Position numbers and translations under genes: made by a program
Source: Promethearchaeota archaeon Loki_b31
GTDB lineage: Archaea > Asgardarchaeota > Lokiarchaeia > Sigyniarchaeales > SOKP01
Reading direction: 5' to 3'
DNA length: 64,000 nt
Assembly: GCA_005222975.1 (NCBI GenBank)
Contig: NJBI01000002.1
Coordinates: 71,475 to 135,474, forward strand
The notes under the pieces: model-generated
Database searches by the model: none
What the model saw: only the letters and a program-made list of their open reading frames with translations
What the model was told of the DNA's origin: nothing
Part shown: in pieces, positions 1 through 64,000 of the stretch
How positions within the stretch are numbered: the first letter of the stretch is position 1
Layout of the letters: every line of letters begins with the position of its first letter

Positions 1-176
1 CTATTGCATATCCAAACTTTAGAACTATACCTTTTTTATTGACACTAATGTTATTTTTTATCTCAATATAGTAATCTTGAGTTTTTTTAGAATTGTTGTT
101 TATAATTATCCTATCCTTTATGATTATTTTAAGATTAATTCGTAATAAAATTATAGAAAAAAAAAAGTGTATTATT

Positions 177-500
177 TTAACCTACAATGCCATCAGAATC
201 CAGTATATCAAAAGAACAAGCTAATCCTAATGCAATAAATGACACTGCCATAATACTATATTTTACAGCTACAATAGTACCTGCTGTATATAACAACTCA
301 ATTAGTGTGAGTGTAAGCCCTACCCCAAATAATATAATCATTAAAATTTGTTGAACTAAATCTTCCGTAAAGTAAACAGCGCCTATTGAAGTTAGTATTA
401 GATTGAAAAATCCCGTTATAGCAACTAACAGTGATCCTATAGTAATAGTACCCTCCGCAGCAAGGGCGAAAAGATAAAGAAATTCCGCCCCACCTAATTG
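177..500 (-). pseudogene. 5'-truncated membrane-protein gene fragment (not in ORF track)
   Basis: Hand translation gives LGGAEFLYLFALAAEGTITIGSLLVAITGFFNLILTSIGAVYF...ALGLACSFDILDSDGIVG, with the stop at 177-179. It has several hydrophobic helices and no plausible start before an upstream stop. Confidence 0.55.
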
Positions 501-517
501 ATATCCTTTGGGAACAA

Positions 518-760
518 ATGTGCAAATCTGCTGGTTTTAAATTCACCGTTGAAAAGTTAGAAAAAGGAACCCAGATAAAAGTATTATATTGTCCTTTAGT
601 GGATACCGCAAAGGAATTGGAAGCAACTGATTGGGGGTATCATTTCTATTGTTTATCCGATTATAGTATTGTGAAAGGATTCAATTCAAATATTGGATTT
701 AGAAGAACAAAGACTTTAATGGAAGGCTGTGTTTGTTGCGATCATTTCTATTTTAAATAA
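518..760 (+). pseudogene. C-terminal fragment of an L-2-amino-thiazoline-4-carboxylate hydrolase-like family protein
   Basis: CP...YCxxD...GFN..IGFRRTKTLMEGxxxCDHxY pattern; only 80 aa, N-terminal half missing. Confidence 0.6.
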
Positions 761-928
761 TTACAGAAATAGGAATTTATAATTATTTTTAACCAAATAT
801 TTACTAACTATAAATCGGATATTTTAGATTCAAAAAAATATAAGTAGATAATAAATTTGATGTTGATTTAAATTAAAATGTATTAAGAAAAAAACGAGAT
901 CTAAAAACATTTTAATTATAATATTATT

Positions 929-1924
929 GTGTATTGGAGCGTAAATTTCATGCCTGAAAGTAGCGTTATTTTAAACGATCTTAACAAGGTTTTTATACCT
1001 TGTCGAACGGTATTAGAGATGGAAGCATTAACATCTTTGTTTTTAGAATATTATAACTACGATCTGATCAAAGAGGTTCCCAAAAGTCAACCATCCAGCC
1101 AAAAAATTATAGGAATTTTTCGAATTTTAGAATGCCAACCTCTTGAGAGGATTATTGAATATTTTATCGAGGTAGTTGTGCATAAACTCAAACCAATCGT
1201 GATGTATGCAAGGGACCATCAAGATCGATTTAGAATGGGAAATGTAGTGGCTTACACTAAAACGCGCGTGTGTCTCTATCTAGCGCTGCATAGATTAAAG
1301 TTAAAATTTTTGATCATCAATCATTTTATGAAGGAATTTAAAGAGAATAAATTTAAATTGAATTTACCGGAAGAACAAGAGAGTTTAGGCGCTCACGCGT
1401 TTATGGCTTCTTTCTATAAGAACTACACTCATAAGAATAAAATGAATCTGAGATTAATGCTTTCAACGAAAAGAGTTTCAGAGAGAGTTAGTAAATTAAT
1501 AGATCTTAAGGACATTGTAACTAACGAGGATATTATTTACGCAATAACTTTTAAAAAGTTTTTAGATGACAAGAATCGAATTAAATTTATTATGAGAGAA
1601 ATTAAGGCTTCACTATTCGTATGCAAAGTCATGTTCGCACAAATGGATGTTCTTAACCCTTTTACCGTTGGTAAAGAAACTATGATCGATGCTGAAGAAA
1701 TTATGTTAAGCCAAGATTTTATACCAGTACTAATACCCGCGATTTCAAATTGTTATTTAGGGAATAATCCGGCTCAACTTGAAGATTTATTTCGAGCTTA
1801 TGAATTTATGATGAAAAGAGTATTGGAAGGACTTAATTATGGCATAGAAATAGCTTCAGGAGGCCAAATAATTCTCGATTTAGATGATACAATATACAAT
1901 TCAGGAAATATCTTCGATATTTAA
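929..1924 (+). CDS. hypothetical protein
   Basis: 331-aa ORF with no recognisable motif; the likely start is the ATG of MPESS at 950. Confidence 0.75.
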   Translation: MYWSVNFMPESSVILNDLNKVFIPCRTVLEMEALTSLFLEYYNYDLIKEVPKSQPSSQKIIGIFRILECQPLERIIEYFIEVVVHKLKPIVMYARDHQDRFRMGNVVAYTKTRVCLYLALHRLKLKFLIINHFMKEFKENKFKLNLPEEQESLGAHAFMASFYKNYTHKNKMNLRLMLSTKRVSERVSKLIDLKDIVTNEDIIYAITFKKFLDDKNRIKFIMREIKASLFVCKVMFAQMDVLNPFTVGKETMIDAEEIMLSQDFIPVLIPAISNCYLGNNPAQLEDLFRAYEFMMKRVLEGLNYGIEIASGGQIILDLDDTIYNSGNIFDI

Positions 1925-1994
1925 GTAATATGCTGAAACTTACGCGATAGAAGAAGATAATAAAAAGTAAAAAATTGAATTTAATTCATATAAA

Positions 1995-3107
1995 TTATTG
2001 TCGCTCTTTTAAAGCCTTTGCATATCTCTCGTATTTCCTTTTGCCAAAACCTATTACTTTAGCTAACATTTCTGACTTTTTGACGGATGTGTTAAATTCG
2101 TTTGGCTCTTTAATATAACCTTCTTTTAAAGCATTATTGTAAATTTCTTCGCCAATTTTAGTTCTTATCACCGTCGTAGTGAATCCATCTTGCGACCCTA
2201 AACCCCCAAATGATATGTCTGCATAAACATTGGAAAAATCTCTGCAAGCGTAGCAAGCTGCTCTAGTAATACCTCCCAATTCATTAAAACCTATGTGGAT
2301 GGATTTCTGATTTTGAAGATTTAATATAAGGTCTTCTTTGATATTCATTTTTTCAACTTCGCTAAACGAGAAGTTAAATTTTTCTTCCAATTCTTTTCGT
2401 CCTTCAGTACTGAAAGAAAAATTTAAATTGCAAAATAGCCCTAAAGTATATTTTATTATGTGTGCTGGCAAAATACTCAATTCTTGCATTTTCCTAATAG
2501 ACATAATTTGGCAAGGGGTACCAACGACTGCAATGCTCATCATATCCGAGCTAACGACTTTTTTTAATTTAGCTATTGTAGGAATGAAAGTATTATAGTT
2601 TTCTAAACCAACAACGCCTTGAGATAAATCAAAATGAGATCCTGCGGCTTCAATTAATTCTTCTTTAGTTGTCGCAAAGAAGGGTACTCGGTTAAACGGT
2701 CCTTCCTTTTTAGAAACTATTGCCCCATTTATTAAATTACGATCTAATAAATAACTGAGAATGGCAGTGACCGCACCTCCATCAGTCGCGTTCTTTAAAA
2801 TTTCTTCCGAATTAGCTTTATTCGAAGTAATTTTCAACCAATTACCTATGGATACTTTATAATCGTATCTTTCATTTAACTCCTTATCTAACACATGAGT
2901 TTGGGGGCAAATTAAATAACAGATACCACATTTTAAACAATTATCTTTATTATAATATCTTGGAGGGCCAGATTCAGACATCTCGATTGCTTTTATCTCG
3001 TGTGCTGAGCAAAAACTCACACATCCTCCACATTCTCCACAAATTCCAAGTTCGTGAACATCTTTTATTAAATCATCAAAAGATTTTGGTAAAACTTCGT
3101 CAACCAT
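1995..3107 (-). CDS. FrhB/FdhB/FpoF-family F420-interacting subunit with N-terminal 2x[4Fe-4S] domain
   Basis: CxxCxxCxxxC twice, ATDGGAVT, VGTPCQ, GLFC, CxxCxDF...ADISFGGLGS..G.TT..IRT..G. Confidence 0.85.
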   Translation of the reverse strand: MVDEVLPKSFDDLIKDVHELGICGECGGCVSFCSAHEIKAIEMSESGPPRYYNKDNCLKCGICYLICPQTHVLDKELNERYDYKVSIGNWLKITSNKANSEEILKNATDGGAVTAILSYLLDRNLINGAIVSKKEGPFNRVPFFATTKEELIEAAGSHFDLSQGVVGLENYNTFIPTIAKLKKVVSSDMMSIAVVGTPCQIMSIRKMQELSILPAHIIKYTLGLFCNLNFSFSTEGRKELEEKFNFSFSEVEKMNIKEDLILNLQNQKSIHIGFNELGGITRAACYACRDFSNVYADISFGGLGSQDGFTTTVIRTKIGEEIYNNALKEGYIKEPNEFNTSVKKSEMLAKVIGFGKRKYERYAKALKERQ

Positions 3108-3155
3108 TTTTTAACCTACCTTTTTTTTATTTTTATTTGAAATTTATTTAATTTT

Positions 3156-4001
3156 TTAATATTCGGTTGGCAATTTTTTAAGCTCTGCCAAAGAAAAAAC
3201 GGGACCATCGATACAGACATATTTATTGCCAATATTGCATCTCCCACATTTTCCAACTCCACACTTCATCCTCATTTCTAATGAATTTAGTATCTGTTCG
3301 TCATTAAATTTTAATTCTTCTAGAACTGCTATCGTCGTCTTAATCATGATTGGGGGGCCACACACTACAGCTATAGCGTTATCCGAAGAAGGGGCTACTT
3401 CCTTTACAATAGGGGCTACGAAACCTACTTTTTCTTTCCACCCTTCCTCTTCGCGATCAATCGTTAAAACCACTTCAATATCGTCGTGTTTTTTCCATTC
3501 TTCTAAAACATTGCGGTATAAAACTTCACCGGAGTCGCGATTTCCATAAATCACCGTGATCTTCTTGTAATCTTTTCTGTGCTTCTCGTTTAGCAAATAA
3601 ATAACGAGGGACCTTAAAGTTGAAAACGCGAACCCCCCACCAATAACCACAATATCCTTACCCTTCATTTCTTCAATAGGCCATCCGTTTCCAAAAGGAC
3701 CTCTTACGCCTACAACATCTCCAATATTGCAGTTGTGAAATTCCGATGTTACGGTTCCCATCTTTTTTATAGTAAATTTAATCGAGCCTTCTTCAGTAGG
3801 AGATGAAGCAACTCCTATAGGTGCTTCACCCTTTCCTATTAAACTTATTTCAGCGAATTGTCCAGGAATATAATTGAATTTATTATAATCTTCTTCTTTT
3901 TTAAATTCTAATTCAAGAGTTTTAATGTCATTAACTTTGTTTTCAGAAACAATATTTTTTATAGTGGTTAACGTTGGGATATAAAGATTAGGCACTTGCA
4001 T
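3156..4001 (-). CDS. flxA: FAD/NAD(P)-binding [2Fe-2S] oxidoreductase (FlxA/HydG/AsrB-like)
   Basis: PGQF, RGPFGNGW, VVCGPPIM, MKCGVGKCGRC...CIDGPVF. Confidence 0.85.
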   Translation of the reverse strand: MQVPNLYIPTLTTIKNIVSENKVNDIKTLELEFKKEEDYNKFNYIPGQFAEISLIGKGEAPIGVASSPTEEGSIKFTIKKMGTVTSEFHNCNIGDVVGVRGPFGNGWPIEEMKGKDIVVIGGGFAFSTLRSLVIYLLNEKHRKDYKKITVIYGNRDSGEVLYRNVLEEWKKHDDIEVVLTIDREEEGWKEKVGFVAPIVKEVAPSSDNAIAVVCGPPIMIKTTIAVLEELKFNDEQILNSLEMRMKCGVGKCGRCNIGNKYVCIDGPVFSLAELKKLPTEY

Positions 4002-5049
4002 TCTCCTCCTCTTTTGGTTTTATATTATTTATTTTATTAATTATTGTTCTGAGATCGTTATTAACTGGGCATACTTGGATACATCGTCCACATCCCACAC
4101 ATCCAATTATATCGTAATTCAAGGGGTAATAACTAAATTTGTGTAATATACGATTTCGGCATCGCTCAATATTACTATTGCGGGGATTGTGACCGCTCGT
4201 ATGAAGGGTATAAAGGCAGAATTGGCAAGTATCCCAGATTCTTATTCGTCTGCCACGATTCTCGTATTGAGCATTCTCATCGATAACATCAAAACAAGTG
4301 CATGTAGGGCATAAAAATGAACACGATCCACACCCTAAACAATTTTCGCTAACCTCTTCCCAAATTGCGTTGCCAAAATTACTTTCTAAAATCTCACTCG
4401 TGTTAGTTAGATCTAATTTTGTGGTTATTAAATCTTCTGCCTTCTTTGCTAATTCTTGTGCTTTTTTTATGTCTGCTTTAGAAGCTTTTAGAAGCCATGA
4501 CAATTGTTGAATTAAGTTATTACCTTTATCACTTATACCTTCTACTAAATATTTATCGCCTAAATCTACTAAAAAGATATCCATATCATCTTTTTGGAAG
4601 GGATGTCCTTCTATCGACGTACAAAAACATGTGCTTCTTGGAGAATTACAACCAATTCCTATTATTAAGCTATTTTCTCTTTTTTTTAAGAATATCTCAT
4701 CTTGGAAATCCCCAAAAGCAAAGAATTTTTCTAATAGATCAAAACTATGAGCATCGCACGGTCTTATACCGAAAAGAATATTTTTTTCGTCTAAATCTTT
4801 TCTATCTTCAATTTCTATAACATTTTTACCATCTGTTTTAAATTCAAAAAGAACTTCCATCTGTGGAAACAAAATTTCTTTTGGCGGAATTTTAGAATTG
4901 AAATAATTTAATTCAATTTCTTCTGGGTTTGAAATTTTTCTATAAGCAATATAACCTTTTTCTTTGACGGGAGCAAAGAAATTATATTCTCCTGATAACT
5001 CATTATATAACTTTGCGACCTGATCTTTCATTAAAATCATTACTTCCAT
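3988..5049 (-). CDS. flxB: 4Fe-4S dicluster protein (FlxB/HydB/AsrA-like)
   Basis: FGIRPCD, CFC, CLGCGSCSFLCPTCTCF, WDTC, CVGCGRCIQVCP. Confidence 0.85.
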   Translation of the reverse strand: MEVMILMKDQVAKLYNELSGEYNFFAPVKEKGYIAYRKISNPEEIELNYFNSKIPPKEILFPQMEVLFEFKTDGKNVIEIEDRKDLDEKNILFGIRPCDAHSFDLLEKFFAFGDFQDEIFLKKRENSLIIGIGCNSPRSTCFCTSIEGHPFQKDDMDIFLVDLGDKYLVEGISDKGNNLIQQLSWLLKASKADIKKAQELAKKAEDLITTKLDLTNTSEILESNFGNAIWEEVSENCLGCGSCSFLCPTCTCFDVIDENAQYENRGRRIRIWDTCQFCLYTLHTSGHNPRNSNIERCRNRILHKFSYYPLNYDIIGCVGCGRCIQVCPVNNDLRTIINKINNIKPKEEENASA

Positions 5050-5065
5050 TTTCTTACCACCTATA

Positions 5066-6103
5066 TTAATCCTCTTCCATCATAAATTCTTCTTTATCAT
5101 TTATATTAAACGACATCATTGGAGGTACCGTTTCTTTATCAATACCTGAAGTAAAGTTATATCTTTCTTTTACAATTTTCTCTAATTTTCTTGTTATTAA
5201 ATTCAAATCAATACCCATGGGGCAAACGCTACTACAAGCGCCACAAGCAACACATCTACCCGCTAAGTGCATAGCTCGATTAAAATGAAAAGCAAAAATA
5301 TCTGTAAAATCAGTTGTTTTTCCAAACCAAATGGGTTTATTTTGGTCCACGAAACACAGATTGCAATAACACATCGGACACACTTCTCTACACGCATAGC
5401 ATCTCGTACATGCGCTTAAAGTATCTTTAATATACGCCCATTTTTCTTCAGAAGTTTTGGATTCAAAATCAGAAATATCGTTAAAATCATCTTCAATAAC
5501 GGGATTTTCTAAGCATTCTCCTACACATGAACCATCCACGTTAGGAGGGGATTTGACTTTACAAACTTTACATAATTCATTCATATATTCGTCGAAAGGA
5601 AATGTTTCTTCAAAATCTCTTCCCTTTACGATAATATTATTACCCAAAATAGAGATTTCTAATATTTCTCTTTCTCCAATTTCCTTCTCAATTCTTTTTC
5701 TATTTATTATTCCATTACAGGAAATTCCTATCATTTTAATATTTTCAAAATTAATTTGATTCTCGACGGCTAAGTGAATTAATGCTCTTCCAACGCAACC
5801 TTTTGCGACAATACCAACTTTCAATTTTTGACCCTCTTCGTCGTACAGTGTAGGAATTCTAGGAGCTAAATAATTAGCTAAATTTACATAACATAAATTA
5901 TTCCACAACAATTTATCCACATCTTCTTCATTCGTAATGAAAACTGGAGAAGAGCTTAAGGGGACCGTTCCCTTTGTATAACCGATAATTACATCAACTT
6001 CCTTTTCTCTAAGCAACTTCCTTGCTAATTCTTTAATCTTATTTTCAATGTCTTGGTTTTCTGATTCAATATCCCCCACTTTTTTATCACCATTTTTTCT
6101 CAA
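5066..6103 (-). CDS. flxC: 4Fe-4S protein (FlxC-like)
   Basis: VDVIIGY, KGC, CTRCYACREVCPMCYC..C, HLAGRCVACGACSSVCP. Confidence 0.8.
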   Translation of the reverse strand: MRKNGDKKVGDIESENQDIENKIKELARKLLREKEVDVIIGYTKGTVPLSSSPVFITNEEDVDKLLWNNLCYVNLANYLAPRIPTLYDEEGQKLKVGIVAKGCVGRALIHLAVENQINFENIKMIGISCNGIINRKRIEKEIGEREILEISILGNNIIVKGRDFEETFPFDEYMNELCKVCKVKSPPNVDGSCVGECLENPVIEDDFNDISDFESKTSEEKWAYIKDTLSACTRCYACREVCPMCYCNLCFVDQNKPIWFGKTTDFTDIFAFHFNRAMHLAGRCVACGACSSVCPMGIDLNLITRKLEKIVKERYNFTSGIDKETVPPMMSFNINDKEEFMMEED

Positions 6104-6548
6104 ATTTTTTATTTGGTCCCAGTTTTTTAACCAATTTGGTGGTTTTTCTTATCAAAACAGCAAAACGTTCACCTTCAGCAGCAGAAGCCCACATAAAATT
6201 AACTCTATCTGGTTCAATTCCGAAGAATTCTAATAGATCCTTTAAAATTCCAAACCTTCTTCTAGCTACTAAATTTCCTGTTATATAATGGCAATCTCCG
6301 GGATGGCATCCAGAAACCAGAACTCCATCCCATCCATCTAATAATGCTTTTACTATAAAATAAGGATTTATTCTACCTGAACATGGAACTCTAACTACTC
6401 TAATATTTGGAGGGTATTGAATTCTACTCACTCCTGCTAGATCTGCTCCAGCATAGGAACACCAATTGCATAAAAATGCTAATATCTTAGGTTCCCATTC
6501 ATCATTACTATTTTTTATTTGTTCTGTTTCACTCGTAATTTCGTTCAT
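6087..6548 (-). CDS. mvhD: MvhD/FlxD [2Fe-2S] subunit
   Basis: FLCNWCSYAGADLAG, RVPCSGR, GCHPGDCHY, WASAAEG. Confidence 0.92.
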   Translation of the reverse strand: MNEITSETEQIKNSNDEWEPKILAFLCNWCSYAGADLAGVSRIQYPPNIRVVRVPCSGRINPYFIVKALLDGWDGVLVSGCHPGDCHYITGNLVARRRFGILKDLLEFFGIEPDRVNFMWASAAEGERFAVLIRKTTKLVKKLGPNKKFEKKW

Positions 6549-6552
6549 TTTA

Positions 6553-9500
6553 TTAATTCCTCCCAGTTATCATTGCAAATATTTGTTCACCTGTGAAACC
6601 GCGAATGTCAATGGCAGCACACCTGCAGTTACCTGCACACGCCCCACATCCTTTACAGAGTATCTGGTTTATATATGCAACTCTACCGAAATGCCTATCA
6701 TCGATTAATTCAATAGCATTATAGGCGCAATTCTCAATACACATCCCACACCCAGTACAACGAGCCATGTCAATCTCTCCGATTTTACCTTCAACCTCGA
6801 TCTCATCTTTAGAGAGAATTGTACAAGCCCTTGCAACAGCTGCGTTAGCTTGAGCAATAGAATCCTCAATTGTCTTTGGACAATGTGCTAATCCTGCCAC
6901 AAATACGCCTTCTGTAGCGAAATCTACTGGACGTAATTTAACATGGGCTTCTAAAAAGAAATTATCGTTGTTTAAAGGAACTTTTAGCATTTTTGCTAAC
7001 TCCTCGTTATCCTCGCGTTTTGCTATAATACCCGCACTCAAAACTAAAAGGTCGGATTCAATTGTAATTTCTCCCATCTTCTGAGTCTTTAATTTAACTT
7101 TTAATACTGAACCTTCTGAAATTATTTCTGGAGGATCATTTTCTTCGTATTTAATGAATATTACTCCATTTTCTCGCGCTTTTCGATAATACTTTTCTTT
7201 AAACCCATATGTTCTTATATCTCTAAATAAAACTACAACTTCAACATTTGGATTTTTCTGTTTTGCCAAAAGAGCGTTCTTTATCGCTTCAGCACAACAC
7301 ATTTTACTGCAATAGGGATGGTCGTCGTTTCTAGAACCAACACACTGGATCATAACTACTGATTTTTTATCGTTAATATCATTAGAGGTGTTTAATAATT
7401 TTTCAAATTCCGATTGTAGAATTACTTTGTTATTCTGACCGTATGAATACTCTGTAGGTTGATATTCACTGGCTCCTGTAGCTACAATCACCACTCCATG
7501 CTCAAACTCTGTTTTCTCTTTATTTGAACCGTGGATAACTGTAGTCTTAAAATTTCCAATATAACCATCAATAATTTCAATTTCTGCTTGAGTAAAAACA
7601 CGGATTAATTTGTTTGAATTGATTTTTTCAATTAAATCTGATATAAATTCTTGAACATTGCCACCTTCAAGCGTGGTATATATATGTCGAGCAAATCCCC
7701 CCAATTCTTTTTGTTTTTCAACCAAAAACGTCTCATATCCTTGCGTTGCAAAATTAAGTGCAGCAACCATTCCGCTAATTCCCCCTCCTACAATTAAAGT
7801 TTTTTGCGTTACTGGTAATTTTATCCGTTCGATAGCCTCAATATTTCTTGCTTTATTTACAGCCATCCTCACGAGGTCCTTCGCCTTTTCGGTTGCTTTT
7901 TCCCACTCGTTCATGTGAACCCAAGAACATTGATCTCTGATATTTGCCATTTGAAATAAATATCTATTTAAACCCGCTTCTCTAATTGTTTCTTGAAACA
8001 ACGGTTCGTGAGTTCTTGGCGTACAAGAAGCAACAACGACGCGGTTAAGGTGATATTCCTTTATTACATCTTTTATTATCGTTTGAGTATCTGCGGAACA
8101 TGTATATAAATTATTATCTGCTAAAACTACATTTGGAAGATTACTTGCATATTTGGTAACTTCTGGTACATCTAAAAAGCCCCCTATGTTAATTCCACAG
8201 TAACAGATAAACACACCAATTCTGGGCGGTTGACCTCTTACAAATATCTCCGGAGGAAGCGTTTTTTCTGTTATTAATGTACCTTTCTTTTCGTGTAAAA
8301 GTTGATTAACGCAACCAGCAGCAGCACTAGCTTGCGTAACTGTATCTGGAATGTCTTTAGGAGAAGAAAAAGCTCCACATGCAAATATTCCAGGTTTTGA
8401 TGTTTGTACGGGGTTAAAAATATCTGTTATAGCAAAATCATATTCATTTAATTCTACGCCGAACTTCTCCGCAAGAAATTTAGCGTCGTTAGGAGGATTT
8501 AAACCAACGGCAAGGACTACCATGTGATAATCCTCTTCTACTATTGTACCATCTTCCGTTTCATATTTAATTCTTAAGTCTTTCGTTTCTGGTACTTCGG
8601 TTATTGAAGATACACGGCTTCTAATATAGCGAACTCCATATTGTTCTTGTGCCCGAATAATATATTTATCAAAATCTTTACCATATGCCCTTACATCCAT
8701 GCTAAAAATCGTTGGCTGTATTTGATGCATGTGTTCATGGGCAATTACTGCTTCTTTCGCAGTATACATACAACATACTGACGAACAATAGGGCTTTCCT
8801 TTACCTGTATAATCACGAGAGCCTATACATTGGAGGAATGCTACTTTTTCTGGGACATCTCCGTCCGAGGGTCGTAATACTCTCCCCGCGTAAGGACCAC
8901 TAGCACTCAAAATTCTTTCAAACTCTATACTCGTAACTACGTTCTTATACTTTCCATACCCATAAAGGTTACCTTCTGATGGAATGTATTCGTCAAACCC
9001 AGGAGCCAATATTATTGCACCAACATTAATTTCGGCTTCCTCGTCTTTTCTATCGTATTCTATGGCTTTTGCTTTGCAGACTCCTTGACATATTCCGCAA
9101 CCAATACAATAATTTTTATCAATAGCAAATACGAGAGGTACTGCTTGAGGATATTTAACTGATGTTGCTGCATATTTCGCTAAACCTTCATTAAAGACAT
9201 CAATCGCTTCAACAGGACACTCACGACCACATACTCCACAACCAGTGCACTTTTCAGGGTTTATATATAACGATTTTTTTAGTACTTTTATTGTAAAATT
9301 TCCAGCTTCTCCTATAACATCTTGAATTTCACAATTAATACTCAAATCTATGTTCTGGTGTCGCCCAGTTTCAACTAACTTAGGACTTACAATACACATC
9401 GCACAATCGTTCGTAGGAAATGTTTTATCCAACTGTGCCATTACGCCACCAATGCTCGTCGTGGATTCAATCAAATAAACTTTGTATCCCGAATCTGCTA

Positions 9501-9567
9501 AGTCTAATGCCGCTTGCGAACCTCCAATTCCCGCACCTACAACCATTACTGCCCCAATCTTTTCCAT
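6553..9567 (-). CDS. hdrA: large heterodisulfide reductase subunit A-like flavoprotein (two FAD modules, 1004 aa)
   Basis: GAGIGG, LDKTFPTNDC, QCIGSR, CSSVCC, CTPRTHE, NIRDQCSWVH, second GGGISG, EAHVKLRP, C-terminal ferredoxin motifs. Confidence 0.92.
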   Translation of the reverse strand: MEKIGAVMVVGAGIGGSQAALDLADSGYKVYLIESTTSIGGVMAQLDKTFPTNDCAMCIVSPKLVETGRHQNIDLSINCEIQDVIGEAGNFTIKVLKKSLYINPEKCTGCGVCGRECPVEAIDVFNEGLAKYAATSVKYPQAVPLVFAIDKNYCIGCGICQGVCKAKAIEYDRKDEEAEINVGAIILAPGFDEYIPSEGNLYGYGKYKNVVTSIEFERILSASGPYAGRVLRPSDGDVPEKVAFLQCIGSRDYTGKGKPYCSSVCCMYTAKEAVIAHEHMHQIQPTIFSMDVRAYGKDFDKYIIRAQEQYGVRYIRSRVSSITEVPETKDLRIKYETEDGTIVEEDYHMVVLAVGLNPPNDAKFLAEKFGVELNEYDFAITDIFNPVQTSKPGIFACGAFSSPKDIPDTVTQASAAAGCVNQLLHEKKGTLITEKTLPPEIFVRGQPPRIGVFICYCGINIGGFLDVPEVTKYASNLPNVVLADNNLYTCSADTQTIIKDVIKEYHLNRVVVASCTPRTHEPLFQETIREAGLNRYLFQMANIRDQCSWVHMNEWEKATEKAKDLVRMAVNKARNIEAIERIKLPVTQKTLIVGGGISGMVAALNFATQGYETFLVEKQKELGGFARHIYTTLEGGNVQEFISDLIEKINSNKLIRVFTQAEIEIIDGYIGNFKTTVIHGSNKEKTEFEHGVVIVATGASEYQPTEYSYGQNNKVILQSEFEKLLNTSNDINDKKSVVMIQCVGSRNDDHPYCSKMCCAEAIKNALLAKQKNPNVEVVVLFRDIRTYGFKEKYYRKARENGVIFIKYEENDPPEIISEGSVLKVKLKTQKMGEITIESDLLVLSAGIIAKREDNEELAKMLKVPLNNDNFFLEAHVKLRPVDFATEGVFVAGLAHCPKTIEDSIAQANAAVARACTILSKDEIEVEGKIGEIDMARCTGCGMCIENCAYNAIELIDDRHFGRVAYINQILCKGCGACAGNCRCAAIDIRGFTGEQIFAMITGRN

Positions 9568-9571
9568 AATC

Positions 9572-10342
9572 TTATCTCCCCCATAACCTCATAAATATTG
9601 GTGTATTTCCTTTAATCTCTTGAAAGTCAACTTGACCGCGAGTTTTTAAAGTTAGTACATGCTCTAAAATTATACTCGGATCAATCTTTAACTCAACCGC
9701 TAAATCTTTTACAGAATTCGAATCTTTTTCTAAAGCAAGTAAAACTCGGTGCCGCTCAAATTCATCTGTTATCGCTTTATCCATTAAAATGTTAAAGCTC
9801 TGCTCAATGATTTGTTCCCCATAGACATTTTCACTTTCAAGTAGGGTTTTCTCTCTTCCTACTAATGCTCGCATCCTATTACTACCCGCGGCCAATTTTA
9901 TTGCTTTAAGTTTATCGAGTATATCTTCGTCGGGATTCTCCCCACTTAGGGGTGAAGGACCTAATTCTTTAATGTGCTTAATGAATTCGGTTACAACTTC
10001 ACCAAATCTAGTACCTTCCGAAGCAGAAACCCAATCTAATCTCACTCTTTTATCAAAGTTAATAAATTTAAGAAATTGTTGGGTCATATCAAATTTGGTT
10101 ATTGCTTCGTAATTTCCTTCAAGATAATGGCAATCTCCGGGATGACATCCCATTACAAATACTCCATCGATTCCTAATTCAAAAGCGTGAAAAATAAATT
10201 TAGGGTCAACTCGACCGCTACACATGACTCTAATTACTCGCATATTCGTAGGGTATTGAATTCTGCTAACACCTGCTAAATCGGCACCAGCATAGGAGCA
10301 CCAATTACATAAAAAACCTAAAATTTTTGGTTCAAAACTCAT
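9572..10342 (-). CDS. mvhD: MvhD-family protein with C-terminal extension (probable winged helix)
   Basis: MvhD motifs in about the first 130 aa; tail SVKDLAVELKIDPSIILEHVLTLKTRGQV. Confidence 0.85.
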   Translation of the reverse strand: MSFEPKILGFLCNWCSYAGADLAGVSRIQYPTNMRVIRVMCSGRVDPKFIFHAFELGIDGVFVMGCHPGDCHYLEGNYEAITKFDMTQQFLKFINFDKRVRLDWVSASEGTRFGEVVTEFIKHIKELGPSPLSGENPDEDILDKLKAIKLAAGSNRMRALVGREKTLLESENVYGEQIIEQSFNILMDKAITDEFERHRVLLALEKDSNSVKDLAVELKIDPSIILEHVLTLKTRGQVDFQEIKGNTPIFMRLWGR

Positions 10343-10347
10343 CTTTA

Positions 10348-12036
10348 TTAACCTCCAAAAGCTTCAATTTCAGAAAAAATTTGATCATCTGTAAAATGTC
10401 TTATCACAATTGCTTGACTCGTACATGTTGCACCACACACTCCGCATCCTTTACATAATGCTTCTATAATTTCAATCTCATCCTTTTCATTTTTGATAAT
10501 TGCATTAAAAGGACAGACTTTGATACATATTTCGCAACCAGTACACAGACTTTTATTATATTCGGGTAAACTTGATGTTGCTCCTTCTACTTCGAGCGAT
10601 TCATGAGACAAAACTCTGCTTGCCCTTGCCGCAGCAGCATATCCTTGAGTAATAGCTTCTGTTATATCTACGGGCCATTTAGCTGAACCACCAATATAGA
10701 TTCCATCTGTGGCAAAGTCGTTAGGACGTAGTTTTACGTGTGCCTCCAAAAAGAATTTGTTAGTTTCTAAAGGGACCTTTAACATTTGAGCAAGTTCTTT
10801 GTTATCGTTATTCGCAACTAACGGCGTTGATAACACAAGTAAATCATATGGAAGGATCAGTTCTTCCCCCATATATTCGTTAAATACTTTTACATGGTCT
10901 TCTTCTACAGTTGGTACTTTATCAAGACTATATTTAATAAAGAGCACGCCTTGTTCCCGTGCATCTCTATAGTATTTCTCGTAATCTGTTCCAGGAGTAT
11001 ATAAATCTCTAAATAAGATCGTAATATTTGCTTCAGGATTTTTTTCTTTAATAATTAAAGCATTTTTTAAAGCCGTCATGCAACAAACGCTTGAACAGTA
11101 TGGGCGTTCGTCAATTCGAGAACCTACGCACTGTATCATTACAAAATTATTTGCTTTTACATCGTTATTTATAAATTTATGCTCTAATTCAAATTGCGTG
11201 ATTCTTGTTTTACCGTCGTACCCATATAAATTGTTAGGCGTAAAAAGTGAAGAACCTACAGCAACTATTATAGCACCTACGGACAATTCAATATTTTTTC
11301 CATTTTGTTCTACTTCTACCTCGAAATTACCTACAAATCCATCAATATTTTTAACTATGGTTGATGTTAAAACTTGCAAATTTTGAGCATTTTGAATGTT
11401 ATTTTTAATTTTATCTAAAAAATCTGAAGCGTCTAATTGATGAGGAAAGAGTTTATGTAGCGAATTTAACCTTCCTCCTAATTTATCTTCCTTCTCAATT
11501 AAGTAGGTTTGAAATCCTTGTCTGCTTAAATTCAGAGCCGCACTCATACCAGCGACACCTCCACCAATTACTAAAGCGGACGGGTTAACACTTACCATGA
11601 TTATATCGAGTGCTTCAAGCTTTACAGCTTTAGCAGTTCCCATCCTAATTAAATCTTGAGCTTTCTTATAAGCTTCCTCGGGCTGCTTTTGATGTACCCA
11701 AGTACATTGATCACGAATATTAACAAAGTTAAAGAGATATTTGTTTAAACCCGCTTCGGAAACACAATCTCGGAATAAGGGTTCGTGAGTTCTTGGCGTA
11801 CAAGATGCTACAACAACGCGATTTAAATTGCGTTCTTCGATTGCCGCCTTAATACTCGCTAAACCGTTTTCTGAACAAGTATATAGGTTATCCTCTGCAT
11901 AGGTAACATTTGGAAGACTTTTTGCTTCTTCAGCTAAAGTCTTACAGTCTATCAAACCACCTATATTTGAACCACAATGACATACAAATACTCCCACCCT
12001 TACATCTTCAATATCTTTCTTTTCTTCTTCTGACAT
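10348..12036 (-). CDS. hdrA: HdrA-like flavoprotein corresponding to the C-terminal half of the 1004-aa HdrA
   Basis: GVFVCHCG, CTPRTHE, GGGVAG, QCVGSR, EAHVKLRP, C-terminal 2x[4Fe-4S]. Confidence 0.88.
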   Translation of the reverse strand: MSEEEKKDIEDVRVGVFVCHCGSNIGGLIDCKTLAEEAKSLPNVTYAEDNLYTCSENGLASIKAAIEERNLNRVVVASCTPRTHEPLFRDCVSEAGLNKYLFNFVNIRDQCTWVHQKQPEEAYKKAQDLIRMGTAKAVKLEALDIIMVSVNPSALVIGGGVAGMSAALNLSRQGFQTYLIEKEDKLGGRLNSLHKLFPHQLDASDFLDKIKNNIQNAQNLQVLTSTIVKNIDGFVGNFEVEVEQNGKNIELSVGAIIVAVGSSLFTPNNLYGYDGKTRITQFELEHKFINNDVKANNFVMIQCVGSRIDERPYCSSVCCMTALKNALIIKEKNPEANITILFRDLYTPGTDYEKYYRDAREQGVLFIKYSLDKVPTVEEDHVKVFNEYMGEELILPYDLLVLSTPLVANNDNKELAQMLKVPLETNKFFLEAHVKLRPNDFATDGIYIGGSAKWPVDITEAITQGYAAAARASRVLSHESLEVEGATSSLPEYNKSLCTGCEICIKVCPFNAIIKNEKDEIEIIEALCKGCGVCGATCTSQAIVIRHFTDDQIFSEIEAFGG

Positions 12037-12040
12037 TTTT

Positions 12041-13363
12041 TTAACCTCCTCTAATTACTTCTGCTGCCCTTGCTGCCGCACCGCTCGCCTCAGAAACCGA
12101 GCGTGGTATATCCATTGGCTCATGCACGCATCCGCATGTGAAGATACCTCCCTTACTGGTTTCTGTTGAGTCAAAAGGAGGAGTTTTAACAAATCTATAC
12201 TCGTTTAATTCAATACCTAAAACTTCTGACATTTTCTCAATTCCTTCTGGTGGGATAATACACGTGGCTAAAACTGCTAAGTCTACTTTTAATTCTTTTA
12301 TCTCTCCATTGTCCAAATCTTCATACACTATAATCGGATTTTCTTTATTATCAACGGTAATTTGAGCAATTTTACTCTTAATATATTTAATACTATAATC
12401 ATTTTCGCCCCTTTGAATAAAAGATTGAAAGCCTTTACCCCCTGCTCTCATATCTATATAAAAGACATACGACTCCAATTCATTATTATGCTCGTAAGCT
12501 ATCATAGCTTCTTTAGTTGTATACATACAACAAATCGACGAGCAATACTGTCTACTTCTATCGTTTCGTGAACCGATACATTGTAAATAAGCTATTTTTT
12601 TTGGTTTTTCTCCATCAGATAGTCTTTTTATGTGCCCATCTTGAGGTCCAGAAGCGCTTAACAATCTTTCGAATTCTAAGGCGGTAACGACATTCCTGTA
12701 CTTTTGATAACCGTAATTTCTTAAAACCTCATTATCAATATCTTCGATCAAATTATACCCCGTAGCAACGATAATAGAACCAACATTATTCAATTTAATT
12801 TGTTGATCTTGTTGCTCAAAATCAATTGCTTCCTTCTCACAAACTTTCTCACAAATTCTACAAGCGTTCTTTGTAAACCATAAGCAATTATCCTTATCAA
12901 TCGTCATTATAGCAGGAACTCCTTGCAAGTAATACATATAAATAGCTCTCCTTTTTCTTAGCTGACGATCGAATTCATCTATTACCCTCATTGGGCATTT
13001 TTCAGCGCAAACACCGCAATTTATACACTCATCTTCTTTAACGTAGCGTGCACGTTTTAAAATATCGACCGAAAAATTACCGCTCTCACCCTCCACTTTC
13101 TGAACTTCTGAATACGAATAGAGCGTAATGTTTGGATGTCTATAACATTCTGATAATTTAGGGGCTAATATGCAAATCGAACAATCGTTGGTAGGAAATG
13201 TTTTATCTAATTGGGCCATTCTGCCCCCGATATTTGGAGCTTTTTCTACCATATCTACATGTATTCCCATATCCGCTAAATCTAATGCTGCTTGAATTCC
13301 TGCGATCCCACCACCGATAACTAAGACACTCTTTGAGTTTTTTTCCAAATTTACTTCACTCAT
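12041..13363 (-). CDS. hdrA: HdrA-like flavoprotein corresponding to the N-terminal half of the 1004-aa HdrA
   Basis: GGGIAG, LDKTFPTNDC, inserted ferredoxin, QCIGSR, CSSICC, PMDIP. Confidence 0.88.
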   Translation of the reverse strand: MSEVNLEKNSKSVLVIGGGIAGIQAALDLADMGIHVDMVEKAPNIGGRMAQLDKTFPTNDCSICILAPKLSECYRHPNITLYSYSEVQKVEGESGNFSVDILKRARYVKEDECINCGVCAEKCPMRVIDEFDRQLRKRRAIYMYYLQGVPAIMTIDKDNCLWFTKNACRICEKVCEKEAIDFEQQDQQIKLNNVGSIIVATGYNLIEDIDNEVLRNYGYQKYRNVVTALEFERLLSASGPQDGHIKRLSDGEKPKKIAYLQCIGSRNDRSRQYCSSICCMYTTKEAMIAYEHNNELESYVFYIDMRAGGKGFQSFIQRGENDYSIKYIKSKIAQITVDNKENPIIVYEDLDNGEIKELKVDLAVLATCIIPPEGIEKMSEVLGIELNEYRFVKTPPFDSTETSKGGIFTCGCVHEPMDIPRSVSEASGAAARAAEVIRGG

Positions 13364-13387
13364 TATTAATTTTAATTTTAATAAAGT

Positions 13388-14263
13388 TTAAACATTAAAC
13401 CCTATACTTTCGAATAATTCCTTTGGTTTAATTCGATGAAAGTTAAATCCTAATTCTTCCGGTTTAAACCCAAATGATAAAGCCATCAACTCAGACAAAT
13501 AAAAAACAGGTATGTTGTATTCAGTATTATTTCTCTTGTTAAGTTCTCTCTGATTAAACTCAAATTGTTGATAACAAGCAGGACATACTACAACAACACA
13601 GTTAGCGCCAGCTTCATTAATTGCTTTCAATTTGTTGTCTATCATTTGCAGAGATAAATCCCTATCCGACTTATCAAGAGGATTTCCACAACACTCCATT
13701 TTTAGCTCATATTCTATGGATTCCGCTCCCAATGTCTTAACGATTTCATCTAAAGTTACTGGTTCAAATGGGTCGTCCCATTTAATAAACTCTGAAGGCC
13801 TTAAATAGTGACAACCGTAATGAATGGCGACCTTAAAACCTTCCAAGGGTTTTTCTATGTTTTCTTTAACTTTTTCTAGATTTTCATAAAGAACTTGAGC
13901 AAAATGTTTTACTTCTGTTTTGCCCTCATATGTCTTTCCAATCCTTTTTAAGTATTTGTTAACTTTTTGCTTAGCGTCTCTATCCTTATTTATAAAATAA
14001 TTTACGCCTTTTAATGTTTCAACGCATCCTGAGCAAAAAGATATGACTCCTCCATTGTTATTGCACAAACTTAAATTCCTTGCACCCAAAGCTAACCATG
14101 TTTCGTGGTCAATTAGTTCAATTCCAGTAGGATCAGGACAACAACTAAATCCGTCAACATCTCGTAATTCAATACCAAGTTTTTCAAAAACTTTTCTTGA
14201 AGATACCTCTAAATAAGGTAATCTTGCCGGAATAACGCAACCCAAAAATAAATCGTACGCCAT
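13388..14263 (-). CDS. hdrB: heterodisulfide reductase subunit B
   Basis: Two CCG domains: FLGC...CCP...CSGC and HYGCH...CCG...CPAC. Confidence 0.92.
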   Translation of the reverse strand: MAYDLFLGCVIPARLPYLEVSSRKVFEKLGIELRDVDGFSCCPDPTGIELIDHETWLALGARNLSLCNNNGGVISFCSGCVETLKGVNYFINKDRDAKQKVNKYLKRIGKTYEGKTEVKHFAQVLYENLEKVKENIEKPLEGFKVAIHYGCHYLRPSEFIKWDDPFEPVTLDEIVKTLGAESIEYELKMECCGNPLDKSDRDLSLQMIDNKLKAINEAGANCVVVVCPACYQQFEFNQRELNKRNNTEYNIPVFYLSELMALSFGFKPEELGFNFHRIKPKELFESIGFNV

Positions 14264-14264
14264 T

Positions 14265-14762
14265 TTATTCGCGCCCCCTCAAGATATTTTTTTCAAAATT
14301 AGTCTCTCTCATTAGAGTTTTAATCTCTTCCGCTGACGCGATTTTGATCTCTGGAAGACCTAATTTTTTACGCCTAGCAACGATCGAATTTGAATAAGGA
14401 ATGGCAACTCCAGTATCAAATACCGCTTTACCCTGGGAGTAAAACGCTTCGGGATATTTCTGCTCTTCAAAACACAAGTTTTTTATTAAAGTAAATATCT
14501 CCGTTAATTCTACCTTTTGAGGGCACAACTCAACGCATTTTTGACAAGTCGAACACAACCAGGGGTTAGGATCTTGACTCTCAACTAATTTATCCTTTAA
14601 TCCTAATATTGCCTCTTCAATTATTTTTCTAGGATTATACTTCCCATTTGTAAGTAAAGCTACAGGACACCCACCAGAACACGTTGAACATTGATAACAA
14701 TAACTTAATGAAGCGTTATGCTTGAGTACTTCGTTTCTAAAATTATAATTTACGACACTCAT
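14265..14762 (-). CDS. hdrC: heterodisulfide reductase subunit C
   Basis: CYQCSTCSGGCP, WLCSTCQKCVELCP; adjacent to hdrB. Confidence 0.92.
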   Translation of the reverse strand: MSVVNYNFRNEVLKHNASLSYCYQCSTCSGGCPVALLTNGKYNPRKIIEEAILGLKDKLVESQDPNPWLCSTCQKCVELCPQKVELTEIFTLIKNLCFEEQKYPEAFYSQGKAVFDTGVAIPYSNSIVARRKKLGLPEIKIASAEEIKTLMRETNFEKNILRGRE

Positions 14763-14881
14763 GTCAAAACCTCTTTTTCTAACCTTTTGTGATTTTTAAT
14801 GGTATAACTAATTTAAATTTTACAAAAAGGAAATATAAGTTCAATTAATTTATTACATTTCAGCACAATTAGATAAATTAT

Positions 14882-14904
14882 AATGGAAAATCGACATTTC
14901 CATT
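14882..14904. promoter_or_regulatory. inverted repeat upstream of hdrC (candidate operator)
   Basis: AATGGAAA-atcgaca-TTTCCATT. Confidence 0.35.
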
Positions 14905-14946
14905 CTAACTTGTTTAGATAACTATTGAATTTGATTCTATTTTTAA

Positions 14947-15225
14947 TTACTCGAGATGCTTTTGAAGATCTATGTAAATTGGTATCTCTTCGCCCTTCTT
15001 CTTAATTACAACTCTTAAAAGCCCATCCTCTATAGATGTTTCAATTGGTCTTAACTCTTCTTCGGACGCTTTTGGAGCGATATCCCCTTCAGGACGCTTC
15101 GTTTTAGTCTTTAAACAAGTGTGTTGCTCGTTATAGAGAAGACAGTGTGAACAACAAAAGCCTTCCGGCATATATCCCACTATTGAACACTTATCGTAAT
15201 TGTCGCAATTACAGTTGTTACACAT
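14947..15225 (-). CDS. 8-Cys microprotein paralogue 3 (92 aa)
   Basis: Shares MCNxCxC..YxxCSIVGYxPxxFCCxxCxxY.....C with both neighbours; GAGGT upstream of the ATG. Confidence 0.85.
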   Translation of the reverse strand: MCNNCNCDNYDKCSIVGYMPEGFCCSHCLLYNEQHTCLKTKTKRPEGDIAPKASEEELRPIETSIEDGLLRVVIKKKGEEIPIYIDLQKHLE

Positions 15226-15237
15226 AAGCGTTTACCT

Positions 15238-15468
15238 CTATTTGCCTATGATAGTGGTTATCTTTTCCTTTTTTGCTTCTTCCTGAGTTTCAACTCGAAT
15301 ATGTTGAGAATTTGAGTCAAAAACCTTTGCTTTCATTCTAATATAATTTTCGCACGAATGTCTATTTTCGTACCCTACACAAATTTCGCAACAAAACGCA
15401 ATCGGTTGGTACCCAACAATCGAACATCGATCGTAAGCATCTTGACTACAATTACAGCTATTACACAT
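15238..15468 (-). CDS. 8-Cys microprotein paralogue 2 (76 aa)
   Basis: Same motif; GAGGG upstream of the ATG. Confidence 0.85.
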   Translation of the reverse strand: MCNSCNCSQDAYDRCSIVGYQPIAFCCEICVGYENRHSCENYIRMKAKVFDSNSQHIRVETQEEAKKEKITTIIGK

Positions 15469-15488
15469 ATTTAATTCCCTCTCGATTT

Positions 15489-15665
15489 TTAGTGAATAAT
15501 TATCTGTGTTGGCAGGTTATTCCTGCTAAACTCAACTTCTCTTAGTGTCTGAAAGCATTTTTCCCGGTCTTCGTAAAAAACACATTTAGGACAACAAAAA
15601 CCTAATGGAAAATACCCGACAATGGAACATTTCTCGTAGTTTTCGCAATCGCAGTTATTACACAT
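15489..15665 (-). CDS. 8-Cys microprotein paralogue 1 (58 aa, not in ORF track)
   Basis: Hand translation MCNNCDCENYEKCSIVGYFPLGFCCPKCVFYEDREKCFQTLREVEFSRNNLPTQIIIH*. Confidence 0.85.
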   Translation of the reverse strand: MCNNCDCENYEKCSIVGYFPLGFCCPKCVFYEDREKCFQTLREVEFSRNNLPTQIIIH

Positions 15666-15821
15666 TTTTATTCACTTTTATTATTTTTTTATTGTGAATT
15701 AATTCCCACAATTTTTTTTACTATGATCATAATTAGATAAATTAGTATTTAAATGTGACTTTTTCCAACTTTTCGACTAGACTTTTTATCGATAATTATG
15801 ATTTTGTTTGTTTAGAGCAAT

Positions 15822-15837
15822 GATTCTGATCAGAATC
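15822..15837. promoter_or_regulatory. perfect 16-bp palindrome in the divergent intergenic region
   Basis: GATTCTGATCAGAATC. Confidence 0.35.
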
Positions 15838-16333
15838 TACGCATCCAATAACGAACCAATTTTAACTGATCCAAATCACTAATTAATATAGAATATTATT
15901 ATTCAAAGGTTCAAAATGTAAAAAAAGTTCAAAAAAAGCCAAACATATGATGCTTTTCGAAAAATAATCGCTATAAAATGGTAAAAATCATGAATTCCCT
16001 TGGACACGAGTGTAACCAATGAACCTAATAATGTTGAATATAACGAGTAGAAAGCGTGTTTTGATAGTTTTTAAAAATTAAAATAATTTAAACCTAAAAA
16101 AATAACATGTTCGAGTTTAGGAAGATATTATTTTTATCACATCAATGATCGATAAAGGCAAGGAATTCAAGTGATTTATGTAAGGATTCAACATTTTATG
16201 AACTTATTTAAGATAAGGTTTCAGAAAAAATTTCGAAAAACGATAAAAATTAATAATTGATCATTGATAATTGATCATAAGAACATTATAATTTTGTAAA
16301 GATATTAATAATAATACAAGTGAGTTAATTGAA

Positions 16334-16753
16334 ATGGATGTTATAGACATTAAGATTTTAGAAGAATTAAAAATGGATAGTAGAATGTCGTTTAATGAAA
16401 TCAGTAAACGTATTATGAAAACAGAAGCAACCGTTAGAAGAAGAGTGAAAAAATTGAGAGAAGATGGAATTATCAAGCGGTTTACAATAGATTATGTAAT
16501 TGATACAAAACCTAAAACTTCCGCAACTATAAAAATAGAGCCTGATTTCAAAGATATTAAGCGAATTTTGAATGAATTAAAAGAAATTGAGGAAATAACG
16601 GCTATTTGGAGGTTATCTGGAGATTGTGGACTTCTTATGAAAGTAGATATTGCCTCTATCGAGAAGTTTAATCCCCTTATAGAAGACAAGATCTCTCAGG
16701 TTTCAGGAATAAAAATAGTAGAAACCTGTTTTATAACTGATATTATCAAATAA
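16334..16753 (+). CDS. Lrp/AsnC-family transcriptional regulator
   Basis: DxIDxKILxEL..DSR.SF.EI...TEATVRRRVKKL...GII HTH plus RAM domain (LSGDCGL). Confidence 0.92.
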   Translation: MDVIDIKILEELKMDSRMSFNEISKRIMKTEATVRRRVKKLREDGIIKRFTIDYVIDTKPKTSATIKIEPDFKDIKRILNELKEIEEITAIWRLSGDCGLLMKVDIASIEKFNPLIEDKISQVSGIKIVETCFITDIIK

Positions 16754-16981
16754 CAAAAAAATTCTTTTTACTAATTACTAATCTTTTTTTAATCTAAATC
16801 TAAACGAAAAATTAACTTAGTTTTTACCTGAAAAATGGGGAAAAAGGCAAAAAGATATTAAAGTTCTAAAACATTAAGCCTAAAAAAATTAATAATTTTC
16901 CACAGTCACTTTTTTTTAATTATTTTGGGACGATATAACGAACATAAGAAAATAATATTTTCCTTTAAAAATTATTAAAAG

Positions 16982-17167
16982 ATGATAAATATAATGATTA
17001 ACGAGGTAATTATTAACCCAAAAAGTTGCATTTTGTCGTGCCCATTTTCACACGCGTGCAACCTTCCCAAAGTTGAAAGTTTATGCAATTTTCCAGATTA
17101 TAAACTTTGCCATGATTACGATTCCAAACTAAAAAGATTAAAAGCCTCAACCAAAATCTTGCACTAA
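16982..17167 (+). CDS. small Cys-rich hypothetical protein
   Basis: CxxxCPFxxxC...C...CxxY in 61 aa; start uncertain. Confidence 0.6.
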   Translation: MINIMINEVIINPKSCILSCPFSHACNLPKVESLCNFPDYKLCHDYDSKLKRLKASTKILH

Positions 17168-17330
17168 TTAAAATCTAAACCCCTGAAACTGAGAATTTTA
17201 TAATGTTTTTTAAAAATCAGGTAAATTCAAGGCTTAGTTTAAGCATAAATGGTCTAAATTAATATATATCTACTTTTAAAACTAACGAAATGCAAATACT
17301 AAGTAGTTAAAACCTAAGAAAAGAAAAATA

Positions 17331-17621
17331 TTATAACTCTTTCTCTATTAAAATCTCGTTCAAAACGATATCGAGCTCAATGTCGGAGTCTCTTATCTTT
17401 TTAACGACTTTCCTTAAACCATAATCGTTTAACATTAGTTCAATAATGTTTTTATATAACCCGACTATGTTTTCCTTGCCCGCTTCGTAAAAAATTTGAT
17501 CATCTTTATCAGCAAGGCCAATGCTTAGGATATCGTATAATCCCTTAATGGACTCCTTAATATCGTGGAAATTCTTCTCGGCTTTTTCTACACTACCATT
17601 CGTAAAATTTGTTTGAGGCAT
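17331..17621 (-). CDS. small helical hypothetical protein
   Basis: The ATG of MPQTNF at 17621 is preferred over the track start; a TATA-like element lies at about 17657-17665. Confidence 0.7.
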   Translation of the reverse strand: MPQTNFTNGSVEKAEKNFHDIKESIKGLYDILSIGLADKDDQIFYEAGKENIVGLYKNIIELMLNDYGLRKVVKKIRDSDIELDIVLNEILIEKEL

Positions 17622-18109
17622 TTTTTTAATCACTATGTTACAATAATAAATCTGAATATTTAAATGATTATTATTTTCGACTATTTCGTGTAAGTTCACG
17701 ATCAGCAAATGTAAGGGATTCTTATGGTGTTGACGAATATCATAAACAAAAATAATAAAATAACAGATAAGAAAATGTCGAAAATAGTAATAAAAAAAAC
17801 TTTAGGTGTGATGATAATCAAAAATATATTAAGTCGATCGACGAATCTCGTCATAAAGATCTTTTTTGATCGAACTTTTCTGAAAAATGAAGAAAAAGTC
17901 AATTTTTAGAACATTATTTTTTTAAAAAACAATAGATAAATAAGCTAATACTTAACATAGTTCTCTCTTTTAGAACCCAAAATATATAAAAAAAAAACTT
18001 TATTGAGATTTTTCTTCCAATTTTATATTAGAAGTGATATAAAGGCTGATAACACAACTTATTATTTTTATATCGAGTGATTTCGAAATTAATAAAAATG
18101 TTAAAAAAC

Positions 18110-19297
18110 TTATACATATTCGATTGTTGCCGGGGGTTTGGGAGTGATGTCAAAATATATATTTTTTGTATCAGGGATTTCAAACAATTTATATTTTATT
18201 TCTTCGATTAAATCGAGTGGTAAATTTGTAACGCTTGCCGTCCTTGCGTCGATGGAATTGATAGATCGGATGAGAACGTCGTAAATTCCTTCGTGACTTT
18301 CGTAAAGCTCGTAAAGTATCCTGGCATAACCTTTTATTTGTGAAGAAAAATGTACTAATTTTTCAAAATCCCATTCACCTTTAATCGATAAAGGAACTTC
18401 GTAAGTTCTTTGGCCGTTAATGATTCCGGTGACTTTTCTTAATAGCACATCCGTGGTTGTCGCTGCAAACGCTTGAAATGGTTCCTGCTCTCCCTTATCG
18501 TTAATTACCATAGGTTTACCAAATTTTTCAGTATAATAATCGTCAACAGTTGATTCAACAATATCGTGGACTTTTTTTTCAAATTTCAAATTTTCTGAAG
18601 TGACTGGACCAATAATACGAGCCGAGAGCGCTGGACCTGGAAAAGCTTTTCGATAAACTAATTCGTTAGGCATTTTAAAATACTCGAGAATTTTTCTTAC
18701 TTCCGGTTTCGTAAGACTTGCTACAGGTTGTATCGTTGCTTCTACGTCGTATTCAATATCCAAATTGTGTTGACTTTTAACGAAACCTCGAATATTTTTA
18801 TTTTTTAAAGAAACTTCTTCCTTTAAAGACATGGTTTCTTTTAGATCTGAGATTTTAACGCCAAAACTTTCTTCAATATCTGGTAAAATGGTACCATCAG
18901 ATAGTAGGTCGCATTTTTCTTCTTTAATGACTTTGCTAATTGTATCTGAGTAAGCGTCTTTGAATAATTTTCTTTTTACTTCGGCATCCTCTTCTCCATA
19001 AATTTTAGGAAGAAATTTTTCCCTGATATCTACCACCATAACTTCTGGAAATAGCTTTTTAATATTTTCTCTTTCTTCGACCCCCCTAATTATTCGCATA
19101 AGTCCATGATCGATAAAGACCGGAATTGTATTGATATTTGCTTCTTTAAGCAAAAGGTAGGTCGCAGAACTGTCGATCCCTCCAGAAAGGGCACAAAAAA
19201 CTTTTTTATCCTTCGCATGCTTCTGTAAAAATGTTATTGCAGCCTTAACAAACTTTTCGGGTTCGCGGGGCGGATTTATTAATCGATGATTTAGCAT
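18110..19297 (-). CDS. guaAB: GMP synthase ATP-pyrophosphatase subunit (subunit B)
   Basis: ALSGGIDSS PP-loop, DHGLMR, GTILPD, KSQHN, FPGPAL, DITPKPPATIEY; no glutaminase domain. Confidence 0.9.
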   Translation of the reverse strand: MLNHRLINPPREPEKFVKAAITFLQKHAKDKKVFCALSGGIDSSATYLLLKEANINTIPVFIDHGLMRIIRGVEERENIKKLFPEVMVVDIREKFLPKIYGEEDAEVKRKLFKDAYSDTISKVIKEEKCDLLSDGTILPDIEESFGVKISDLKETMSLKEEVSLKNKNIRGFVKSQHNLDIEYDVEATIQPVASLTKPEVRKILEYFKMPNELVYRKAFPGPALSARIIGPVTSENLKFEKKVHDIVESTVDDYYTEKFGKPMVINDKGEQEPFQAFAATTTDVLLRKVTGIINGQRTYEVPLSIKGEWDFEKLVHFSSQIKGYARILYELYESHEGIYDVLIRSINSIDARTASVTNLPLDLIEEIKYKLFEIPDTKNIYFDITPKPPATIEYV

Positions 19298-19435
19298 AAA
19301 ATAAATAAAGTTAATTCATAAAAAAAGCCTAATTATTAATTGGTTATGATTTGCCTAATTTTTTATAGAAGTTATTTGATGTAATATTTGATTCATTTAT
19401 ATTCAATTTCTAAAGAAAATTAAAGGTATAGCGAT

Positions 19436-19708
19436 TTGTCTGATACAATTTCCCCCGAATTAAGAGAAAAAATCGATTTGGTTGTCGAAAAAGCAATAGT
19501 AAGGCTAATTGAAAAAGCTTCAAAAGATCAATCGTTAGAGGCGTTAATAAAAACTCTAATAGTTGAAAAAGTAATGAGTAGACTTAAACCATTAATGAAT
19601 AGGTACATAGCGAAAAAAATAGCTAGAAAAGCAGTTGAAAGAATAGTCGATAGAATGTGGGATAGACACAGAGATAGATTAATGGCAAAAATTAGAGCGT
19701 TGAAATAA
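19436..19708 (+). CDS. small basic helical hypothetical protein
   Basis: 90-aa ORF with TTG start and amphipathic helices. Confidence 0.7.
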   Translation: MSDTISPELREKIDLVVEKAIVRLIEKASKDQSLEALIKTLIVEKVMSRLKPLMNRYIAKKIARKAVERIVDRMWDRHRDRLMAKIRALK

Positions 19709-19736
19709 TTTTCAATTAACTTCCTTTTTCAAAGAC

Positions 19737-20198
19737 CTAACGAGTTCTTTGATTTTTTTCAATATATCGCTGGTGATATTCTTCCGCTATAAAAAATTCT
19801 GAGACGGGTTTAATCTCCGTAACTATTTGTTTTTTATACTTTCCAGCCTTTTCAAGCATTGATTTTGCCAGGAGGGCGGTTTTTTTCTGTTCTTCGTTAT
19901 GATAAAATATGACAGATCTATATTGAGTGCCAATATCCCATCCTTGTCGATTAAGGCTCGTTGGATCGTGGATGTTCCAAAAAATGTTTATCAATTCTTC
20001 GTACGACACAATAGAAGGATCGTAACCAATTTCAACTACTTCTGCGTGCCCAGTTTCGCTCGAGCACACGTCTTTATAGGTCGGATTTTTCAAAGTTCCG
20101 CCGCTATAACCTACTCTTGTTGAAACAACGCCATTAATCTTTCGAAATTTTTCTTCTATACCCCAAAAACACCCTGCTCCAAATGTTGCTTTCTCCAT
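19737..20198 (-). CDS. msrA: peptide-methionine (S)-S-oxide reductase
   Basis: GAGCFWG, GHAEVV, QGWDIGTQYRS, AEEYHQ; start taken at MEKATF. Confidence 0.95.
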   Translation of the reverse strand: MEKATFGAGCFWGIEEKFRKINGVVSTRVGYSGGTLKNPTYKDVCSSETGHAEVVEIGYDPSIVSYEELINIFWNIHDPTSLNRQGWDIGTQYRSVIFYHNEEQKKTALLAKSMLEKAGKYKKQIVTEIKPVSEFFIAEEYHQRYIEKNQRTR

Positions 20199-20332
20199 AG
20201 TTCTATTTAGGATTAAAAAGAGGTTATTAAAAAACAATTGGATAATTTCTTATAAACAAAAATGATTGAACGCAAATATTTTTAAAATAGATATAGATAA
20301 AAGAAAAAATTTTGAAAAAATTAATTTAAGAA

Positions 20333-21973
20333 TTACTTTTTTTGAGCTTCTAAATCTTTTAATTCGCGATGAAGTACTTTTCCCACTATTGTTTTTGGAA
20401 TTTCATCAATAAATTGTACAAAACGCGGATATTTATCGCCTGCCATATTTTCTTTTGCCCAATTAATGATGTCTTGTTCGCTGATTCCCTTGTCCTTATA
20501 TTCTTCCTTCAATACGATATATGCTTTAATGTTTTCGTTTCCCTTGTCATCAATTATTCCAATAACTCCGCATTCTTGAATGGCTTCGTGATAATATAAG
20601 AGATCTTCTACTTCAGTGGGGTAAACTGAATGTCCTTTATATTTGATCAAGTTCTTTAACCTATCTTTTATGACAAAATATCCGTCTTCATCCATTAAAG
20701 CTAAATCTCCCGTCCATAACCAACCGTCTTTAATCGTATTTTTAGTTTCCTCTTCACGTTTATAGTACCCCCTCATCATTTGCGGTCCTCTTACTACTAT
20801 TTCCCCTACCTCTCCGACTCCTAGCGTGTTGCCTTCAGCGTCACATATTTTTACATCGGTATTAGGAAATGGCATTCCGATCGTGCCCGGTTTCAATTTG
20901 CCTTCGAATGGGTTTGCGGTAACGGCTGGAGACATTTCTGTTAAGCCGTATGCTTCTCGAAGCTTTGATCCTGTTAGTTCTTCAAATGTTTTTCTTACAT
21001 CATCTGGAAGTGGTCCTGCTGAGCTCAAGCAATACTTTATGCTAGACAAGTCATGATTTTGAATTCCTTCATAAATATTTAAATTGTTATAAATAGCAGC
21101 AACTCCTGGAAAGACGGTAACTTTAGTCGCTTCGATGACTTCGATAATTTCGTGAGCCTCTCTGGGGTTAAATACGCACGCTAATTTCCACCCGTTATGG
21201 ATGCTCATATTCATCATAAACCCCATGTATATATGGTAAAAGGGTAAAGCTGCGAGTAAAACCTCTTTTCCTAATTCTTTTTCAACAAACCATACTTCAG
21301 CTTGAAAAATGTTTGCAGCAATACTTCCGTGTGTAAGCATTGCTCCTTTAGGGAATCCCGTTGTCCCACCAGTATATTGTAGCTGAGCTAAATCGTCTCG
21401 AGTGATCTCGACTACAGGCGGGTTTCGTAGAGTTTCTCTTATTAAATCTTCAAAAGATGGTTCCCCTTCCATTGAAAATTCAGGTGGAGCCATAGGATCT
21501 GGACTTAGATAAGGGCCTAAATTGCTATAAAATTTATGTATTACTCCAGTATCGTTAATTATAGGATCAACCAATCCCATAAAGCCCTCCCAACCAATAT
21601 ATACCTTTGCGTCGCTATCGATTAGCTGTCGTTTTATCTCTAATTTCTTATACAAAGGTGAGATTGGCGTAACTACGCCCCCTATTTTCAAAATACCAAA
21701 ATAGTAGGCAATGAATGCGGGGTTATTAGTAAATTGGATTGCAACGCAGTCACCTTTCTTTATGCCAAGCTCGGTTAATTTAGTCGCAACTCGGTAAACA
21801 ATGTCAAGCAACATCGTATATGTGAGTTCGAACCCCATGAAATATGTTACAATGTTATTTGGGTAAGTTTTCACAGAATCTTCTAGAAAATCAATTAAAG
21901 TTTTATTTGGGATGTCAACTTCTTTTGGAACACCCTCTGGCCAATGTTTGTAATAAATTTTTTGATCTGACAT
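20333..21973 (-). CDS. long-chain fatty acid--CoA ligase
   Basis: YTGGTTGFPKG, YGLTE, TGDLA, PKTIVGK. Confidence 0.92.
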   Translation of the reverse strand: MSDQKIYYKHWPEGVPKEVDIPNKTLIDFLEDSVKTYPNNIVTYFMGFELTYTMLLDIVYRVATKLTELGIKKGDCVAIQFTNNPAFIAYYFGILKIGGVVTPISPLYKKLEIKRQLIDSDAKVYIGWEGFMGLVDPIINDTGVIHKFYSNLGPYLSPDPMAPPEFSMEGEPSFEDLIRETLRNPPVVEITRDDLAQLQYTGGTTGFPKGAMLTHGSIAANIFQAEVWFVEKELGKEVLLAALPFYHIYMGFMMNMSIHNGWKLACVFNPREAHEIIEVIEATKVTVFPGVAAIYNNLNIYEGIQNHDLSSIKYCLSSAGPLPDDVRKTFEELTGSKLREAYGLTEMSPAVTANPFEGKLKPGTIGMPFPNTDVKICDAEGNTLGVGEVGEIVVRGPQMMRGYYKREEETKNTIKDGWLWTGDLALMDEDGYFVIKDRLKNLIKYKGHSVYPTEVEDLLYYHEAIQECGVIGIIDDKGNENIKAYIVLKEEYKDKGISEQDIINWAKENMAGDKYPRFVQFIDEIPKTIVGKVLHRELKDLEAQKK

Positions 21974-22159
21974 AATTTTATTTTTATATAAGATGTTATT
22001 TATTGTTTTTGTTCTGAATATAAGTTAAAACTATACTTAAGTATGGAAGAATTTTTAACCTAGATATTAAGATATTCAGATAAAATTTTTAATGATTAAT
22101 CCTTTAAAGGATTATTAATATAATTCGAAGAAAAACTATGTTATATTATTGTTAATGAG

Positions 22160-22705
22160 GTGTTCAAAATCGACCGAGATGGTGCTTTTAAGTTATGCAT
22201 TTTTGGTGACGGAGGCGTAGGTAAAACTACTCTTATTCAAAGATATCTTACTAAAGTATTCGATGAAGATTTAAAAATGACGATTGGTGCAGATTTCTCT
22301 ATTAAAACATTCGAAATTGAAGGGAAAAAAGTTGTCGTTCGAATATGGGATTTTGCTGGAGAGGAACGCTTCAGAGTTCTTTTACCTAGTTTTGCGAAAG
22401 GCGCTGATGGGGGGATCTTTATGTATGATATTTCAAGATACACAAGTATAAAGAACTTAGACGATTGGCTCTCAATATTTGAAAGAAATGTGAGAGATAA
22501 ACAAATAAAAATACCAATAGTTATGGTTGGAGGAAAGTTGGATCTTGAGGATAAACGATCTGTTGAAACAGCTGAAGCTATTGAGTTGTCGAACATCCAC
22601 AATTTACAAGGTATTTATGAGTGTTCTTCTAAAACAGGAGTTAATGTGGAAGATATATTCGAATTTATCACGCGTAAAATGATGGAAAATGCTGGTATGC
22701 TTTAA
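22160..22705 (+). CDS. Rab-like small GTPase (eukaryotic signature protein)
   Basis: GDGGVGKT, TIGADF, WDFAGEERF, GGKLD, CSSKTG. Confidence 0.92.
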   Translation: MFKIDRDGAFKLCIFGDGGVGKTTLIQRYLTKVFDEDLKMTIGADFSIKTFEIEGKKVVVRIWDFAGEERFRVLLPSFAKGADGGIFMYDISRYTSIKNLDDWLSIFERNVRDKQIKIPIVMVGGKLDLEDKRSVETAEAIELSNIHNLQGIYECSSKTGVNVEDIFEFITRKMMENAGML

Positions 22706-22780
22706 TTTTTCTATTTTTTATAGGGAATAAATCCAATCCTTTATATTATAAACTAACTATATTAAAATGAATTTTTCGGG

Positions 22781-23593
22781 TTGAGTAGAAGCATAGAGTG
22801 GAAATCCGATTTTGTTACTAATAACGGAAATAAGTTTCATTATTATAGAACAGGAGGGGACAAACCTCCTGTATTACTTCTTCATGGCGTTATGGATAAT
22901 GGATTGTGTTGGACACCTCTTGGTCGTGTTTTAGCTAGTGACTATGATGTGATTTTACCAGATGCTAGAGGTCATGGATTGACTCATATATCTGATGAAA
23001 CATGGACTTACGAAGCAATGGCAGATGATGTTGCTCTACTAATTAAAGACCTTAATGTAGATAAAATACAATTAGTTGGTCATTCTATGGGGGCTGATAC
23101 GGCTGCTTTAGTAGCAGCGAAATATCCCGATCTTATTAAAAAGATTGTTCTTGAAGATCCCGGCTTTAGTATGAGTGAAATATCATCGATTAAAAAATCT
23201 TCCTTTAAACTTGCGATGAAATTAATATTACCTCGATTTTTAAATAGTACATATGAAGAACTATTAAAGAAAGGGCATAAGCAAACCCCATTATGGTCTG
23301 ACGAAGATTTAAAACCCTGGGCAGAGTCAAAAATTCAATTTAGGGAGAAAGATCCTAATTTAATATTTAAAATGTTTAAAAATGAATATAAATGGGAGGA
23401 AATAATTAAAAAAATCTCTTGTCCAATTCTACTCATCACCGCGGATAAAGGGTTAACCTCAGACAAGTTAGCCCAGAAAGTAATGGATGTGAGTAAAGCC
23501 GGAAAATGGGTGAAAATCGAAGGCGCAAGTCATAGCATTCGGAGAGAGCAATTTAAACAGTATGTTCAAAATATTAAAGAATTTTTAGGCTAA
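22781..23593 (+). CDS. alpha/beta hydrolase
   Basis: LLHG, DARGHG, GHSMG, GASH. Confidence 0.9.
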   Translation: MSRSIEWKSDFVTNNGNKFHYYRTGGDKPPVLLLHGVMDNGLCWTPLGRVLASDYDVILPDARGHGLTHISDETWTYEAMADDVALLIKDLNVDKIQLVGHSMGADTAALVAAKYPDLIKKIVLEDPGFSMSEISSIKKSSFKLAMKLILPRFLNSTYEELLKKGHKQTPLWSDEDLKPWAESKIQFREKDPNLIFKMFKNEYKWEEIIKKISCPILLITADKGLTSDKLAQKVMDVSKAGKWVKIEGASHSIRREQFKQYVQNIKEFLG

Positions 23594-23668
23594 CTTTTTT
23601 TAAATAATGGATTGAGGGATAAGATCAATTAAATTCAAATTATCTAATTAGAAATATTTATCGTCTTA

Positions 23669-24205
23669 CTATGCAGAAGTTCTCTTGATAACTTTAACTA
23701 AACCTTTCTTCCGTAGTTTACTTAGCATTTTTTCGACTTTATCAAGGGGTTTTTGCGAAATCTCAGCGCATTCTTCTACTGAATTCATTCCATCACACAC
23801 TTTTAACAATTTGAACTCATCTAATGATAACATTCCTAATTGAACGCTCATTGGCGAAACTTCTTTAACTACAATAGGGATCCTTACTTCTCCACCTACT
23901 TCGATGGTCCCAGCTCCAACTTCACTCATACTCGGAGAATCTCCAAAAAACGATTTCACACCCGTTATGTCGTAATTGTCATTTATATAAAGATAAATCG
24001 TGTGTTCCTGACCTGAATAATCATCTGTATCTTCTAGATCGGGGTAAAGATTTATGTGTTTATGTTCTTTAGTATATATACCCATTTTTAATCCGGATTT
24101 AATTTCTTCCTTATTTGCCCTAATATTGACCATTTCGGAGCATATATCACACCAAGCCCAAGCTTCTATAAGGCTGAAGTATTTCATTACTTTATTCTCT
24201 GGCAT
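23669..24205 (-). CDS. hypothetical protein with N-terminal CxxC and C-terminal winged helix
   Basis: WCDIC...H.H...H; CDGMNSVEECAEISQKPLDKVEKMLSKLRKKGLV. Confidence 0.7.
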   Translation of the reverse strand: MPENKVMKYFSLIEAWAWCDICSEMVNIRANKEEIKSGLKMGIYTKEHKHINLYPDLEDTDDYSGQEHTIYLYINDNYDITGVKSFFGDSPSMSEVGAGTIEVGGEVRIPIVVKEVSPMSVQLGMLSLDEFKLLKVCDGMNSVEECAEISQKPLDKVEKMLSKLRKKGLVKVIKRTSA

Positions 24206-24391
24206 CGCGTTTTTCCAAAAAAGTAAATTTTGTATAAAATAAACTTGATTATAATTATTATGTAGTGAATTAATATAAATATTGATTATGAATAATTCCT
24301 TGGAAATTTAGGTAATAATTATTTTCTAAAATCGAAAATAATTAAAGTTAAAGGATATTTTACTATCCATTATAGTTTACTAAGATTAACG

Positions 24392-24568
24392 ATGTCAAGT
24401 TTTAAAAAAAAAATGTGTTTCTCGTGTGGACGACCGATTGCGCCTTATGAAGGTGCAGTTCATTTTCCTTGTCCCCAATGCGGGGATGTAACTATTTGGA
24501 GATGCGAACGATGTAGAGCTATGGGGAACCAATATACTTGCCTAAAGTGCAGCTTTTCGGGCCCATAA
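24392..24568 (+). CDS. archaeal double zinc-ribbon microprotein (HVO_2753/DUF1610 family; not in ORF track)
   Basis: Hand translation MSSFKKKMCFSCGRPIAPYEGAVHFPCPQCGDVTIWRCERCRAMGNQYTCLKCSFSGP*; four CxxC motifs; usual archaeal position upstream of EF-1beta. Confidence 0.92.
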   Translation: MSSFKKKMCFSCGRPIAPYEGAVHFPCPQCGDVTIWRCERCRAMGNQYTCLKCSFSGP

Positions 24569-24606
24569 TTGATTGAACGACGATATTAGATAATATAATT
24601 AAGAGA

Positions 24607-24882
24607 TTGTTTAAAGTGGGAGAATTTGTAGCATTAATTGATGTTATTCCAGAAGACATAGATGTTAATTTTGAAGAACTCGTTTCAAAATTAAGAAGTG
24701 TACTTACTGATAACGCTGTTATCGAAAGTTATGAAATAAAACTTGTAGCATTTGGTTTGAAGAAAGCAAGAGTCCGTGTTAGGTACCCTGAAGAATGGGG
24801 GGGCACAGATAAAGTCGAAGAATTTTTTAAACAAGTTGAGGGAATCCAAGGGATTGATTCTATCGCTTTTTCAAAAGCTTAG
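24607..24882 (+). CDS. ef1b: archaeal elongation factor 1-beta
   Basis: PEDIDVNFEEL, VAFGLK, GGTDKVEE. Confidence 0.9.
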   Translation: MFKVGEFVALIDVIPEDIDVNFEELVSKLRSVLTDNAVIESYEIKLVAFGLKKARVRVRYPEEWGGTDKVEEFFKQVEGIQGIDSIAFSKA

Positions 24883-25382
24883 TTTCCGTTGTCATTTTGT
24901 AGACTAATCTTAAATTTAATCCGTTCTTTTAAGTCTTTCTTTGTCAAGTTTTGAATAATCTGAATTGAATCTAAATTTATTTTATCCTTATAATGAATTT
25001 TAAAAGCTTCTAACACTTCGTGAGCTTGATTAAAATTTTCAGCTTTTATTAGAACATCATAAATCCTTTCTATTTTACTCGCTGCTTCGTTAATTTCTGA
25101 AACATAAAACTCCTTTTGAACTTTTTCAGCTATAATTTTCATAAATTCTTCTTGTTTTTTAATATGATGATCCATATCTTTTTCTATTGCCAATCTAATA
25201 ACTTGTTCTGAATAATGAATAGCGTCATCGTAAACACCTTTCATTAAACTACCTTCTGCTAAATCGCTTAATTCTACTATTTTTGAAAGCGTCTCTATTT
25301 GAGGATTCTTAATAGGAATATAACTATCTTCTTGATCTAGTTTACCTTTTTTTACTTTCTGCTTTTTGTCTTTTTTTTTCAT
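24879..25382 (-). CDS. helical (TPR-like) hypothetical protein
   Basis: AE.....G.YDDAI.YSEQVIRLA helical-hairpin pattern. Confidence 0.65.
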   Translation of the reverse strand: MKKKDKKQKVKKGKLDQEDSYIPIKNPQIETLSKIVELSDLAEGSLMKGVYDDAIHYSEQVIRLAIEKDMDHHIKKQEEFMKIIAEKVQKEFYVSEINEAASKIERIYDVLIKAENFNQAHEVLEAFKIHYKDKINLDSIQIIQNLTKKDLKERIKFKISLQNDNGN

Positions 25383-25486
25383 AAGAGATATATAGAATTT
25401 GTTTTGTTCTTCTTAATACTCTAATTGAAAACTTGCTATTTATATCTTAATTATTTGAAGAATTGCATAATGAGTAAAAAAACCAT

Positions 25487-27331
25487 TTAAACTATTCTTT
25501 TAAAAAGTTTATCTAGTTCTTTAAATGAGATAAATTTCAATGTCGGTCTTCCATGAGCGCAACGAAACGAGTCCTTACATTTTGCTAAATCTATAATTAA
25601 CGATCTAACCTTTTTTAAAGACAAGTCGTCGCCCCCTCTAATGCTTTTGTGACAAGCTAAATAATTAATAATTTCTTCCAATTTTTCTGAGAAGCTTTTA
25701 TCTTTCCCTATTTCTGTTATATCACTAATTATTTCTTTAATAATCTGCATACTCGGGGTTTTTCCCATTATTATTGGGATTGATCTTAAAATGAAAGTGT
25801 TACCTCCAAAATGTTCGAAATCAAATCCAAGTCGATTAATTTCCTTTAAATTGTGTTGTAAAAAGAATTTCTCGCTCGGACTTACCTCAATTTTAAGTGG
25901 CGAAATTAATTTTTGCTTACTTTTTACGGATTTTTTATAAAGATCGTAAAAAAACTCTTTATTTACGCGCTCCGATGCTGCGTGTTGATCTAAGATATAT
26001 AAACCGCCCTCGTCATTTTCATTAATTCCTTCTAAAATAATGTAAGTTTTATTACTTAATTGGCCAGTGCGAGATATTAATCGAAGTTTAGGAAAATTTT
26101 TTGCTACGACATACTTTTCTCTCAAAAAAGTTTCTGCTGAAGTGACTTCCCCCAATCCTTTATCAACATCGTGATCAGTCAAACTTAATTGAACAGATTT
26201 CTCTATTTGGTATCTTGAACTTTTTTCAAACTCTTCTACTGAACTTTCAGACTTATCGTACGGTTCTTCTTTATCATCTTCTGCTTGAGGTGATGTAAAT
26301 TTACTAATTTCTTGAAAATCGTAAGTAACTTCTTTTTCAATAAACTTTTCTTCAACAAATTTACGAACGATATTGTAAACCTTGTTATATATGTAATCTT
26401 CGTTTTCAAACCTTATATGTAACTTTTTAGGGTGTACGTTAAAATCAATTACAGAGGGATCTATTTCTAAATGCAGAACGAAAAAAGGATATTTTCCTGT
26501 CATTAGAGTTCCTTTATACGCTTCTTGTATAGCCCTAAACAAAAGGTCGCTTATGACATACCGCTTATTTAAGATTATACTTGAATGCGTCCTATTATTT
26601 TTTGAAATCTCACTATGACCAAGTAACCCATGGAGAATTAAATTTCCTTCCTTGAAATTGAAAGGCTCCATAAATTTTGCCACATTTTTCCCATAAATAT
26701 GAAAAAAGGTCGTTTTCAAATCATTAAAAGCGGGACAATTAAGAACATTTAAATCATTATGCATATAAATGAAATGAAGATGAGGATAAGCTAAAGAATA
26801 CCGCTGTATGATATCAGTGATGTGGCCAAGCTCAGTAGGGTCTCTTTTTAGAAACTTTTGTCGCGCCGGAATATTGTAAAACAAATTTTTAACCTTGATA
26901 TCTGTTCCAATGGGACAAAAAATTTCTTTTTTATCAATAATTTTTCTATCCTCTAATATTAATTTTACGCCTCGTTCTTTTTCCTTAATCCTTGAAGTTA
27001 TTTCAACTTGACTAACTGCTGCAATACTAGCTAAAGCCTCCCCTCTAAAACCTAAAGTAGATAAAACCTCTAGATCTTCGATTTTGTTAATTTTACTACT
27101 TGTATGGCGCTCAAATGCTATTACAATCTCATCAGGAGGAATACCAATGCCATCGTCTATAACATGGATTAAATTTTTTCCGGCTTTTTTAACGATAATT
27201 CGAATTTCTTTCGCTCCAGCATCTATACTATTTTCAATTAATTCCTTCACGACATTCGCTGGTCTTTCTACTACCTCTCCGGCTGCGATCTTTTCGGCAT
27301 CATCTATTTTCTTAATTTTATTTCTTTTCAA
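25487..27331 (-). CDS. mutL: DNA mismatch repair protein MutL
   Basis: IAAGEVVERP, GFRGEAL, DFNVHP, endonuclease motifs DQHAASER, ACH and CAHGRP. Confidence 0.97.
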   Translation of the reverse strand: MKRNKIKKIDDAEKIAAGEVVERPANVVKELIENSIDAGAKEIRIIVKKAGKNLIHVIDDGIGIPPDEIVIAFERHTSSKINKIEDLEVLSTLGFRGEALASIAAVSQVEITSRIKEKERGVKLILEDRKIIDKKEIFCPIGTDIKVKNLFYNIPARQKFLKRDPTELGHITDIIQRYSLAYPHLHFIYMHNDLNVLNCPAFNDLKTTFFHIYGKNVAKFMEPFNFKEGNLILHGLLGHSEISKNNRTHSSIILNKRYVISDLLFRAIQEAYKGTLMTGKYPFFVLHLEIDPSVIDFNVHPKKLHIRFENEDYIYNKVYNIVRKFVEEKFIEKEVTYDFQEISKFTSPQAEDDKEEPYDKSESSVEEFEKSSRYQIEKSVQLSLTDHDVDKGLGEVTSAETFLREKYVVAKNFPKLRLISRTGQLSNKTYIILEGINENDEGGLYILDQHAASERVNKEFFYDLYKKSVKSKQKLISPLKIEVSPSEKFFLQHNLKEINRLGFDFEHFGGNTFILRSIPIIMGKTPSMQIIKEIISDITEIGKDKSFSEKLEEIINYLACHKSIRGGDDLSLKKVRSLIIDLAKCKDSFRCAHGRPTLKFISFKELDKLFKRIV

Positions 27332-27540
27332 TTTTTTGAGAATTTCATTTCTAATAATTTTTTGAAGTTAATATCTTTCACATTTTAATTAAATTTAAAA
27401 TAATACTCCATTAAAGTTTAAATAAATTCGATTTTTTAATCATTTCTAATGAAGTTTAAAATCTAAAGTAATTCTTTTAAATCGTTATAAATACTTTAGA
27501 TTATTCATTTTAATAATATTACCATTAATATTTTAATAAA

Positions 27541-28458
27541 ATGAGAATCGAGAGAGAATACCCTTTTCATAAATATTTTATTTGTTTTTTAGCCTTTATC
27601 ACCGTTTTATTTATTGCTTTAAGGATTCTTATCAATTTATATGATTTTCCAATATTATTAGAAATCTCTCGCGATGTCGATTTTAATATTTTATTAAGAG
27701 GATTCCATAATGGTTTAAGAGATTTTTATAAAATCGCGGAAATGCCTTCTGGAATTCCTGATTGGCCGCCATACTATCTATATTTTTGGTATTTCTTGTT
27801 TTTACCTATGGGGTTAATTCCTTTTGAGATTGGAGTTTATATATGGGATGCTTTAAGATTAATTTCTGTGAGTTATGTTATATTAAAAGCTTATAAAATA
27901 TTTGGAAATCGCAAGGATCTTTTTATTTTTTACGGGTTATTAACAATAGGTTATTTAATTGATGGGTGGTTCAATAATGTCAATTTTGTAATACTATTTT
28001 TTCTGTTTCTGTCTTATTCTTTTATGAAGGATGATGAAAAATTGCTTGCTGGAATTTTTTTTACTCTTGCTACATTTAAGATCAATTCAATTTTGTTCCT
28101 TCCGGTAATTATAGTAGCAAGGAAAATTAAATTTAGGGATCTACTGTATTATATTATTCCATTCTTTATTATCTGTCTGCCTTACCTTATATTTCCAGAT
28201 TTTCTTTCACAGATGTTGAACAATTGGCTGAGTAGTGATACAAATGTTCAAGGTCTAACAATAGTAGACTCCATTCTTTGGAAAGCTTTACAACCTTCTC
28301 ATTTAATGTTTATTAGCTTCTTATATATCATTTTTTTCGAAAGCTTAACAGAAGGAAAAAGAAAAAAGCAGATTAGAATAATTATTATAATTCTCTTTAT
28401 TGCTTATTATATATATAATTCGTTAGTTGTTTGGATATTTCCTACATTTTTACCTTAG
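27541..28458 (+). CDS. polytopic membrane protein, GT-C/GT87-like glycosyltransferase
   Basis: Multiple TM helices; DF...YY..FW..LF.P, NNVN, LATFK. Confidence 0.65.
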   Translation: MRIEREYPFHKYFICFLAFITVLFIALRILINLYDFPILLEISRDVDFNILLRGFHNGLRDFYKIAEMPSGIPDWPPYYLYFWYFLFLPMGLIPFEIGVYIWDALRLISVSYVILKAYKIFGNRKDLFIFYGLLTIGYLIDGWFNNVNFVILFFLFLSYSFMKDDEKLLAGIFFTLATFKINSILFLPVIIVARKIKFRDLLYYIIPFFIICLPYLIFPDFLSQMLNNWLSSDTNVQGLTIVDSILWKALQPSHLMFISFLYIIFFESLTEGKRKKQIRIIIIILFIAYYIYNSLVVWIFPTFLP

Positions 28459-31367
28459 CTGATATTTCGCGTCTTTTCTTTAAGCTCGATTAACTTTTTC
28501 ATGGCATCGATTGGAGTCATAGAGTTAATATCGATGTCCTCGATTTTTCTAATTAGCTCTTCAATATTTTCGTTATCCGCGCTTTCTTTCAATACAATTG
28601 GTTTAAAAAAAGTAGTTTGCACAATTTTTTTTTCCTTTTTAATACTAATTTCTGGTTTGGTAGTGGTCTCTGACTGATACTTAAGGTTTGTTAGTTGTTC
28701 TTTCTTTTTCTCAACTTCAAATTTTTTTTGTCCTAATTCCCTCTCCTTTTTAATTAGTTCGGCTTCGCACTTATTTAACTCTCGCTGTCTTACATCAAAG
28801 TCTAAATTCAAATGTTCTAGCGCTTTCTTTTTCTCTTGAATAAATTTGTCGTAATATTTGTTAGTTAATCTTCCATTACCATTTTCTTCTACTGTAGCTT
28901 TAAAGGGATCTTTTTCCTCGATTTGGTTTAAAATTTCAAACGCTCTTATAATAACGTCATCTGGGATTCCTGCTAGCTTCGCAATGTGAATTCCATACGA
29001 TTTATCAGTGCTTCCTGGTTGTAATTTTCGAATGAAATTAATGCTTCCATCGTCATTTTCGATAATGTCTAAATGATAATTTTTTATTCTTGGTAGATTT
29101 ATCTCAGTTAATTGGTGATAGTGAGTACTAAATAGCGTCTTTGCCTTTAATTCGTGTAATTTTTCGAGAGTTGCTAAAGCGATACTTTGACCGTCACTAG
29201 TGCTCGTGCCTCTTCCAAGTTCGTCTATTATAACTAGGCTTTTCTTCGTCACAAAATTTAATATCTTAGCCGTTTCAGTCATTTCTATCATAAATGTGCT
29301 TAATTTCCTCGCTAAATCATCAGACGCGCCTATACGTGTGAAAATCTGATCAATAACACCTATAGTAGCAGATTTGGCTGGGACAAAACACCCCATTTGA
29401 GCAATAATACAGATTAAGGCAACTTGTCGAAGATATGTGGATTTCCCTGCCATATTCGGCCCAGTAATCATTAAAATTTGCTCATTATCCGTATCTAAAT
29501 AACAATCGTTAGGAATAAATTTTTCAGATAATCTTATTTGCTCAACAACGGGATGTCTTCCCTCCTTAATCGTAATTTTACCTTCGTTATTGATTTTTGG
29601 GCGACAGTAGTCGTATTTTTCTGCAACTTCTGCAAAACAAGCAAGAACATCAATATATGCTATTTTTTTAGCAGTTTCTAAGATTTTTAATGTTTCTCTT
29701 ACTATCTTTTCTCTAATTGTACAGAATATTTCATATTCCAAATCGTTTATCTGTTCTTCCGCTTGAACAATCTTTTCTTCTAGCTCTTTTAGTTTTTTTG
29801 TGGTGTATCTTTTCGCATTTTTGAGAGTTTGGCGTTCAATGTATTCTTCTGGAATTTTTGTGATATATCTTAGCGTTTTTAAAGTAATTTGTATATAATA
29901 TCCAAGAATGTTATTATGTCCCACTTTAAAACCTGAATTTACTTTCCATCTATCTCTCTGCTGTTTTTCGTAATCTAGAACATATTTTTTACCATTCTGG
30001 AGGATATCTCTTAATTCATCAATTTTTTCGTTAAATCCTGCCTTTATCAAGTGCCCCTCTTTGACTGTGGGTGGTGCGTCGTCTTTTATAGAGACTTCTA
30101 TTACACTTCTAGCTTCTCTAAAATCATCAATTTTATCGATGAATTTTGAGACTTCCGGAATTTTAGATTTTTCTAGTATCTTTTTAATTTTAGGAATTTT
30201 TTCCAAAGAATTTTTTAAGTTAATTAAGTCGCGAGCATTGGAATTTCGAGAGTAATTAATTCGGTTTACAAACCTTTCAAGATCACCAATAACTTTTAGT
30301 TCTTCCCTTAATTCAGACCTTAAGAAAACATCGTCCTTAAATTTTTGAACTATATTAATTCTTTGATTTATCTCATTTATGTCTGTTAAAGGTTGAAGGA
30401 TAATTTTTTTTAACAAACGAGCGCCCATAGGTGTATGAGTCTGATTAAAAATTGAATACAATGTTGTATCCTTCCCCTTTTCCCAAAGTGAGCTAATTAA
30501 TTCTAAATTTCTTTGAGTAATATAATCTAAGTGTAAAACTTTTTCTTCACGAATGAGATTTATTTTAAAAAGATTAGGAATTACATCCCTTTGAGTTTCT
30601 TTTAAAAAAGCTAATAAACCACCAGAAGCTTGAACCGCCATTTCACAATTTTCTAAATCAAAACTATTTAAATTGGAAATGTTAAAATGTCGTTTAATTA
30701 AATCACGCGCTTCGTCATAATTAAACACATAATCTTCGTAAGATTTAATCAAAGCATCGTTTAAATCGGTTAATAATAGAAAGAGATGTTCGTCCTTCTT
30801 TAATTCCGTAGGTACTATAACTTCAACGGGGTTATATTGAGAGAAGATGCTTAGTATTTTTTCTAGTGGATCTTGTCCACTCTTAAAAAATTCCGTTGTA
30901 ACGAATTCGCCCGTTGAGAGATCAGCGAAAGCGATTCCGAATCCCTTTCTTTCTTTAACAATAGAACAAATATAGTTGTTTTCGTTTGATTTAAGCATAT
31001 CTGGCTCGATAACAGTGCCCGGGGATAATATTCTAACGACACCTCGTTTAACTATTCTTCCTTTTACTGTGGTGGGGTCCTCTAATTGTTCGACAATTAC
31101 TACTGTTTCTCCTAAGTTAATTAAATTATTTAAATAAGAGCCGGCGTGATGTGGTATCCCCGCTAAGGGATATGAATCTGATCCAATTTTTCTTTTTGTC
31201 AATGTTATTCCTAAGAGATTTGAAACTCGAACGGCATCGTCGTAGAAAAACTCGTAAAAATCTCCCATACGATAAGCCAATATTGTATCTGGGTATTTCT
31301 TTTTAACAGAATACCAATGTTGCATCATTGGAGTGAGTTCTTTAAATTTAATATCTTCAAAAGGCAT
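28455..31367 (-). CDS. mutS: DNA mismatch repair protein MutS
   Basis: TPMMQ, GDFYEFF, TGPNMAGKST, STFMIEM, DELGRGT, SYGIHIA. Confidence 0.97.
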   Translation of the reverse strand: MPFEDIKFKELTPMMQHWYSVKKKYPDTILAYRMGDFYEFFYDDAVRVSNLLGITLTKRKIGSDSYPLAGIPHHAGSYLNNLINLGETVVIVEQLEDPTTVKGRIVKRGVVRILSPGTVIEPDMLKSNENNYICSIVKERKGFGIAFADLSTGEFVTTEFFKSGQDPLEKILSIFSQYNPVEVIVPTELKKDEHLFLLLTDLNDALIKSYEDYVFNYDEARDLIKRHFNISNLNSFDLENCEMAVQASGGLLAFLKETQRDVIPNLFKINLIREEKVLHLDYITQRNLELISSLWEKGKDTTLYSIFNQTHTPMGARLLKKIILQPLTDINEINQRINIVQKFKDDVFLRSELREELKVIGDLERFVNRINYSRNSNARDLINLKNSLEKIPKIKKILEKSKIPEVSKFIDKIDDFREARSVIEVSIKDDAPPTVKEGHLIKAGFNEKIDELRDILQNGKKYVLDYEKQQRDRWKVNSGFKVGHNNILGYYIQITLKTLRYITKIPEEYIERQTLKNAKRYTTKKLKELEEKIVQAEEQINDLEYEIFCTIREKIVRETLKILETAKKIAYIDVLACFAEVAEKYDYCRPKINNEGKITIKEGRHPVVEQIRLSEKFIPNDCYLDTDNEQILMITGPNMAGKSTYLRQVALICIIAQMGCFVPAKSATIGVIDQIFTRIGASDDLARKLSTFMIEMTETAKILNFVTKKSLVIIDELGRGTSTSDGQSIALATLEKLHELKAKTLFSTHYHQLTEINLPRIKNYHLDIIENDDGSINFIRKLQPGSTDKSYGIHIAKLAGIPDDVIIRAFEILNQIEEKDPFKATVEENGNGRLTNKYYDKFIQEKKKALEHLNLDFDVRQRELNKCEAELIKKERELGQKKFEVEKKKEQLTNLKYQSETTTKPEISIKKEKKIVQTTFFKPIVLKESADNENIEELIRKIEDIDINSMTPIDAMKKLIELKEKTRNIS

Positions 31368-31553
31368 TTTATGGTGAATTATATTACTTTCCTATAACTA
31401 ACAAATAACTTAATTTAAAATTATTAGTTTTTAATAGGAATAAATTCTAATTATTAGTTTTTTAATAAATAAAAAAAAAAGGAGATATTAGATTTTTAAG
31501 ACTTTTTTCTCAAGCGTTAACTCGTAAGCTTCTTGCATAGTCTCTTAATAAAT

Positions 31554-31577
31554 ATCAATTTCAAATTTGAAATTGAT
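31554..31577. repeat. perfect 24-bp palindrome
   Basis: ATCAATTTCAAATTTGAAATTGAT equals its own reverse complement. Confidence 0.8.
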
Positions 31578-31682
31578 TTGCGCTGCGATTGATATTTCCT
31601 TTTCGTCTAAACTCAAGGCGCACTTAAATTAATTTTTAAATCCGCTAAGAAAATTTATATTAAACATATCTTTTTTTAAACC

Positions 31683-32471
31683 ATGGATAGTCAAGAAGAT
31701 ATAATTTTATACGAAGTAAAGGGACATATTGCTACAATAACGATTAATCGCCCAGACAAAGCACACGCTTTCAATGTCGAAATGTTGCAACTAATGCATA
31801 CGAACTTACTACAAGCGGATAAGAATGAGAACGTTAAATGTATTATTATAAAGAGCACAGGGGAGAGATTTTTTTCTGCGGGTTATGACCTTAAGGAGAT
31901 ACAAGGATCTCCCGAAAATATAGAAAAAATAAAAACATGGGGCAGAAAGATCACCTATACGATGCTTTTCATGAAAAAAACCATTATTACTCAAGTACAA
32001 GGAATTGCAATCGGTTTTGGTGTTTTAATGATTCTCGCATCTGACCTTAGAATTTTTGCTGATAGACCAAAAGAAGAGCTGTATATAAGGCTTCCAGAAC
32101 TAGCTATTTCTGCATTTCCTCAGACTGGAGCAACACTCTTGCCTTTATTGGCCTTTGGATTAAGTTACGCTAAATATCTGCTTTATTCTGCTGATAAAGT
32201 CGGGATTGAAGAATTGAAAAACATCAATTTTCCAACACGAATATTTCCACTTGAAACCTTGGAAGCTGGAACCCGTTCATTTGTAAAACAATTAACTAAA
32301 TATCAAACAGAATTTTTACTCTTTCCAAAAATGATGCTAAACATCATGAATAAGGCATATATTAAATCGTGTTTCGATTTAGAAGATGAATGTGGAAAAA
32401 TTACCGATGAAAAGAAGACAATGAAAGAATTGGATGAAATTATAAAAGAATTATACAAAAAATATCCATAA
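31683..32471 (+). CDS. enoyl-CoA hydratase/isomerase (crotonase) family protein
   Basis: ITINRPDKAHAF, FSAGYDL, GIAIGFG...ASDLR, LPE. Confidence 0.88.
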   Translation: MDSQEDIILYEVKGHIATITINRPDKAHAFNVEMLQLMHTNLLQADKNENVKCIIIKSTGERFFSAGYDLKEIQGSPENIEKIKTWGRKITYTMLFMKKTIITQVQGIAIGFGVLMILASDLRIFADRPKEELYIRLPELAISAFPQTGATLLPLLAFGLSYAKYLLYSADKVGIEELKNINFPTRIFPLETLEAGTRSFVKQLTKYQTEFLLFPKMMLNIMNKAYIKSCFDLEDECGKITDEKKTMKELDEIIKELYKKYP

Positions 32472-32473
32472 CT

Positions 32474-33343
32474 CTATTTTATATTTTTGTTATTTTTTTT
32501 AATGTGTTTTTCTAACCAAACATACATATCTCGAAAAACTTGCGCTTTTCCTTTTTCATTCCATAGTTCATGAAGAAACCCATCGTATTCCCTATAAGTC
32601 TTGTCTTTACTTTTTATTTTTTCAAAGAATTCTTTAGTCGTTCCTTTTTCTACCATTTTATCTTTTCCAGCTTGCATAATGAATGTTGGGCATAGTAAAT
32701 TAGAAGCGTTTTCCATCGCCCATTTCATAGCTCTTTCCATTTCAGCAGCAGATCTCAAGGAGATTTTTTCCAATTTTTTATCATCTGAAATGTGTTTGCG
32801 TAAAATTTTGATATCACTAGTTAAAAGGTTTTGTTCAATCACCATTTCTACAGTTTTAGTTGGAGAAATTTTAGAAATCGGTCCGGCGATTTTTTTACCC
32901 AATTTTTTACTAAACGACAAGTTTACAGCAAATCTTAATAAAGGAGATGATACTAATACACCAGGTAATGCTGGATGATTAGCCGCAAAAACTAAGGCAA
33001 TTAATCCACCGAACGAATGCCCCATTAAAAAGACTTTTTTATCTCCAGAGGTTTTTTTTACTAAATCCATAAAAAGAACAATATCTTTTTGAATATGAAC
33101 CATACTATCGATATGTCCGGGGTTGTTGTCGGCATTTCTCCAATGTCCTCTAATATCAAACGCATACACAGCGTATCCATTTTCCGTTAAAAATTCTGCG
33201 GGTACCTCCATTCTGTCTGAATGAGTCCCCCAACCATGTAGAGCTATTATATATGCTTTAATATTACTCGAATCTGGTAGCCAGTACTGATAAAATAATC
33301 TTTTAGTCTCTCTACCTTCAAAATAACCTTTTTTATTAATCAT
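32474..33343 (-). CDS. lysophospholipase/monoacylglycerol lipase-like alpha/beta hydrolase
   Basis: LHGWGTH, DIRGH, GHSFGG, HELWNE. Confidence 0.88.
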   Translation of the reverse strand: MINKKGYFEGRETKRLFYQYWLPDSSNIKAYIIALHGWGTHSDRMEVPAEFLTENGYAVYAFDIRGHWRNADNNPGHIDSMVHIQKDIVLFMDLVKKTSGDKKVFLMGHSFGGLIALVFAANHPALPGVLVSSPLLRFAVNLSFSKKLGKKIAGPISKISPTKTVEMVIEQNLLTSDIKILRKHISDDKKLEKISLRSAAEMERAMKWAMENASNLLCPTFIMQAGKDKMVEKGTTKEFFEKIKSKDKTYREYDGFLHELWNEKGKAQVFRDMYVWLEKHIKKNNKNIK

Positions 33344-33544
33344 AATTACTTGCTCGTTGAATAAATTTGAAATGAATACACTTATTATGGTTTATAATCT
33401 TTTAACTTTTTATCATATTTGAAGTCATTTAATAAGTCTGATAGCCATAAAACTAAAATTGACAAAAGTTTTTAATTTTGATAAACTCTTTAAATAGTAA
33501 GATTAATTCATAATTATAATGTTTAACCATATTAGGCTTTTAAT

Positions 33545-34132
33545 ATGAGCGAATTGGAACTGATAAAAATTGTTTTACACGGGAGAGGGGGTATGGGTGC
33601 AGTTACTGCTTGTGAGATAATAGCTGAAGCAGCATACTTAAGTGGTAATTTCATTGATGTCCAAGCATATCCTTCGTTCGGTGCTGAGAGAAGAGGTGCC
33701 CCTGTTCAAGCGTATGTAAAATTATCCCGAACAGAAAAAGTATACGATCGCGCTCAAATTGAAAACCCAAATATTTTAATCGTATTCGATGAGACTGTTT
33801 TAACTAAAGAAGTGGCATCGTCTTTGGAAAGCAACGGAATTTTTATAATAAATTCTGATAAAAATCCAGAATATTTTGTTAAAGAATATCATCTTAGTAG
33901 CAACATAAAAGTGATTGTTGCGGATATTAATAATTTAGCACTTGAAAAAAATTTAACGATAGATGGAAACCCTGTAATAAATACACCAATTTTAGGTTTG
34001 CTCTCAAAAGCATTACCAGACCTGCACTTAGAAAATCTAAAAGATGTGGTTTTGAAAAAATTAGGAGAAAAATTAGGAAACCTTAACTACGATTTAATTG
34101 AGCAAGGTTTTAACATGGCAAAAATATTATAA
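33545..34132 (+). CDS. porC: 2-oxoacid:ferredoxin oxidoreductase gamma subunit
   Basis: HGRGGMGAVTA, FGAERRGAPV, NTPILG. Confidence 0.92.
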   Translation: MSELELIKIVLHGRGGMGAVTACEIIAEAAYLSGNFIDVQAYPSFGAERRGAPVQAYVKLSRTEKVYDRAQIENPNILIVFDETVLTKEVASSLESNGIFIINSDKNPEYFVKEYHLSSNIKVIVADINNLALEKNLTIDGNPVINTPILGLLSKALPDLHLENLKDVVLKKLGEKLGNLNYDLIEQGFNMAKIL

Positions 34133-34156
34133 GATACATTTTTCAAAATACACATT

Positions 34157-36802
34157 TTAAGATATTGGTAGTTTTACGATAAATGTACTCCCCTTATTTC
34201 TTCCTTCTGATTCCGCTCGAATTTCACCTTCGTGCAAACCTACTATCTCTTTTGAGATATATAATCCTAACCCTGTGCCTTGGATGTCGATATATTCATA
34301 ACCCTCGCCATACCGTTCTATTTTACCAAACCTAGTGAATATGAAATCCATTTCCTCTTGGGTAAGACCTATCCCTGTATCGTTAATAGAGATTTCAGCC
34401 CAATTTCCCTTTTTTTTTAAAACTATCTTTATGTCCCCCTTTGGAGGTGTATTTTTTATAGCATTGGATAATAAATTCATGATTACTTGTTCAATCCTAA
34501 TTTTATCCATTTTCAAAAAAAGGCTCTCAGGAAGCGTAAGGTTTAAATTAGTTTTTCTCTCTCTTAATAAAAACATTAATTCTTTTGAGACATCCCTAAT
34601 AAGTTCGCTCAGATCGTTGGATTCTTTTTGTAATTTGAATTTACTATATTCAATTCTAGAGATATCAATTAAATTATCGACTAAATGTTTTAACCTTTTA
34701 CCCCCCTTTTCAATAAGTTCTATTAACTCTAATTCCTCTTTACTTAATTTTTCTCCATACAGGGTTAAAAGGAGTTCACAACCTCCACTAATTGAAACGA
34801 GAGGTGTTTTTAATTCGTGCGAAACTCTCGAAATTAAATTTTTTCTAAGCTGATCAAGTTCCTTCAATTTTTTTAATTCCTCATCAACAAGGAACTCAGC
34901 TTCTTTTTTTTTAGTGATATCTGTAAATAACGCTTGAACATATGTTTCATCCCTGATATTCATCAGAGCTGCTTGAAGATTTGCCCAAAAAATCGTCCCA
35001 TTCTTTCTTTGTATTTGAATATCTATTCGATGCATTTTTTCTCCTTTTACAAACTTTTTAAAAAGTGCGAAAATTGTTGATAAGTAATCTGGATGTATTA
35101 TTGAAAGATCCATAAACCCTTTACCAATTATTTCGTCTATCTTATAACCAAACATTACTTCGGTTGTTGGATTAGCATCTACAACGACACCTTGTGAATT
35201 AATTAATACTACTGAAAAAGGCGTGTTCTCATAGATGTTACGATATTTTCTCTCTGATTCTTTTAATTTTTGTTCGGTAATTTTTCGTTCCGTAATATTT
35301 ACAACAGTAACTAAGTTCGCATTTCGTCCTCTAAATAAAATTGTTTTAGAGAAATTATCTAACCAAATAATTTTTTTAGATTTATTTATTAGGCGATATT
35401 GATAATAATTTTTTATGTCATTTGAACCCAATTGTTTCTTTTTAGCTTTTTCTATTACCCAATCCCTATCATCTGGATGAATTACGCTTGCAAACCAACC
35501 AGGTTCCCAATTCTTTACTTCTTCGATTGTATATCCTATTAGATCAGCGAATTGTTTATTAATGTATTTAACCAAATCATCTTGTATTACACATATGCCC
35601 AATAACGATTGTTCGGCTATAGATCTGAATTTTTCTTCAGATTCTCTCAATTCTTGCTCCAAATTGTATTTTTCTGTAATGTCGATAAAAGTTCCTTCAA
35701 TACCAAACGGATTTCCTTCTTTATCAAGCATTAAATGAGAATTTAATTGGACAACAACTTTTTTACCTTCTTTAGTTAGGGATGGGCAGATGTAATTCTT
35801 AGCATAACTATCTTTTAATATCTGCTTTAAATAATTATCTCGATCTTCAGGAAATTGCCAAAAATCTGTTACTTTTTTGCCTATATGGCTCTCTGTTTGA
35901 TCATATTCTAAAATCTTATTATGGGCGGGATTATGGTTTATCATCGTTCCATCTAAAGCAACTTGATAAAAACCAACATCTAGATTATTAATCATATCGC
36001 GATATTTAAGTTCAGATTCCTTTAGTTTCTCTTCTGCCTTTTTTCTTTCCGTTATATCTTCTGTGCGCACAATTATTAAATCAGGATCGACGTAACCGTA
36101 ATTTACTAATAAATATTTCTCATCTTTCGAGAAACTATATCTATACTTCATTTCTCTCGTAATATGAGTTTTTTCATTCATACATAGATGTAAATCGTTC
36201 AAAATATCGGGACGATCTTTATACATTTCAAATGCGTTAGTTCCTAAAAAAGTTTCTACATTCCCTTGAGTTATTTTATCTGCGGCGTTATTAAAATCAA
36301 TGAAAACAAAATCATCTCCTATTTTTCTCCAAGTATAAGCAGGAATTGGACCTTCCTTAAATAAAGCTTTGAACATTTCTGCTGATTCTTTTAATTTTTG
36401 TGCTGTTTTTTTCCGTTTGGTGATGTTTTTGGCTATTCCTAATATTCCGTACATTCTACCATTTTTTTTTAAGGGAATGCCGTATGTTTCGATAAATATA
36501 TAATCGCCCGTTTTTGTTTTAAGCTTGTATTCCCTCTTGGCAGATTGTTTCCCCGTTTTTGTTATTTCCTTCAATGTGTTATATGCCTTAATCAAATTAT
36601 CTCTGTCAAGCAAATCAGTAAAAGTCAAATTAAGAATGTCCTTCCTTTCATAACCGAGAGAAATTAAAGTTAATTCATTTGCATCAAGAAAATTACCGTT
36701 TAAATCATTTACATAAATTAAATCCAAAGAGTGTTCAAATAAATCCTTGAATTTTTCTCTAACTTCTTCTTTATTATAATCTATATCCATATCCATCACC
36801 AA
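34157..36802 (-). CDS. cytoplasmic multi-PAS sensor histidine kinase
   Basis: About five PAS-like repeats ending in [DN]ITxxK; SHELKTPL H-box; NLLSNAIK, DTGIG, GTGLGL. Confidence 0.93.
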   Translation of the reverse strand: MVMDMDIDYNKEEVREKFKDLFEHSLDLIYVNDLNGNFLDANELTLISLGYERKDILNLTFTDLLDRDNLIKAYNTLKEITKTGKQSAKREYKLKTKTGDYIFIETYGIPLKKNGRMYGILGIAKNITKRKKTAQKLKESAEMFKALFKEGPIPAYTWRKIGDDFVFIDFNNAADKITQGNVETFLGTNAFEMYKDRPDILNDLHLCMNEKTHITREMKYRYSFSKDEKYLLVNYGYVDPDLIIVRTEDITERKKAEEKLKESELKYRDMINNLDVGFYQVALDGTMINHNPAHNKILEYDQTESHIGKKVTDFWQFPEDRDNYLKQILKDSYAKNYICPSLTKEGKKVVVQLNSHLMLDKEGNPFGIEGTFIDITEKYNLEQELRESEEKFRSIAEQSLLGICVIQDDLVKYINKQFADLIGYTIEEVKNWEPGWFASVIHPDDRDWVIEKAKKKQLGSNDIKNYYQYRLINKSKKIIWLDNFSKTILFRGRNANLVTVVNITERKITEQKLKESERKYRNIYENTPFSVVLINSQGVVVDANPTTEVMFGYKIDEIIGKGFMDLSIIHPDYLSTIFALFKKFVKGEKMHRIDIQIQRKNGTIFWANLQAALMNIRDETYVQALFTDITKKKEAEFLVDEELKKLKELDQLRKNLISRVSHELKTPLVSISGGCELLLTLYGEKLSKEELELIELIEKGGKRLKHLVDNLIDISRIEYSKFKLQKESNDLSELIRDVSKELMFLLRERKTNLNLTLPESLFLKMDKIRIEQVIMNLLSNAIKNTPPKGDIKIVLKKKGNWAEISINDTGIGLTQEEMDFIFTRFGKIERYGEGYEYIDIQGTGLGLYISKEIVGLHEGEIRAESEGRNKGSTFIVKLPIS

Positions 36803-37053
36803 AAGAACTGATATTTATTCGTAATTTATGTTATTTTCTAAAGAGATAATGAAATTGTTGAATATAAATTTCTTTCTTTTTCGAAAGACTAACATTTTTT
36901 TTTAATAATATTGTATGAGTATATTAATCGCCTTTTCTTAGATAATTTCTTTGAGTTCTATTGAATAGCCCTATTTTAATTAATCGGAAGAGTTTTATTT
37001 CAATAGTTATTAATTTTTATATTGGCTTTTATTCATTAATTTGTGTGATATCT

Positions 37054-37353
37054 ATGGCTAATACGAAAAAGGATTATCAAAAAATCTTAGGTTCCGTTCA
37101 AAAACCCGTAAAGGGAGAAGCTGGGAAAACGGGCACATGGAGCCCTAAAAAACCCGTAATTGATTTAGAAAAATGTATTCCGGCAAAATCGGGAAAACCT
37201 AGCTGTTTTAATTGTTGGTTATATTGTCCAGAAGCAGTAGTATCTAGGACTATTCCTCCTAAAATAGATTTAGAATATTGTAAAGGATGTGGAATTTGCA
37301 TGGAAGAATGTCCTGTAAATGCAATTAAAATGGTTGAGGTGAAAATTAAATGA
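37054..37353 (+). CDS. porD: 2-oxoacid:ferredoxin oxidoreductase delta subunit
   Basis: TGTW..KKP, CWLYCPE, YCKGCGICMEECP; start taken at MANTKK. Confidence 0.9.
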   Translation: MANTKKDYQKILGSVQKPVKGEAGKTGTWSPKKPVIDLEKCIPAKSGKPSCFNCWLYCPEAVVSRTIPPKIDLEYCKGCGICMEECPVNAIKMVEVKIK

Positions 37354-38645
37354 CAATTACAGAAAAGAAATCTGATAAAATTAGTCATAAAATTAAGATT
37401 TTGACAGGAAACCATGCAGCAGCTCAAGCTCTCAGGCAAGCTAAAGTTGGCGTCGTTGCAGCTTACCCAATAACCCCCCAAAGTCCGGTCGTTGAAAAAA
37501 TAGCTGAATTTATTTCGAAAGGCAAAATGAATACTCGTTTTGTTAAAGTGGAATCAGAACATTCCGCATTAGCGGTTTGTTGCGCGGCTTCGGCTACAGG
37601 GTCAAGAGTTGGCACGGCAACATCTTCTCATGGATTAATGTTGATGTATGAAATGTTACCGTGGGCTGCGGGCAATAGATTACCAATAATAATAAATTTG
37701 GCAACTAGAGCAACAGGAGCTCCTTGGTCAGTTTGGACGGATCACCAAGACTTTATTACTATGCGTGATGTTGGTTGGATTCAAATGTTTTGCATGGACA
37801 ATCAAGAAATTTACGATACAAATATTCAAGCTTTTAGAATTGCGGAAGATCCAAGAGTTTTTCTTCCAACAGTGGTAGCTTATGATGGTTATATATTATC
37901 CCATACTATGATGCCCGTAATCCTAGAAAAACAAGAAGATATTGATGATTTTCTACCTCCTCTAAAACATCATATAAATTTATCAGATATGTCTCAAGTG
38001 AAGGGTATAGATCCTGTCACCACGCCTCATTTAATAGATCGGGGTGAAGAAGGAATCGCTCCAGGGTATTTTGAGTATAGATATGCGATGCAAAAAGCTC
38101 TTGAAAATTCAATTGATATTATTGTTGAAGTTCATGACAAATTTGCTGATAAATTTGGGCGCTCTTACGGAAATGGAATTTACAAGACACACTTAACTGA
38201 AGACGCGGATACTATTATTTTTGCAATGGGTTCAGTAGCTTCTCAAGCTCGAAATGTGATTAAAAAACTTCGAAAAGACGGGTTAAAAATTGGTTTAGTG
38301 AGCTTGAAGCTATTTAGACCGTTTCCCGTCTCGTATCTAAGAGAGTTTTTCAAAAATAAAAAGCAAGTCGTCGTTTTTGATAGGGATATTGGTTATGGAT
38401 ACGAAGGCGTGTTATCATACGAGTTGAAAGCTGCTTTATATGGTTTGAAAAATAGCCCCTTTATTAAAGGATTTATAGTAGGGTTAGGGGGTAGAGATAT
38501 TACTGATCAACATATTATAAAGGGCGTGTATAAAGTAATTGAAGAATCCGAAATAGGGATAATAACACATAAAACTGATTTTATTGGTTTAAGATTGGAA
38601 GAGTTAGGTGATTATGACGAATCAGAATATTTCAAAGGAGGTTAA
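37350..38645 (+). CDS. porA: 2-oxoacid:ferredoxin oxidoreductase alpha subunit
   Basis: AYPITPQ, VESEHSA, TATSSHG, GLGGRD. Confidence 0.93.
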   Translation: MTITEKKSDKISHKIKILTGNHAAAQALRQAKVGVVAAYPITPQSPVVEKIAEFISKGKMNTRFVKVESEHSALAVCCAASATGSRVGTATSSHGLMLMYEMLPWAAGNRLPIIINLATRATGAPWSVWTDHQDFITMRDVGWIQMFCMDNQEIYDTNIQAFRIAEDPRVFLPTVVAYDGYILSHTMMPVILEKQEDIDDFLPPLKHHINLSDMSQVKGIDPVTTPHLIDRGEEGIAPGYFEYRYAMQKALENSIDIIVEVHDKFADKFGRSYGNGIYKTHLTEDADTIIFAMGSVASQARNVIKKLRKDGLKIGLVSLKLFRPFPVSYLREFFKNKKQVVVFDRDIGYGYEGVLSYELKAALYGLKNSPFIKGFIVGLGGRDITDQHIIKGVYKVIEESEIGIITHKTDFIGLRLEELGDYDESEYFKGG

Positions 38646-38651
38646 GATATA

Positions 38652-39551
38652 TTGGTTAAATTAATGGATATACCTGAAGAAGAATTTATTTACCCCGGTA
38701 CTAGAGCGTGCGCAGGATGCTCAATGGCGTTATTATATAGAATTGCTCTAAAAGCCCTTGGGCCAAAAACAATTATTACTGTACCAGCTTCGTGCCTAAC
38801 TGTTTTACACGGAATGCAAGGGTTTTGTACCACTAAAGTTTCTGTGCTTCATACTCCTTTTGCCACTACGGGCGCTTCTGCTTCTGGAATTGTAGCTTCA
38901 CTTGAAGATAAAGGATTAGCCAACGATGTTAATGTCGTTGCGTTTGCGGGGGATGGCGGAACTGTAGATATTGGAATTCAGAGTTTGAGCGGAGCGGTTG
39001 AGAGAGGGACCAACTTTATTTTTGCTTGTTATGATAACGAGGCGTATATGAATACAGGAGTTCAAAGAAGTGGAAGTACACCACCTGGTGCTTATAGCAC
39101 AACAACTCCTAATGGTAAAGTGGGGTATAAAAAAAATATGGCTAAAATTATGGAGGCACATGGCATCCCTTACGTTGCAACAGCAATTTCGTCTTATCCG
39201 CTTGATCTATACGATAAATTTAAGAACGCTCAAAATATTTTCGGTCCAAAATATATACACATTCTTGCTCCTTGCCCTCCGGGATGGGGATATAATCCAA
39301 AAGATTCAATTGAGATTGGGAGATTAGCTGTTCAAACGGGGTTCTGGCCGTTATATGAAGTAATTAACGGTAAGTTTATTTTATCAAAAGATAGTAAAAG
39401 ATTTTTAGACCCAACAAAACGCAAACCTATTGAGGAATATTTAAAAATCCAAAAAAGATTTAGAACCATCTCTGAGAGCCAAATTGAGAATTATAGACGA
39501 TATATTAGCGATCTATGGGAAGCGATTAAAGAAAGAATTGAAAAAAAATAA
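38652..39551 (+). CDS. porB: 2-oxoacid:ferredoxin oxidoreductase beta subunit
   Basis: ACAGC, GDGG...DNEAYMNTG TPP motif, PCPPGW. Confidence 0.93.
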   Translation: MVKLMDIPEEEFIYPGTRACAGCSMALLYRIALKALGPKTIITVPASCLTVLHGMQGFCTTKVSVLHTPFATTGASASGIVASLEDKGLANDVNVVAFAGDGGTVDIGIQSLSGAVERGTNFIFACYDNEAYMNTGVQRSGSTPPGAYSTTTPNGKVGYKKNMAKIMEAHGIPYVATAISSYPLDLYDKFKNAQNIFGPKYIHILAPCPPGWGYNPKDSIEIGRLAVQTGFWPLYEVINGKFILSKDSKRFLDPTKRKPIEEYLKIQKRFRTISESQIENYRRYISDLWEAIKERIEKK

Positions 39552-39671
39552 CTTATTTTCAACAGATTTTTTTTAGTTATTTTAATTTTTTCTAATTTTA
39601 TTATTTTAACAACATAGTTAAGATATAGAAAAAAATATAAATTATTTAGAGTTAAAAATTATTGATTATCT

Positions 39672-40457
39672 ATGCTGAAGACATACATTTTCAACGAACC
39701 TAATAAAAAATGGGTCGAGGAAAACACAAGCTTACTTTACCACGATTTATGCGCTATTTTGGATGAAGAGCGTAAAATTATCTATCTATGGAACGGGCCA
39801 AAAAGCTCTAAAGAAAGGCTTAATAGAGGATATAAATTGTTAGAAAATTTAATGTCCAACTATCCTCACATACATTTCCAATTATCTATTTTAAAGAAAG
39901 AAATTCCAGATTATATTCAAAATAAATTGGATTTAATGTTAAAAGAAATAAAACAAGAAGACGAAAGAGAGCACCAAAAGTTTACAAGATTTATTACAAT
40001 TAGGTTATATTTAATTTTTCTAGTAGTGTCTTTGATTTTACCGATATTATCTGCTTTAAATTTAGGTTCTTCTTTGTCTTGGACGAATGTTGGCAATAAT
40101 TTTGAGGTTAGTGCGGATTTGTACCATAATTGGCTCTATGTTTCGTATATATTAATAGTAATTTCTTTGATTTCTTTTGTTATTATTACAACGATAGGTA
40201 TCTTTGAGATCGAACATCAAGCTATTGTTTTTTCCTTATTAGGCGTGATAATTTGCAGCGGAATAGCGTTTTATCTACACCAAGGAATTTTCTTGTTTAT
40301 ATTTGAAGAAGGATCAACCACTTCAATTTATTATATCAAACAAAATGATATCTTTATATTTTTAATTGTAATTATTACAGGCATTATGATTTTTGAGTTA
40401 CCAAATGTGAAAAAACTCATCTCATTCATTATATCCTACAGAAAATATATTTTTTGA
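39672..40457 (+). CDS. gelsolin-like domain fused to four transmembrane helices
   Basis: LLYHDLCAILDEERKIIYLWNGPKSSKER resembles the gelsolin-repeat core; followed by four hydrophobic segments. Confidence 0.65.
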   Translation: MLKTYIFNEPNKKWVEENTSLLYHDLCAILDEERKIIYLWNGPKSSKERLNRGYKLLENLMSNYPHIHFQLSILKKEIPDYIQNKLDLMLKEIKQEDEREHQKFTRFITIRLYLIFLVVSLILPILSALNLGSSLSWTNVGNNFEVSADLYHNWLYVSYILIVISLISFVIITTIGIFEIEHQAIVFSLLGVIICSGIAFYLHQGIFLFIFEEGSTTSIYYIKQNDIFIFLIVIITGIMIFELPNVKKLISFIISYRKYIF

Positions 40458-40554
40458 TCTGTTAAGTTTCAATTTAAAAGAAATGTTTTTAAATATTAAC
40501 TTAATAATTTTTAGATAAGTGTCTTAAATTAAAAGAAATTATAAGATAATTGAT

Positions 40555-41442
40555 ATGGCTGAAGCAGCAAAATTACTTGAGAAAAAAAAGCTGGAAAAGG
40601 AAGATTTAAGAATTTTAATGGGAATTGAGATCGGAATGAAAAGATCTAAATATGTTACGATAAATAACATAAAATTCTACTCTAGGAATCCAATAGAAGA
40701 AACCTTATTTCGTCTTAAAAAAGTACATAAATTAGATTTAATAATAAGAGATTCTTCTAAAAATGATATAGCATATACCCTTAATTCTATTGGTTACGAT
40801 GCACTAGCTCTTCACACCTTGGTTGAGAGAGAGATAATTAGTAAGTTAGGACCTATAATAGGTAAAGGTAAAGAATCAGACGTCTATGGTTGTATGGACG
40901 ATAACGAAAATATTTTCGCTTTAAAAATTTATAGGATGGGAAGGACCAGTTTTAAAAACATTAAGATGTTAAGAAGCTTTCTTGGTGATCGAAAACATAT
41001 ATCTTGGTTGTATGTTAACAGACTTGCCGCTAAAAAAGAATTTGACGCTTTAAGTAAAATTTACAAACTTAAATTAGATACACCTAAACCAATAGGTTTT
41101 AATCGACATATAATAGTAATGTCATACTTAAGAGGAAAAGAATTAGCGTATTATCAAAATCTTAAAAATCCAAATAAGATTTTTAACAAGATCATCAAAC
41201 AAATTAAAGTAATTTATCAAAAAGCGAATATGATCCATGGAGATCTAGGAGAATTCAATATAGTAGTAGATAATAAAGGAAATATATTAATAATCGATTG
41301 GCTACAATGGATTCCGTCAGATCACCCAAACGCAAAATCAATTTTAGAAAGAGATATTGAAAATGTGTGTAACTTCTTTCAAAAGAAATACCATATAGAA
41401 AGCAACCCTGTTGAGATTATTCAATCATTTAAAAAAAAGTAA
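40555..41442 (+). CDS. rio2: RIO2 atypical Ser/Thr kinase
   Basis: N-terminal wHTH, GYDALAL, GKESDVY, GRTSF, IHGDLGEFN, IIDWLQ. Confidence 0.93.
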   Translation: MAEAAKLLEKKKLEKEDLRILMGIEIGMKRSKYVTINNIKFYSRNPIEETLFRLKKVHKLDLIIRDSSKNDIAYTLNSIGYDALALHTLVEREIISKLGPIIGKGKESDVYGCMDDNENIFALKIYRMGRTSFKNIKMLRSFLGDRKHISWLYVNRLAAKKEFDALSKIYKLKLDTPKPIGFNRHIIVMSYLRGKELAYYQNLKNPNKIFNKIIKQIKVIYQKANMIHGDLGEFNIVVDNKGNILIIDWLQWIPSDHPNAKSILERDIENVCNFFQKKYHIESNPVEIIQSFKKK

Positions 41443-41450
41443 ATTTAGAA

Positions 41451-42071
41451 TTAATGTTTATTTAGACTTCCTTGAATAATCACATCTTCTATATTCTCTA
41501 AAAACTCAGTCTTAAGGTTTATTGTATGTGTTTTTAAATATGCTATTAAATCATCTACTTTCAATTGTTTTCGTAGGATTGATAATCTTAAAAGCGAATC
41601 CTTTTGACCAACTCGAATAAATTCGCCCAAACCTTTCTTTATGACTGGTAAATTTTGGAGTGATGTGATTGAAAAAATTGCATTAAAGCTATCCTGTCTT
41701 AGCGGTAAGTTTTCGATATCTCCTAAAATTAGATTTATATCTTCAATATCTTTTAATTTTTTAGATTTGTCACAAAAGTTCATTAGCATTTTCCAAGAGA
41801 TATCTATTCCAATATATTTGACCTTCTTCTTTATATTATCGATATTTAAGTTAAAAACATATTCAATTAATAGGCCTGTACCACAACCAGCGTCTAGAAT
41901 GGTTTTATAATTTAAATTACAATTTCTAAAAAGAATTTTATACTTTTCTTTTTGGATTTTACTATATCTATTATCATAGAAGCTTGAGGTTGAATTATAT
42001 TTCTCAATAATATTTTTTTTCTTATCTAAATCTTTATTTAAAAGTTTCAAGAAAATTACCAAACAGATCAA
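41451..42071 (-). CDS. class I SAM-dependent methyltransferase
   Basis: ILDAGCGTG, GIDIS..ML, GDIENLP. Confidence 0.88.
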   Translation of the reverse strand: MICLVIFLKLLNKDLDKKKNIIEKYNSTSSFYDNRYSKIQKEKYKILFRNCNLNYKTILDAGCGTGLLIEYVFNLNIDNIKKKVKYIGIDISWKMLMNFCDKSKKLKDIEDINLILGDIENLPLRQDSFNAIFSITSLQNLPVIKKGLGEFIRVGQKDSLLRLSILRKQLKVDDLIAYLKTHTINLKTEFLENIEDVIIQGSLNKH

Positions 42072-42181
42072 AATATAAGAATAATTAATATCCGATAAAA
42101 AGGTTTTAATTCAAAAAAGTTTTTCTTTAAATTATCTTTTCAATAATTATATTATAAATGTTTTTTAGTAAAGGTTAAAAT

Positions 42182-42439
42182 ATGTCAAACCAAAATATTA
42201 GAAATAGGAACCCTCTAGCAATCCTTCAAAATGCCCAGAACAGTCAGATATTGCTCAGACTAAAAGATGGCACTGAATATAAAGGGCTCTTAAAAGAAAT
42301 TGATGCTTACATGAACATGATTCTAGAAGATGCGACTGAAATCATGGAGGGTAGTCCCGTAGCTAAATATAACGAAATATTTATTCGTGGTAATAATTTG
42401 CTTTTCATAAAACCGGACGCAAATCAGCTAAAAATATAA
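42182..42439 (+). CDS. Sm-like archaeal protein (Lsm/SmAP)
   Basis: PL..L, LKDG.EYKG.L...D.YMN..L, IFIRGNN. Confidence 0.93.
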   Translation: MSNQNIRNRNPLAILQNAQNSQILLRLKDGTEYKGLLKEIDAYMNMILEDATEIMEGSPVAKYNEIFIRGNNLLFIKPDANQLKI

Positions 42440-42520
42440 AAATCAAAAAATCTGAAGCATATCATCTAATCTAATTTCCTCGTTTCAAATGCTCAATTTT
42501 TAATTCTTAAATTATGTAAA

Positions 42521-42964
42521 TTGATTGATAATAAAAGCTCAGATTCCAATCTCGTATCAATTATTGGTTATGGAACTTTCATAACTCGGAATCTCTGGAA
42601 GGATAAACTCAATGTTGAAGTATGTCTTGTAAAAAATTTTACAAGAGTTTTTCCTAAAAATAGTTGGTTTCCTTATGTTTTACCTTCAAAGAATTCCTTT
42701 TGGACTTTAAAATTTGATGTGAACCAACAAGAATTAGAATTGTTAGATTCAATCGAAGGAGTTTTTGATGATTTATTTGAACGAATAATCACCGAAGTTT
42801 ATTTAAAAAATAATAGAAAATTGTCTGCTTATATCTATATACCTACAAAAAAGACAATAGCTTCACAAAAATTATCTCTGGAATTAGATAAAACCGATCG
42901 ATGGAAGGAAGAAATTAAAAAATATCCCGAGATTGTTGAAACATTTCCCGAATTGGTGTTATAA
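42521..42964 (+). CDS. gamma-glutamylcyclotransferase-like protein
   Basis: GYGT, LD.IEG, AYIY. Confidence 0.7.
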   Translation: MIDNKSSDSNLVSIIGYGTFITRNLWKDKLNVEVCLVKNFTRVFPKNSWFPYVLPSKNSFWTLKFDVNQQELELLDSIEGVFDDLFERIITEVYLKNNRKLSAYIYIPTKKTIASQKLSLELDKTDRWKEEIKKYPEIVETFPELVL

Positions 42965-43861
42965 TTATTTGATTAATTTTGGTTTTACCAAATTATTTTT
43001 TATAACGGCGTAGGACGCTGGATTTGGTGAAAACTTACCTAGATAATTAGCAGAAGAAAATATAGATAACAACCGCTCGTTGAAAAACCATCTATAACCT
43101 TCAGGGAAAACTTCGTGCGCTCTAATTAAATATTTTAAACTATACTCTTTCATAAAATCATTAAAAACATCTTCTCCAAAAGATTTAATTCCAGGACCTC
43201 TAAAACTTTCTGAGAATCCTTTTAAGTCGGATTTAGGGTCATTCCACATAATTTGTACTAGGCTTTTTGCTATAGTTTTGAATACAGAAACAATATCTCT
43301 TGGTTTTAATCCTCTCAACTTCCTTAAAATCGCGATATCTTCGGGAATCCCGCCATGCAGACATAATATGCCTTTATTTACTAAAGCACAAAAGGGAAGT
43401 ACATTGTATACGGCTAAAACTTCGTCAAATTTTTTTTGATCATTAAATCTGTATTTAAATTCTTGGAAGAATCCATAAGCCTTGTTCATTTCCAAAGTTT
43501 CGTGATTCCCTTTTAATAGATAGTATCTATTTGGATATCTAATTTTTAACGCAAGAACCAAAATTAAACATTCTAACTGATTTGTACCCCGATCAACGAT
43601 ATCACCTAGAAAAATTACAAACTCAGGTTTTTTTTCATCTATTATTTCAATCAATCTCTGTAAAGTTTCTAAATTTCCATGAATATCTCCAATAACCCAT
43701 ACTTCGCTTTCGGAATCATCGAGGTTAAACTCTAATAACAATTTTTCTTCTTTAAAAATCTCTTCTGCTTTTCTTAAAATCTGTGAAATATAATTGAAAT
43801 CTAATTTAGAGATTTTATATGGTTCCTTTATAATGTTGTTTAAAAACGGTTTATCTATCAT
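42965..43861 (-). CDS. PPP-family Ser/Thr protein phosphatase
   Basis: GDIHG, GDIVDRG, GNHE, HGGI, WNDP, RAHE, FSSANY. Confidence 0.93.
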   Translation of the reverse strand: MIDKPFLNNIIKEPYKISKLDFNYISQILRKAEEIFKEEKLLLEFNLDDSESEVWVIGDIHGNLETLQRLIEIIDEKKPEFVIFLGDIVDRGTNQLECLILVLALKIRYPNRYYLLKGNHETLEMNKAYGFFQEFKYRFNDQKKFDEVLAVYNVLPFCALVNKGILCLHGGIPEDIAILRKLRGLKPRDIVSVFKTIAKSLVQIMWNDPKSDLKGFSESFRGPGIKSFGEDVFNDFMKEYSLKYLIRAHEVFPEGYRWFFNERLLSIFSSANYLGKFSPNPASYAVIKNNLVKPKLIK

Positions 43862-43998
43862 TTTTTAATCTTATTTGCAAGTAAAATTTTTAATTTATCT
43901 CTAATAATTGTACTTTAACTTTTAAATTAATATCTTGCATTATTAGAATTAGTGTTAATAAAAAATCTCAAAGAAACGATTTTTTTTGTTAAAATTCC

Positions 43999-46038
43999 AT
44001 GAAAATGCCGTCGTCTAAAAGCAGTATACCAATTTTGGAAAACATAATTAACAAATTCGAAAATGAGATAGTTACCGAAAAGAAGAATAATAAAGATCGT
44101 GGAGTAGTTTATACACCTCAACCAATTGCGGACTTTATGGTATTAAACATTTTTAGAATCTTTTTTGACGATTTTTTAGAGCTAAGAAAAGTCTTTCAAA
44201 CAAACTGTGATTACACCAGTCTAAAACAATTACTCGCAAAAAATAAAAGTCTTAAAGATAGATTTGAAACAAAAATAAGAAATATTAAAATTCTAGACCC
44301 AGCTTGTGGTACGGGAAGATTTTTGATCGCCATTGCGGAAGTTCTTTTTAATATCAATAAAATATTTGAGCTAGGGTGCCCCGATTACGATATTAAGAAA
44401 AAAATAATTCAAAACAATCTATACGGAATCGAAATTGATAAGTCGGCATACTTAATATCAAAACTAAGACTAATAATGTGGCTTTATTCAGATGTTGAGG
44501 CCCCATTTTTAGACGGATGTGCTTGTACTAATTCAAATTTAGACGAAATTGAAAATTATATCATTAAAATCAACCTGAACTTTAATATTGTTAATTTAGA
44601 TTATCTTCTTGAATTTGATTCAACTGATATTGATATCATAATCGGAAACCCTCCTTACGTCGAAAATAAGAAGATATTAGATTTAGAATTCAAAAAAAAA
44701 ATCAAAAAAAAATTTGAATCTGCTTATAGATTGTTTGATCTTAGTATTATTTTTATTGAAAAATCGATAGAATTATTGAAAAAAGGAGTTGGATGCCTAT
44801 CTTTTTTAACTACTAATAAATTTTTATCAGCCGATTACGGCCTGAAAATTAGGGAGATGTTATTGCGAGATACAGAGCTTAAGGAAATTATTAATGTATC
44901 TTCATTACCAATATTTCAAAAAACAGCAGCTTATCCAATAATAATTTCTTTTAAAAAAAGAACTAACACAGGCAATGCGATTCTAATAAAAAAGTTTGAG
45001 AGCATGAAAGATTTTAAGTATTTGCAAAACGAAAAAATAACTGAATTACCCCAAGATTCAATAAAAAACCTTCCTTCATCTGTAATACCAATATCCCCTG
45101 ATATAAACTTAGTTAACTTCTTGTATACAAATTTCAAACCAATGATACAAGTTATAAAGGGTTTAAAAATTATATATCGTCCTTTCGGGTTCATTAAATG
45201 GGCGGAACATTTCAAAAATATTAGTAAAAATAAGACTTCTAATAAAGATTTAATATTGATAGGAACCGGAAATGTTGGTAAATATTATATTGATTTCAAA
45301 AAACGCATAAAAATCGCAAAAGTAAATCATGAAATATCATATTTTAGCTTTCAATCAGAGCAAAAAGAAGTTTGGGATAACTTAAATAGTGAAAAAATAA
45401 TTTTTAGGGAAATTGCTAAGGAAATTACTTGTGTGTACGATCCGGGTATTTACGTTAATTTAACTGGGCTCTATTTTTTAAGGGTACCTTCATTTAAAAC
45501 AAACGACTATTTTTGTTTGCTTGCGATAATGAATTCAGATATTATTAATTCTGTATTTAAAGCATTATACGGAACTCTTCATATGTCTGGAGGGTATTTA
45601 AGGTATAACGGAAGTTTTATAAAAAAACTGCCCATGCCAGAGATTTTTCCCACATCCCTTTCTTATCTAGGTAAAATAATTCAATTTTTATCGCAATTAA
45701 GATTTGAAATTCTCCAAGAACCAAACGATGAAATTCAATTATTAGAAATCGAAAAACTCTTAAATTTTTATCAAAGCCTAACAAATTCTTTAGTTGCTCA
45801 ACTATATTTACAATTCGAGCCTTATGATGAATTAAATAAATTATTAAATTCTCCTAATTCAATACCAAATATAAAAATTAAAAATTTTAAATGTCGTTTT
45901 GATCTGCCAAAATACTTTACTTATTTAAAGGGAGAATTGAAGGAAAACCTAAATCAAATTAATAATTCATTTAATTATTTATATGGTAATTCGAAATTGG
46001 TGGATCAAATAAACAAATGTTTGGTGTATAAATTCTAA
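43999..46038 (+). CDS. N6-adenine DNA methyltransferase (gamma class, Eco57I/TaqI-like) with C-terminal target-recognition region
   Basis: GVVYTP, ILDPACGTG, IGNPPY, FREI, LHMSGGYLRY; no endonuclease domain or partner seen. Confidence 0.88.
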   Translation: MKMPSSKSSIPILENIINKFENEIVTEKKNNKDRGVVYTPQPIADFMVLNIFRIFFDDFLELRKVFQTNCDYTSLKQLLAKNKSLKDRFETKIRNIKILDPACGTGRFLIAIAEVLFNINKIFELGCPDYDIKKKIIQNNLYGIEIDKSAYLISKLRLIMWLYSDVEAPFLDGCACTNSNLDEIENYIIKINLNFNIVNLDYLLEFDSTDIDIIIGNPPYVENKKILDLEFKKKIKKKFESAYRLFDLSIIFIEKSIELLKKGVGCLSFLTTNKFLSADYGLKIREMLLRDTELKEIINVSSLPIFQKTAAYPIIISFKKRTNTGNAILIKKFESMKDFKYLQNEKITELPQDSIKNLPSSVIPISPDINLVNFLYTNFKPMIQVIKGLKIIYRPFGFIKWAEHFKNISKNKTSNKDLILIGTGNVGKYYIDFKKRIKIAKVNHEISYFSFQSEQKEVWDNLNSEKIIFREIAKEITCVYDPGIYVNLTGLYFLRVPSFKTNDYFCLLAIMNSDIINSVFKALYGTLHMSGGYLRYNGSFIKKLPMPEIFPTSLSYLGKIIQFLSQLRFEILQEPNDEIQLLEIEKLLNFYQSLTNSLVAQLYLQFEPYDELNKLLNSPNSIPNIKIKNFKCRFDLPKYFTYLKGELKENLNQINNSFNYLYGNSKLVDQINKCLVYKF

Positions 46039-46058
46039 TTTTTAATAGATATAAAAAA

Positions 46059-46655
46059 TTATTTACACTCCTCTTTAGATAATTCACTAAGTAAATTTAT
46101 TGTTCTTGATGTATTAAAAATTCCACATACGCAAGGTTTTGCTAATTCTTCAGCAGCGTTTTCAATTGAAATTTTATCTTTTTTAATTAAGTCTAAGTAG
46201 TATTCTACTGATTGTGGTGAAACACAATGATGCCCGCACATAGTAGTTATTTCTAAGATTTTGTCTGAAGGTAGAAGTTCTTTTTTTCCAAATGTACCGA
46301 GAGAAAGGTGAACAGTATGCATTTCCAGATCTACATCTTTAAGAACATCCTCAATTTCATTCAATAAACCACTTACTACTATAGAAATACCTAAATCTTC
46401 TTTTTTTAAAGTCTGGATTACTCTACTTACATCTTTAATTTCGGTGAAAGCTGCTTGAATTACGGACGAGATTTTCCAAGCTTTTTCTGTTAAAATATTT
46501 GTAGGGTTATGGTTTTTAAATATTTGGGCAATTCTTAGTAATTTCTGGCGAGCGTCAGGATGTTTATCATTTTTACCTGCTGCAAGCATTGCTAAGATTA
46601 CATAATCACCCTTTAAATTATCAAAATCTCCTTTTCTATGCAAAGAATGCGTCAT
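46059..46655 (-). CDS. hypothetical putative metal-binding protein
   Basis: MTHSLHR, TTMCGH, PCVCGIFN. Confidence 0.75.
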   Translation of the reverse strand: MTHSLHRKGDFDNLKGDYVILAMLAAGKNDKHPDARQKLLRIAQIFKNHNPTNILTEKAWKISSVIQAAFTEIKDVSRVIQTLKKEDLGISIVVSGLLNEIEDVLKDVDLEMHTVHLSLGTFGKKELLPSDKILEITTMCGHHCVSPQSVEYYLDLIKKDKISIENAAEELAKPCVCGIFNTSRTINLLSELSKEECK

Positions 46656-46675
46656 TTATAGTTACCTCCAATACG

Positions 46676-47377
46676 CTATACCTTTCCTAACCCAATATTT
46701 ACTTTCGCATTTGGGTTTATTTGGTACCCTTTTTTGGCAAGAACATCGATTATTGGAATTTCTTTTCCGTTTAAAACGCGTGATATAACTCCAACAGTGA
46801 ATACTGTATCAATTCTTTTTTCTACTTCCCTGATTATTTTTATAACACTGTCAATTTTCCCACATGGGATTTTAAATTCTATGATCGCGGATAGAACTCT
46901 TTCATTTTTAATATCCTCATTAATTTTAGTTCGATCCTCGGTCAAAAGTGCTGTAATAGGGCTTGCTTCCTCATACTCGACTCCAATCTTAGTTAACGGT
47001 TTTACGAAGAGATCTACATTTTTAAGGCAAGTTCCAACACCTGGACGTCCAATTTCAATAGATATACCGATTTCACCTAAACCGAAACGATTAGTAATAT
47101 CATTTGTTTTCATTTCTTCAGTACCTCTTCCTGGAACTCCTGTTAATTTATGCGTAGACACGACATCGCTAAAAGGATTTCTTACTAAACGTGGCCACTT
47201 TAATCTTTTAGGTCTAATTGCCTTTACAAGACATTTCGCATTCCTGTAACACACATTACACTCCACACATAAGTTATCGTTTATTATTGCCTTATTTTCA
47301 ATCATCTTAATAGCATTAGTTGGACATATTAGGACGCAGTTTCCACAGCCAATACAGAGCCCTTCTTTTATTTTCAT
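46676..47377 (-). CDS. 2x[4Fe-4S] ferredoxin-domain protein with uncharacterised C-terminal domain
   Basis: CIGCGNCVLICP, CVECNVC...C; GRGTEEMKTND, GRPGVG. Confidence 0.8.
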   Translation of the reverse strand: MKIKEGLCIGCGNCVLICPTNAIKMIENKAIINDNLCVECNVCYRNAKCLVKAIRPKRLKWPRLVRNPFSDVVSTHKLTGVPGRGTEEMKTNDITNRFGLGEIGISIEIGRPGVGTCLKNVDLFVKPLTKIGVEYEEASPITALLTEDRTKINEDIKNERVLSAIIEFKIPCGKIDSVIKIIREVEKRIDTVFTVGVISRVLNGKEIPIIDVLAKKGYQINPNAKVNIGLGKV

Positions 47378-47564
47378 AATCGATTCAAATTTTTTAAAAA
47401 TATTAAAGAAACTAATTTATCTAAAAATTATAAGCTTTCACATTTCTGCTAATTTCGAACTTAAATATTTATAATCCTAGAACCAAATTTTTACTATTAA
47501 AAAAAAACGTTAAAATAGATGCTAATATAATATATTATTTAATTAAAATTTATGAAAAAAAAAA

Positions 47565-49019
47565 GTGGTTTATAAAATGGAAAATTCTACATCAGAAAAA
47601 TTAGGTTTGGCACCTCCAAAATTTAATACAAAGCAACGTGTACATTGGGGCTTAGCAAGTTTTGGTGGAGCAATCATAAGCGGAACTTATGCTTCGCTTT
47701 TGTCGATTTTTTATGTCGATTATTTAGGCCTTGTTGGACCTTATGCCTATTTAGTGGTTATTATGAGCATAGCTTACGCTGTTTGGAACGCTATTAACGA
47801 CCCTCTTTTTGGTTTCTACTCTGATCGCGCAAAATTAAAAAAAGGAAGAAGAATTCCATTCATGCGCTATACAGCGCCGTTTCTTGGTTTATCTTTTATT
47901 CTTGTTTGGTTTGCCCCGATTAGTCCTGACAAAATATATGTTTTTTGGTGGATGCTAGTAACAACATTCCTGTATGATACTGGCTATACTATCGTGTTCC
48001 TAATATATTCAGCGCTCCCTCCTGAGATAACTGAAGATGAACAAGAAAGAAATAAATTATCTGTATTTGCCTCATTTTTTTATTTATTAGGGACAATTTT
48101 AGGATTCCTAATTCCAGACTTCTTCCGAAGCGAACAAGGAATATTCCCTCTACAAATGGCCATGATAGCAGTTGGAATCGTTGGAACTCTCTTTATATTA
48201 TATACTACATTTAAGTTTAAAGAACGTCCAGAATTTACAAAAGTAGATGCTCCTCTCAAAATTAAAGATGCTATAAAATATACATTTAAAAGCAAATCGT
48301 TTATTATTCTTGTTTCAGCCAATTTTATGAGCATATTTATGCAACAGATGATTTTGGGTTCGATGTTTTACTTGGCTGATTATGTAACGCAATCAAATAC
48401 TATCCTATTGCTTGTAGCTATATTCGTTCCGCTTATATTCGGAGTATGGATAACCCCAAAATTGATTGCAAAATTTGGAGTTGTAAGGGCTGATCAAATC
48501 TTATTGACAATCGGAGCTACGGGTTTACTGCTTTTAACATTTATTCCTACTACAATAATATATTTTAGCCTTGCTCTTGCAGGTATTGGGCTTGTAGGGC
48601 CATTAGTTCTGACTAATGTAATGTTCGCTCAAGTGATCGACGAAGATGAGTTAAAAACTGGAGTTAGAAGAGAAGCAGTTTATTTTGGCATGAATGCTTT
48701 TATTACTAAACCGGCACAGAGCGTTGCACTTGCTATTCCAGCTGTTTTGTTGACTATAGCTCACTTCGTTCCCAGAAATGCATTGGGGGAGATTCAAACT
48801 CAAACACATCCGGCTGACGTTGATTTCGCAATTAGAGCTTTTATGGGGTTAATTCCAGCCATTGCATTGTATATTGAGGTTTTAATTTTGCAACTTTATC
48901 CATTAAAGGGAGAGTATTTGGCAAAAGTTCAAAAAGAAATTCTTGTTTTACACGACGAAAAACATGCTAAACTGATGGAATTGGAAAAACAACAAAAGCC
49001 AGATAGAAATCAACAATAA
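47565..49019 (+). CDS. MFS transporter, glycoside-pentoside-hexuronide (MelB-like) family
   Basis: WNAINDPLFG..SDR, GRRIPF, DEDELKTGVRREAVYFG; many TM helices. Confidence 0.9.
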   Translation: MVYKMENSTSEKLGLAPPKFNTKQRVHWGLASFGGAIISGTYASLLSIFYVDYLGLVGPYAYLVVIMSIAYAVWNAINDPLFGFYSDRAKLKKGRRIPFMRYTAPFLGLSFILVWFAPISPDKIYVFWWMLVTTFLYDTGYTIVFLIYSALPPEITEDEQERNKLSVFASFFYLLGTILGFLIPDFFRSEQGIFPLQMAMIAVGIVGTLFILYTTFKFKERPEFTKVDAPLKIKDAIKYTFKSKSFIILVSANFMSIFMQQMILGSMFYLADYVTQSNTILLLVAIFVPLIFGVWITPKLIAKFGVVRADQILLTIGATGLLLLTFIPTTIIYFSLALAGIGLVGPLVLTNVMFAQVIDEDELKTGVRREAVYFGMNAFITKPAQSVALAIPAVLLTIAHFVPRNALGEIQTQTHPADVDFAIRAFMGLIPAIALYIEVLILQLYPLKGEYLAKVQKEILVLHDEKHAKLMELEKQQKPDRNQQ

Positions 49020-49231
49020 TTCGAATATTTAACCAAAAATTAATTTTTTTTTTTAATTCTGAAAAATAAATTTTATAAAAATTTATTAATGATTTGAGTT
49101 TTTGTTTCCAAACTTAACACCAAGTACGAATTGAAATAAATTTTCACTATTCGAAAATATAATAATAAAATCTAAATTTTATTGAATTAATTTAATTTTA
49201 TATTAATATTAAAAAATAACTAATATTATTC

Positions 49232-49558
49232 GTGAAATCAATGGCAAAAAAAAAGAAAGTACCAGCAGAAACCGAAAGTGAAGATGTTCCCGAAGGAAAA
49301 AGGGATGAGGATGGAGATGAGATTATTGATTTATATGATGAGCAAGATAATTTAGAAGATGATCTTGATTACGATCTAAGTGAGATTAAAGACGATATGT
49401 TAGCGGACGAAACAGAAGAAGAGGAGCTTGGATTGGAAGTTGACGATGTCGTAAAAATGTTAAGAAAAGTGAAATGCGATCCATGTCCTGGTTTAAAGAG
49501 CATACCAGGTTGTAAAATTGCTCATGATCACGGCTGTCCAAAACCCAATAAGCCATGA
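49232..49558 (+). CDS. acidic low-complexity protein with C-terminal Cys/His cluster
   Basis: D/E-rich body; CDPC-x8-C-x3-HxH-x-C tail. Confidence 0.75.
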   Translation: MKSMAKKKKVPAETESEDVPEGKRDEDGDEIIDLYDEQDNLEDDLDYDLSEIKDDMLADETEEEELGLEVDDVVKMLRKVKCDPCPGLKSIPGCKIAHDHGCPKPNKP

Positions 49559-49633
49559 AAAACCAATTTCCTTTTATTTTTTTATTCAAATCTTATCGAA
49601 TTCAGCCTCATAAACTAACATTAGGGATAACTA

Positions 49634-50635
49634 ATGCTCTCAAAGAGTCAAAAACGCATTATTATAATCATTATTGGAATTATTTTTAGTGCATACATCT
49701 GGAATGTAAATGCCTCGTTTGGTAATCCTTTTGAACCGTGTTTGATATTATCAACAACAACTTTTTTAATCATTTACACGCCATTTGAAATATATTGGAG
49801 CTTTAGGGATTTATACTTCGATAGATGGGCTCCTATTAAATTTGGGAGTTTAATAACTTCTAAAATTAAAATCGAAGTTGGCAAAAGCAAAAGAGGAAAA
49901 AGTAGGTGTATTGTAGCTTGTTTAATATGTTCAAACGATCAAGAAATTGTTAAATCCAAAAATACTATTGTTGTTGTCTGCCATGGCTTTTCAGACACAA
50001 AAGAAACTCTACAATACTATTATTTACCGTTAGCTTACCAAGGATATACAATCTTAGCGTATGATGCACGTGGCACGGGAGAGTCTAAAAAGGTAGGAAG
50101 GAGGAGTCAATTTTTAAAGAGAATAGATGATTACAGAAAAATAATTGAATGGGTTAAGGATCATGACCAGCTTAAGAACAAAAAAATCTTTTCCGTCGGA
50201 TTCAGCATCGGAGCTATCACTGTTCTGTGTGGAGGGTTTTCAAATGTTCATATTGAAAAAATGATTGCCATTTCTTCAATATCTTATTACAAACAAAACT
50301 TACCTAAATATAATCCTATAGTAATGCTTAGTTATCTTTTAAAGGGAGTAAAATTGTTCCCAAATAAAGAAGAAAATGAAAAAATATCTCCATACATCGT
50401 AATCGATAAATCTAAACGCTTATTATCAGAAGATATATGGCAATATTATTCTAAGAAAATATTTCTTATTCATGCTAGAAATGATAAAATTATAAAATTT
50501 AAGAATTTCAAGGAAAATGTTGAACTACTAGATCTTTCAGAAGAAAACACATTAGTTTTAAATAAGGGTGGCCACACTCAAAAGAAAAACGAATTAGTTT
50601 TAGTCGCAGCTTCTTTAAAATTTTTTAACGCTTAG
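49634..50635 (+). CDS. membrane-anchored alpha/beta hydrolase
   Basis: Two N-terminal hydrophobic segments; CHGF, DARGTGES, GFSIG, GGH. Confidence 0.85.
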   Translation: MLSKSQKRIIIIIIGIIFSAYIWNVNASFGNPFEPCLILSTTTFLIIYTPFEIYWSFRDLYFDRWAPIKFGSLITSKIKIEVGKSKRGKSRCIVACLICSNDQEIVKSKNTIVVVCHGFSDTKETLQYYYLPLAYQGYTILAYDARGTGESKKVGRRSQFLKRIDDYRKIIEWVKDHDQLKNKKIFSVGFSIGAITVLCGGFSNVHIEKMIAISSISYYKQNLPKYNPIVMLSYLLKGVKLFPNKEENEKISPYIVIDKSKRLLSEDIWQYYSKKIFLIHARNDKIIKFKNFKENVELLDLSEENTLVLNKGGHTQKKNELVLVAASLKFFNA

Positions 50636-50719
50636 CTCAATCTTAAGTTAGAATTTTAAAATTGTTAACTTTAAATATTCCATTTTTAATATAATTTAAA
50701 GTATATAAATTGAATTTTA

Positions 50720-50893
50720 ATGATTTGTCCTATTTGTAGAGAAGAAATTAAACTTCAAAAGTTAAATTCACACTTCAAAATAACTTTAGGAAATTTAATA
50801 AACGGGAAATTTTACGGTAACAAAACTTTTTATTATCATAAGGATTGTTTAAGTGAGAAAAATCTCAATGAGAAAGAGCTTTTAATAGTATAA
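50720..50893 (+). CDS. 57-aa putative zinc-finger microprotein (not in ORF track)
   Basis: Hand translation MICPICREEIKLQKLNSHFKITLGNLINGKFYGNKTFYYHKDCLSEKNLNEKELLIV*; CxxC...HxxC. Confidence 0.7.
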   Translation: MICPICREEIKLQKLNSHFKITLGNLINGKFYGNKTFYYHKDCLSEKNLNEKELLIV

Positions 50894-51014
50894 AATAATA
50901 AGTGTTACTAGCTGCTTCTAATAACATTTCTGAAAAGCCGATAGGTTTTAAGAAAGGCCAGTGTCCCCAGAAAGGTTTCATATCATTTAGGATATTTTAA
51001 GATATATGCTTGTT

Positions 51015-52463
51015 CTAACCAATAACTTTATCCCAATCTGAGAAATCAATTAACTGTTGGTAATTTTTACATATCTTAGCTAATAAGGTACATCCAATGC
51101 AAGACATATTAACAAAATCATCTATAGACAAATTTAAGAGTTTACTATTTTTCTGTGAGAATCCAATACCTCGCTCAACTTCAATTTGACCATCGAAACC
51201 AGATAAATTTACTACAAATTCTTCTTTCTTTAAAGAGCCTTTATATACACCTCTAGCAATTCTTGCTAGACCACCAACTGGGATTATAAGACCTTCTTTT
51301 TGGGCTAAATAGAGTCTTATATCATAGGTATGTTTTCCACCCTTCCACATGATAGTATTAAAGTTAGCCATCTCTTGAATTGTATAGGGATATGGATTAC
51401 GATTTTTCATAAATTTTGCAAAGAACTCTCTTTTACTTTCTTCTATAATGTGTTTAATTCTTAGAGGTTTTTCATTCTTTAAGATTGGAATTACTCCTGC
51501 TCCGCCAGATCCTCCCATAGGTTTAATGATAAAAGATTTATTGTAATTTTTTATTAAATAATTTATTTTTTGGCTTAATTCCTTCTCATTATTAACTTTT
51601 GTGAAAAGTAGATATTTCAAATTAAACTTTTCAAGGAGACTTTTATTGTAAAAACTTGCTAAATATGTGAGAGATTTATCATCAGTAATTTTGAAAATTG
51701 GATTTACAATTATAGTATTTATTCTGCGAAAGTCTTTTTTAATTAGATTAACAAATTCCTCGTCGTTTAGACGTCTCGCTATACCATCTCCAATCAAAAC
51801 CTTAACTTTTTCACCTAGATATTTAATCCATCCATTAGAAAATGTTAACGTTTGATCTAATTCTTTATAATCTGCTATTAAAAACACAATTTCTGCCTTA
51901 TATTCCTTAGAATAATTATCGGAATTAAAAATCTTAAGTGAATAACCCATCGATTTAATTTTTTTCCTAAAATATTCAACCATAATTACTTTTTCATGGA
52001 TTAAAGCGTCGTTTACGGGGACGCCTACTAGCACCAATACTTTTTCATTATTTCCTTTAGATTTTTCTATTGCCTGACTAATTGCCTGAAAGTACCCATT
52101 ATACATTATATCTTGTTGTTTGTTAGTAAGAATAGACAAACCTCGATTAGAACCTCCATTTGTTTCGAGAAGAAAAAATCTCTTACCTTCGGGCTCATCA
52201 CACACCATAAAATCAATGCTACCTGCATAAAATGTGTCAGTATTAACTAGAACATTATCTCCATGTTTAGCTAATTTTATCAAAGCTTTTTCTCTCATTC
52301 GATCTACAAAATTATCATCCTGAGATGAACGAAGTTCCGCGAACGAGATTAAGTTAAGTCCTAAGGTATTTCCTAATTGAATTAATTCTAAATCAGACTC
52401 GGTGATATCTTTTGACATTAATTTAAGGAATTTAGTTAGTAAGTTCTCTCCCAAATACATCAC
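51015..52463 (-). CDS. circularly permuted ATP-grasp ligase
   Basis: IDF...LLETN metal-binding motif at the N-terminus; DDK, IIKPMGGSGGAGV, IQE, YDIR, VVNLS later. Confidence 0.7.
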   Translation of the reverse strand: MMYLGENLLTKFLKLMSKDITESDLELIQLGNTLGLNLISFAELRSSQDDNFVDRMREKALIKLAKHGDNVLVNTDTFYAGSIDFMVCDEPEGKRFFLLETNGGSNRGLSILTNKQQDIMYNGYFQAISQAIEKSKGNNEKVLVLVGVPVNDALIHEKVIMVEYFRKKIKSMGYSLKIFNSDNYSKEYKAEIVFLIADYKELDQTLTFSNGWIKYLGEKVKVLIGDGIARRLNDEEFVNLIKKDFRRINTIIVNPIFKITDDKSLTYLASFYNKSLLEKFNLKYLLFTKVNNEKELSQKINYLIKNYNKSFIIKPMGGSGGAGVIPILKNEKPLRIKHIIEESKREFFAKFMKNRNPYPYTIQEMANFNTIMWKGGKHTYDIRLYLAQKEGLIIPVGGLARIARGVYKGSLKKEEFVVNLSGFDGQIEVERGIGFSQKNSKLLNLSIDDFVNMSCIGCTLLAKICKNYQQLIDFSDWDKVIG

Positions 52464-52667
52464 TCAATCGTGATTTAAAAATTTGATAGTCCGATTTCAA
52501 TTGATCTTATTATGCTTTTAATGCTTTTAAAGATAACAATTATAAATAAAGATATCCTTAGAAGTTTTGCCTGGTTGGTATTTTAATAAATATTGTTAAT
52601 TATTATGGTTAAGATATGTTTTTATTTTCAATTTAAATATATATGACTAGATTAAAGAAAATTATTT

Positions 52668-52930
52668 TTAACGATTTTTAATCATTTTTTGAATGCCACA
52701 AATTTTACACGCATGCCCGTTTTTAATATTATAAGGAGTTGCCCACCATTTATGATTATAACTCCCACATTTCCATTTTAAATGAGTTTTAATGTTAATA
52801 TAATTTTCAGATAGACACCAACCGTCTCGTTCTGAAGCAATTTTCTGCATATCTACTATTGTGTAAGTTAATTGTCTCTTATATTTAGGACAATCACGCC
52901 CTATTTGAGAAGGAGTATCTTTTAAAGAAT
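52668..52930 (-). pseudogene. orphan, internally deleted copy of the zinc-ribbon C-terminus of 54257..56128
   Basis: Matches about 55000-55163 at the nucleotide level, joined to a match of about 54300-54400. Confidence 0.8.
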
Positions 52931-53015
52931 GTATAAATTTTCTATCCTTTGCTGAATTGAACCAGCAAGTAAATGTCCTGAACTATGAGCAAATCCGCAT
53001 TCACCTTTGCGGCAT

Positions 53016-54248
53016 TCACATTTTACTTGATTTATTCGATTCTTCTCTATTCCACATATCAAATTGTTTCTCTAATTCATCAATAAAATCTGAAATTCTT
53101 TCTTGATGTATGTTTATGTAATCTCCATCAATTGTGAAACCAAATTGATCTGCCCAATCAATTAATTTCTCGCTGAATTCCTTGGGGTCTAATTTTAAGA
53201 AATCCCTGAACATATTAATTCGCATCCGGGTAGAAACACTCATCATTTTCTTAACTTTATCTATGAAGGCTCGTTCTTTTTTCTTGCGTTCCATCTCGAG
53301 CTCCTTTTTTGCCATTACCATGCGTACAGCTTGTTCCTGAGTTCTTGTAGAGGTCGATCTATGAGTAACTGATGATCCTGTTGGTTTCCACGGCTTCTTT
53401 CTATATATAGTTTTTTCATGTTTATGTTTACTGTAATAATATAATGCGCCTCCAATGATTGGCGCAAATCCAGCGATACAGATGAAGATTATCCATCCAA
53501 TATCCAAGTTTATACCGCCTATACCAAGGATATTTAGCTTGTAAGTTCCTTCATATTGCATCAATAAAAGAATTCCAGCATTAGGATGTGAAGTTAAATC
53601 ATCATTTCCAACTGGCCCTGAATTAATCTGATTGAAATTTTTAGCCTCGCTTGAATTCCTATTTATCAAGGTCCATGCCCGACAATTCCCATCTTTAGTT
53701 TGACTGACATCATTAGAAGGTATAATGAAATGAATAACTGAATATCCCCAATCATTATCATTGAATTGAGTGGTTATTCCATTACTAATTTCTGTCGAAG
53801 AACATAACCTTGCTTTAAATATACCAATTTTATGGTCTTGTATTACGTTATCCCATAATAAATAGAAATTTTTGGAAGTCATTGGGGCAAAACACATCCA
53901 CTCCCCCTCAATATTAGATGTAATTTCCCCCGTGAAATCTGAATTATCATATAATGCCATTATTAAAGTACGCCATGAATTACAAATAAAATAAACTTCT
54001 CCTGCTTCAAGAAAAAACTGCAAATAAAAGGTATGTCCAATTCCAGAATTTTGAACTTGATAATATTCATCTATAGTTAAAATAGTTGGATTCATTGGTT
54101 CTTCACTGAAAATTACCGAAGTTGGAAGTGATTGTTTAAGACAATGCTCTGATTTTGACTTAATATCAACCATAGGAAATAACCAAATTATTGAAATTGA
54201 AAGAGTAAAAACAAAAATAACAATAAAGAATCTTTTTGAGCTATTCAT
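53016..54248 (-). CDS. membrane protein: signal/TM, extracellular domain, TM, cytoplasmic helical/winged-helix-like domain
   Basis: Hydrophobic N-terminus, second TM GWIIFICIAGFAPIIGGALYYY followed by basic residues; tail DWADQFGFTIDGDY. Confidence 0.8.
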   Translation of the reverse strand: MNSSKRFFIVIFVFTLSISIIWLFPMVDIKSKSEHCLKQSLPTSVIFSEEPMNPTILTIDEYYQVQNSGIGHTFYLQFFLEAGEVYFICNSWRTLIMALYDNSDFTGEITSNIEGEWMCFAPMTSKNFYLLWDNVIQDHKIGIFKARLCSSTEISNGITTQFNDNDWGYSVIHFIIPSNDVSQTKDGNCRAWTLINRNSSEAKNFNQINSGPVGNDDLTSHPNAGILLLMQYEGTYKLNILGIGGINLDIGWIIFICIAGFAPIIGGALYYYSKHKHEKTIYRKKPWKPTGSSVTHRSTSTRTQEQAVRMVMAKKELEMERKKKERAFIDKVKKMMSVSTRMRINMFRDFLKLDPKEFSEKLIDWADQFGFTIDGDYINIHQERISDFIDELEKQFDMWNREESNKSSKM

Positions 54249-56564
54249 TAAATGAATTATAAAATCTTTTTCTTTATAAATTTACTCAAATTCAATTTTT
54301 TACGATTTTTAATCATTTTTTGAATGCCACAAATTTTACACCAATGCCCATTTTTAATACTATGAGGAGTTGCCCACCATTTATGATTACATTTTCCACA
54401 TTCCCATCGTAATTTTACATGAACTCCAAAATATCTTTTAGATAAACAAAAACCATTTCTTGATTTAGCTATTTCATACATTTCTTGAATTTTATCTGGA
54501 GGCGATATATCAAGAGTTCTCCAATCAATTTTTGAAATTCTATTTGGTGGTATAATACCCTGTTCAATGCATTTTTTACGAATAGAATTTTCCATTTCAT
54601 TGAACCGTATTTTATGTAATTTTCCGTTTATCATTTCAAAACCAATTTTAATAAGTATTCTGCCATTTTCATTACATTTGTTTTGTTTCCATATATCTAA
54701 TTTTTGCTGAGCGTGAAATTTTTCAATTGTTTTATGAATGAATTTAATAAATCTATAATGCTGTTCCCCTTGATATTCAAAACTTAAACATAATTCTTCA
54801 TTATCACCATCTAAATGCATTTGAAATTCTTTTTCTGATTTTAACCAAGAAGGATAAGATTTTTTAAATTTTTTATGAAAAATTTCCTCAAACATTGCTC
54901 GGCACATTCGTTCATATAAACCCTCAGCACATTGAGGACACCATGAATCTCTAATCATGATACTTTTAGGAGTTGCCCACCATTCATGATAACATTTTCC
55001 ACACTTCCATTTTAAACGAGTTTTATTGTTAACATAATTTTCAGATAGACACCAACCTCCCCGTTCTGAAGCAATTCTCTGCATATCTGTTATTGTATAA
55101 ATTAATCGTCTATTACATTTAGGACAACCGCGACCTTTTTGAGAGGGTCTATCTTTTAAAGAACTAGGTCGTACATGCCATTCGTGATTACATTTAAGAC
55201 ATTTAAAATCTAATCCTGTTTCATTATTTATATATTCCTTTGAAAGTAATATCCAACCTTTCTCTTCTGCTAATAATCTGTACTCCTCAAAATAATCTTC
55301 CTTTGCTTTAAGATCGAATTTTGCTCTATATAACATTTCTGTTTCAAAAAAAAGTTTTACAAGTTCCCGTAAATAATTTGGAAGATCTTTAGCAGAAGGA
55401 TGCCCTGTAAATCTATAAAGATCTACAAGTTTCATGTCTGTATCATTTAAAATTAATGGAGTCATTTTAATTAATTGAGAAAAAACCCTTTTAGAATTTG
55501 CGTTAAAATCAACATAATTTGACAACCCGTTGTAATTATCCTTTAATATATAAAATATTTTATTCATTATAATATTAATATTAAATTGAGAAATAGATGC
55601 TGACCATTTATCATCTTCCAATTCATTATAAATATGAATTTTTTTATCAATTATGATTTTCCAATGATCATTGTTTATAGTTAATACCAAATTTCCCTGT
55701 TTTATTATATCAAAAATTGGTTGATCATTGCAAATATTATTAAATTTTCCTTCTTTATTCTCAACGATTTCCTTTAACTTCACTTTAAGTTCGGGGCTAA
55801 TTTCCCCTTCAGACACTTGCTCTATCCAATTTCTTATTATTTCTTCTGAATTTTCTTTATTTTCCTGCGCTTTCTTTAAGTTTTTATATTTCTGCGAGAT
55901 GTGCTTAAAAAATTTGCTAAGCACTCGATTAAAAAAAAACCTGTTCATAAGTTCCCACAAATGATTATAAAAATAATCTTTAAAAGCCCGAATATTTGCT
56001 AATAATTCTAATTGGATAGGATCTAGCTCCTGTAGCCTTCCCATCAAGGATTTTAATCTATTCTCTTCTTTTTCAGAGAGTTTTTCGTTTTGAGATTTTT
56101 CATACAATTCCAAAAACTTTCGAGTCAAATCCTCGAACTCGTTATAACTCTCAAGGGCTTTTTTTAACTCGGATTTAAGCTCAGCGTTGCATTCTTCCTC
56201 AGAAGCATCTTTTATCCATTGTTTAAGGGTTGTTTTCCAACTCTCTTCGTCATTTTTTTTTTTTTTTCGCTTTCACTTTTAGAATTTTTAATTTTTTCCG
56301 CTCCTAATTCTCGTTGTTCTAACCATTGGCTATAACCTTTTGTTTTTTGTCTAGAATATATAGGTCTCCTGCCCGTTTCTTGGCGATATAACTCTTGAAG
56401 ACGTTCATCTTCCTCTTCGTCCGATTCGTTTTCCATAGCATCTAATTCTGGTTTTAATACTTCTAAATTTTCTTCATTTTCAACATTTTCATTTGAAATT
56501 TGCTCGTTAATCTCTAAATCGTGTTTTTTAAGCTTTTCATTTATAATCGATTCTTGTTTTAGTT

Positions 56565-57003
56565 CAATTATTTCCTCCAAGTTTTCCTCAGATTTGGTCG
56601 TTTCTATGGATTCTTCTACCCTTGCATCTACCTCCTCTTGCAATTGCCCTTGCTGAAATAATCCCTCTTCTAATTCTACAGCTGGCTCTACTAAATCTAC
56701 TCTATCCAGCTCTTCTTTTAGGTCCTCTTCAGTCGCTTCGTCTTCGTGATCGACTAGTTTTAATTTCTCCAGTTCTTGCGCTTCAATTATTTCTTCTAAG
56801 CTTTCCTCAAACTTAGTCGTTTCTATGGATTCTTCTACCCTCGCATCTATCTCCTCTTGCAATTCTCCTTGCTGAAATAATTTCTCTTCTAATTCTACAG
56901 CCTGCTCTACTAAATCTACTCTATCCAGCTCTTCTTTTAGGTCCTCTTCAGTCGCTTCGTCTTCGTGATCGACTAGTTTTAATTTCTCCAGTTCTTGCGC
57001 TTC
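56565..57003. repeat. 219-bp (73-aa) tandem duplication within coding sequence
   Basis: EAQELEKLKLVDHEDEATEEDLKEELDRVDLVE... occurs twice, offset by 219 nt. Confidence 0.9.
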
Positions 57004-57675
57004 GTATAGTTTTTCTGCGTTTTTAAGCGTTTTGTACATCTCTTCTGCTTCGTGCATTACTTCTTCTATCTCTTCAAGGGGCTTTCCTTCTCGATCTAAT
57101 TTATCGCGAACTTCCCATAGATATTCAAATTCCTCTGTACTAGTAATTTCCTTAGAAGCATCACTAATATCCTCCTTTTCGAGTTCATCGCTCTTGTAAC
57201 CGCTTTCTTGGTCACCCTTAAATTTCTCCGCTACTTCTTGCATAAGTTCTTCTGTTTCTTGCTCCTCTTTATTATTTTGCTCGTTTAGTACCTCTTTTTC
57301 CTTTATTTTTTCATAATATTGCTCAGCATAATACGCCGCATTTTCTTGTTCAGCTTGTGGTTCGACGCTCTAGTCTTCTCCTTTTATTTCTCTGGGATAT
57401 TCGGCTAATTCTTCGATGTCCTTTATAAATTCGCTTTCGTCGGTATTTACAATCGGTTCCATATCGCCTTGATACTCTTCTGGGCGAATCTCGATTTCTT
57501 CTTCTTGTTCCTGGTGTTCCATATGCTCCTCTATTTCTTCTATTTCACTAGTTAAAACTGTAGAAGTTGATTGAGAACCAATATTTTCGTTTTCAATAAC
57601 ATTTCCTACATCTCCAGAGTCTTGATCTTCTTCAGTTCGTTCACCATTTTCATTGTCTTGAGTAGTATCATCTAA

Positions 57676-57915
57676 GATGTCGTCAAACTCGTCTGGCTCG
57701 CTAAATACCTCAGGGATGTCGTCGTCAAACTCGTCTGGCTCGCTAAACGTTTCGGGGATGTCGTCGTCAAACTCGTCTGGCTCGCTAAACGTTTCGGGGA
57801 TGTCGTCGTCAAACTCGTCTGGCTCGCTAAACGTTTCGGGGATGTCGTCGTCAAACTCGTCTGGCTCGCTAAATATTTCGGGGATGTCGTCGTCAAACTC
57901 GTCTGGCTCGCTAAA
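57676..57915. repeat. 42-bp tandem repeat, about 5.8 copies, coding on the minus strand
   Basis: Unit gatgtcgtcgtcaaactcgtctggctcgctaaacgtttcggg reads PE[TIV]FSEPDEFDDDI on the minus strand. Confidence 0.95.
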
Positions 57916-58357
57916 TTCTGAGGATTATATAATTTTAACGGATACCACATTGGAGATAATAGATAAACTGGAAAGTCATTATGATAACGAATCTGAAAGC
58001 TCTTTTAATTCTAACGATAATCAAAACATAATAAAGAAAGAGATTTCAGTTCAAATGCTAAGGGAGTTTAAAGAATTCAGGAAATCTTTTGAAAAATCAT
58101 CGGAAAAACGTGATCTACTCCTAATAAAATCATATATAGATAACTTTATTCAGTTCTTTTTTGAAAAACCAACAAAAAAGCAAATAGCGAAGGTAAAAGT
58201 ATCGTTAGAAAATGTAATTAAAGGTTTTCCAGATGACATGCGGAATTTGGTGTCTGAGGAACACAGTAGAACTCTAGAGCAATACAAATTTTTAATGCCG
58301 AAGAAATGGAAGAAATATGGGAAAGCTTTAATAAACCTCATACCGTTACTAAGATGA
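57916..58357 (+). pseudogene. C-terminal fragment of an unrelated hypothetical protein
   Basis: Protein-like composition begins only after the repeat; the Ser-rich N-terminus in the track is the antisense reading of the repeat. Confidence 0.55.
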
Positions 58358-58440
58358 TTTGAGAATGGGATTCAAAATTTTATTATAGAAAAGTCAAATG
58401 ATAATATTATAGAGGCTTTTAAAGACAGAACCGATGAATA

Positions 58441-58588
58441 TCATAATATGGTTTTTTTTAATATGGCATTTGGAAAGTATAGTGTATATCTAAGACATTT
58501 GTCTGCGATGGACTGCAAATCCCTATAAGATGTTGGACCTTTCACCTCAATTGCAATTCCTATAAACTCTTCTCTTTTTATTTTCTCT
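58441..58588 (-). pseudogene. possible PD-(D/E)XK nuclease remnant
   Basis: IAIEVKG...Q...KCLRY immediately after the Clp1-like gene stop; no independent start. Confidence 0.35.
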
Positions 58589-59794
58589 TTAGAGATATAA
58601 ATATCCCTGATGGTTGCCTTTGGTCGAGAGTCGTAAAGATCCAAGTAATATTTTCTTCACTTTACTTTGTTCTTTAAAACTCAGATCTGAAAATAATAGA
58701 ATATAATTTTTCTCTAAATTGATAACAAAAAGAAGACCAATTTTAATCATCTTAGAATCTTCTGTAAGCAAAGAAATAATTACATAATGATAAGGGAGAT
58801 TAATTAAATTATTAAGGTTGATTTCTACTTCTATAACTTCATCGTTTTCAACATCATAATCGTTTTTTATGAATTTAATATCGTTTAATGGTATTGAAAT
58901 CTTTCTATAGTTTTCTAAAACCTTTGCAAATTGACTCTGTCTTAAAAATCTTCTTTCTTCTTTATCTTTTTCGTAAAAAAATTCATTGTGCTCCTTTAAA
59001 AGAAAGATCTTTCTTTTCTTCGATTTAAACGCATTTTTTTCAATTTCTTTTAATTCTTCAATAGAATCGTCGTGAAATACAATCAAAATATCAGGATCGA
59101 CAGTATCTATGAAAAAATTTTTATAAATAATTCCTGCTTCAGTTCTTATCCATCCATCACTATCAATAAGAATGACATCCGTATCCTTATGCCTTTCAAC
59201 AAAATTATTTATCAAATTTTTGCAAGAATGTGAAACAATAAATTTAAAATTAGCTTTTGGGAAAGTGCTTCCAATAAAAACTGTTTCATCGGTATCAATT
59301 TCAGCGCTTGATACAATACCTTCTTTAATATCCCCTATATTAAGGGTTGTTGGGAGGTATAACAATTGTTGTCCTAAATCTGAATCAAGAAAAGCTGCTT
59401 TTAATCCTTCGCTAACAATATTGTTGGCTAAAAATTTTATGAGAGTAGTTTTACCACTACTAATTCCTAACACCATTGCTTTTAATGGTTTATTAGGTTC
59501 GTTTTTTCTAATCGCGCTAATAATTGAATCCTTAATTTTCACCCATTCATTATTGATCGTGTTTTCTTCAATTATTTCTACATTATCTTTATGACCCGTG
59601 AAAATCTCAAACTTCGATGGTTCCAACGCATATAATGGATAATTATTAGCAATTGGAATGATTATTGTGTTTTTTTTTTCGCTTTTTTTAGGTACTAATG
59701 TTTTTCCAAAGACTTCAATTTTTCCTTCTAATAAAATAACCCTTGTAGGACCTTTAATTAAAAGAGTATGTCCTTTTTGTACGTCTTGTATCAT
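58589..59794 (-). CDS. Clp1/Nol9-family polynucleotide 5'-kinase-like protein
   Basis: N-terminal GP...L.G.I.VFG domain, SGKTT, DSDLGQ, IDSDGW, ERRFLR. Confidence 0.85.
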   Translation of the reverse strand: MIQDVQKGHTLLIKGPTRVILLEGKIEVFGKTLVPKKSEKKNTIIIPIANNYPLYALEPSKFEIFTGHKDNVEIIEENTINNEWVKIKDSIISAIRKNEPNKPLKAMVLGISSGKTTLIKFLANNIVSEGLKAAFLDSDLGQQLLYLPTTLNIGDIKEGIVSSAEIDTDETVFIGSTFPKANFKFIVSHSCKNLINNFVERHKDTDVILIDSDGWIRTEAGIIYKNFFIDTVDPDILIVFHDDSIEELKEIEKNAFKSKKRKIFLLKEHNEFFYEKDKEERRFLRQSQFAKVLENYRKISIPLNDIKFIKNDYDVENDEVIEVEINLNNLINLPYHYVIISLLTEDSKMIKIGLLFVINLEKNYILLFSDLSFKEQSKVKKILLGSLRLSTKGNHQGYLYL

Positions 59795-59895
59795 ATATTC
59801 CTCAAATCATCTTATATAATAAAAATAATAATTATTTTTTCTTCTTACATTTTATACTTATTAACTAACAGAAATATACTTTTTCTTTCATTACC

Positions 59896-60342
59896 TTAAA
59901 TTTTTAATTCATAAATATGTAATGTTTCTTGAAAACCCAATTTCGTAAACAATATTTTTGCGGCATTATCTGCGTCTTGCTCTAAAGCTAATCTGATCGA
60001 ATGGATATGATTTCTTTTAAAAAAATCAACAATATATCTCACGATTTCTTCTCCTATTCCTAATCTCCTTTTTTCTTCCTTTACAATTAAGTTAGAAATT
60101 AAACCAAATCGATTACCCTTATTATCTGATGTTCTAATTGAACAATTTGCCATTCCAATAATGGATTTTTTTTCATCATCAAACACTACAAATACTTCAG
60201 AATTTGAATCTTTTTTCATATGTTCCATTATACTATTTCTCCATCTCTCTTCATCAAATTCCTGACCCTTTAATATGCAAAGATTCTTCATTAATAATGT
60301 GATTTCCTCTGTATCCCTTTCTGAAAATTCCCTAATTAACAT
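59896..60342 (-). CDS. GNAT acetyltransferase
   Basis: LIVKEEKRRLGIG, A..LF.KLGF. Confidence 0.88.
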   Translation of the reverse strand: MLIREFSERDTEEITLLMKNLCILKGQEFDEERWRNSIMEHMKKDSNSEVFVVFDDEKKSIIGMANCSIRTSDNKGNRFGLISNLIVKEEKRRLGIGEEIVRYIVDFFKRNHIHSIRLALEQDADNAAKILFTKLGFQETLHIYELKI

Positions 60343-60425
60343 TTTTTAAAAATTTTTAAATTACTTCCATCTAATTATAATAAATATATTTTTTTTTAAA
60401 TTATTTGTTGATTATTCTTTCTAAA

Positions 60426-61202
60426 TTAATTACAAACCTCATCGATAAAATTTATTAGTGTGGAAACAATCTCATCGTGATCTGGACTACATAAAATTGG
60501 ATGGTCATTATGGTCTAACCATATTTTTTTCTTGACTATAGAATTAACAATTTCATAAATAAAATCCATACTATTCTTTTTAATTTGTGAGTCTAAGCGT
60601 CCTTGAAAAAATAAAGCAGGACAATTTATTGCTCCTAATGCTTTTTTCATTTCCTTCATTAGCTTATTAAATTTTCCAATAATATTAAGGGGAATTTTAT
60701 CGTAACCCACCCATTTTCCATTTGTTTCTTGTTTAAACTTTTTTAATGGAATGGGATAATATTTGATGAATATTTTTAACAATGGAACTAATTTGGGAGC
60801 AAATCCTCGAATTCCAATGGGGGCGCTTATAGTAAAGACTCCATCGATGTTAATATTACTTGCTAATATTAAAGAGAAAACACCCCCCATAGAATGACCT
60901 CCAACTATAATTTTTTCACATTTTTCTCTAATTAATATTATTTCTTTTTCTAAAGCTCTTTTCCACGCACTTAAAGGAGTAATTCGTAAATCTTCGGGTG
61001 AGGTTCCAAATCCTGGTAATAATGGTATATGAACGGTATACTTTTTTTGTGTGTGTAAATCTTCACCTAAAGGCTTTAGGTCCGCACAGGTTCCACCCCC
61101 TCCACCATGAATAATTATTATCCCAATATCATTTCCATTAAAATAAAAAGGTCCAGCACCAGATAAAGTAACTTTAGATTGATTATTCATATTAAATCGC
61201 AA
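60426..61202 (-). CDS. carboxylesterase (alpha/beta hydrolase)
   Basis: IHG, LPGFGTS, GHSMGG, QGRLD, H. Confidence 0.88.
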   Translation of the reverse strand: MRFNMNNQSKVTLSGAGPFYFNGNDIGIIIIHGGGGGTCADLKPLGEDLHTQKKYTVHIPLLPGFGTSPEDLRITPLSAWKRALEKEIILIREKCEKIIVGGHSMGGVFSLILASNINIDGVFTISAPIGIRGFAPKLVPLLKIFIKYYPIPLKKFKQETNGKWVGYDKIPLNIIGKFNKLMKEMKKALGAINCPALFFQGRLDSQIKKNSMDFIYEIVNSIVKKKIWLDHNDHPILCSPDHDEIVSTLINFIDEVCN

Positions 61203-61244
61203 ATTAAATCGGATTTTAGATAAAAAATTTGGCTCTAAATTTCT

Positions 61245-61772
61245 TCACTTTTTTATTTCTTTATAACAAGGAATGCAAATATTACTCTCTTGATATCTCA
61301 TGATACGGCTGTCCATTGTAAGTTCACCACATTGGTCACAGGGAACTGATTCTTCTATTTGAGCCAATATTGGAGGATCAAATTCAATTTCTCTTATATC
61401 AAAGAGATCTTCAGGTTCTAGATCTAAAAGCTTTTGAATTTTTTCATCCCTTGATAATTTTTTATTATCCAAAACAGAAGCTTTTAAAGCTAATTTAACC
61501 GCTTTTAGGCTCTTTCTACTGTATATCTTATAATTATTCTTACCATAATCATTATGAATTAAATTGCCTTTACCATATGTGGTACCTAATAATGCTTGAA
61601 GCGCGTCAACGCTACAATTATCCGTCTCAACAACAGCTACTAGTTCTTCGTCAGAAGAACGCTCAAAACCGTGTTCTAAAACATATTTAGCAACTAATAC
61701 GCCTATAGCGATACCTGGGCATAAATGACTGTGAAAAATCGTAGCTTTTTTCATTAACTCTCTAGTTTCCAT
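61245..61772 (-). CDS. FmdE/FwdE-family protein with C-terminal zinc finger
   Basis: FHSHLCPG, ETDNCSVDALQ, TYGKGNL, CxxC...CxxC. Confidence 0.9.
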   Translation of the reverse strand: METRELMKKATIFHSHLCPGIAIGVLVAKYVLEHGFERSSDEELVAVVETDNCSVDALQALLGTTYGKGNLIHNDYGKNNYKIYSRKSLKAVKLALKASVLDNKKLSRDEKIQKLLDLEPEDLFDIREIEFDPPILAQIEESVPCDQCGELTMDSRIMRYQESNICIPCYKEIKK

Positions 61773-61855
61773 TCAAAATCAGCTAATAATTTTAGATTTA
61801 TTGAAAATATCAAATAAATAATTTATTAGATGATTTAAATATATTTATAATAGGA

Positions 61856-62350
61856 ATGAAATTTCTTGTAGATGCCATGCTTGGCAAATTATCTCGGTTC
61901 TTGAGAATTTTTGGATTCGATACAATTTATGCTAACGATTTAATCGATTATTATCACGCTGATCCCGTTCCGGATGAAAAATTAAAACAATATGCCGAAA
62001 AGTATGATAGAATAATTATAACCAAAGATTTGCCGTTCTATCAAAAAATGAGGCAAAAATCAATATTTCTAGAAGGAAAAGGTGTCTATAACTATTTAAA
62101 CCAACTTAAGGTAAAGCTAAAATTAAACTATAACTTCGATATTGAAAAAGCACGATGCTCTATCTGCAATGCAATATTAAAAAAAGTAGAAAATCGAAAT
62201 TCGATAAAAAAATTGGTAAAACCTGAAACTTTCAAAAATTATACTGAATTTTATCAGTGTAATAATCCGAGCTGTAATAAAGTGTTTTGGCACGGACCAC
62301 ACATAATAGATATCAATAAAAAGATAAAAAATGAAGCTGATATTCAATAA
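61856..62350 (+). CDS. Mut7-C RNase (PIN-like) domain protein
   Basis: FLVDAMLGKL.RFLR..G.D, TKD, RCxxCN, C...C.KVFW.G.H. Confidence 0.9.
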   Translation: MKFLVDAMLGKLSRFLRIFGFDTIYANDLIDYYHADPVPDEKLKQYAEKYDRIIITKDLPFYQKMRQKSIFLEGKGVYNYLNQLKVKLKLNYNFDIEKARCSICNAILKKVENRNSIKKLVKPETFKNYTEFYQCNNPSCNKVFWHGPHIIDINKKIKNEADIQ

Positions 62351-62590
62351 TTACTGTTTTGATAAATAGTTTTTCTTTATATCGTTAAATCTTGCTTTAA
62401 CATTATCTGCTTCTGCTTTTTTTCCTCCCTTTTCAAACATTGTATGCGCTTGAGAGAGTAATTCAAGGGATTTTTTATATTCTCTATTTTTAAAATGATT
62501 TTCTGATAGTTCAACTAGATAGTGCCCTTTTTTAATGAAAAACTCAATAAATTGCGCAGAAGTATCAATTTTTCTACTCATCCTAAACAA
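62351..62590 (-). CDS. small helical hypothetical protein
   Basis: 79-aa ORF with a TPR-like helical hairpin. Confidence 0.65.
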   Translation of the reverse strand: MFRMSRKIDTSAQFIEFFIKKGHYLVELSENHFKNREYKKSLELLSQAHTMFEKGGKKAEADNVKARFNDIKKNYLSKQ

Positions 62591-62658
62591 TTCTTTTTTT
62601 TTGACTATATATCTTATAAAGTTAAATTAATTAAAATTAACTAAAAATTTGTTATATT

Positions 62659-64000
62659 CTATTTTTGTGCTTTTATACGGAACTCTTGCATCTCAATAAC
62701 TTTTCCTTTTAAACGAGATTCGTCAGCAGCAAAAGCCATGAGATGACTTTCTAAAGTTTCATTTGCGTTTGTTAATGGTTGGGATTTGCTCTTACCAACT
62801 AAAGTTTCTAAAAACGCATCGATTAATGAGAAATCGCCTCCGCCATGACCAGAACTATCAAGAGAGAGCTGTTGAGAAAAAATTACTTTTTCAGTACCTG
62901 AAAAATGATCGAATAAGGTAATTTTCTGCCCCGCATCGGAGAATTGTCCAATAATCGTAGCTTTAGTTCCGTCAATCCTTATTGTGCGCCCCTCCCGTTC
63001 ACTAAATCCATGCATTGTTAAATTAACTGTAACTTTATTTTCAAACTCAATATTAACAACCTGATGGTCAACTACATCGTTATCGCATTTATAGACGCAC
63101 CTACCGTAAGGACTCGTTTTTAGAATTTTCATTTTCGTTTCATCAGAGTAATCTTCGGTATTTTCTTCAGGGAGACCGGAATAAAGAGGTTCCACGGGCC
63201 AATCCCTCCAATATCTCAATCGCTGTAAAAGTTTAACTAATTTACTCAGTCTAGTTAAGAATTGTATATGATTTTTTCTCAGATTAGCTAGAAATCTCAA
63301 TCCTTTTCTCTCGCTTTTCTCTAATATTTGAATTATCGGAATAATATCAATATATATCCTTGGAGCATAATACAAACAAGTATCTTCTATAGGACATCCT
63401 TCTACGCAATATTTTGGAGCATTCTTAGGAGCGTTAGCAGAATTAAAATGTATTAGACTTCCAAACGAACTTATATTTTTTGGTAAAGCACCAACCATCC
63501 AAAATAACAAATCAAGATCGTGACAGCATTTTGCCAGTATCATAGGGGAGGATGTTCTTACATTTCTCCAGTTTCCTCTAACAAAACTGTGCGCCATATG
63601 ATACCAACCTAAATTTTCTCGATGTGAAATGTTTACAAGATTTCCCAATAATCCTTTTTGAATAGTATCCTTAATAGTCGAAAAGAAATTTGTATATCTT
63701 AAAACATGGCTAATTCCTAGTATTCTACCAGTCTTCTCAACTTTTTTGACAATTTTGATACAACCTTCTAAAGTGTGAGCCATAGGTTTTTCTAATAGAA
63801 CGTTGTACCCTATATCTAACGCCTTGATTGTAGGTTTAATGTGCATTTGATCCTGTGTGCAAATAAAAGCAGTTTCTGCTAATTTTTCTTCTTGTAATAA
63901 ATCCTCCCAACTTATAAAACACTTATTAGGGGGGATTTCATGAAGTTGAGCAAATTTTTCTCTTCTGATCTTAATAGGTTCAGCAACTGCTAAAAATTTC
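62659..64000 (-). CDS. Gfo/Idh/MocA-family oxidoreductase (5' end beyond the window)
   Basis: ICTQDQMH, LLEKP, HSFVRGNW, KCCHDLD, HGGGD; the frame stays open to the window edge (AVAEP..IRR). Confidence 0.9.
   Translation of the reverse strand, partial: KFLAVAEPIKIRREKFAQLHEIPPNKCFISWEDLLQEEKLAETAFICTQDQMHIKPTIKALDIGYNVLLEKPMAHTLEGCIKIVKKVEKTGRILGISHVLRYTNFFSTIKDTIQKGLLGNLVNISHRENLGWYHMAHSFVRGNWRNVRTSSPMILAKCCHDLDLLFWMVGALPKNISSFGSLIHFNSANAPKNAPKYCVEGCPIEDTCLYYAPRIYIDIIPIIQILEKSERKGLRFLANLRKNHIQFLTRLSKLVKLLQRLRYWRDWPVEPLYSGLPEENTEDYSDETKMKILKTSPYGRCVYKCDNDVVDHQVVNIEFENKVTVNLTMHGFSEREGRTIRIDGTKATIIGQFSDAGQKITLFDHFSGTEKVIFSQQLSLDSSGHGGGDFSLIDAFLETLVGKSKSQPLTNANETLESHLMAFAADESRLKGKVIEMQEFRIKAQK

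Follow-up and report, generated by a model that had tools for sequence, protein, structure and literature searches.

A trio of microprotein genes upstream of an hdr-flx cluster

Three short genes, denoted cys58, cys76 and cys92, are located upstream of a cluster of hdr and flx genes in the window, i.e., the whole 64-kb stretch of DNA that was analyzed. A sequence-only reading had described three co-oriented genes for proteins of 58, 76 and 92 aa, spaced 12 to 20 nt apart, with an SD-like GAGG at two of them. The open reading frames were confirmed and assigned to the minus strand, and SD-like sites were indeed found 8 nt before the ATG of cys76 and of cys92. The features of the trio are as follows:

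15489..15665, minus strand: cys58, a 58-aa microprotein that leads the trio (open reading frame and profile match, E 3.6e-25)
15555..15665, minus strand: module of cys58, residues 1-37, followed by a short fast-evolving tail
15238..15468, minus strand: cys76, a 76-aa microprotein (open reading frame and profile match)
15352..15468, minus strand: module of cys76, residues 1-39, with x7 instead of x5 from Cys3 to Cys4
14947..15225, minus strand: cys92, a 92-aa protein and core member of the family (open reading frame and profile match)
15115..15225, minus strand: module of cys92, residues 1-37, followed by a Lys-rich linker
14950..15060, minus strand: conserved C-terminal beta domain (predicted) of cys92, residues ~56-92
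15477..15483, minus strand: SD-like GAGAGGG, 8 nt 5' of the cys76 ATG, as read from the sequence
15234..15238, minus strand: SD-like GAGGT, 8 nt 5' of the cys92 ATG, overlapping the cys76 stop codon
15731..15744, minus strand: 14-nt word TAATTTATCTAATT, copy 1, 66 nt upstream of the cys58 start
14867..14880, minus strand: 14-nt word TAATTTATCTAATT, copy 2, in the cys92-hdrC spacer, 105 nt upstream of the hdrC start

The gaps within the trio comprise 20 nt (cys58/cys76) and 12 nt (cys76/cys92), and a spacer of 184 nt separates cys92 from the hdrC start at 14762. A GAGG-type SD-like site is also present 8 nt 5' of the hdrC start, and direct reading of the sequence did not reveal an SD-like site before the start of cys58.

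The two exact copies of TAATTTATCTAATT are the only ones within the 64-kb window. An interpretation of the word as a shared operator was rejected, because the exact word occurred only in the own genome and in one close congener, and it was not retained as a common word in the 12 relatives compared. At most, it would be a local feature.

An alignment of the three modules yielded 19 invariant positions in 40, including Met1, all eight Cys residues and the motif CSIVGY-P-(G/A)FCC. The proposed common module with eight invariant Cys and an invariant CSIVGYxP core was thus recovered, with one correction, namely that seven residues separate Cys3 and Cys4 in cys76. When a profile of the three modules was used for a six-frame search of the 3.5-Mb genome, each copy of the trio was retrieved with an E value of 1e-22 to 1e-25, which puts the likeness far above chance. 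Further copies of the module were absent from the 3.5-Mb genome in the same search.

A family of eight-cysteine microproteins

The module follows the pattern C-x2-C-x-C-x5(7)-C-x10-CC-x2-C-x8-C, starting from residue 2. In 138 sequences, seven Cys residues were invariant and the eighth was kept in at least 90%. Of 52 representative clusters, 37 had the identical spacing C-x2-C-x-C-x5-C-x10-CC-x2-C-x8-C, and 45 had their first Cys at residue 2. The x7 subtype recurred in three representative clusters.

When 1.84 billion representative proteins were searched exhaustively with an HMM, only 57 clusters were returned. All but two of these were free-standing proteins of 49-110 aa that carried the module mostly at the N-terminus, and fused forms of the module were not seen among the 1.84 billion representative proteins. 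A match to a 1515-aa repeat protein, read as filamin-like, and a weak, multi-stretch match to a 722-aa protein were both taken as spurious. In 400 genomes, open frames of more than 135 aa that contain the module were absent among the matches listed. A 203-aa match, obtained in the search for longer forms, turned out to be an over-called ORF.

The three proteins had no match in Pfam or NCBIfam at E<=1, and 48 diverse members of the family had no consistent match in Pfam at the same threshold. For the PDB sequences, the best match of a single protein was the PHD finger of BRD1 (E 0.1, not significant), and a profile search gave no match. The only matches in the ESM Atlas were unnamed Promethearchaeota clusters of the family itself, and a published description of the domain was not found in the literature. 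The earlier suggestion of an undescribed family was therefore borne out by the absence of any Pfam, NCBIfam, PDB-sequence (E<=1-10) or fold match. By these searches, the eight-Cys domain is a previously undescribed family, new to the libraries searched, and it would add to what Pfam, NCBIfam and the PDB contain. The type of thing, a small Cys-rich protein beside a redox complex, is familiar.

Database forms with a length of 74-75 aa start at Met19 and, as a result, are devoid of the first four Cys residues; the ESM Atlas entry of the cys92 protein also begins at residue 19. Together with the overlooked 58-aa copy, these forms showed that gene callers evidently truncate or miss such genes.

The family is restricted to one lineage, and occurs almost entirely in one GTDB family, f1. 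Using a narrow profile, 1-3 tandem copies were detected in 32 of 40 genomes of f1, and cys genes were not detected in the 160 genomes sampled from the rest of the phylum. With a profile of 48 sequences applied to 400 genomes, cys genes were found in 103 of the 134 f1 genomes and, outside f1, in single genomes of f2, f30, f31, f32 and f22. The NCBI labels of the database matches were Promethearchaeota and, for a few MAGs, Thor- and Heimdall-.

Selection on the module and on the tails

In the comparisons with relatives, dS was saturated and the dN of the module was 0.08-0.37 (about 0.25 for the cys58 module, also with saturated dS). These values indicate that the module is under strong purifying selection, and that the three genes of the window are real genes under selection. 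The closest relative, L007, offered too few substitutions for its dN/dS to be informative.

Saturated dS was also observed for the cys92 tail, with a dN of 0.17-0.39 against relatives. The tails of cys58 and cys76 evolved far faster, at a dN of 0.6-1.2 (0.7-1.2 for the cys58 tail). The saturated dS and the low dN of both the module and the cys92 tail mark the 92-aa type as the conserved core member, and cys58 and cys76 are, as judged from the substitution rates, faster-evolving paralogues that mainly retained the head. Orthologues of cys58 had 58-60 aa in genomes of the same genus, and orthologues of cys76 had 76-79 aa in L007, L023 and L024. For cys92, 126 homologue clusters were obtained, most of them full-length, with identities of 54-96%. 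The tails had been described as unrelated to each other. This applies to the fast-evolving tails of cys58 and cys76, but not to the cys92 tail, which is a conserved domain maintained over its entire length in more than 100 orthologue clusters. The suggestion that variable tails choose the partners of the proteins would be speculative.

Several tail types recurred in the representative clusters. One was the beta-domain type, represented here by the 92-aa protein, and another was an x7 type resembling the 76-aa copy. Others carried an additional 'ILPxxFCLK' segment, and many ended with a C-terminal [FY]P. In the alignment, tails of the cys92 type contained no Cys. A conserved head with a variable tail could also be read as a RiPP precursor; this reading was rejected, as maturase genes were not present nearby, conservation is found in the Cys-rich part, and the tail of the 92-aa protein is conserved, too.

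Genomic coupling to a specific Hdr-Flx cluster

Downstream of the trio, the window contains an hdr-flx cluster, and an Lrp/AsnC regulator gene is located on the other side:

14265..14762, minus strand: hdrC-like, 165 aa, first gene of the cluster, 4Fe-4S dicluster domain (Pfam Fer4_8, E 2.8e-11)
13388..14263, minus strand: hdrB-like, 291 aa, two CCG domains (Pfam CCG, E 1.5e-25, 2 stretches)
3988..13363, minus strand: remainder of the cluster, with HdrA-like genes of 440, 562 and 1004 aa (Pfam matches), two MvhD/FlpD genes (256 and 153 aa) and two ferredoxin-domain genes (345 and 353 aa)
16334..16753, plus strand: Lrp/AsnC regulator, 139 aa, divergent from the trio (Pfam HTH_24, HTH_AsnC-type and AsnC_trans_reg)

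The order of the genes in the cluster is the same in relatives. HdrABC-type complexes are widespread in Asgard archaea, and models of the energy metabolism of these archaea make use of them. For the Hdr of a Lokiarchaeon, a Flx-type way of working has been proposed (bioRxiv 10.1101/826495).

For the analysis of adjacency, 33 related loci were fetched and the proteins of the window were mapped onto them. The informative loci (n=26) were drawn from the window and 28 relatives of f1, three loci ending at a contig edge. The cys genes adjoined hdrC in 21 of the 26, co-directionally in 14 cases and divergently in 7. At the co-directional loci, the spacer to hdrC had a length of 39-493 nt and the 92-aa type was always nearest to hdrC; at the divergent loci, about 580 nt separated the starts of cys and hdrC. 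The occurrence of both orientations shows that the adjacency survived an inversion. In genus g4, the cys genes were unlinked from hdr and were preceded by an FMN-reductase gene and followed by a gene for a CxxCxxCC-domain protein.

We then considered the co-occurrence of the genes. The set of specific HdrB orthologues was defined by an identity of at least 58%, as against about 45% for the HdrB paralogues that occur ubiquitously, and within the sample of 201 genomes this orthologue was limited to f1. Among 41 f1 genomes, cys genes and the hdrB orthologue were both present in 30 and both absent from 7 (these counts and those of the adjacency take in kin, are not independent, and are given without a P-value). 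The 7 genomes with neither were 89-99% complete; they came from at least five genera, in which the other members have both. The exceptions were one genome with hdrB and no cys gene (G153) and three with cys genes and no hdrB (G077, G019 and G159). The contig of G153 stops 503 nt upstream of hdrC, and that of G077 just past a short cys gene, with otherwise identical synteny, so that both look like assembly artefacts. In G019 and G159, members of genus g3, only a paralogue of 53-55 aa was kept and the hdr cluster was absent.

Outside f1, G258, G246 and G242 carry cys genes beside an orthologous hdr-flx cluster, and in G246 and G242 an Lrp-like gene is also present at this locus. The other four to five HdrB paralogues of each genome had no cys neighbour. 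The cys genes are, in conclusion, genomically coupled to a specific Hdr-Flx cluster, and the proposed link to the downstream genes was upheld by adjacency as well as by co-occurrence. With respect to the suggested synteny with hdrC and lrp, hdrC was confirmed as the neighbour at most informative loci, and the association with Lrp was looser: the gene was near the cys genes at about 12 of 31 loci, among them L051 and L054, which lie outside f1.

The joint absence in several genera, the adjacency through an inversion and the recurrence outside f1 make a functional tie the best-supported statement about the family, which probably works with the Hdr-Flx complex. The cys proteins would probably be a partner of this enzyme.

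Structure prediction and comparison with known metal sites

AlphaFold2 (AF2) modeling of the cys92 protein with 40 sequences gave a pLDDT of ~43 for the module and ~80 for the tail, which was predicted as a three-stranded antiparallel meander with a short helix (residues ~59-91). The module alone, modeled with 138 sequences, reached a pLDDT of 59.5 and was essentially without secondary structure. Foldseek did not match either model to the PDB at E<=0.001, and the best Z score of a wide VIA-align comparison was 3.5, a common arrangement only. A short unstructured segment with invariant Cys residues and Gly/Pro turns would be expected of a metal-knuckle fold that is formed only with metal. The invariant Cys residues, their fixed spacing, and the low confidence and near absence of secondary structure in the AF2 module make it quite likely that metal is bound by the eight Cys, arranged in two sites of four.

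Several known systems were compared with the module. HdrA-type bifurcating enzymes usually have eight-Cys ferredoxins as their low-potential partners, and desulforedoxin also uses a vicinal CC pair. Like rubredoxin, desulforedoxin and 2x[4Fe-4S] ferredoxin, the module is very small and consists essentially of Cys ligands. However, the ferredoxin motif CX2CX2CX3C(P) is absent from the cys proteins, and neither the three proteins nor the 48 members matched the Pfam models of Fer4, rubredoxin or desulforedoxin at E<=1.

Small archaeal TRASH proteins are encoded next to Lrp-type regulators, and the cys module is likewise a small archaeal Cys-rich putative metal domain, often with an Lrp/AsnC gene nearby. 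The TRASH spacing is C-x2-C-x19-22-C-x3-C, and Cys1, 2, 5 and 7 of the module (C2, C5, C24 and C28) form C-x2-C-x18-C-x3-C, one residue short. In contrast to TRASH/YHS, the module has four extra invariant Cys. None of the 48 members matched PF08394 or PF04945 at E<=1, and a six-frame search of 41 f1 genomes with PF08394 matched other genes, never the cys loci, with 0 matches in G000. The module lacks the His ligand and the terminal CxxC of the PHD/RING cross-brace (C4HC3/C3HC4).

A proposed role as a small redox partner

Asgard archaea are not known to have the heterodisulfide of methanogens. DsrC, McrA and ComA were not detected in the 92%-complete genome, i.e., the known substrates of HdrB-type sites were not detected. 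The cys92-type protein would be a concrete candidate partner, carrier, substrate or sensor of one Hdr-Flx enzyme.

In the explanation that we prefer, the eight rigidly spaced Cys of the module would hold metal, either as Fe-S clusters or as Fe or Zn ions. The proteins would be dedicated small redox partners of one HdrCB-HdrA-MvhD-Flx-type complex, presumably an electron-bifurcating one, and would most likely act as an electron carrier resembling a ferredoxin, or else as an accessory subunit that is only loosely bound. In the 92-aa type, the conserved beta tail might mediate docking, and the extra tandem copies would represent faster-evolving variants. A core stoichiometric subunit is disfavoured by the length and variability of the spacers, by the change of orientation and by the lack of linkage in g4, all of which fit an abundant, separately expressed partner. 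To this explanation as a whole, a small Fe-S or metal protein acting as carrier or loose subunit, we assign a probability of roughly 0.45, and the role taken by itself might be equally probable or somewhat less so.

Several observations speak against the redox-partner explanation. G019 and G159 keep a short paralogue without the hdr cluster. The module is without a detectable relative of known function and was predicted with pLDDT values of 43-59. Furthermore, 37 residues are very small for two cubane clusters; the two-cubane ferredoxins known to us are all longer. A thiol/disulfide role or a sensor role would fit the same data.

If the thiol/disulfide role applied, the Cys residues, present as CxxC, CxC and vicinal CC, would cycle between the thiol and the disulfide or persulfide state, and the 92-aa protein would be the oxidant that is reduced at the clusters of the HdrB CCG domains. 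Both CCG domains are retained in HdrB, the cys genes co-occur solely with the specific hdrB orthologue, and the failure to detect DsrC, McrA and ComA in the 92%-complete genome points in the same direction. DsrC-type carriers have a folded domain with a flexible C-terminal arm, on which two Cys are placed. The cys protein, with an SD motif and possibly a promoter of its own beside hdrCB, resembles the carriers of Hdr-like systems. Small, free-standing, Cys-bearing and tied to an enzyme of the Hdr type, it could take the place of DsrC, for which a part as redox partner of Hdr-like enzymes, bacterial FlxABCD-HdrABC among them, has been discussed (PMC6470260). However, homology to DsrC was not found (no HMM match to PF04358), and the eight Cys are packed at the N-terminus and likely metal-bound. 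In addition, eight Cys with fixed spacing and no predicted secondary structure suit metal ligation better. We therefore regard a thiol/disulfide substrate as unlikely. There is an equally small chance that the orphan Asgard HdrB has the 92-aa protein as its physiological acceptor, either as a thiol/disulfide or as a metal-thiolate centre reduced at the CCG-domain clusters, with the tandem paralogues as alternative acceptors. If so, a dedicated 10-kDa protein would serve flavin-based electron bifurcation in this lineage in place of CoM-S-S-CoB or DsrC.

A sensor would signal the redox or iron state, by means of an exposed SoxR-like [2Fe-2S] cluster or a metal site, to Lrp/AsnC or to the complex, and thereby tune the expression or activity of hdr-flx. 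In SoxR of E. coli, Cys119, 122, 124 and 130 form the motif CX2CXCX5C and ligate a solvent-exposed [2Fe-2S] cluster (PMC8063818). The module had initially been thought to match no recognized spacing, but Cys1 to Cys4 have exactly this SoxR spacing. It occurs in two of the three genes of the window, cys76 having x7, and x2/x1/x5 was found in 49 of the 52 pattern-matching representative clusters. As in SoxR, the Cys are located in a short loop-like segment without regular secondary structure. The sensor interpretation would also be in line with the Lrp/AsnC gene near about 12 of 31 loci, L051 and L054 included, with the identical TAATTTATCTAATT before the trio and before hdrC in this genome, and with cluster P0121, in which the module is joined to a fragment resembling the recognition helix of the LuxR/GerE HTH (E 2.5e-4). 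The similarity to SoxR is one of spacing alone, without homology beyond it, and neither the three proteins nor the 48 members have the MerR-family HTH (the DNA-binding domain) or the dimerization helix. Also, the segment is at the extreme N-terminus and is followed by four more invariant Cys, whereas that of SoxR is at the C-terminus. Lrp is missing from most loci, TAATTTATCTAATT was not conserved in 12 relatives, and the GerE-like tail is incomplete and confined to a single cluster. A sensor role is rather improbable.

An assembly factor or metallochaperone would supply the unusual non-cubane [4Fe-4S] sites of HdrB, or the numerous Fe-S sites of the Hdr-Flx proteins, with iron or pre-formed clusters. 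The coupling to one specific HdrCB orthologue group, the small Cys-rich protein with its own expression signals, and the cys copy number, which varies from 1 to 3, are compatible with this function. Nevertheless, these genomes also encode HdrB paralogues that share the CCG domains and do without cys genes, and the proteins have no similarity to known scaffolds or carriers, so that such a function appears quite unlikely.

Lastly, a general metallothionein-like buffer or detoxifier, near hdr only through a shared ancestry of gene order, would be in agreement with the Cys content of the module (8 of 37 residues, 22%), its CxC, CC and CxxC motifs, the unlinked cys genes of g4 and the short paralogues that persist without the cluster in G019 and G159, but is very unlikely, because the Pfam metallothionein models gave no match (best PF12749, E 0.3, in 1 of 48 members), the conserved aromatic (Tyr/Phe) and Gly/Pro positions (CSIVGY-P-GF) and the rigid spacing are atypical, the cys and hdr genes are jointly present or absent across at least five genera, and their adjacency was kept through an inversion and outside f1.

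Small features around the microprotein genes

A 14-nt word, TAATTTATCTAATT, was found in two exact copies in the whole 64 kb window, one of them upstream of the trio of 8-Cys microprotein genes (cys genes) and the other upstream of hdrC. Among the relatives, the word was common only to one close congener (locus L007), and it was not shared with 12 other relatives. The copies and two small ORFs near the Lrp gene are located as follows:

15731-15744, minus strand: exact copy of TAATTTATCTAATT, upstream of the trio
14867-14880, minus strand: exact copy of TAATTTATCTAATT, upstream of hdrC
16982-17167, plus strand: putative six-Cys gene (ORF of 61 aa), flanked by the Lrp gene and the conserved P0178 gene
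17331-17708, minus strand: gene for P0178, a small Cys-free protein

Neither the product of the putative six-Cys gene nor P0178 had a Pfam match. The start codon of P0178 is probably Met30 of the ORF. The P0178 gene was repeatedly found near the cys/hdr region across relatives (L023-L025, L029-L032, L034, L044, and L047-L049), and at L029 its homologue adjoins a cys gene despite the absence of hdr.

Variation of the hdr cluster and of the 8-Cys module

The HdrB protein encoded in the window (13388-14263, minus strand) contains two CCG-type motifs, the first of which is CCP, not CCG, while the second is canonical CCG. At locus L040 (G198:C2, 8899-9359), the hdrB orthologue was present only as two fragments, corresponding to residues 1-21 and 184-282, whereas the three cys genes and the remaining cluster were intact. 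This may reflect disruption of the gene or a fault in the assembly. In two further relatives (L023 and L039; G174 and G135), the cluster appears to contain a tandem duplication of its mvhD-hdrA(1004) pair, as the first pair is followed by a second match resembling mvhD256 and hdrA1004.

After its 8-Cys module, a database homologue of 86 aa (P0121) continues with a stretch that matches the C-terminal half of a GerE/LuxR HTH (E 2.5e-4). Such a tail was found in this one cluster only, and P0121 is possibly a chimeric gene.

In genus g4, a cys pair lies away from hdr (L033, G147:C1, 8367-10490, and L037, G040:C50) and is flanked by a gene for an NADPH-dependent FMN reductase (FMN_red). At L033, it is also accompanied, on the opposite strand, by a gene for a putative Zn/Fe-chelating CxxCxxCC protein (PF03692).

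What the first reader, a model, noticed from the sequence alone, without database searches (positions are those of the whole stretch)
39672..40457. Gelsolin-like domain fused to a four-pass membrane domain: candidate actin-membrane anchor
Seen: about 90 soluble N-terminal residues containing L..HDLCAILDEERKIIYLWNGPKSSKER, a charged helical linker, then four hydrophobic helices with two longer loops. There is no signal peptide, so both termini are probably cytoplasmic. Known: gelsolin repeats have the core L...D.FILD....I[YF].W.G..S...E[RK]; Asgard gelsolins regulate actin, and the characterised ones I know of are soluble. Inference: an integral-membrane gelsolin-domain protein could tether or regulate Lokiactin at the membrane, for example in cell protrusions.
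Basis: partly seen in the sequence, partly recalled or inferred. Interest (0 to 1): 0.8.

Follow-up and report, generated by a model that had tools for sequence, protein, structure and literature searches.

The report
Membrane-embedded gelsolin-domain protein of Lokiarchaeia
This Asgard-archaeal gene joins a gelsolin-type domain (the fold that regulates actin) to a four-helix membrane module, so it is a testable but unproven candidate for attaching the archaeal actin skeleton to the cell membrane.

Summary
Window 39672-40457 (+) encodes a 261-aa protein with an N-terminal gelsolin-homology (GH) domain, a charged helical stalk and four transmembrane helices.

The GH call is now tested. A family profile hits Thorarchaeota ProGel first among solved structures (E 1.1e-4). 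In the AlphaFold model (pLDDT 89), all 50 listed Foldseek PDB matches are gelsolin-family, and ProGel 7c2f_B is best (E 1.9e-5).

The membrane module models very confidently (pLDDT 93.5) but matches no known membrane-protein family above helical-bundle background.

Full-length relatives occur only in one Lokiarchaeial order (57/68 and 6/7 genomes in its two families). They are always GH + 4TM, and there are at least four subfamilies. Both cultured species, L. ossiferum and P. syntrophicum, carry a member of a different subfamily.

Two features temper the tether idea. The exposed face of the long GH helix, the usual actin-gripping element, is among the most variable parts of the GH domain. The most conserved long stretch is an extracellular loop.

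The papers I searched describe only soluble Asgard gelsolins.

This scan has already found the same family on other genomes.

The parts
39672..40457 (+). Whole gene: GH-4TM protein, 261 codons plus stop
   Evidence: ORF list and translation. More than 100 homologues of the same length. Single copy in its own genome.
39672..39905 (+). Gelsolin-homology core (residues 1-78): strands 2-8, 13-16, 26-31 and 36-41, long helix 47-62, strand 70-73
   Evidence: AF2 model with pLDDT 80-91 in this part. Foldseek best match 7c2f_B ProGel, E 1.9e-5, TM by target 0.68, and all 50 listed matches are gelsolin family. Profile against PDB gives E 1.1e-4 to ProGel. Pfam Gelsolin is sub-threshold, 16.4 against 21 bits. 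D25 and G42 are the only invariant columns of the whole superfamily.
39906..39980 (+). Second GH helix running on into a charged K/E-rich stalk (residues 79-103). P79 is invariant. pLDDT drops at 99-101.
   Evidence: This is the most variable long segment apart from the short ECL1 loop (mean entropy 2.04 against 2.10).
39981..40079 (+). TM helix 1 (residues 104-136), preceded by the conserved basic K-F-(S/T)-R-F-x-T-I-R
40080..40112 (+). Outer loop 1 (residues 137-147), a beta hairpin. W137 is nearly invariant.
40113..40280 (+). TM helices 2 and 3 (residues 148-179 and 182-203), joined by a two-residue acidic cytoplasmic turn. W154 and E179 are invariant within the subfamily.
40281..40340 (+). 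Outer loop 2 (residues 204-223) with motif Q-G-I-F-L-F-x-F...Y-x-I. It is the most conserved long stretch of the protein (mean entropy 1.05).
   Evidence: The G-x-F-L-F-x-F and Y-x-I motifs are also kept in the distant subfamilies.
40341..40454 (+). TM helix 4 (residues 224-243), then the conserved P244-N245 and a basic C-terminal helix conserved to the last residue (...Y-R-K-F/Y-I-F)
39620..39645 (+). AT-rich TATA-like stretch 27-52 nt before the ATG. An oligo-T run at 39567-39574 follows the upstream POR-beta gene. Together these suggest the gene has its own promoter (weak inference in a 30% GC genome).
   Evidence: Sequence read directly. Intergenic gaps are 120 nt upstream and 97 nt downstream.

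Best explanation
Shown: the gene encodes a conserved integral membrane protein of one Lokiarchaeial order. A single ProGel-like gelsolin-homology head of about 80 residues has no conserved calcium site. It sits on the cytoplasmic side on a charged helical stalk of about 25 residues. The stalk is followed by an up-down four-helix transmembrane bundle whose outer face carries a small three-stranded sheet and a highly conserved aromatic loop. Inferred: the head binds Lokiactin monomers or filaments weakly and without calcium control, as ProGel does with rabbit actin. Permanent anchoring in the membrane would raise its local concentration, and possible oligomerisation of the bundle would add avidity. 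This would turn weak binding into a useful link, so that filaments are held, capped or nucleated at the inner face of the membrane, for example in the actin-filled protrusions of these cells. The conserved membrane and outer parts suggest the anchor is more than passive; it may mediate self-association or contact with an outer partner.
For: The GH fold and homology are supported at several levels.
- A profile of 32 family members hits only gelsolin-family chains at the top of the PDB list: ProGel E 1.1e-4, then villin, gelsolin, CapG and adseverin.
- All 50 listed Foldseek matches of the full model are gelsolin, villin, severin, fragmin or Asgard Gel domains. ProGel/actin complex chain 7c2f_B is best (87 columns of 88 residues, TM 0.68) and no Sec23/24 chain appears.
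- The gelsolin hallmark residues D25, W40 and G42 are kept. D25 and G42 are the only invariant columns across all subfamilies.

Membrane insertion and N-in/C-in topology are supported.

The fusion is stable. Every full-length relative found has GH + 4TM, and the TM module was not found without GH in 301 genomes of the phylum.

The genome encodes Lokiactin (441.7 bits to Pfam Actin) and four soluble GH proteins, so the presumed partner system is present.

ProGel, the nearest characterised relative, sits on actin at the G1/cofilin site despite weak affinity (PMC7444086).
Against: No binding evidence of any kind exists for this family.
- On the long helix (47-62), the conserved positions are K/R49, L50, K/R52, G53, L57 and L60, mostly the face that packs on the sheet.
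- The outward positions 47, 48, 51, 54, 55, 58 and 59 have entropy 2.0-2.7 bits, among the highest in the GH domain.
- The position that aligns by my own register with gelsolin Ile103 is a variable polar residue (K55). The register is inferred, not computed.
- Gelsolin-like domains that do not bind actin exist, for example Sec23a (noted in PMC7444086).
- ProGel itself binds rabbit actin with Kd about 337 uM.
- The strongest constraint lies in the GPKS loop, the outer loop 2 and the C-terminal helix, not on the classical actin face.
- Gene neighbours are housekeeping genes (2-oxoacid:ferredoxin oxidoreductase, RIO2 kinase, methyltransferase, LSm). The synteny decays with phylogenetic distance, so context gives no functional support.
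- The family is confined to one order although Lokiactin is found Asgard-wide, so it cannot be the general membrane link.
Confidence: 0.5

Rival explanations
1. The GH head is a general protein-binding module that no longer (or never) binds actin, as in the Sec23/24 gelsolin-like domain. The protein then serves another membrane process, such as trafficking, signalling or scaffolding of another cytoplasmic partner.
For: The outward face of the long helix is variable, while the GPKS loop, W14/E16-E17 and H24-D25 are conserved, which points to a different conserved surface. There is no calcium site. The nearest relative, ProGel, has only marginal actin affinity, and Sec23a is cited as a non-actin GH domain (PMC7444086). 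No actin-related gene lies in the conserved neighbourhood.
Against: All 50 listed structural matches and all top sequence matches are actin-binding gelsolin-family domains. No Sec23/24 or other non-actin relative appears among them. The Asgard GH proteins tested so far act on actin (PMC7444086, PMC9433394), and five GH proteins co-precipitated with Lokiactin in L. ossiferum (preprint 10.1101/2025.11.30.690169).
Confidence: 0.3
2. The four-helix membrane module is the working part, for example a small channel, a receptor for an outer ligand or a subunit of a larger membrane complex. The GH head only regulates it or reports the state of the cytoskeleton to it.
For: The membrane domain is almost as conserved as the head (mean majority frequency 0.59 against 0.64). 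Its outer loop 2 is the best-conserved long stretch. Polar and aromatic residues are invariant within the subfamily (W154, E179, G205, F209, F211, Y256). The TM model is very confident, with pLDDT 93.5 and pTM 0.86. A passive anchor would not need this.
Against: No similarity to any channel, transporter or receptor family stands above helical-bundle background. The best VIA Z of 14.2 is to de novo bundles, the best Foldseek E is 0.23, and Atlas TM-scores are below 0.5. No Pfam or NCBIfam family matches the TM part. E179 is not kept in the other subfamilies. Four helices with no conserved intramembrane polar network make a poor pore unless the protein oligomerises, which was not tested.
Confidence: 0.15
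3. Not a real gene, or a chance resemblance to gelsolin.
For: Pfam Gelsolin is below its gathering score, 16.4 against 21 bits.
Against: There are hundreds of conserved homologues with a conserved start and end. Independent profile and fold evidence supports the GH domain. A 261-codon open frame is unlikely by chance in 30% GC DNA.
Confidence: 0.01

Closest known systems
Thorarchaeota ProGel (single-domain gelsolin/cofilin prototype, PDB 7C2F chain B; Akil et al. 2020, PMC7444086)
   Same: Single GH domain of about 90 residues. It is the best sequence-profile and fold match. It shares the Y-L-W-x-G-x-K signature and has no conserved calcium-binding glutamate on the long helix.
   Different: ProGel is a free soluble protein of about 90-100 aa. 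Here the domain is fused through a charged helix to a four-pass membrane module. Identity is only about 20%. Actin binding is shown for ProGel (weak) and not for this protein.
Asgard 1DGelX / GelX (GH domain plus 'unknown domain X'; PMC7444086; preprint 10.1101/2025.11.30.690169)
   Same: One GH domain followed by a C-terminal extension of unknown function, which is the loose definition of the class. The counts of '1DGelX' reported for Loki genomes (PMC9433394) could conceivably include such proteins. I could not check, because the supplementary figure is not held.
   Different: Domain X of the characterised Thor and L. ossiferum proteins is described as a predicted coiled coil or a disordered domain of a soluble protein. 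Here the extension is a hydrophobic four-helix transmembrane bundle. The words 'transmembrane' and 'membrane-anchored' are not applied to gelsolins in any of the papers read.
Eukaryotic gelsolin/villin superfamily (gelsolin, villin, CapG, adseverin, severin, supervillin)
   Same: Same domain fold and hallmark residues. From general knowledge, some members act at membranes through PIP2 binding or peripheral association.
   Different: Eukaryotic members have 3-6 repeats and calcium sites. To my knowledge (not tested here) none is an integral membrane protein.
Four-pass membrane scaffolds with small outer beta structure (claudin/TARP, connexin, cornichon)
   Same: Four TM helices, N-in/C-in, with short beta strands in the outer loops.
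   Different: There is no significant fold match. Connexin-26 scores Foldseek E 0.23 with rmsd above 11 A, and cornichon 9z6u_E scores Z 9.3, within helical-bundle background. There is no sequence-family match.

Membership tests
Gelsolin-homology (gelsolin/cofilin core) domain | Fold: central mixed beta sheet packed between a long helix and a shorter second helix | tested here: met
   The AF2 model has strands 2-8, 13-16, 26-31, 36-41 and 70-73 and helices 47-62 and 80-100. All 50 listed Foldseek PDB matches are gelsolin family, and the best is 7c2f_B with E 1.9e-5 and TM 0.68.
Gelsolin-homology (gelsolin/cofilin core) domain | Hallmark residues Asp...Trp-x-Gly (the 'DWG' motif of PMC7444086; my reading of which residues are meant is inferred) | tested here: met
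   D25 is invariant, W40 nearly invariant and G42 invariant in the subfamily. D25 and G42 are the only invariant columns across all subfamilies.
Gelsolin-homology (gelsolin/cofilin core) domain | Pfam PF00626 at or above the gathering score | tested here: not met
   16.4 bits against a cut-off of 21 (E 0.008). 10 of 38 superfamily members match at E below 0.1, best 0.00099. The family profile against PDB is significant, E 1.1e-4.
Calcium-regulated gelsolins (G1-type, 2DGel) | Type II calcium site: Asp before strand 3 plus Glu early in the long helix | tested here: not met
   The Asp (D25) is kept. The helix positions 48/49 are E/D/A/K/T/Q and K/R respectively across the family. The same situation is reported for ProGel. 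The residue register is inferred by hand from the W-x-G anchor.
Actin-binding gelsolin/cofilin proteins | Binds G- or F-actin | not testable with these tools
   The co-fold of the head with this genome's Lokiactin was not run by the tool. No RNA, proteome or interaction data could be tied to the gene.
Asgard ProGel | Stand-alone soluble single GH domain (~90-100 aa) | tested here: not met
   The protein is 261 aa with four TM helices.
Asgard 1DGelX | GH domain followed by domain X (predicted coiled coil or disordered, soluble) | tested here: not met
   The extension is a confident TM bundle with pLDDT 93.5. X is described as coiled coil or disordered.
Claudin/PMP22, MARVEL, tetraspanin, connexin | Specific four-TM fold of the family | tested here: inconclusive
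   No such family appears above helical-bundle background in Foldseek PDB, VIA wide, VIA second look or Atlas.

The most novel reading that the evidence does not exclude
The protein is a true transmembrane coupler. Its highly conserved outer loop engages a surface or partner-cell component, or its own copies on a neighbouring membrane, while the cytoplasmic gelsolin head engages Lokiactin. That would be a minimal archaeal analogue of an adhesion-to-actin link, used to build or steer the actin-filled protrusions and crawling motility of Lokiarchaeia.
Probability: 0.12. Interest if true: 0.9.

Novelty: new variant of a known kind. Interest (0 to 1): 0.62.

Why it matters
Cultured Lokiarchaeia form actin-filled protrusions and crawl (preprint 10.1101/2025.11.30.690169), yet the papers I searched name no protein that joins Lokiactin to the membrane. 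The co-immunoprecipitation in that preprint is admittedly biased against membrane proteins.

A gelsolin-type domain built into an integral membrane protein is the most direct sequence-level candidate for such a link. To my knowledge eukaryotes do not use this design.

It is readily testable. The head is a small soluble domain, Lokiactin can be purified, and both cultured species carry a homologue (NEF87_002464 and DSAG12_00505).

If the head does not bind actin, the family still shows a eukaryote-type cytoskeletal domain recruited to a new membrane role in the closest archaeal relatives of eukaryotes.

Tried and rejected
- **Co-folding with Lokiactin.** I submitted the head (alignment A3) with this genome's Lokiactin (alignment A4) plus ATP. 
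- **L. ossiferum proteome and Co-IP tables.** The homologue UYP46179.1 should correspond to one of GNAMCCOK_02482-02486 by interpolating known ID pairs. The mapping is ambiguous: 02483 is present at low level, and 02486 is listed at 54.82, which I took to be kDa and too large for a 283-aa protein. No conclusion was drawn.
- **Fold identity of the TM module.** Foldseek PDB gave a best E of 0.23 (connexin-26, rmsd above 11 A). VIA-align on all 48,161 representatives gave a best Z of 14.2, to de novo four-helix bundles, which is background for helical bundles. The second look gave cytochrome oxidase subunit III Z ~10.5 and cornichon Z 9.3. ESM Atlas by shape gave TM below 0.5, and Atlas by features returned only its own cluster at 0.85. 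No claudin, MARVEL or tetraspanin link emerged.
- **Family libraries for the TM part.** Pfam on 38 members and NCBIfam gave only scattered single chance hits.
- **Identity with 1DGelX.** Rejected on the published description of X as coiled coil or disordered. The supplementary figure listing Loki 1DGelX sequences is not held.
- **Operon logic.** The block POR-delta/alpha/beta, GH-4TM, RIO2, methyltransferase, LSm is strictly syntenic in 29 of 29 close genomes. It is rearranged or lost in the sister family, so I read it as inherited gene order, not functional coupling.
- **The search for related loci with the wide alignment A5.** This failed because no conserved stretch was available. With A1 it returned only uncultured MAGs.

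Full report
**Observation**

The quoted motif is at residues 21-49. The N-terminus is polar, so there is no signal peptide. The window is about 30% GC, where long open frames are rare by chance.

More than 100 homologues were found with E values down to 1e-148. Nearly all are 259-264 aa, and where a source names them they are 'hypothetical protein' from Lokiarchaeota/Promethearchaeota MAGs. Both the start (M-L-K/R-T-Y/F-I-F/Y) and the last residues (Y-R-K-F/Y-I-F) are conserved. The gene is real.

**The N-terminal domain is a gelsolin-homology domain**

- Pfam Gelsolin matches below threshold: E 0.008, 16.4 bits against a cut-off of 21, residues 15-60.
- A profile of 32 family members searched against all PDB sequences puts Thorarchaeota ProGel first (7c2f_B, E 1.1e-4). 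Villin, gelsolin, CapG, adseverin and Loki 2DGel follow.
- The AlphaFold2 model built on that alignment is confident (mean pLDDT 89.1). It shows the gelsolin order of elements: strands 2-8, 13-16, 26-31 and 36-41, long helix 47-62, strand 70-73 and second helix from 80.
- All 50 listed Foldseek PDB matches are gelsolin-family domains. The best is the ProGel chain of the ProGel/actin crystal: E 1.9e-5, 87 aligned columns of 88 residues, TM 0.68 by target. No Sec23/24 chain is among them.
- The gelsolin hallmark residues are kept. D25 and G42 are invariant and W40 nearly so. D25 and G42 are the only invariant columns when all distant subfamilies are aligned.
- The glutamate that completes the type II calcium site in gelsolin G1 has no conserved counterpart. 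Akil et al. report the same for ProGel (PMC7444086). The residue register here is my own hand alignment from the W-x-G anchor.

**The C-terminal half is a four-helix membrane module of no recognisable family**

The full model gives helices 107-136, 148-179, 182-203 and 224-260. A beta hairpin at 138-147 and a strand at 219-223 sit on the same side.

Folded alone on 39 sequences, the module reaches pLDDT 93.5 and pTM 0.86. The lower pTM of the full model (0.60), together with the confidence dip at residues 99-101, suggests a flexible joint between head and membrane part.

Charge counts over the family give mean K+R of 4.7 before TM1 and 3.25 after TM4, against 0.7, 0.4 and 0.7 in the three loops. 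The head and the C-terminus are therefore predicted to be cytoplasmic, and the loops 137-147 and 204-223 external.

Fold searches found only generic four-helix bundles:
- VIA-align over 48,161 representatives gave a best Z of 14.2, to de novo designed bundles. The tool itself rates this as background for helical bundles.
- Foldseek gave a best E of 0.23 (connexin-26, rmsd above 11 A).
- The second look gave cytochrome oxidase subunit III about Z 10.5 and cornichon Z 9.3.
- Atlas TM-scores were below 0.5.
- Pfam and NCBIfam gave nothing for this part.

The claudin, MARVEL or tetraspanin idea is therefore neither supported nor excluded.

**Where the constraint lies**

Per-column entropy over 32 sequences shows which parts are conserved.

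The most conserved parts are:
- the G-P-K-S loop before the long helix (0.35 bits);
- outer loop 2 with Q-G-I-F-L-F-x-F...Y-x-I (1.05 bits);
- the beta strands of the head (about 1.15 bits);
- the C-terminal cytoplasmic helix (1.31 bits).

On the long helix, the conserved positions are K/R49, L50, K/R52, G53, L57 and L60. From their spacing, most of them form the face packed on the sheet. Positions 47, 48, 51, 54, 55, 58 and 59, which should point outward, have 2.0-2.7 bits.

In gelsolin G1 and cofilin, this helix is the main actin-gripping element (general knowledge; PMC7444086). So the classical interface is not under family-wide constraint.

That does not exclude binding. ProGel also binds loosely, shifted by one helical turn, with Kd about 337 uM. 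It does keep the actin reading at the level of inference.

**Distribution and evolution**

The window lies in a MAG of 3.5 Mb in 99 contigs, 92% complete, and the gene is single-copy there. The genome encodes Lokiactin (441.7 bits) on the same contig about 41 kb upstream, two further actin-family proteins and four soluble GH proteins without TM segments.

In 301 genomes sampled across the phylum, full-length matches occur only in this genome's own family (57 of 68) and its sister family of the same order (6 of 7). Elsewhere only the GH part matches small ProGel-like ORFs. The TM module was never found on its own.

An exhaustive HMMER search shows further relatives of 270-320 aa with 20-30% identity. 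They have the same GH + 4TM plan and often an added charged C-terminal tail.

A quick maximum-likelihood tree was built from 58 sequences (SH-aLRT support only, midpoint root; the careful search did not finish). It recovers the window's subfamily as one clade with support 99, and shows at least three other subfamilies.

One of these contains NEF87_002464 of Candidatus Lokiarchaeum ossiferum and DSAG12_00505 of Promethearchaeum syntrophicum. The former aligns with the window protein over both domains at 23% identity, E 3e-16. The cultured species thus carry the design, but not this subfamily.

**Context**

The gene sits between a 2-oxoacid:ferredoxin oxidoreductase operon (delta, alpha and beta subunits) and a RIO2 kinase gene, followed by a methyltransferase and an LSm gene. 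The order is identical in 29 of 29 loci from the two closest genera and in three or four further genera. It is rearranged in one genus of the sister family and absent in two others.

The intergenic gaps are 120 and 97 nt. An oligo-T run follows the upstream gene and an AT-rich TATA-like stretch precedes the ATG. I read this as an independently transcribed gene in an inherited gene order, with no functional message.

Over the same genome pairs the GH-4TM protein is less conserved (44-65% identity) than its neighbours (70-87%).

**Literature**

Akil et al. 2020 define ProGel, 1DGelX and 2DGel. X is a predicted coiled coil, and all proteins were handled as soluble. The 2025 preprint on L. ossiferum describes X as disordered. 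It lists five GH proteins co-precipitating with Lokiactin and notes a bias against membrane proteins.

None of the papers found with gelsolin + transmembrane or membrane-anchored + Asgard or archaea describes a membrane-integral gelsolin. The loose class '1DGelX' could have absorbed such sequences in gene counts for Loki genomes. I could not check the supplementary figure.

Earlier notes of this scan report the same family in several other genomes, with the same closest relative. My tests agree with them. They add the subfamily structure and the location of the constraint, and they confirm that the cultured species hold a homologue.

**Verdict**

The architecture is established. The actin-tether function is a reasonable, testable inference at about even odds. 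The main rival is a GH head that has taken another partner. The strongly conserved outer loop and C-terminal helix argue that the membrane part does more than anchor.

Noticed in passing
L050 1826-3118 (-) (= L130; record NJBF01000078.1, 'Heimdallarchaeota archaeon B3_Heim', 8144 bp): A 430-codon open frame holds the back half of the GH domain (from M-Y-I-W-N-G-P-K-S-S), the stalk and the start of TM1. It then runs in frame into an EamA/DMT-type transporter, a tandem paralogue of the next ORF (868-1842). A threonyl-tRNA-synthetase-like scrap lies at its start. It looks like a rearranged remnant or chimera of the GH-4TM gene, 42-43% identical to the window protein.
   Followed up: partly
Alignment A5 (distant subfamilies, e.g. 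P0138, P0146, P0148, P0153): The cytoplasmic C-tails of one distant subfamily share a short motif [KR]-P-[ST]-[IL]-L-[RQ]-D, in about 10 sequences. It faintly resembles the Asgard WH2-like L-R-R-V / L-K-D-V actin-binding motif. Another subfamily has T-x-P-I-x-[WF]-K-E-W instead. Neither was tested.
   Followed up: no
G000:C75:68705-69817 (L002 1474-2619), 1.7 kb before the window start: The Lokiactin gene (381 aa, 441.7 bits to Pfam Actin) lies on the same contig, about 41 kb upstream of the GH-4TM gene. That is too far to count as linkage.
   Followed up: partly
window 36961-42439: There is a conserved gene block: POR delta/alpha/beta, GH-4TM, RIO2 kinase, SAM methyltransferase (minus strand), LSm. 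The order is identical in 29 of 29 loci of the two closest genera. The GH-4TM gene is the fastest-evolving member of the block.
   Followed up: yes
G000 contigs C25:10021-10521, C2:7818-8006, C71:10798-11004, C64:16835-17038: Four further gelsolin-domain proteins are encoded in the same genome: a 343-aa ORF with two GH matches, and ORFs of 199, 307 and 373 aa with one GH match each. None has a hydrophobic segment.
   Followed up: partly
window 42965-43861 (-) and 34157-36802 (-): Near the gene lie a PPP-type Ser/Thr phosphatase (Metallophos, E 4e-32, with a faint STPPase_N match) and, judging by eye from the translation and not scanned against any library, an 881-aa histidine kinase with several PAS-like repeats. 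Neither was examined further.
   Followed up: no
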